From: a virus
Taxonomy: Duplodnaviria; Heunggongvirae; Uroviricota; Caudoviricetes
Reading direction: 5' to 3' (one strand)
DNA: 12,515 nucleotides
Virus record (IMG/VR): IMGVR_UViG_2531839620_000015
In this document: piece by piece, positions 1 to 12,515 of the stretch
How positions within the stretch are numbered: the first letter of the stretch is position 1
How the letters are laid out: each line of letters opens with the position of its first letter
Translations under genes and position numbers: made by a program
The notes under the pieces: generated by a model
What the model saw: only the letters and a program-made list of their open reading frames with translations
Told to the model about the DNA's origin: nothing
The model's database searches: none

Positions 1-1541
1 TGCTTCGCCTGACCGTGGCCGCGGATGACGGCAGTGAGCGGCTGGTCAGCACGGCCCGGACGACGGAAACCACATACCGCTTCACGCAACTGGCGCTGGG
101 GAACTACAGGCTGACAGTCCGGGCGGTAAATGCGTGGGGACAGCAGGGCGATCCGGCGTCGGTATCGTTCCGGATTGCCGCACCGGCAGCGCCGTCACAG
201 ATTGAGCTGACACCGGGCTATTTTCAGATAACAGCGGTCCCGCGTCTTGCGGTGTATGACCCGACGGTACAGTTTGAGTTCTGGTTTTCGGAAACGCGGA
301 TTACCGATATCAGGCAGGTTGAAACCACAGCCCGCTACCTTGGCACGGGGCTGTACTGGATAGCCGCCAGTATCAATATCAAACCGGGCCATGATTATTA
401 CTTTTATATCCGCAGTGTGAACACCGTTGGCAAATCGGCATTTGTGGAGGCTGTTGGCCAGCCGAGTGATGATGCATCCGGCTATCTGGATTTTTTCAAA
501 GGAGAGATAGGGAAAACCCATCTGGCTCAGGAGTTGTGGACTCAGATTGATAACGGTCAGCTTGCGCCTGACCTGGCGGAAATCAGAACGTCCATCACGG
601 ATGTCAGTAATGAAATCACGCAGACCGTCAATAAGAAACTGGAAGACCAGAGTGCAGCGATCCAGCAGATACAGAAGGTTCAGGTTGATACAAATAATAA
701 CCTGAACAGCATGTGGGCAGTGAAGCTGCAGCAGATGCAGGACGGACGCCTTTATATTGCGGGTATCGGTGCCGGTATTGAGAACACCTCTGACGGCATG
801 CAGAGTCAGGTGCTGCTGGCGGCAGACAGGATTGCGATGATTAATCCTGCGAATGGCAACACAAAGCCGATGTTTGTTGGTCAGGGCGATCAGATATTCA
901 TGAATGAAGTGTTCCTGAAATATCTGACGGCTCCCACCATTACCAGTGGCGGCAATCCTCCGGCATTTTCCCTGACATCAGACGGAAAGCTGACCGCGAA
1001 AAATGCGGATATCAGTGGCAGTGTGAATGCGAACTCCGGGACGCTCAACAACGTCACGGTAAATGAAAACTGTACGATTAAGGGCATGCTGGAGGCGACT
1101 CAGGTCAGAGGTGACTTCGTTAAAGCTGTATCCAAATCATTTCCGAAACAGGCTGGTACGTGGGGTAACACGGAAACACCAAACGGGACGGTTACAGTCA
1201 CCATCAGCGATGATCATAACTTTGACCGTCAAATCATTATTCCGCCCATTATCTTTAACGGAATAGCGTATAGCGATCCGGGAAGTGGTAATAACCCGGG
1301 AGGTACAAGATACACGGGTTATGGTTTTGAAGTTCGCAAAAACGGTGTATTAATCGCATCCAGAGAAACTAAAGGGGCCATTCCCGGTAGCTACAGTGCG
1401 GTTATTGATATGCCGAGTGGCAGGGGAAGCGTCACTCTGGAGTTTAAGGTTTTCCATAAAGGCAATCAGCGGGCAGGTAATATCACCGACTGTACGGTGA
1501 TTGTGACCAAAAAAGCGGCTTCCGGCATCAGTATCCGTTGA
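1..1541 (+). CDS. J: Host-specificity / central tail fibre protein J, C-terminal ~510 aa (5' end lies off-window; reading frame begins at nt 3)
   Basis: Open frame runs from the window edge to TGA at 1539-1541. It sits immediately upstream of lom-stf-tfa, the canonical lambda order J-lom-stf-tfa. Identity rests mainly on this synteny and on size, not on a remembered sequence match. Confidence 0.75.
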
Positions 1542-1563
1542 AATATTTATAACCCTAATAACG

Positions 1564-1590
1564 GGCGCCAGAAATGGCGCCTTTTTTATT
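1564..1590 (+). terminator. Rho-independent terminator after J
   Basis: Perfect 7-bp stem GGCGCCA (1564-1570) / TGGCGCC (1575-1581) with GAAA tetraloop, followed by TTTTTT (1582-1587). Confidence 0.7.
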
Positions 1591-1611
1591 GCAGAAAATC
1601 GGGAGGTAATT

Positions 1612-2211
1612 ATGCGTAAAGTTTGTGCAGCAATTTTGTCCGCAGCCATTTGTCTGGCCGTATCCGGTGTGCCTGCATGGGCGTCTGAGCATCAGTCCAC
1701 GCTGAGCGCAGGATATCTTCATGCCAGTACGGACGCTCCCGGCAGCGATGATCTGAACGGGATTAACGTGAAATACCGTTATGAGTTTACGGACACACTG
1801 GGGCTGATTACGTCCTTCAGTTATGCCAACGCCGAAGATGAGCAAAAAACGCATTACAGCGATACCCGCTGGCATGAGGATTACGTGCGTAACCGCTGGT
1901 TCAGCGTGATGGCAGGGCCGTCTGTGCGTGTGAATGAATGGTTCAGTGCGTATGCGATGGCGGGTGTGGCTTACAGCCGTGTGTCGACTTTTTCCGGGGA
2001 TTATTTCCGCGTAACTGACAACAAGAGGAAAACGCACGACGTGCTGACCGGAAGTGATGACGCTCGCTACAGCAACACATCTCTGGCGTGGGGGGCTGGC
2101 GTGCAGTTTAACCCGACCGAATCAGTGGCCGTTGATGTCGCTTATGAAGGCTCCGGCAGCGGTGACTGGCGCACTGACGGTTTCATCGTGGGTGTCGGTT
2201 ATAAATTTTGA
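1612..2211 (+). CDS. lom: Lom, outer-membrane beta-barrel protein of the Ail/Lom/PagC/OmpX family (lambda moron)
   Basis: 199 aa. SD GGGAGG at 1601-1606, 5 nt before ATG 1612. N-terminal signal peptide MRKVCAAILSAAICLAVSGVPAWA. C-terminus ...GSGSGDWRTDGFIVGVGYKF matches lambda Lom as I remember it. Position between J and stf as in lambda. Confidence 0.9.
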   Translation: MRKVCAAILSAAICLAVSGVPAWASEHQSTLSAGYLHASTDAPGSDDLNGINVKYRYEFTDTLGLITSFSYANAEDEQKTHYSDTRWHEDYVRNRWFSVMAGPSVRVNEWFSAYAMAGVAYSRVSTFSGDYFRVTDNKRKTHDVLTGSDDARYSNTSLAWGAGVQFNPTESVAVDVAYEGSGSGDWRTDGFIVGVGYKF

Positions 2212-2232
2212 TTAGTAACACAGCGTTATGAC

Positions 2233-2262
2233 AGCCCGCCGGTTCAGGCGGGCTTTTTTGTG
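2233..2262 (+). terminator. Rho-independent terminator after lom
   Basis: Stem AGCCCGCC (2233-2240) / GGCGGGCT (2247-2254), loop GGTTCA, followed by TTTTTT (2255-2260). Confidence 0.7.
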
Positions 2263-2270
2263 GAGTGGGT

Positions 2271-5189
2271 ATGGCAGCAGTACAAATATCAGGCGTGCTG
2301 AAAGATGGTGCGGGAAAACCAATACAGAACTGCACAATCCAGCTGAAAGCAAAACGTAACAGTACCACGGTGGTGGTGAACACGGTGGCCTCTGAAAATC
2401 CGGATGAAGCCGGGCGTTACAGCATGGACGTTGAGTACGGTCAGTACAGCGTCATTCTGTTGGTGGAGGGATTCCCGCCGTCACATGCCGGGACCATCAC
2501 CGTGTATGAAGATTCTCAACCCGGTACGCTGAATGATTTTCTTGGTGCCATGACTGAGGATGATGTCCGTCCGGAGGCACTGCGCCGTTTTGAGCTGATG
2601 GTGGAAGAGGTGGCGCGTAACGCGTCCGCGGTGGCACAGAACACGGCAGCCGCGAAGAAGTCAGCCAGCGATGCCAGCACATCAGCCCGTGAGGCGGCAA
2701 CCCATGCGACTGATGCTGCGGACTCAGCACGCGCAGCCAGCACGTCAGCCGGACAGGCCGCGTCGTCGGCTCAGTCAGCGTCTTCCAGCGCAGGAACGGC
2801 ATCAACAAAGGCTACTGAAGCATCAAAAAGTGCTGCCGCTGCAGAGTCCTCAAAAAGCGCGGCGGCTACCAGTGCCGGTGCGGCGAAAACGTCAGAAACG
2901 AATGCGGCAGTGTCACAACAATCAGCCGCCACTTCTGCATCCACCGCGACCACGAAAGCGTCAGAAGCTGCCTCCTCAGCCAGGGATGCGTCGGCTTCAA
3001 AAGAGGCGGCAAAATCATCAGAAACGAGCGCAGCCTCGAGCGCCAGTAGTGCAGCCTCCTCGGCAACGGCGGCAGGCAATTCCGCGAAGGCGGCCAAAAC
3101 GTCTGAGACAAACGCTAAGTCCTCTGAAACGGCAGCAGAACAGAGTGCCTCCGCAGCAGCAGGCTCAAAAACAGCGGCTGCATTATCTGCCAGTGCCGCG
3201 TCAACAAGTGCCGGGCAGGCCTCAGCCAGTGCCACCGCCGCCGGAAAATCGGCAGAAAGTGCCGCATCGTCTGCTTCAACAGCCACAACGAAGGCTGGCG
3301 AAGCCACTGAACAGGCCAGCGCAGCAGCGAGTTCTGCTTCCGCAGCGAAGACATCCGAAACGAACGCGAAAGCGTCGGAAACCAGCGCAGAATCCTCAAA
3401 AACGGCTGCCGCATCGTCAGCCAGTTCGGCGGCGTCATCGGCATCATCTGCGTCTGCTTCAAAAGATGAGGCGACCAGACAAGCGTCAGCAGCGAAGAGC
3501 AGCGCCACGACGGCATCCACGAAGGCGACAGAGGCAGCTGGTAGTGCGACGGCAGCAGCTCAGAGCAAAAGTACGGCGGAATCTGCAGCAACGCGCGCTG
3601 AGACAGCGGCAAAACGGGCAGAGGATATTGCATCCGCCGTGGCGCTTGAGGATGCGAGCACGACGAAAAAGGGGATAGTACAGCTCAGCAGTGCGACTAA
3701 CAGCACTTCCGAGTCACTGGCGGCAACGCCAAAAGCCGTTAAGGCCGCGTATGAGCTGGCTAACGGGAAATACACCGCACAGGATGCAACGACAGCACAG
3801 AAAGGGATAGTTCAGCTTAGCAACGCGACCAACAGCACATCTGAAATGCTGGCGGCAACGCCAAAGTCGGTAAAGGCAGCCTATGACCTTGCTAACGGGA
3901 AATATACTGCTCAGGACGCTACGACAGCACAAAAAGGAATTGTCCAGCTCAGTAGTGCAACCAACAGCGCATCTGAAACGCTTGCCGCGACACCGAAAGC
4001 AGTGAAAGCAGCTAATGATAATGCGAATGGTCGGGTACCTTCTGCCCGTAAGGTGAATGGTAAGGCGCTTTCATCGGATATAACACTGACGCCGAAAGAT
4101 ATTGGTACGCTTAACTCAACAACAATGTCATTCAGCGGTGGTGCTGGTTGGTTCAAATTAGCAACGGTAACCATGCCACAGGCGAGTTCTGTTGTTTCAA
4201 TTACGTTGATTGGTGGCGCGGGATTTAACGTGGGGTCACCTCAACAGGCAGGTATATCTGAACTTGTTTTGCGTGCAGGTAATGGTAATCCGAAGGGGAT
4301 TACTGGTGCTTTATGGCAGCGCACATCGACAGGGTTTACAAATTTTGCCTGGGTCAATACATCTGGTGATACTTACGATATTTACGTTGCAATCGGAAAT
4401 TATGCGACTGGTGTAAATATTCAATGGGATTATACCAGTAATGCCAGCGTGACGATTCATACGTCACCAGCATATTCTGCTAATAAGCCGGAAGGGTTAA
4501 CGGACGGTACAGTTTATTCACTCTATACGCCATCAGAGCAGTTTTATCCGCCTGGCGCACCAATCCCGTGGCCATCAGATACCGTTCCGTCTGGCTATGC
4601 CCTGATGCAGGGGCAGACTTTTGACAAATCTGCATACCCGAAACTTGCAGCCGCTTATCCGTCAGGCGTGATCCCTGATATGCGTGGCTGGACGATTAAG
4701 GGCAAACCTGCCAGTGGTCGGGCCGTATTGTCTCAGGAACAGGACGGCATTAAATCGCACACCCACAGCGCCAGCGCATCCAGTACGGATTTGGGGACGA
4801 AAACCACATCGTCGTTTGATTACGGCACTAAATCCACGAATAACACCGGGGCGCACACGCACAGTGTGAGCGGTACAGCCGCAAGTGCCGGAAACCATAC
4901 TCATAGTGTCACAGGCGCATCAGCAGTCAGCCAGTGGTCACAAAATGGGTCAGTACATAAGGTAGTGTCTGCGGCCAGTGTGAATACAAGTGCTGCAGGA
5001 GCGCACACTCATAGTGTCAGCGGCACAGCTGCATCTGCAGGTGCTCACGCACATACTGTCGGTATTGGTGCTCATACGCACTCTGTTGCGATTGGCTCAC
5101 ATGGACACACCATCACCGTTAACGCTGCGGGTAACGCGGAAAACACTGTCAAAAACATCGCATTTAACTACATTGTGAGGCTTGCATAA
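2271..5189 (+). CDS. stf: Side tail fibre protein Stf (lambda Stf-like, 972 aa from ATG 2271)
   Basis: SD GGAG at 2262-2265, 5 nt before ATG 2271 (the ORF track starts at GTG 2265). N-terminus [17 protein letters not shown]...[16 protein letters not shown] and C-terminus ...[31 protein letters not shown] match remembered lambda Stf. Contains a long Ala/Ser/Thr-rich low-complexity region (about 2640-3640), three tandem 44-aa repeats, and His-rich HTHS motifs near the C-terminus. Confidence 0.9.
3660..4013 (+). repeat. Three tandem 132-bp (44-aa) coding repeats inside stf (phage tail-fibre repeat type), third copy truncated
   Basis: Repeat units begin at 3669, 3801 and 3933 (exact 132-nt period). 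Units read KGIVQLS[SN]ATNS[TA]SE[SMT]LAATPK[AS]VKAAY[ED][15 protein letters not shown]. Copies differ mostly at synonymous positions. Confidence 0.85.
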
Positions 5190-5767
5190 TGGCATTCAGA
5201 ATGAGTGAACAACCACGGACCATAAAAATTTATAATCTGCTGACCGGAACTAATGAATTTATTGGTGAAGGTGACGCATATATTCCGCCTCATACAGGTC
5301 TGCCAGCAAACAGTACCGATATTGCACCGCCAGATATTCCGGCTGGCTTCGTGGCTGTTTTCAACAGTAATGAGGCATCGTGGCATCTCGTTGAAGATCA
5401 TCGGGGTAAAACGGTTTATGACGTGGCTTCCGGCGACGCGTTATTTATTTCTGAACTCGGTCCGTTACCGGAAAATGTTACCTGGTTGTCGCCGGATGGA
5501 GAGTGTCAGAAGTGGAACGGCACATCCTGGGCGAAAGATGCAGAAGCAGAAAAACTGTTTCGGGTACGGGAGGCAGAAGAAACAAAAAACAGCCTGATGC
5601 AGGTAGCCAGTGAGCATATTGCGCCACTTCAGGATGCCGTAGATTTGGATATTGCGACGGAGGAAGAGGCATCGTTACTGGCTGCATGGAAGACATATCG
5701 GGTATTGTTGAATCGTGTTGATACAACAGTAGCAGCGGATGTTGAGTGGCCAGTCGCCCCACAATAA
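5189..5767 (+). CDS. tfa: Tail fibre assembly protein Tfa (lambda Tfa-like)
   Basis: 192 aa. ATG 5189 overlaps the stf stop (TAATG). N-terminus [18 protein letters not shown]...[26 protein letters not shown] matches remembered lambda Tfa. Stop TAA at 5765-5767. Confidence 0.9.
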
Positions 5768-5773
5768 AAAGAA

Positions 5774-5803
5774 AAAGCCATCGACAGAAATATCGATGGC
5801 TTT
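5774..5803. terminator. Bidirectional hairpin terminator between convergent tfa (+) and the acetyltransferase gene (-)
   Basis: 11-bp perfect stem AAAGCCATCGA (5774-5784) / TCGATGGCTTT (5793-5803) with an 8-nt loop. On the minus strand it is followed by a T-rich tract (TTTTCTTTTTATTG). On the plus strand the U-tract is weak (TTTATGT). Confidence 0.6.
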
Positions 5804-5810
5804 ATGTACT

Positions 5811-6383
5811 CTATTTATACAATACAACACCACTCTTTTTAGTTATATATGTGCAGTTTGATGGTATATCTTTATTTATAAAAGACATTGCACCTATTTT
5901 TACATTATCCCCAATTTTACGTGATAATCCAATGATGCAACAATTAGCTCCGATATCAACGTTACTACCAATTTTTACTCTTGAACTAGGCATATCACCA
6001 TCTATCTGTCCAATGGTAGTATTCTGTCGTAATACCAGATTTTCACCCGCATCAACAGCAAAATGAACAACAATTCCAGCATGATGGGGAATTGTCAACC
6101 CTTTTCCAATATTTGCGCCCAATCCTATTTCACAACCAAACTTGTTAATTATTTTACTGTTTAACTTTTTGGCTGCTTTCTTATGTAATTTATTACCATT
6201 AATATACATTTCGTTAGCCAACCGCCACCAGAAAAGGAAATTCCGGTTACGCTGCTTTTTCTCTCTTAAAAGCCTCCAGATATCCATACGTTTCCGCCGA
6301 ATTACTTCATGTTTCCAGAAGTTTTTTAAATTAGTAGAGTTTCCAAATAAAACAAAGTGAATTGCCATTAAGTAAGATAGCAC
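5811..6383 (-). CDS. Hexapeptide-repeat O-acetyltransferase, serine acetyltransferase (CysE) / WcaB-like left-handed beta-helix family; likely start GTG 6383 (the ORF track extends to GTG 6416)
   Basis: The C-terminal half shows imperfect hexapeptide repeats (IGANIGKGLTI, HAGIVV, TTIGQ, VKIGSNVDIGANCCIIG, KIGDNVKIGAMSFI), preceded by a basic/aromatic N-terminal region as in the SAT family. A perfect SD AAGGAG lies 6 nt upstream of the in-frame GTG at 6383-6381. Neither GTG 6416 nor ATG 6368 has an SD. The gene is visibly AT-rich relative to its flanks. No signal peptide or transmembrane segment is apparent. Confidence 0.7.
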   Translation of the reverse strand: MLSYLMAIHFVLFGNSTNLKNFWKHEVIRRKRMDIWRLLREKKQRNRNFLFWWRLANEMYINGNKLHKKAAKKLNSKIINKFGCEIGLGANIGKGLTIPHHAGIVVHFAVDAGENLVLRQNTTIGQIDGDMPSSRVKIGSNVDIGANCCIIGLSRKIGDNVKIGAMSFINKDIPSNCTYITKKSGVVLYK

Positions 6384-6434
6384 GATAATCTCCTTAATTA
6401 TTATTTCAGACCACACATGTTATAAGGTTAAGAG

Positions 6435-6463
6435 ATTATAAAATCCTGTTATTTGTTATTCAA
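6435..6463 (-). promoter_or_regulatory. Candidate sigma70 promoter for the acetyltransferase gene
   Basis: Read on the minus strand: -35 TTGAAT (plus coordinates 6458-6463), 17-bp spacer, -10 TATAAT (plus coordinates 6435-6440), about 50 nt upstream of the GTG 6383 start. Confidence 0.4.
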
Positions 6464-6539
6464 AAACAATTTTCTGAGAAGGACATACAACAGCAAGTCG
6501 CCAGTCACCTTCATCAGGAAATTGGCGACATACGTTAAA

Positions 6540-7028
6540 TCAGAGCAGCCCCTTAACTGAGCTGGCCGCGCTATTAAGGGATGATGTCACCTTATCTTTG
6601 AAGCCGGACAGCATATCGCTGAACGATGAGGATTGCAGGCGCTCCCGCAAATCCTCATCACAGCGTTCAAGAGTCAGTGAAAATTCTATCTTTTTCGCCT
6701 TACCGTAGCGATCAAACTCGGAGCGGGTCGTATTCGTTCCGGTCAGGACATACATGCCGTAAATCTGCCCGACGCCATCAATCAAAGGCCAAGGACGTCC
6801 TGTATATGCCTGCGTGGTCAACAACGACAGCGACACTTCGCCACCAGTAATCTCAGGATAAAGAACACCAGAAAGAACGATGCGATCATCACCTGCACCG
6901 ATATACTGCCAGCTTGCTGAACGGTTAACGCGTTCATTTTTCACATGTCGCCAGCTTTTGTTTTGCTGTAACTGCTGATGCGGCAACGTGCGCAGCTCAA
7001 AAACAAACATGCCGTAGATCATCATCAT
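6540..7028 (-). CDS. P2 gpU-like tail protein; likely start at the third Met (7028), ORF track start 7034
   Basis: Motifs LYPEITGG, WPLIDG and KIEFSL and the MMMIYGMFVF N-terminus resemble the phage P2 GpU family as I remember it. It lies immediately downstream of the tape measure, as in P2 (T-U). SD GAGGAG (7042-7037) is 8 nt from ATG 7028. The tape-measure stop (7043-7041) overlaps this SD. Confidence 0.7.
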   Translation of the reverse strand: MMMIYGMFVFELRTLPHQQLQQNKSWRHVKNERVNRSASWQYIGAGDDRIVLSGVLYPEITGGEVSLSLLTTQAYTGRPWPLIDGVGQIYGMYVLTGTNTTRSEFDRYGKAKKIEFSLTLERCDEDLRERLQSSSFSDMLSGFKDKVTSSLNSAASSVKGLL

Positions 7029-7040
7029 GGCCATGACTCC

Positions 7041-9880
7041 TCAATCTTTATCGTAAAAACTGCCACGCCTGGCACGGGCGCGCCGTTCCATTTCTGCCCT
7101 GACCATTTCGCCGACCAGTTTCGCCAGTTCGCGGGGATTCTGCGTAACAACGTTATGCAGATGAACATGAATTTCACCGCCAAATCCGGAGGCAACAGGC
7201 TCCCGGTTACGGGAAGTTGCAGGAACTGATGCCACTGGCGATCGTATGGCCTCCACCACCGGGCGGGAGCTGGCCGCAACAACAGGGACCAGCGCCGGAG
7301 GCAGCGGAGCCGGGACCACGGGTGTGATATTAATTGCGGGGGCAGGCTTACTGACCTGCGCAATCTTCCGCTCCTGCCACTCCCCACGAACAGCAAGTGC
7401 GCGGGGCAGGTTCTTAAAGACAATATCGCCGGGGCCAATGCGTTTTTTTGTCTCATCAACCAGCTTACCTGTGTTATCAGCAATTTTGCTGAGTCTGCGT
7501 AGCGTGCCGGTATTGCTGTCTGTGAGAGGTTTGTTGTCTTTGGGTTTATCATCTCCGGTGCCATTGCTATTTCCCGCAGACTTCGGCGGATTGATTTTCG
7601 CAATGTCTCCCTGAAACAGAGCAACCTTGTCCTGAAGAATGGCCGCACGTTGTGCGTCTTCGATTTTCTTGCGCGCCCTTTCCGCTTCATCCGGAAGCAC
7701 ACCGAGTTTTTCAAGTATCCACGCCAGCGTATCCAGCAACATTTTTGCAGGCGTCAGAACAAGCTGTAACGCACCACCAAGAACGTTACCGAATACCTCG
7801 CCAGCACTGGTACATTTATCCAGCGTTTCCTTGCTGGACTCCATCGGTGACAGCAGCGATTTAAACCAGTTAAACACCTGGCTGAACCGCTTCCGATTAC
7901 GTCAAAAACAGGGCCAAACCGTTCAAAGGTGTCGCGCAACGGGGTCAGCCTTTCCATAATCCCGCTGAACACCCCGGCAAAGAAAGCCCTGATAGGATCC
8001 CAGTATTTCCAGATAAGAACGGCAGCTCCGGCAAGCGCAGCCACGATAAGACCAACCGGACTGAACAACGCCCCGATAACGCCTCCCAGTAAAGAAACGG
8101 AACCCGTCACCATTCCCCATAGCGCAGGTAACACCCTGACGACATTCATTGACCGGGTAAGAATGTCAAAACCAAGACGCAGGGTGGCCAGCTTCCCGTA
8201 AAGCACCCCAATAACCAGCGACAACGAGCCAATCGTTGCAGTCATTGCCAGCAACGCACCGCCTGCTATCAGTAGCTGGCGCGTCAGTACCGGATGGGCC
8301 TGCGCCAGCGAGGTGATTTTTTCAAGCACCCGCGTGAGCCACTGCGTGACAGAACGCAGCGGACCGTCAACCAGATCACTGATGCGAATACGAAGACCTT
8401 CCCATGCGCTGTCGAGATTTTTCAGGTCCCCATCAAGATTATCAGCCATTACTTTTGCGACGCGATCGGCCTCTCCCCTTGCCCCCTGCAATTCTCTGGT
8501 CAGTTTTTGCAGCTCTCCTGAACCAGCCGCCGCAACAAGCGTCTGCAAACCAACGAACGCCTCTTCTCCGGCGATGTCCTTGAAGAAGGAGACCTGGTCC
8601 ACCTGTCCGTATTTTTGTGTCGCCTTATAGAGATCAAGCAGCACATCCTCCATCGGGCGCATTTTGCCTCTGGCGTCAGCAACTGACACCCCCAGCTCTT
8701 TCAGTGCATCAGCCGCAGCTTTTGGCGGTGATGCAAGGCGGGACAGACTTGCGCGCATGGCCGTGCCAGCATCGCTTCCGCGAAGACCATTATTGGCAAG
8801 CATCCCGGCCATGGCCGCCGCTTCTTCAAGACTGATACCAAGTTTTGCGGCAACCGGACCGGTATACTTCATGGTTTCGCCCAGCGCGCGTAAATCAGTA
8901 TTGGTCCGGGTAAATGCTGCTGTCAGCGTATCGCCCACCCGGTCCATTTGATCGGCTGTCAGGTTGAACTGTGTGAGGATATTGGAGCCTATATCAGCCG
9001 TCTCGCCGAGTTCGACGCCACCTGCCAGCGCCATATTAAGAACACCGGGCAATGCGGCCTGAATGGCCTGCGGAGTAAAACCAGCCATTGCCAGAAAGCT
9101 CTGCCCACTGGCGGCATCACTCGCAGTAAACTGTGTTTCAGCAAGTTTTAACGCCTGCTCACGCAGCGCCTTAAACTGCGGGCTGTTTTTGTCGATTCGC
9201 GTCAGTGCCTGAACGCGGGACATCTCTTTGCCGAACCCGATCGCAGGCTGCAAAAAACGCCCGGCAGCATAGCCGCCCGCCGCTGCCGCACCAATTGCCA
9301 GCGCACCACCTGTTTTCAGTTTTCCCGCGGTTTCCTGCGCGTGCGAATACCGCTCACGCGCCTGCGTTACACGCGCAAGCGCCTGCCGTTCGCGTTCAAG
9401 CTGGTTGTTGTATTGTTCGGTGCGTCTGATGGCCTGCTGAATGGTGTTATCGCTGCCTGTCAGGGAAATGCCGTGGCGTTTCAGCTCTCCGCCAAGTTCC
9501 CTCATTTTCTGAATTTCCCGTGTGCGCGATTCATTCAGGCGTTCAAGCCGGGTGCTTAACTGCTGCATCAGCTTTTGTTGTTTTTCGCTGAGCACTGTAC
9601 CCGTGCGTTGTAACTGATTAAGGGCGTTAAGCTGGCGTCGTGCTTTCACGATGCCAGCATCCGCTTTACTGACAGCGTCGCGGGCGCGCTCAAATGATCG
9701 CGCCTGACGCTCGAGATTTTTGATCGCCCCCTGCGTTCGCTGGATGGAGTCACCAAACTGCCCCATCAGGCGGCGTGCGTTTTCGGCAGGTCGGGTCAGC
9801 CTGTCAACGGCGCTGAAAGCGACCCGGATATCAAGAGTCTTCATTGTCTGCATTCCCGCTGCGAAGTGCCGCCCGCTCAC
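7041..9880 (-). pseudogene. P2-like tail tape measure protein, split into two overlapping reading frames (7754-9880, 708 aa, and 7041-7877, 278 aa) by a frameshift
   Basis: The long ORF is helix-rich with a hydrophobic/Gly-rich segment typical of tape measures, and sits between E/E' and gpU as in P2. Its last ~40 codons (…ARCLTGLNRCCHRWSPARKRW…) look non-protein-like. The other frame opens at 7901 and reads plausibly (FNWFKSLLSPMESSKETLDK…) through to a stop that overlaps the gpU SD. The start is a GTG at 9880 and is uncertain; in-frame ATGs follow at 9853 and 9844. Confidence 0.7.
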
Positions 9881-10360
9881 GCCAGCTAACCACTTCGCCG
9901 GGCGTCATCATGAAGATTTCGGCGGGCGACCAGTTAAAAATAACGGCAATATCTGCCACAAAGTCTTCTATGTGCTCAAAGCACACAACCGTGATCAGGC
10001 TTCCGTCGCCTGTTCGTTCTTCCCGCCAGAGTCCGCACCGCTCAAAAAATTTACGGCAACCACACATAACTGAATAAAGTCACGGGATGCCATTTTTTTG
10101 ATCGTCACTTCATCCAGTCGCGGTGATGTCACGCGTGACAGCAGCGTAAACATGGATTCCGCTTTCAGATTCAGCACATCAGACAGCGACAAATCTCGCA
10201 GAGATCCAGCCTGCTCAATAGCCCCGGTGATCTCCACATACGTGATTTTTTCGCCGCCTCGCTCAATTGGTTGGGTAAGTTTTACACCACGCTCACTGGT
10301 TTCTTTCACAGTGTCAGTAACTACCGTGTTTTCGGTATCGATGTTTTTCGTCTCTTTCAT
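9831..10360 (-). CDS. Tail assembly chaperone E+E' fusion, made by programmed -1 ribosomal frameshift
   Basis: Minus-strand heptamer TTTTTTG (plus coordinates 10043-10049) lies in the E / E' overlap. The -1 frame continues open for about 70 codons (…KFFERCGLWREERTGDGSLITVVCFEHIEDF…) to TGA at 9833-9831, overlapping the tape-measure start, as in P2 E/E'-T. Confidence 0.6.
9995..10360 (-). CDS. Tail assembly chaperone, P2 gpE-like (121 aa)
   Basis: SD AAGGAG 7 nt before ATG 10360. Small acidic protein between the tube gene and the tape measure, with the slippery site in its 3' part, as for P2 E. Confidence 0.65.
   Translation of the reverse strand: MKETKNIDTENTVVTDTVKETSERGVKLTQPIERGGEKITYVEITGAIEQAGSLRDLSLSDVLNLKAESMFTLLSRVTSPRLDEVTIKKMASRDFIQLCVVAVNFLSGADSGGKNEQATEA
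10043..10049 (-). promoter_or_regulatory. Slippery heptamer TTTTTTG for the E/E' -1 frameshift
   Basis: Sequence GTA AAT TTT TTG AGC in the E frame; the T6G run is the classic chaperone slip site of P2-like and other long-tailed phages. Confidence 0.6.
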
Positions 10361-10414
10361 CAGGAAACTCCTTTCAGTCAGAGGCGACGCACTGCGCCGC
10401 CTGCATATTACTTA

Positions 10415-10927
10415 TCAGCCAAGCCCAAGCGCGGAACGGATGCGATCGGGCACAATGTCCTTGCCGTCCTTCCGGTAAATGAAGTTCAGCAGGTCAATCT
10501 CCCACAACGGGCGATCGTTAACACTCAGCTTGTAGTAGGTGTTTTTAATGGCGTAAGTGTGTGATGTGGCTTCGCCCTGTTTGGCTTCCCCCATATCAAT
10601 TTCCGTCACACGTCCGCGCATTTCGACTTCATACAGGTCGCTTTCATCATCGGTGTAGTATTCCCCCGCAAAACGCAGTAGCGTGCCGTCAATCGTGCCG
10701 CCATACTTCAGGAACAGCTCACGAACTGCGCCCCCCATGACAAAGCTCGCATCAAGCGCGGAGTCGTCCAGGCCGAGGTCAATACTTACCGCACCCATCA
10801 TGCCACCACCCCGGTAGCTGTCGGTTTTGCGCGTCAGTTTAGGCAGGGTGACGGACGTCACCTTACCCACTTCGTTTTCACCATCCACAAACAGCGTAAA
10901 AAAGCGAAGATGTTTTGGTACAGCCAT
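10415..10927 (-). CDS. Major tail tube protein (P2 FII-like, 170 aa)
   Basis: Motif VTLPKLTRKTDSYRGGGM and overall length match remembered P2 FII. ATG 10927 overlaps the sheath stop (TGATG). SD GGAGGT upstream. Confidence 0.85.
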   Translation of the reverse strand: MAVPKHLRFFTLFVDGENEVGKVTSVTLPKLTRKTDSYRGGGMMGAVSIDLGLDDSALDASFVMGGAVRELFLKYGGTIDGTLLRFAGEYYTDDESDLYEVEMRGRVTEIDMGEAKQGEATSHTYAIKNTYYKLSVNDRPLWEIDLLNFIYRKDGKDIVPDRIRSALGLG

Positions 10928-12111
10928 CAGGCACCTCCCAGCACCGCAAATGCGGGACCAAAGAATTCATCAGTAAACGACTGGTAAAGCTCCATGTCTT
11001 CCAGCGGAGGAACGGGCGTATATTTGTAGCGAATACGCACACGCCCCTGACGTAAATTCGTGGTGCTGTTATCCTCGATGTCATACCAGCACTCCGCGCC
11101 AATCAGTTTCCCGGCAGTAACCAGTGAATCCAGTTTTGCCCTGATGGCACTGATAACATCCTTCACGTTCGCAGGTGTCAGTGGACTGTCGATGGTTTCA
11201 AACTGCGCTTCCGCAATTGAATCAGCCAGCACCTGTGCGGTTCGGGTATACACCTCAAAGATGTAGGCGTTCGTTTCCGGTGTGCGGTTGCCCCAGAAGC
11301 GGAACCCGTTGCGACGAATAATGGTCGTGATTTCTTTGTTGTTGAGGCTGTTGGCATCACTGTCTTCGGCCTGCAACGACCAGAACACATGCCTCGACAT
11401 CCCAAGCACATTTTTAACCGGAACGTTGGACAGCGATTTGTGCCAGCCCTGCTCATGGTCAATGTACGCACGAAGGCCGCACGCATAAGCAGGCGCGGGG
11501 AACGTTTCGTTTTTGCCACTTTTCAGGTTGTAGGCGATGAAGTCAGGCCATAAGAGCATCACCTCACGTTCGTTGAATTTCTGGCGGTAGGTAATCGCCT
11601 CAGCCATCGTGTTACAACCATGACATGTGGCATACACAAACGCGCGCAGTTTACCCGCAATCACGCACAGGGATTTTGTTACCGCCTCCGTGTCCAGCTC
11701 CGGCGCGGCCAGAATACGCGGACGGTATCCGATGCTTTCATCCTGCTCTGCAACAAGCAGCGCATACATCCCCGTATAGCTGCCGTCAGATTCAGAACCA
11801 CCGATAACCAGTTGATCCTGCGTCTTACCGCCTTCTTCTTTGTGTTCAGCCACGCGAACGACGATCACTTTTGTGCTCACCTGGTCTGCGATAGCCTTAA
11901 GCGCACGATAAAGCGTCCCCGTAGTCCCGCATTTTCCCAGCACGTCATTGACGCGGGTCAGCAGTGTGGGCTTGTTCAGCGGGAACAGCTCCGCGTCCGC
12001 ATCATCTGCCGTTGCCACGATACCGATAACACTGGAATCAACATCATTAATCGCTGTTACCAGGTCGGTACTTTCCGTAACACGGGCACCATGAAAACGA
12101 GTTTCACTCAT
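10927..12111 (-). CDS. Contractile tail sheath protein (P2 FI-like, 394 aa)
   Basis: Motifs GFRFWGNRT, YTRTAQV and YTPVPPLE and the length match remembered P2 FI. SD AAGGGG 8 nt before ATG 12111. Confidence 0.9.
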   Translation of the reverse strand: MSETRFHGARVTESTDLVTAINDVDSSVIGIVATADDADAELFPLNKPTLLTRVNDVLGKCGTTGTLYRALKAIADQVSTKVIVVRVAEHKEEGGKTQDQLVIGGSESDGSYTGMYALLVAEQDESIGYRPRILAAPELDTEAVTKSLCVIAGKLRAFVYATCHGCNTMAEAITYRQKFNEREVMLLWPDFIAYNLKSGKNETFPAPAYACGLRAYIDHEQGWHKSLSNVPVKNVLGMSRHVFWSLQAEDSDANSLNNKEITTIIRRNGFRFWGNRTPETNAYIFEVYTRTAQVLADSIAEAQFETIDSPLTPANVKDVISAIRAKLDSLVTAGKLIGAECWYDIEDNSTTNLRQGRVRIRYKYTPVPPLEDMELYQSFTDEFFGPAFAVLGGA

Positions 12112-12268
12112 AGCTTCAGCCCCTTGTATCCGTTAAATGATTCGGCAACAATCATCACCCACCACGCGCGTAATCTCACCCCTGCGCCGTTCTCCCGCCA
12201 CGGCGACAACAAAAAGCAGTAACCCCCTCCGCACGCACATGCGACCATGCCGCACAGGGAGGGAACAG

Positions 12269-12321
12269 ATGACCGACACCACCATGCAATTGCTCAGTCA
12301 GGGCACAGACCACGTGAAAGT
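12269..12321 (+). other. 5' fragment (17 codons, MTDTTMQLLSQGTDHVK) of an ORF with a strong RBS, apparently cut by the IS insertion
   Basis: SD GGGAGGG 6 nt upstream of ATG 12269. The reading frame runs directly into the IS terminal sequence at 12322. Too short to assign a function. Confidence 0.3.
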
Positions 12322-12515
12322 TGAACCGCCCCGGAAATCCTGGAGACTAAACTCCCTGAGAAAGAGGTAAACAGGATGACTAAAAATACTCGTTTTTCCC
12401 CCGAAGTCCGTCAGCGGGCGATTCGTATGGTTCTGGAAAGTCAGGATGAATATGACTCACAGTGGGCGGCAATTTGTTCCATTGCCCCAAAGATTGGCTG
12501 TACGCCGGAGACTCT
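12322..12515 (+). mobile_element. IS3-family insertion sequence, left end (continues off-window)
   Basis: The terminal sequence begins TGAACCGCC… (IS3-family ends start with TG), about 54 bp before the orfA ATG. The OrfA N-terminus resembles IS629/IS1203-type elements from memory. Confidence 0.75.
12376..12515 (+). CDS. IS3-family transposase OrfA (helix-turn-helix N-terminal part), 3' end off-window
   Basis: Translation [46 protein letters not shown] closely resembles the OrfA of IS629-like elements as I remember it. SD GAGG upstream. Confidence 0.8.

Follow-up and report, generated by a model that had tools for sequence, protein, structure and literature searches.

P88-like phages are relatives of P2 that belong to the Peduoviridae genera Xuanwuvirus and Gemsvirus, and P88 itself is an inducible phage. 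The P2 late region reads H G fun(Z) FI FII E E' T U D ogr: fun(Z) lies on the opposite strand in the slot after G, while a single operon on the strand of H and G runs from FI to U and on to D. In contrast, the native P88-like order is H, G/tfa, an accessory slot, an operon U-T-E'-E-FII-FI on the opposite strand, and then D and ogr pointing off from FI. The paper describing P88 makes no statement about gene order or inversion. Annotations of PV15-279, A1, 90-3040, LSU61, and the phage genomes P88 and 500465-2 show this native order, with the same orientations. In the O157:H7/O55:H7 lineage of Escherichia coli, a P88-like prophage at the yecA/leuZ site is complete in LSU61 and decayed in Sakai, where it is known as Sp13 and has been described as a P2-like prophage without most morphogenetic genes. 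Lambda-like prophages with a J-lom-stf-tfa cassette occur in O157:H7 as well, for instance at the icd site of strain 4276. Recombination between siphovirus-type and myovirus-type prophages via tail-fiber and chaperone genes is a known kind of mosaicism in O157-type E. coli.

The window (the whole 12.5-kb stretch that we analyzed, 12,515 nucleotides) is one draft contig of assembly GCA_000335435.2, and it ends within repeats, in J on one side and in an insertion sequence (IS) on the other. Its host is an E. coli of, or near, the O157:H7/O55:H7 lineage. On the plus strand, J-lom-stf-tfa converges on a minus-strand series of acetyltransferase-U-T-E'-E-FII-FI. We conclude that, in the window, a crossover within tfa has very probably linked a lambda-like prophage, represented by its right end, to the right-hand part of a P88-like one, with positions 5768 to 7040 being native sequence and not a scar. 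Open reading frames (ORFs) and Pfam matches bore out the gene content and orientations of the original prediction, a plus-strand J-lom-stf-tfa facing a minus-strand sheath, tube, chaperone, tape measure, and gpU, and identified the following features:

15 to 1541, plus strand: 3' part of J, lambda-type host specificity (Pfam Ig_J, Ig_J_second, Phage_Tail_Tip, and Ig_GpJ_C).
1612 to 2211, plus strand: lom, an Ail/Lom outer-membrane protein (Pfam Ail_Lom, 1.8e-131, full length).
2271 to 5189, plus strand: stf, lambda-type side tail fiber (Pfam phage_tail_N, Phage_fiber_2, and Collar).
5189 to 5767, plus strand: tfa, hybrid tail-fiber assembly gene with a lambda-type 5' part and a P88-type 3' part (Pfam Caudo_TAP; three-way alignment).
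5282 to 5317: crossover interval of 36 bp, over which the parents do not differ (three-way alignment).
5774 to 5803: hairpin with a 13-bp stem and U/T tracts, in the gap where tfa and the acetyltransferase gene converge (terminator scan).
5811 to 6383, minus strand: hexapeptide acetyltransferase, CysE/WcaB/EpsC-like (weak Pfam Hexapep match; phrog_2154, 2.9e-87).
6540 to 7028, minus strand: gpU homologue, tail terminator/tail protein (Pfam Phage_P2_GpU, PF06995, 1.5e-38; 46% to P2 gpU, E value of 2e-44).
7041 to 9844, minus strand: tape-measure gene T, frameshifted (Pfam PhageMin_Tail; two overlapping ORFs in different frames).
9831 to 9986, minus strand: tail chaperone E' (annotated so in relatives).
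9995 to 10360, minus strand: tail chaperone E (annotated so in relatives).
10415 to 10927, minus strand: tail tube FII (Pfam Phage_tube, 1.3e-47).
10927 to 12111, minus strand: tail sheath FI (Pfam Phage_sheath_1, Gp18_domIII_N, and Phage_sheath_1C; 45% to P2 FI, E value of 1e-120).
12112 to 12268: FI-D intergenic region of 157 bp between divergent genes (same spacing as P88).
12269 to 12321, plus strand: first 17 codons of gene D, baseplate hub/late control D (collinear with the D 5' region of relatives).
12322 to 12515, plus strand: left end of IS629/IS1203, IS3 family (100% identical to the IS1203 annotated in PV15-279).

The left part of the window has the order of a lambda-type cassette, with J C-terminal domains, Ail/Lom, an Stf N terminus followed by fiber repeats, and Tfa on one strand, and positions 1 to 5754 are collinear with lambda-like prophages. 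Positions 2472 to 5317 match the O157:H7 lambda-like prophage L009 at 100% identity with no mismatches, and they are identical to the icd-site prophage of strain 4276, which has the same gene order and Pfam domains. Within stf, homology with the H genes of P88-like prophages begins only at 3678, at 92 to 95% identity. The window differs from lambda-like prophages in two ways: its J (inside which the contig begins) and its lom are only 88 to 94% identical to theirs, and P88-like DNA from 5318 onward replaces the native 3' part of tfa and the downstream chromosomal genes. A search of complete genomes with positions 1 to 3650 found no closer lambda-like parent for J-lom than 94.4% identity.

The right part of the window, from 5189 to 12321, is collinear with and 99.83% identical to the intact 40-kb P88-like prophage of LSU61. 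Homologues of FI, FII, E/E', T, and U follow each other in P2-type operon order on one strand; the E/E' region (9831 to 10360) matched Pfam Phage_P2_GpE (7.3e-13) and, weakly, Phage_TAC_7. Against P88 (Xuanwuvirus P88), 500465-2 (Gemsvirus), and Citrobacter phage phiSM, positions 6534 to 12319 had 91.5 to 96.8% DNA identity. P88 and 500465-2 share with the window the order and orientation of U-T-E'-E-FII-FI, the divergent D, the 157-bp spacer, and the position of U beside the variable slot (FI and D start at 17582 and 17740 in P88 and at 12111 and 12269 in the window). The likeness to P2 lies in the homology of FI, U, and D and in a G gene with a terminator behind it and then an accessory gene that converges on it; unlike in P2, FI to U is inverted, D is transcribed separately on the other strand beyond FI, and U is followed downstream by the acetyltransferase and then tfa. 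By comparison with these relatives, the convergent arrangement of tfa, acetyltransferase, and U at 5768 to 7040 reads as native P88-like architecture, a fiber-assembly gene followed by a variable slot and the opposite-strand operon, and not as a deletion scar. Further, the stretch from 5100 to 7600 that contains this junction was found at a coverage of at least 80% in 496 complete E. coli genomes.

The element had been described as lacking gene D, whereas the start of D is present 157 bp past FI, as in P88 and its relatives. This start is collinear with the uninterrupted D 5' region of two related contigs (L011 and L012) and with the complete D ORF of strain A1; the full-length D of relatives carries Pfam Phage_GPD and shares 49% identity with P2 gpD (E value of 9e-122). 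An exact P2-type TGT-N12-ACA dyad (the Ogr-type activator site) was absent from the FI-D spacer, and P2's own annotated pF site is likewise imperfect. At 12322, IS629/IS1203 interrupts D and the contig ends inside it, in agreement with the predicted IS truncation on the right. In contrast, the deletion proposed on the left, at 6417 to 6540, is contradicted by the collinearity with LSU61 and by the 496 genomes. The original prediction also held that a D homologue contiguous with the module would imply a misassembly at 6417 to 6540; the homologue was found, but it does not imply such an error, since hundreds of complete genomes are collinear with the window there.

The P88-like part is an inactive, decayed remnant. 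T carries a 1-bp frameshift, D is split by the IS, and everything upstream of tfa is now lambda-like. Compared with the intact T of LSU61, the inactivating 1-bp deletion lies at 7886/7887 and a 3-bp deletion at 9142; the frameshift is also present in L011 and L012. A complete virion module, with H, the baseplate genes V-W-J-I, and intact T and D, is thus not what the window holds, and as originally stated, no baseplate, fiber, or capsid genes of P2 type occur within it. The window differs from P88 and 500465-2 in this same frameshift, in the IS-cut D, and in the lambda-like DNA upstream of tfa. LSU61, PV15-279, and related strains have their own H and a macro-domain gene between H and tfa, whereas in the window a lambda-type stf directly joins tfa.

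The acetyltransferase stands where fun(Z) occupies the post-G slot of P2. P88 and 500465-2 carry an alternative (invertible) fiber cassette and a DNA invertase in the same slot, whereas the window and the 496 complete genomes carry the acetyltransferase. The gene is AT-rich (33 to 37% GC versus ∼50% in the flanks), and its NCBIfam matches to EpsC, CysE, and WcaB all fell under their cutoffs. We regard it as an accessory "moron" that is presumably dispensable for phage growth, with a putative function. Neither the acetyltransferase nor the macro-domain protein matched any PADLOC defense-system model, and the tfa-acetyltransferase pair also occurs in unrelated phages of 80 to 100 kb. The hairpin at 5774 to 5803 is likely a two-way terminator. 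The gap from the U stop codon measures 124 bp to the start of the longest acetyltransferase ORF (6416) and 156 bp to the annotated start (6383). The acetyltransferase promoter that had been placed here corresponds to TTGAAT-17-TATAAT at 6463 to 6435, which is a mere consensus match: four such matches were found versus 3.9 expected in shuffled sequence.

As originally proposed, a host-range cassette of lambda-like origin is fused to a decayed tail cassette of the P2 family, but the breakpoint lies inside tfa and not between gpU and tfa. In a three-way alignment, the four informative tfa sites at or before 5281 all carry the lambda-type base, and the 52 at or after 5318 all carry the P88-type base; thus, the crossover falls within 5282 to 5317. 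The parent sites switch cleanly inside shared homology, with no bases inserted or deleted. Directly after the mismatch-free stretch from 2472 to 5317, the window has 42 mismatches to L009 over 5318 to 5741, and from 5282 to 12321 it differs from the LSU61 P88-like prophage by only 4 substitutions, one 1-bp deletion, and one 3-bp deletion. The true lambda/P88 junction is, on this pattern of sites, best explained as a homologous crossover inside tfa, ∼450 bases upstream of the spot suspected earlier. The lambda-type contribution to tfa amounts to the first 31 to 43 codons, and the lambda side of the crossover is defined by only four informative sites. Two other contigs, L010 and L012, already have the P88-type base at 5281, so their switch lies at 5244 to 5280.

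The exact hybrid Tfa protein was found on only five contigs from five assemblies: the window, QOZZ01000554, AVRX01000069 (E. coli B109, GCA_000462585.2), and two Logan contigs, all with the same gene context. The junction is therefore reproducible in independent data, and the hybrid, although rare, is real. Among the strains that carry it, the lom and stf-5' alleles upstream vary, and L010 shows a full lambda-type run, L-K-I-sodC-J-lom-stf-tfa, upstream of the hybrid. All five carriers are short draft contigs. The hybrid was found in none of 5,426 complete E. coli genomes, among which the best coverage of the whole window was 69% and the best identity to the diagnostic 236 bp was 99.2%.

We infer that an exchange between tfa genes of ∼92% similarity, mediated by RecA or by a phage recombinase, may have made the hybrid, with a non-reciprocal outcome. 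Lambda-like DNA has replaced everything upstream of the P88-like tfa, including fiber gene H and the baseplate, lysis, capsid, replication, and integrase genes, and D of the P88-like remnant is split by IS629/IS1203 here and by IS30 in sister strains. Candidate topologies are a deletion between neighboring prophages, insertion of a circular phage genome with one side lost afterward, and a double crossover. A simple deletion or inversion between the two loci of PV15-279 was rejected: the parental tfa copies lie on the same strand 1.07 Mb apart, a deletion between them would be lethal, and direct repeats cannot invert. Since that deletion would be lethal, the lambda-like parent must have lain elsewhere or the event must have proceeded via extrachromosomal DNA. 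No tandem lambda-like prophage, which could have permitted a simple deletion, was found beside the P88-like prophage of LSU61, whose integrase abuts yecA. The predicted reciprocal Tfa, with a P88-type N terminus and an O157 lambda-type C terminus, was absent from a collection of 15 billion proteins; such a product may never have formed, the true 3' allele of the parent may differ, or a contig end may split the gene.

The hybrid might instead be a mobile, inducible lambda-like phage that gained the acetyltransferase and the P88-type 3' part of tfa and moves among O157-lineage strains, which we consider quite improbable; that such a functional phage spreads while carrying P88-like tail genes, along with the acetyltransferase, as right-end cargo is very improbable. 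The occurrence of the hybrid in several strains with differing upstream alleles, the lambda-type run in L010, and the known mobilization of defective O157 prophages would all suit a traveling phage. If it were one, its side-fiber system would be changed at the chaperone end, and the two crossover variants (5244 to 5280 and 5282 to 5317), together with the differences in lom and stf-5' alleles, would reflect continuing phage-phage exchange. However, ∼6.5 kb of dead contractile-tail genes, with a frameshifted T and an IS-split D, would be costly cargo, and no such phage was present among the 50,697 records of a phage collection. Moreover, B109, a sister strain of the one that yielded the window, carries IS30 in D at the same site, and with the same 2-bp CT duplication, as the yecA/leuZ-site prophage of PV15-279, which suggests that the remnant still lies at its original chromosomal site, leuZ.

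It is also highly unlikely that the contig is a chimera of separate lambda-like and P88-like prophages, produced by an assembler that switched between them in the shared stf/tfa repeat. Such an error might be suspected because the window is an entire short draft contig with repeats at its ends, the two parents do not differ where the switch occurs, and no complete genome has the hybrid. Nonetheless, the same junction came from five assemblies of different projects and pipelines, and the shared 36-bp stretch is far below read length. Each 31-mer is unique in a Logan contig, which is a de Bruijn contig with k = 31, and both of those found here cross the 36-bp stretch unbroken, with no branch at the junction; because this unbranched path spans the shared stretch, a wrong choice of branch is impossible. 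Further, over 5189 to 12321 B109 matches the window at 100% identity, but it differs upstream at 2200 to 2471, so the two sequences come from distinct strains and do not repeat a single faulty contig.

The remaining explanation, that an illegitimate deletion or rearrangement between gpU and tfa (at ∼6417 to 6540 or 5768 to 5810) removed both D and ogr and left two unrelated prophages joined tail to tail, takes its appeal from P2, in which D follows U directly on the same strand, and from the AT-rich, foreign-looking interval, but it is hardly credible given the collinearity with an intact prophage, the 496 complete genomes that carry the tfa/acetyltransferase/U junction, the likewise inverted U beside the post-G slot in P88 and 500465-2, and the start of D beyond FI.

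The crossover within tfa leaves a hybrid that is ordinary prophage mosaicism. Contigs of this sort provide no evidence for new hybrid tail systems; the window adds one precisely mapped recombination between a siphovirus-type and a myovirus-type prophage, with little import beyond annotation. For annotation, P2 gene order is an unsafe template across Peduoviridae: because P88-like phages have an inverted sheath-to-U operon and a separate D, a U gene without an adjoining D is no sign of decay in this group.

The window is a complete draft contig (AOEK01000082.1, 12,515 bp; assembly GCA_000335435.2) that ends on the left within the J gene and on the right within an IS element, both typical repeat-induced ends. 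The gene content and arrangement described in the original prediction were borne out by an ORF listing and Pfam scans of the window, as follows.

15 to 1541, plus strand: lambda-type J, C-terminal 508 codons
1612 to 2211, plus strand: lom
2271 to 5189, plus strand: stf, encoding a 972-aa Stf with a lambda-type N-terminal domain
5189 to 5767, plus strand: tfa
5811 to 6383, minus strand: hexapeptide acetyltransferase
6540 to 7028, minus strand: gpU (PF06995, 1.5e-38)
7041 to 9844, minus strand: tape measure T, in two frames
9831 to 10360, minus strand: E' and E
10415 to 10927, minus strand: tube FII
10927 to 12111, minus strand: sheath FI
12322 to 12515: end of IS1203 (IS629-type, IS3 family), 100% identity to an annotated copy

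A hairpin with a 13-bp stem (5774 to 5803) lies between the converging tfa and acetyltransferase genes. The promoter proposed for the acetyltransferase gene was a consensus match only (6463 to 6435), and such matches were no commoner than in shuffled sequence. Long spurious ORFs arise from the Ala/Ser-rich repeats of stf (2600 to 3700, ∼60% GC, strong AT skew), in alternative frames as well as on the complementary strand (e.g., 2671 to 3678, plus strand, and 2771 to 3520, minus strand), and the source assembly annotates one of them (2771 to 3508, minus strand) as a gene.

Lambda-like phages and P88-like phages (P2 relatives of the genera Xuanwuvirus and Gemsvirus) have the distal fibre region and the chaperone gene in common. 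Lambda-like prophages matched the window over positions 1 to 5754, and P88-like prophages matched it from 3678 only. Compared with the icd-site lambda-like prophage of O157:H7 strain 4276, the window had 0 mismatches in 2472 to 5317 and 42 in 5318 to 5741. Compared with the P88-like prophage of Escherichia coli LSU61, identity was ∼92% in 3678 to 5187 and 99.83% in 5189 to 12321, the differences in the latter interval being sites 5193, 5194, 5243, and 5281, four more substitutions, a 1-bp deletion, and a 3-bp deletion. A three-way alignment yielded 4 informative sites up to 5281, all of lambda type, and 52 from 5318, all of P88 type. Because the informative sites switch between these two positions, the crossover is placed within 36 bp (5282 to 5317) inside tfa, and the junction bears the signature of homologous exchange. 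The original prediction was borne out in part: modules of two prophages are truly joined, but it was wrong on gene D and on the breakpoint, which it put between gpU and tfa; the crossover lies ∼450 bp upstream of the interval it flagged.

The hybrid was absent from all 5,426 complete E. coli genomes, in which coverage of the whole window reached at most 69% and identity across the diagnostic 236 bp at most 99.2%. This absence would fit an assembly artefact, but such an artefact is very improbable, as exactly this hybrid Tfa is encoded by four further contigs, all from independent data sets: QOZZ01000554, which has L-K-I-sodC-J-lom-stf upstream; AVRX01000069, from E. coli B109; and two Logan contigs (SRR32030108 and SRR26196473). 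Across the junction, these contigs are 99.6 to 100% identical to the window. Moreover, Logan contigs are built from de Bruijn graphs with k=31, where each 31-mer is present once, and they cross the 36-bp shared stretch unbranched, so that the hybrid does not reflect a wrong choice of branch. A further implication of the unbranched path is that neither a parental nor a reciprocal second copy of tfa with these 31-mers exists in those genomes.

Of the five contigs that encode the hybrid Tfa, two (L010, the contig with L-K-I-sodC upstream, and L012) have the P88-type C at 5281, which moves the switch to 5244 to 5280 instead of 5282 to 5317. This difference could stem from two independent crossovers or from differing repair of one heteroduplex. 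A second mosaic boundary was found at 1524 to 2471: across lom and the initial 200 bp of stf the window diverges by ∼10% from its O157:H7 lambda-like counterpart, and from 2472 it is identical to it. Differences between B109 and the window were confined to 2200 to 2471 (37 mismatches).

The 5100 to 7600 junction was present at ≥80% coverage (megablast) in 496 of the 5,426 complete genomes, and it lay inside a full P2-family prophage in every case inspected (E. coli PV15-279, A1, 90-3040, and LSU61). In LSU61 this prophage is complete (∼40 kb), with its integrase adjoining yecA and its hok adjoining tRNA-Leu. The P88-like order is V W J I H G(tfa), followed on the opposite strand by the acetyltransferase, U, T, E', E, FII, and FI, with D, ogr, and hok on the tfa strand. 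In P2, a terminator and the accessory gene fun(Z), which converges on G, come after H and G; the strand of H and G then carries FI FII E E' T U D ogr. The P88-like lineage thus differs from P2 in that the FI-U block is inverted while D-ogr is unmoved. In both, the fibre-assembly gene is followed by an accessory gene that converges on it; at this position P88 has an alternative fibre cassette with a DNA invertase, and the window has the acetyltransferase. The deposited genomes of P88 (Xuanwuvirus), 500465-2 (Gemsvirus), and Citrobacter phage phiSM matched window positions 6534 to 12319 at 91.5 to 96.8%, and the annotations inspected (P88 and 500465-2) show the U-to-FI block inverted as in the window, with D directed away from FI. 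Both P88 and phiSM have been described as temperate and active. From these comparisons, the tfa/acetyltransferase/U junction is the native P88-like arrangement, and the architecture of the window is already documented in deposited phage genomes. P88-like prophages also carry variable cargo: between D and ogr lies either a YecA-family protein (PV15-279 and LSU61; 28452 to 29591 in the PV15-279 locus) or a DUF2971 protein (A1; 28416 to 29201 in the A1 locus), and the early region of the PV15-279 (3334 to 4612) and LSU61 prophages includes a ParM-type partition pair.

Strain A1 has an ORF of 369 codons that begins 157 bp past the FI start and is directed away from FI; it matches Pfam Phage_GPD and is 49% identical to P2 gpD along its full length (E value, 9e-122). 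Spacer and start codon are both conserved in the window (157 bp; start at 12269, preceded by GGGAGGG), where the ORF runs for its first 17 codons before IS629/IS1203 begins at 12322. Because this 5' end is retained beyond FI, gene D, originally predicted to be lacking, is present but interrupted, and not deleted beside U. The B109 and L012 contigs are without IS629/IS1203, and their D runs ∼90 codons to an IS30 end. This IS30 occupies an identical site, with a 2-bp CT duplication, in B109 (10370 to 10911 of that contig) and, as an IS30 remnant, in the leuZ-site prophage of O157:H7 PV15-279 (26471 to 27230). In PV15-279, an IS1203-associated deletion has also removed a segment reaching from T to D, including the 5' part of each gene. 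The 157-bp FI-D spacer (12112 to 12268) contained no exact P2-type TGT-N12-ACA dyad; the annotated pF activator site of P2 is itself imperfect.

Compared with its intact LSU61 counterpart, T is frameshifted by a 1-bp deletion at 7886/7887 and has lost 3 bp in frame at 9142; both deletions are also in B109, and the frameshift is also in L012. The P88-like part of the window cannot build a tail: besides the frameshift in T and the interruption of D, it retains neither baseplate genes nor H. The acetyltransferase region has 33 to 37% GC, compared with ∼50% in both flanks. Its product belongs to the phage-borne family phrog_2154 (2.9e-87) and is distantly CysE/EpsC/WcaB-like, with all NCBIfam scores under the cutoffs and no match among PADLOC models; from family and position, we would guess that it modifies surface polysaccharide. 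The tfa 3' end, hairpin, and acetyltransferase (5700 to 6382) occur together at 91 to 94% identity in two phages outside the P88 group, Escherichia phage JL22 (99.6 kb) and vB_EcoM-Ro157c2YLVW (80.7 kb), and the tfa 3' end/acetyltransferase pair seems to travel as a cassette. P88-like prophages of O157:H7 and O55:H7 have, between H and tfa, a gene for a 300-aa macro-domain protein (Pfam Macro, 1.7e-18; 7485 to 8387 in the LSU61 locus and 20087 to 20989 in the PV15-279 locus) with no PADLOC match. It is absent from strain A1 and from the window, which differs from LSU61 in this respect.

The IS30 site in D shared with PV15-279 suggests that the P88-like part may still be the leuZ-site copy. In PV15-279, 1.07 Mb separates the two parental tfa genes, which have the same orientation; a deletion between them was rejected because it would be lethal, and an inversion was rejected because direct repeats cannot invert. 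No lambda-like prophage was found beside the LSU61 P88-like prophage, complete genomes held no close relative of the lambda-like J-lom part (best, 94.4%), and the predicted reciprocal Tfa protein was not in the protein collection searched. Another lambda-like prophage may once have lain just upstream of the P88-like prophage, with the DNA between the two tfa genes then deleted. Alternatively, a circular phage genome could have integrated via a single crossover in tfa, with one side lost later; Sp13, the decayed Sakai form of the P88-like prophage, is known to excise and replicate, which bears on this route. A double crossover, with the second exchange within an IS, would be a third route. The hybrid is a product of ordinary prophage-prophage recombination through shared tail-fibre genes.

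What the first reader, a model, noticed from the sequence alone, without database searches (positions are those of the whole stretch)
7754..7905. Frameshift splitting the tape measure gene
The tape-measure frame is plausible up to about ...FERFGPVFDVIGSGSA and then decays into Cys/Arg/Trp-rich sequence ending at 7754. A second frame opens at 7901 and reads as good protein for 278 codons to a stop that overlaps the gpU ribosome-binding site. P2-type tape measures are not known to use programmed frameshifting, so this is most simply a net 1-nt loss (or 2-nt gain) near 7875-7901, meaning either an inactivating mutation in a decaying prophage or a sequencing error. An A5/T5 run sits right at 7903-7909.
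Basis: seen in the sequence. Interest (0 to 1): 0.45.

Follow-up and report, generated by a model that had tools for sequence, protein, structure and literature searches.

The report
Frameshifted tape measure pseudogene, O157:H7 prophage
The tail tape measure gene of a decayed P2-like prophage of E. coli O157:H7 is broken by a real, inherited one-base net loss that public annotation already flags, so the finding is correct but ordinary.

Summary
On the minus strand, a 708-codon ORF (7754..9880) and a 278-codon ORF in the -1 frame (7041..7877) are the two halves of one P2-type tape measure gene.

Aligned with intact orthologues (935 aa in O55:H7 DEC5B, O157:H7 LSU61 and 493/89, and phage 500465-2), the lesion is GGGATC>GGTTC. 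This is a GA>T replacement with a net loss of 1 nt at window 7886/7887. It is not at the A5/T5 run, which is conserved. Restoring one base gives a single ORF of 934 aa from the ATG at 9844, or 946 aa from the GTG at 9880.

It is not a sequencing error. The 81-nt allele is exact in 264 complete E. coli genome records. Every other homologue row listed spans 82 nt.

NCBI's PGAP pipeline already annotates the gene as "frameshifted". The element corresponds to the defective P2-like prophage described as Sp13 in strain Sakai. In typical O157:H7 it has no baseplate, head or lysis genes, and its gpD is a fragment next to insertion sequences.

A T_TTA_AAT heptamer lies in register 22 nt downstream. Its measured -1 shift in E. 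coli is only about 0.1-0.3%, and no homologue shares the split.

Verdict: already known, low interest.

The parts
7754..9844 (-). 5' part of the tape measure (gpT) pseudogene: 653 native codons, 43 out-of-frame codons and a stop. The mechanical ORF starts further upstream, at the GTG at 9880.
   Evidence: ORF list and translation. PF10145 E=7.9e-55. TIGR01760 E=1.9e-84 over residues 190-536. 98% identity to residues 1-654 of the intact O55:H7 orthologue. PGAP start and 'frameshifted' flag in EDL933.
7885..7888 (-). Lesion site. The window reads GGTT where intact orthologues read GGGAT (GA>T replacement, net -1 nt). The T at 7886 is the new base. The change also removes a GATC site.
   Evidence: Alignments A1 and A2; coordinates. 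Neither single-step intermediate allele occurs exactly in 5,426 genomes.
7754..7886 (-). Out-of-frame tail of ORF1: 43 missense codons plus the stop at 7756-7754. In the -1 frame the same bases encode native residues 655 onward.
7041..7886 (-). 3' part of the tape measure gene, in the -1 frame relative to ORF1. It encodes residues 655-935 of the intact protein. The frame is open from 7901; the mechanical ORF is 7041..7877.
   Evidence: 280/281 identity to DEC5B tape measure residues 655-935. No family model covers this part.
7859..7865 (-). T_TTA_AAT heptamer in register with ORF1, inside the overlap zone. Judged a chance occurrence, not a recoding signal.
   Evidence: Scan found 3 in-register heptamers in 709 codons, about the number expected by chance. 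Measured -1 shift of U_UUA_AAU in E. coli is 0.13% with no stimulator, 0.07% with the IS911 stimulators and 0.28% with the IS3 pseudoknot. The downstream fold is unremarkable, z=-1.34.
7904..7908 (+). It is conserved and is not the lesion.
   Evidence: GTTTTTGAC is identical in the window, EDL933, PV15-279, DEC5B and phage 500465-2.
9141..9142 (-). Site of an older in-frame 3-nt deletion in the tape measure gene (LKLGSET > LKLAET). EDL933 and PV15-279 share it; DEC5B and phage 500465-2 lack it.
   Evidence: Alignment A2 columns 740-742; protein alignment.
6540..7034 (-). gpU tail gene immediately downstream. Its Shine-Dalgarno sequence overlaps the tape measure stop codon.
   Evidence: PF06995 E=1.5e-38; sequence; annotation.
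9831..10360 (-). Tail chaperone genes E (9995-10360) and E' (9831-9986) upstream of the tape measure gene. The operon's genuine programmed -1 frameshift heptamer, T_TTT_TTG, is at 10049-10043.
   Evidence: Sequence; annotation; P2 E/E+E' frameshift at TTTTTTG (PMC3091744).
10415..12111 (-). Tail tube (FII, 10415-10927) and tail sheath (FI, 10927-12111) genes of the same operon.
   Evidence: PF04985 E=1.3e-47 for the tube gene. Sheath and tube are annotated in EDL933 and strain 4276.

Best explanation
This is a genuine, vertically inherited frameshift mutation that inactivates the tape measure gene (gpT) of a defective P2-like (P88/Xuanwuvirus-type) prophage of E. coli O157:H7. This prophage has been described as Sp13 in strain Sakai. 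One mutational step changed GGGATC to GGTTC at codon 654/655 of a gene of about 935 codons. Ribosomes therefore read 653 native codons and 43 missense codons, then stop at 7754. The last 281 codons sit unread in the -1 frame. Shown here: the lesion, its position, its presence in hundreds of independent assemblies, intact orthologues in earlier-branching relatives, and other lesions in the same prophage. Inferred: the truncated protein cannot support tail assembly, because it lacks the C-terminal third, and the mutation persists because the element has no selection for making tails. It lacks baseplate, head, packaging and lysis genes.
For: The split and both translations are. The lesion is pinned by alignment to intact genes. 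ORF1 matches residues 1-654 and ORF2 matches residues 655-935 of the intact protein. A one-base repair gives a single ORF. The tape measure region is 100% identical to EDL933 and many other O157:H7 genomes. The 81-nt allele is exact in 264 records, and every other full-length row listed spans 82 nt. The ancestral 82-nt allele is exact in 25 records. These include LSU61 and 493/89, which have intact 2808-bp genes. O55:H7 DEC5B also has an intact tape measure gene inside a much more complete prophage. PGAP marks the gene 'frameshifted' in EDL933 and strain 4276. Those two records show a remnant with no baseplate, head or lysis genes. EDL933 has a gpD fragment next to IS30 and an IS3-family remnant; strain 4276 has two IS3-family/IS1203 copies. 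Other O157 strains carry independent lesions in the same gene: IS1203 truncation in PV15-279 and F3113, an internal stop in F3113, and an IS1203 insertion in strain 1613. Sp13 is described as lacking most morphogenetic genes, with one tail function scored defective (PMC2669165).
Against: An in-register T_TTA_AAT heptamer lies 22 nt downstream of the lesion and could in principle restore the frame. No expression or protein data were available. I did not confirm directly that strain Sakai is among the 264 records. The window's own strain was not identified: its junction with lambdoid DNA is not contiguous in any complete genome in the collection.
Confidence: 0.95

Rival explanations
1. Sequencing or assembly error: the real gene is intact and one base was dropped in this record.
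For: Single-base indels are a common assembly artefact. The window's left part has a junction not found in complete genomes, so the source assembly may not be perfect.
Against: The same 81-nt allele is exact in 264 complete-genome records from many laboratories. The full 2,840-nt tape measure region is 100% identical in EDL933 and at least 24 other listed genomes. The change is a GA>T replacement, not a homopolymer miscount.
Confidence: 0.01
2. Translational rescue: a -1 ribosomal frameshift at T_TTA_AAT (7865-7859) returns ribosomes to the native frame. The result would be a full-length tape measure protein with nine substituted residues (SARCLTGLN in place of ISQVFNWFK).
For: The heptamer has the X_XXY_YYZ form, is in register with ORF1 and lies inside the overlap zone. 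The product would have the native length (inference).
Against: U_UUA_AAU shifts only 0.13% without a stimulator and 0.28% even with the IS3 pseudoknot in E. coli, against a background of 0.04-0.07% (PMC4066793). The downstream RNA fold is no better than shuffled sequence (z=-1.34, 16 of 200 shuffles). ORF1 has three in-register heptamers in 709 codons, which is the chance expectation. In the ancestor the heptamer was out of register, so it cannot have evolved as a signal. None of the other homologues listed has the split.
Confidence: 0.02
3. Two functional genes: the N-terminal 696-aa product and a separately initiated C-terminal product both act. The second would start at the GTG at 7877 or at the ATG at 7742, 12 nt after the ORF1 stop.
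For: Start codons exist in the second frame, and the ATG at 7742-7740 lies 12 nt downstream of the ORF1 stop, which could allow reinitiation.
Against: No convincing Shine-Dalgarno sequence precedes either start. Intact relatives, including phages deposited as complete genomes, encode one protein. The one phage record with a split tape measure gene (520873) is split at a different place. A tape measure protein acts as one continuous ruler (established knowledge of the family). The rest of the tail module is missing in this lineage.
Confidence: 0.02

Closest known systems
Intact orthologous tape measure proteins: WP_000853409.1 (O55:H7 DEC5B), WP_000853406.1 (LSU61), WP_000853407.1 (493/89), and YP_009949284.1 (Escherichia phage 500465-2, Gemsvirus, Peduoviridae)
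   Same: Same gene in the same operon (sheath, tube, E, E', T, U). DNA identity across the window's P2-like segment (5189-12319) is 99.5% to DEC5B, and 96% across the tape measure region to phage 500465-2. The flanking proteins are identical in DEC5B.
   Different: They are single ORFs of 935 aa. The window has GGTT in place of GGGAT at codon 654/655, plus an older in-frame 3-nt deletion.
Defective P2-like prophage of E. coli O157:H7 (Sp13 in Sakai; the same locus next to tRNA-Leu in EDL933)
   Same: The tape measure region is 100% identical to EDL933. PGAP annotates the gene 'frameshifted' there and in strain 4276. Sp13 is published as lacking most morphogenetic genes.
   Different: In the window, the tail fibre assembly gene is complete and joined to a lambdoid J-lom-stf block. 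In EDL933 and strain 4276 it is cut by an IS3-family element.
Phage P2 gpT and the TP901-family tape measure core (TIGR01760, PF10145)
   Same: The core domain is present in ORF1, and the gene sits between the E/E' chaperone genes and gpU.
   Different: The gene belongs to the P88/Xuanwuvirus-Gemsvirus branch of Peduoviridae rather than to P2 itself. It is interrupted.
Programmed -1 frameshift of the tail chaperone genes E/E+E' of P2 (TTTTTTG)
   Same: It is a frame change within the same tail operon. The real E/E' site, T_TTT_TTG, is present and intact at 10049-10043.
   Different: The E/E' signal is conserved across P2-like phages and yields two useful products. The break in the tape measure gene is lineage-specific, has no efficient slippery site and has no conserved counterpart.

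Membership tests
Phage tail tape measure protein (TP901-family core; P2 gpT type) | Match to the tape measure core domain above the curated cut-off | tested here: met
   PF10145: 186.3 bits against a cut-off of 33.2. TIGR01760: 283.7 bits against a cut-off of 28.8, covering ORF1 residues 190-536.
Phage tail tape measure protein (TP901-family core; P2 gpT type) | Position in the tail operon between the frameshifted chaperone pair (E/E') and gpU, downstream of sheath and tube | tested here: met
   Window order on the minus strand is FI, FII, E, E', T, U.
Phage tail tape measure protein (TP901-family core; P2 gpT type) | One uninterrupted reading frame spanning the whole ruler (about 935 codons in orthologues) | tested here: not met
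   The gene is split at codon 654/655 into two frames. It is therefore a pseudogene of this family, not a working member.
Programmed -1 ribosomal frameshift site | X_XXY_YYZ heptamer in the zero frame inside the overlap of the two frames | tested here: met
   T_TTA_AAT at 7865-7859. It is met in form only: the measured efficiency in E. coli is 0.07-0.28%.
Programmed -1 ribosomal frameshift site | Stimulatory element: a stable structure 5-9 nt downstream, or an upstream Shine-Dalgarno-like sequence | tested here: inconclusive
   The 89 nt downstream fold to -29.6 kcal/mol, z=-1.34, with 16 of 200 shuffles as good. Nothing distinctive was found. Pseudoknots were not searched.
Programmed -1 ribosomal frameshift site | The two-frame architecture is conserved among homologues | tested here: not met
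   Only the 264 records with the identical allele have it. Every other homologue row listed has the extra base. The intact genes examined are single ORFs.
Frameshift pseudogene in a decaying prophage | Close relatives carry an intact single ORF, and the frame change coincides with an indel relative to them | tested here: met
   GGGATC>GGTTC lies exactly where homology moves from one frame to the other.
Frameshift pseudogene in a decaying prophage | Other inactivating lesions in the same element | tested here: met
   EDL933 has a gpD fragment next to IS30. IS3-family/IS1203 elements cut the tail fibre assembly gene. Baseplate, fibre, lysis and head genes are absent in EDL933 and strain 4276 but present in O55:H7 DEC5B. 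An IS1203 end lies at window 12322-12515.
Frameshift pseudogene in a decaying prophage | Independent lesions of the same gene in sister lineages (relaxed selection) | tested here: met
   IS1203 truncates the tape measure gene in PV15-279 and F3113. F3113 also has an internal stop. Strain 1613 has IS1203 inside the gene.

The most novel reading that the evidence does not exclude
The mutation happened to put a U_UUA_AAU heptamer in register 22 nt downstream. About one ribosome in a thousand would then slip back into the native frame and make a full-length tape measure protein with nine altered residues. Such a trace of protein might still matter if the remnant tail genes are used in trans, for example by an incoming P2-like phage or during the packaging of Sp13 DNA reported for strain Sakai.
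Probability: 0.03. Interest if true: 0.3.

Novelty: already known. Interest (0 to 1): 0.08.

Why it matters
It matters little beyond housekeeping. The lesion is a clean lineage marker. It is absent from O55:H7 DEC5B, from LSU61 and 493/89, and from O157:H7 strains PV15-279 and F3113. It is exact in 264 complete-genome records, and all of those shown in the listings are O157:H7 or unlabelled strains. It adds one more dated step to the known decay of the P2-like prophage of this pathogen. It also shows that the tape measure gene should not be merged or "corrected" when these genomes are annotated.

Tried and rejected
1. Slip in the A5/T5 run at 7904-7908. Rejected: the run is identical in intact orthologues.

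2. Simple loss of one G from a GGG run. Rejected as the whole story: the next base also differs (A>T). Neither intermediate allele, GGGTTC or GGATC, is exact in any of 5,426 genomes, so the change looks like one GA>T event.

3. Templated mutation from a nearby repeat. The new 7-mer GTTCAGC occurs 76 nt upstream. A 7-mer match is at chance level, so I did not pursue it.

4. Programmed frameshift. One in-register heptamer was found, but its measured efficiency is near background and there is no notable downstream structure.

5. A conserved split gene. The phage 520873 record has two tape measure CDS, but the split is near codon 381, not here.

6. Finding the window's source strain. No complete genome holds the whole window or its stf-tfa-acetyltransferase junction contiguously.

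7. Not used, because the answer did not need them: the large protein database searches, structure prediction and RNA family searches.

Full report
**What is in the sequence.** On the minus strand the mechanical ORF list shows 7754..9880 (708 aa) and 7041..7877 (278 aa) in different frames. The first ORF translates as a tape measure protein up to ...FERFGPVFDVIGSG. It then reads 43 residues rich in Arg, Cys and Trp, and stops at 7756-7754. The second frame is closed by a TGA at 7904-7902 and open from 7901. It reads as ordinary protein down to a TGA at 7043-7041. That stop lies inside TGAGGAG, just ahead of the gpU start codons at 7034 and 7028. The second frame is -1 relative to the first. The A5 run is at 7904-7908, and "278 codons" counts from the GTG at 7877 rather than from 7901.

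**What the two ORFs are.** ORF1 carries the tape measure core domain: PF10145 at E=7.9e-55 and TIGR01760 at E=1.9e-84. The neighbours on the same strand are sheath, tube, E, E' and gpU, which is the P2-type tail operon. The whole 2,840-nt region matches 13 phage records of the P88/Xuanwuvirus-Gemsvirus group at 88-96% identity. It also matches 1,377 E. coli genome records, 270 of them at 99% or more. EDL933 and at least 24 other listed genomes, mostly labelled O157:H7, are 100% identical. In EDL933 and strain 4276, PGAP annotates the gene as a "frameshifted" pseudogene.

**Where the lesion is.** I aligned the window with the intact genes of phage 500465-2 and O55:H7 DEC5B, with O157:H7 PV15-279, and with EDL933. 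Intact genes read GGAAGCGGGATCAGCC. The window and EDL933 read GGAAGC-GGTTCAGCC. So GGGAT became GGTT, a GA>T replacement with a net loss of one base at window 7886/7887 on the minus strand. At the protein level, ORF1 residues 1-653 align with residues 1-654 of the 935-aa DEC5B protein. The second frame aligns with residues 655-935 at 280/281 identity. Putting one base back gives a single ORF of 934 aa from the ATG at 9844, or 946 aa from the GTG at 9880. The length difference of 4 nt from intact genes is this 1-nt loss plus an older in-frame 3-nt deletion between 9142 and 9141. PV15-279 and EDL933 share that deletion.

**Real mutation, not an error.** An 81-nt query centred on the lesion is matched exactly in 264 complete-genome records. 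Every other full-length row listed spans 82 nt in the record. The same query with one G added has no exact match, and neither does the deletion-only version. The two differences therefore appear together, with no sampled intermediate. The ancestral 82-nt allele is exact in 25 records. Among these, LSU61 and 493/89 have intact 2,808-bp tape measure genes. PV15-279 and F3113 have the ancestral site, but IS1203 has removed the 5' end of the gene, and F3113 also has an internal stop. O55:H7 DEC5B also has an intact tape measure gene. The frameshift therefore arose inside the O157:H7 lineage, after the in-frame 3-nt deletion, and has been inherited since.

**Context: a decaying prophage.** In O55:H7 DEC5B the same prophage still has baseplate, tail fibre, lysis and head-completion genes, although its endolysin has an internal stop. 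In EDL933 and strain 4276 the remnant next to tRNA-Leu keeps only:
- sheath, tube, E, E', the broken tape measure gene and gpU;
- an acetyltransferase gene;
- a tail fibre assembly gene cut by an IS3-family element;
- partition (ParM) and replication genes.

EDL933 also has a gpD fragment next to IS30. The published analysis of strain Sakai describes its P2-like prophage Sp13 as lacking most morphogenetic genes. It scores one tail function as defective and the other morphogenesis, packaging and lysis functions as absent (PMC2669165). Strain 1613 has IS1203 inside the tape measure gene. Several independent hits on one gene in sister lineages are what relaxed selection produces.

**Could the split be functional?** I scanned ORF1 for X_XXY_YYZ heptamers in register and found three in 709 codons, which is the chance expectation. 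One of them, T_TTA_AAT at 7865-7859, lies in the overlap zone. A -1 slip there would restore the native frame and replace nine residues. The systematic E. coli measurements give 0.131% for this heptamer without a stimulator, 0.074% with the IS911 stimulators and 0.275% with the IS3 pseudoknot. Backgrounds in those assays are 0.04-0.07% (PMC4066793). The 89 nt downstream fold no better than shuffled sequence (z=-1.34). In the ancestral gene the heptamer was out of register, so it cannot be an evolved signal. Separate initiation of the C-terminal part is possible in principle, at the GTG at 7877 or at the ATG at 7742 just after the ORF1 stop. No good ribosome-binding site precedes either start, and no relative encodes the part separately at this point. 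The phage 520873 record does have a split tape measure gene, but the split is near codon 381. The operon's real programmed frameshift is the E/E' site, T_TTT_TTG at 10049-10043. It is intact and matches the P2 signal (PMC3091744).

**Mechanism and consequence.** Shown: ribosomes that start at 9844 leave the native frame after residue 653 and terminate at 7754. Inferred from general knowledge of tape measure proteins: the product lacks the C-terminal 281 residues and cannot act as a full-length ruler or nucleate a normal tail. Also inferred: in this lineage the loss has no further cost, because the baseplate, fibre, head and lysis genes are already gone.

**Verdict.** The sequencing-error branch is excluded. 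The feature is already flagged in public annotation and belongs to a prophage published as defective. It is ordinary and of low interest, apart from its use as a lineage marker.

Noticed in passing
window 10043-10049 (minus strand), within 9831-10360: The operon's genuine programmed -1 frameshift signal for the tail chaperones E/E+E' (T_TTT_TTG, in register with gene E) is intact. PGAP annotates E and E' as two separate CDS rather than as a frameshifted product.
   Followed up: partly
window 15-5317, junction at 5282-5317: The left third of the window is lambdoid: gpJ C-terminus at 15-1541, Lom at 1612-2211, and a side tail fibre gene at 2265-5189. It joins the P2-like remnant inside the tail fibre assembly gene. 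Up to 5281 the window carries differences from the P2-like copies. From 5318 it carries differences from the lambdoid copy. The crossover therefore lies in a 36-nt stretch shared by both. No complete E. coli genome in the collection has this junction contiguous. In strain 4276 the two partner loci are about 0.92 Mb apart in direct orientation. The source strain is therefore either rearranged or misassembled at a repeat.
   Followed up: partly
window 12322-12515: The right end of the window is the end of an IS1203 (IS629-type) element, 100% identical to the copy in PV15-279. It is inserted upstream of the sheath gene at a different point from the IS3-family element in strain 4276.
   Followed up: partly
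window 5811-6416 (minus strand): An acetyltransferase gene of the hexapeptide-repeat family sits between gpU and the tail fibre assembly gene. PGAP names it serine O-acetyltransferase, but its scores are far below the curated cut-offs for CysE, EpsC and WcaB. It looks like phage cargo. Phage 500465-2 has a DNA invertase at this position.
   Followed up: no
window 9141-9142 (minus strand): An in-frame 3-nt deletion in the tape measure gene (LKLGSET to LKLAET) is shared with EDL933 and PV15-279 and is absent from DEC5B and phage 500465-2. It predates the frameshift.
   Followed up: partly
window 7883-7888 (minus strand): The ancestral sequence at the lesion, GGGATC, contains a GATC site (Dam methylation, MutH nicking). 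The mutation to GGTTC removes it. I know of no mechanism linking the two.
   Followed up: no
L011 (phage 520873, NC_049344.1) 637-3443; L003 (PV15-279) 1577-3889; L010 (F3113) 2077-4389: The orthologous tape measure gene is damaged independently elsewhere. It is split near codon 381 in the phage 520873 record, truncated at the 5' end by IS1203 in PV15-279 and F3113, and carries an internal stop in F3113.
   Followed up: partly

Follow-up and report, generated by a model that had tools for sequence, protein, structure and literature searches.

The window analysed here is the whole of a 12,515-bp draft contig (AOEK01000082.1 of assembly GCA_000335435.2), and the features described below crowd its right-hand end (Table 1). 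A tail sheath gene, FI, lies on the minus strand and is followed by a gene-free spacer, by the start of a plus-strand reading frame and, from exactly 12322 and directly adjoining that frame, by an insertion sequence (IS) of the IS3 family. The contig ends 194 nt into this element, as the IS is a repeat. The region is the right-hand stump of a defective P88-like prophage (Xuanwuvirus, Peduoviridae) of Escherichia coli O157:H7 that sits beside leuZ, and the closest named phage to the locus is Escherichia phage P88. For the comparison with other genomes we used a reference in which position 1 corresponds to window position 12112, and the IS junctions of 12 complete genomes were mapped on it.

Table 1. 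Features around the FI/D spacer of the window, and simple IS629-type insertions mapped at the same locus in complete genomes. Positions are those of the window unless given as reference positions.
Feature	Position	Strand	Basis or remark
Tail sheath gene FI, 394 aa	10927..12111	-	Pfam Phage_sheath_1, Gp18_domIII_N, Phage_sheath_1C; RefSeq annotation of identical loci
FI/D divergent control region, 157 bp, gene-free	12112..12268	.	151-157-bp spacer in relatives
-10-like hexamer GATGAT, predicted FI (PF-type) promoter	12151..12156	-	46 nt from dyad centre
Ogr/Delta-type dyad with one mismatch, TCTCCCGCCACGGCGACA (TCT-N12-ACA), centre 12199.5	12191..12208	.	conserved position; function predicted
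-10-like hexamer GACCAT, predicted D promoter	12243..12248	+	46 nt from dyad centre
Shine-Dalgarno sequence GGGAGGG of gene D	12257-12263	+	read directly; start as annotated in P88 and RefSeq orthologues
D', first 53 nt of gene D	12269..12321	+	identical to start of the O157:H7 D pseudogene
Chimeric 33-codon ORF (D' and read-through of the IS end)	12269..12370	+	translation
IS629/IS1203 left end	12322..12515	+	100% identity to 1310-bp copies annotated in RefSeq
Simple IS629-type insertion	reference 82-84		duplication TCC, inside the dyad; strain NCCP 13914
Simple IS629-type insertion	reference 380-382		duplication GTT, inside D' (L008, D nt 223-225)
Simple IS629-type insertion	reference 450-452		duplication ACC
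Simple IS629-type insertion	reference 492-494		duplication CTT
Simple IS629-type insertion	reference 529-531		duplication TCT
Simple IS629-type insertion	reference 539-542		duplication GTTG
Simple IS629-type insertion	reference 573-575		duplication AAA
Simple IS629-type insertion	reference 1401-1403		duplication CAG

The reading frame that starts at 12269 (MTDTTMQLLSQGTDHVK) runs for 17 codons plus 2 nt before it meets IS sequence, and by homology it is the 5' end of the structural P2-type gene D (baseplate hub, 'late control D'). The PGAP annotation of ordinary O157:H7 genomes places at this start a 267-nt pseudogene named 'phage late control D family protein'. Full-length D proteins beginning with this N-terminus (MTDTTMQLLSQGTDPVK...) are encoded in P88 (366 aa) and in an intact relative, the prophage of strain AH21E028 (L004; 369 aa), with which 15 of the 17 residues of the stump match. 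The 53-nt stump is itself too short for a Pfam score; the full-length orthologue matches Phage_GPD (PF05954, E = 1.9e-17) and over residues 19-120 is 56% identical to P2 gpD. The 210 bp from 12112 to 12321 recur (≥95% identity) in 1,370 of the 5,426 complete E. coli genomes searched; given this conservation and the continuation into a 369-aa D in intact prophages, the ORF is not a chance ORF. An earlier note on this DNA, made from the letters alone, had seen a plus-strand gene with a strong Shine-Dalgarno sequence cut by the IS, and in this it was right; its motif and start codon also stand, while the spacing between GGGAGGG and the ATG counts to 5 nt and not to the 6 nt it gave.

The intact D frame is not retained. 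Past 12321 it reads through the IS end as a chimeric ORF that terminates at TAA 12368-12370, ahead of the orfA start codon of the IS and within the orfA ribosome-binding region. Within the stretch 12362-12379, this stop codon lies inside or adjoins the AAGAGG ribosome-binding site of IS629 orfA. Speculatively, transcription from the D promoter would enter the IS629 transposase gene, and translational coupling between the two frames may be possible. The 33-aa chimeric product has no PADLOC match, and scans with PADLOC and NCBIfam gave it no defence assignment.

The element at 12322 is IS629/IS1203, a mobile element common in E. coli O157 and a member of the IS3 group within the IS3 family, which bears out the family and the boundary named in the earlier note. 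All 194 nt present are identical to complete 1310-bp copies, labelled in RefSeq as 'IS3-like element IS1203 family transposase, programmed frameshift'; this is the element known in the O157 literature as IS629. The terminal repeat opens at 12322 with TGAACCGCCCCGG... and extends as an imperfect repeat to about 12346; its left version reads TGAACCGCCCCGGAAATCCTGGAGACT, its right version (...CCAGGAAACCCGGGGCGGTTCA) is present on the full copy in one closed genome (L003), and the ends are TG...CA as in the IS3 family. From the ATG at 12377 the window carries 46 codons of orfA. In the full copy, which is 100% identical, orfA matches HTH_Tnp_1 and orfB matches rve/HTH_21 (Pfam), with an A-run at the orfA/orfB overlap and a programmed -1 frameshift in the RefSeq annotation. 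Depending on the strain, two IS629-type variants occur at this locus: one is identical to the window's copy, and the other, which has the plain annotation 'IS3 family transposase', matches it at only about 95% identity (L002 7404-8713; L008, L011-L013). It is this 95% variant that the common O157:H7 form has at reference 1401.

What, then, lies on the far side of the IS? Since the window ends within the element, the sequence beyond it in this genome was deduced from closed genomes that have the identical left junction. The junction of the window, in which reference position 210 abuts the IS, is found as one contiguous piece in only three of the 5,426 complete genomes, those of strains 08-3914, 06-3462 and CEC13004, to which window positions 5234-12515 are 99.97-100% identical over 7.3 kb. 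In all three, the right flank of the IS is GGTTTTGTTCGCC, at reference 1114 and thus inside an IS30 element, and the corresponding right junction (...GGGGCGGTTCA joined to GGTTTTGTTCGCC) occurs in the same three genomes. Between the two junctions 903 bp are missing, namely D nt 54-267 and about 690 nt of IS30, and beyond the IS follow 484 nt of IS30 and then 83 nt more of D. The IS is flanked by AGT on the left and GGT on the right, so that the 3-4-bp target-site duplication is absent from the copy with the window's junction in all three genomes (L003, L005, L006). Only 21 of 47 IS629 sites in four O157 genomes have target duplications, of 3-4 bp (PMC3271280); a missing duplication is therefore common for IS629 and indicates secondary rearrangement, not that the element belongs elsewhere.

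We conclude that the junction of the window is the product of an IS-associated deletion and not of a simple insertion. A second, independent case of the same deletion type is found in strain 8_140198 (L012), whose right IS junction is that of strain TR01 (L002; CAG, reference 1401) and in which 918 bp are gone on the left side of the IS. The simple insertion assumed in the earlier note, the 3-bp duplication it proposed to look for beyond the IS and its placing of the IS at the right-hand boundary of the P2-like remnant all give way to these observations, made by proxy in the three closed genomes. Its two-sided check on the reading frame came out divided, in that the frame does not continue beyond the IS while the ORF does have homologues.

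With the right side of the element out of view in the draft contig, the source genome might nonetheless carry a simple IS629 insertion at AGT (D nt 51-53), complete with a 3-bp duplication and an intact D'/IS30 stretch beyond it, in which case the three closed genomes would have arisen later by deletion, or the agreement would be coincidental. Simple insertions of IS629-like elements are known both within D' (L008, GTT) and in the spacer (NCCP 13914, TCC), so such an event would be in keeping with the locus. However, the right end of IS629 joined to D nt 51 onward (GGTTCA joined to AGTGCCGGATTTT) has no contiguous match in the 5,426 complete genomes, in each of the three genomes that share the left junction the right flank lies inside IS30, and the window is nearly or fully identical to precisely these three over 7.3 kb. 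We consider a simple insertion in the source genome unlikely and retain the IS-associated deletion. The second conceivable parental junction, IS30 (...GACGTGGT) joined to the left end of IS629, likewise gave two-piece joins only and no contiguous match in the same 5,426 genomes, so that neither parental junction was found. The microhomology at the deletion ends consists of GT only (2 nt). An origin driven by 3 nt of AGT microhomology was considered and dropped, as the reference shows that GT alone is shared.

The wider history of the locus can be read from the other genomes. The common O157:H7 form, as in TR01, consists of 267 nt of D, IS30, 83 nt of D and then leuZ, the remaining part of D and ogr being deleted. 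In the non-O157 strain 2014C-3011 (L013), IS30 sits at the same point, after D nt 267, and the remainder of D is retained, which implies that the IS30 insertion predates the loss of the 3' part of D and of ogr. The retained D remainder in this strain carries a VgrG/Pvc8-family annotation. Along the D'/IS30 stretch of about 1.4 kb, the 12 mapped genomes hold eight simple insertion positions and two deletion derivatives (L001-L003, L008-L013, L026), and further IS629 positions are implied by match spans, for example in PA2 and TX 265-1. IS3-family ends inside IS30 are frequent on plasmids too. IS629 has landed in the D'/IS30 stretch beside leuZ again and again, and deletions next to it recur there as well.

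From this we reconstruct the following course. In the O157:H7 ancestor, D was already dead through IS30 at D nt about 267, and most of D as well as ogr had been lost beyond IS30. IS629 elements then struck the IS30/D' stretch repeatedly, and in the sublineage of the window an IS629 copy came to abut D nt 53, with the loss of 903 bp and no target duplication. An IS that lacks a duplication and replaces adjacent DNA is classically explained by recombination between direct copies or by a transposase-dependent deletion of adjacent DNA. For the window, two origins are the most likely: two IS629 copies in direct orientation recombined, or a deletion of the transposase/IEE type took place beside a single copy. 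Taken as a whole, the account of a P88-like stump, a D stump, a control region with a single dyad and an IS30 insertion followed by an IS629-associated 903-bp loss is one in which we have good confidence.

Why D, of all genes, should face the sheath gene becomes clear from the gene order. In P2, the order is G, fun(Z) (divergent), PF, FI to U, D and ogr. In P88 and the intact relative L004, tail fibre and tail-fibre assembly genes are followed by an invertible segment with its invertase, by U-T-E-FII-FI on the opposite strand and by D, downstream of which L004 has ogr and then hok. FI is thus the first gene of an FI-FII-E-T-U block that is inverted in this lineage relative to P2, leaving FI and D divergent. 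P88 and L004 are 97.5% identical across the 5' end of FI, the spacer and D, and window positions 6534-12319 are 93.8% identical to L004. The inverted layout recurs in Enterobacter phage phiT5282H (Novemvirus), in the Klebsiella phages 3LV2017 (Reginaelenavirus) and ST16-OXA48phi5.4 (Reipivirus) and in Serratia phage KSP20, so that it spans five Peduoviridae lineages, counted as four named genera plus KSP20. P88, Chuche, phiT5282H, KSP20, 3LV2017 and ST16-OXA48phi5.4 all have a gene-free FI-D spacer of 151-157 bp.

The inversion bears directly on the reading put forward in the earlier note, in which a Z/fun-type accessory or defence gene, lodged in the hotspot upstream of the sheath gene, was cut by a fresh IS that marks the end of the remnant. 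This reading draws on P2, where FI has fun(Z) as its divergent neighbour in a variable slot, and on the presence here of an ORF with a strong Shine-Dalgarno sequence that an IS interrupts. Yet in every relative the ORF forms the N-terminus of gene D, assigned by PF05954 and the resemblance to P2 gpD; the spacer holds no gene and keeps its length throughout five Peduoviridae lineages as well as 1,370 E. coli genomes; the content of the slot is the same in all seven sequences aligned below; the product has no PADLOC match; and D sequence resumes beyond IS30. Since the inversion of the block places D, and not cargo, upstream of the sheath gene, the site is not homologous to the G-Z/fun-FI hotspot of P2: FI faces D across a 157-bp spacer, and G (tfa) is found past U, on the far side of the block, here as in the P88-like relatives. 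We regard an interrupted cargo gene as very improbable. The IS at 12322 makes an ordinary polymorphism at strain level and has cut no defence gene.

The accessory slot that does vary in this lineage is the one between the tail-fibre assembly gene and U, which in the window spans about 5768-6539 and holds an LbetaH acetyltransferase. This LbetaH/serine-O-acetyltransferase-like gene occupies 5811-6416 on the minus strand; at the same place P88 has its invertible tail-fibre segment and invertase, and O55:H7, LSU61 and 493/89 have a macro-domain gene. Scans of the acetyltransferase with PADLOC and NCBIfam returned no defence assignment. Elsewhere in the block, the tape-measure gene T (7041-9880, minus strand) is split into two ORFs of 708 aa and 278 aa. 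According to RefSeq it is frameshifted in all O157:H7 relatives; L004, P88 and 2014C-3011 have an unbroken T of 2,808 nt. The ogr gene is deleted from the O157 remnant, and an ogr-like gene is present in the intact relative L004.

The least probable reading, that the D'/IS629 junction is a short-read assembly artefact created by a graph path through a common repeat, is suggested by the same contig appearing chimeric at its other side, but the identical junction is contiguous in three independently closed genomes and there is no repeat common to D' and the IS end through which they could have been joined, so that we give it next to no weight. The other side of the contig is a different matter. 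A search with the whole window found no genome covering ≥80% of it, which pointed to a probable mis-join of the left 5.2 kb. By Pfam, this part (1-5317) is a lambdoid J-lom-stf-tfa segment, and positions 4700-5317 are 100% identical to a lambdoid copy (L025). From 5234 onward the window follows the copy in the P2-like remnant, with 2 mismatches over 5234-6600, both to the right of 5318; the lambdoid and remnant copies have an identical 84-bp stretch in common, which spans the junction at 5234-5317. In closed genomes, an IS629 fragment lies exactly at the equivalent of 5234, with P2-type early genes to its left, and the same lambdoid/remnant join occurs in other draft contigs. The left join is probably a short-read assembly mis-join, the alternative being a real stf/tfa recombination.

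In late promoters activated by Ogr or Delta, a TGT-N12-ACA dyad is centred about 55 nt upstream of the start site. A pattern search found no exact TGT-N12-ACA in 12112-12268, as the earlier note had stated for the late-promoter dyad; a version with one mismatch (TCT-N12-ACA) nevertheless stands at a conserved position. A one-mismatch search taken alone performs at chance level (65 sites observed, 62 expected), and the dyad owes its credibility to the cross-lineage alignment and not to that search. In this alignment of seven phages or prophages from five Peduoviridae lineages, every spacer (7/7) holds exactly one T[G/C]T-N12-ACA, whose distance is 82.5-88.5 nt to the FI ATG and 68.5-71.5 nt to the D ATG. 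The columns T.T and ACAACAA do not vary. The consensus TGT-N12-ACA is perfect in KSP20 and 3LV2017, and the window, P88, Chuche, phiT5282H and ST16-OXA48phi5.4 have the TCT form.

The dyad lies exactly midway (46 nt) between two opposed -10-like elements. Columns G1, A2, A5 and T6 of GATGAT and columns A2, C4 and T6 of GACCAT are invariant, and the stretch from the dyad to the hexamer GACCAT is free of indels in the seven sequences. A scan of 11900-12515 for sigma-70 promoters and terminators found neither. The conservation and the geometry of the dyad and hexamers lead us to propose a late promoter of the Ogr type that works in both directions from a single activator site in the spacer. The IS lies at least 66 nt downstream of the predicted D start and leaves the spacer intact. 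As ogr is deleted from the remnant, the predicted promoter is probably silent unless another P2/P4-type activator is present. More tentatively, and at somewhat less than even odds in our judgement, one dyad may drive divergent promoters of the sheath operon and of D in the inverted-block Peduoviridae (Xuanwuvirus, Novemvirus, Reginaelenavirus, Reipivirus and KSP20); the predicted switch of the O157 remnant being intact, a P2/P4-type activator resident in the same cell could then fire the sheath-tube operon and transcribe into IS629. In strain NCCP 13914 (L026), an IS629 at the equivalent of window 12193-12195 splits the predicted activator site, and IS30 is intact.

In essence, a known IS adjoins what is left of a structural gene that is itself known, in a defective prophage of a known type. 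Its consequence for the cell is essentially nil, with the tape-measure gene frameshifted, D truncated and ogr absent. Polymorphisms of IS629 in the prophage remnants of O157:H7 have been well documented and serve in strain typing. The junction described here is a lineage marker of a small O157:H7 sublineage that comprises the three closed genomes and this draft contig, and the recurrent landing and deletion site beside leuZ bears on how IS-typing patterns are read. Two further points bear on the mining of P2-like prophages for defence islands. First, the synteny rule taken from P2, by which the region upstream of FI is a cargo hotspot, is not transferable to P88-like phages with their inverted tail block. 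Second, exact searches for TGT-N12-ACA miss late-promoter sites, including the PF site of P2 itself.

Finally, we would like to place the locus beside the known systems that it resembles. The element shares with IS629/IS1203 of E. coli O157:H7 complete identity over the 194 nt present; it differs in that the window-type copy has no 3-4-bp duplication and a 903-bp loss alongside. IS629 sits mostly in prophages and causes small structural polymorphisms and adjacent deletions (PMC3271280, PMC9943667). IS629/IEE-associated deletions adjoining the IS have been documented in EHEC, and they resemble the present case in having one deletion end exactly at the IS629 terminus and in the strain background (PMC9943667). 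However, excision of the IS is the normal outcome in the IEE model; here the IS is retained, and the microhomology is only 2 nt. Recombination between two direct copies explains the structure equally well.

The closest counterpart of the FI-D region is that of P88, an inducible phage (PMC5285337) with the same layout of U-T-E-FII-FI, a 157-bp spacer and D on the other strand. The spacer of P88 is identical in sequence to that of the window, the dyad included. The two differ in that D is intact in P88, while the window has 53 nt of D, a frameshifted T and no ogr. The paper on P88 (PMC5285337) says nothing on gene order or late promoters.

The likeness to the PF promoter of P2 lies in a dyad about 82-88 nt upstream of the sheath ATG and in a GAxxAT hexamer 46-47 nt from its centre. 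The annotated PF site is TGT-N12-CCA, itself one mismatch off the consensus, against TCT-N12-ACA in the window, and its centre lies 82.5 nt from the FI ATG; the GAAAAT -10 hexamer follows 47 nt from the dyad centre and the mapped start 7-9 nt further downstream. The PF site (L014 2556-2584; AF063097 17555-17583) lies within a GGTTG-N14-CAACC dyad. In P2, fun(Z) is divergent from FI and D is the last gene of the F operon, whereas in the window D is the divergent gene and the dyad is apparently shared. A comparable arrangement has been predicted for the Stenotrophomonas phage Smp131, in which one TGT-N12-ACA-like site (nt 4381-4398, both strands) is assigned to the divergent promoters PP' and PO' (PMC3931495). 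There, too, a predicted dyad is common to two divergent late operons, but the pair is P/O rather than FI/D, the phage is distant, and both cases are predictions only. Beside these precedents, the single-dyad divergent late promoter that we predict to be conserved in inverted-block Peduoviridae would be a mildly new point.
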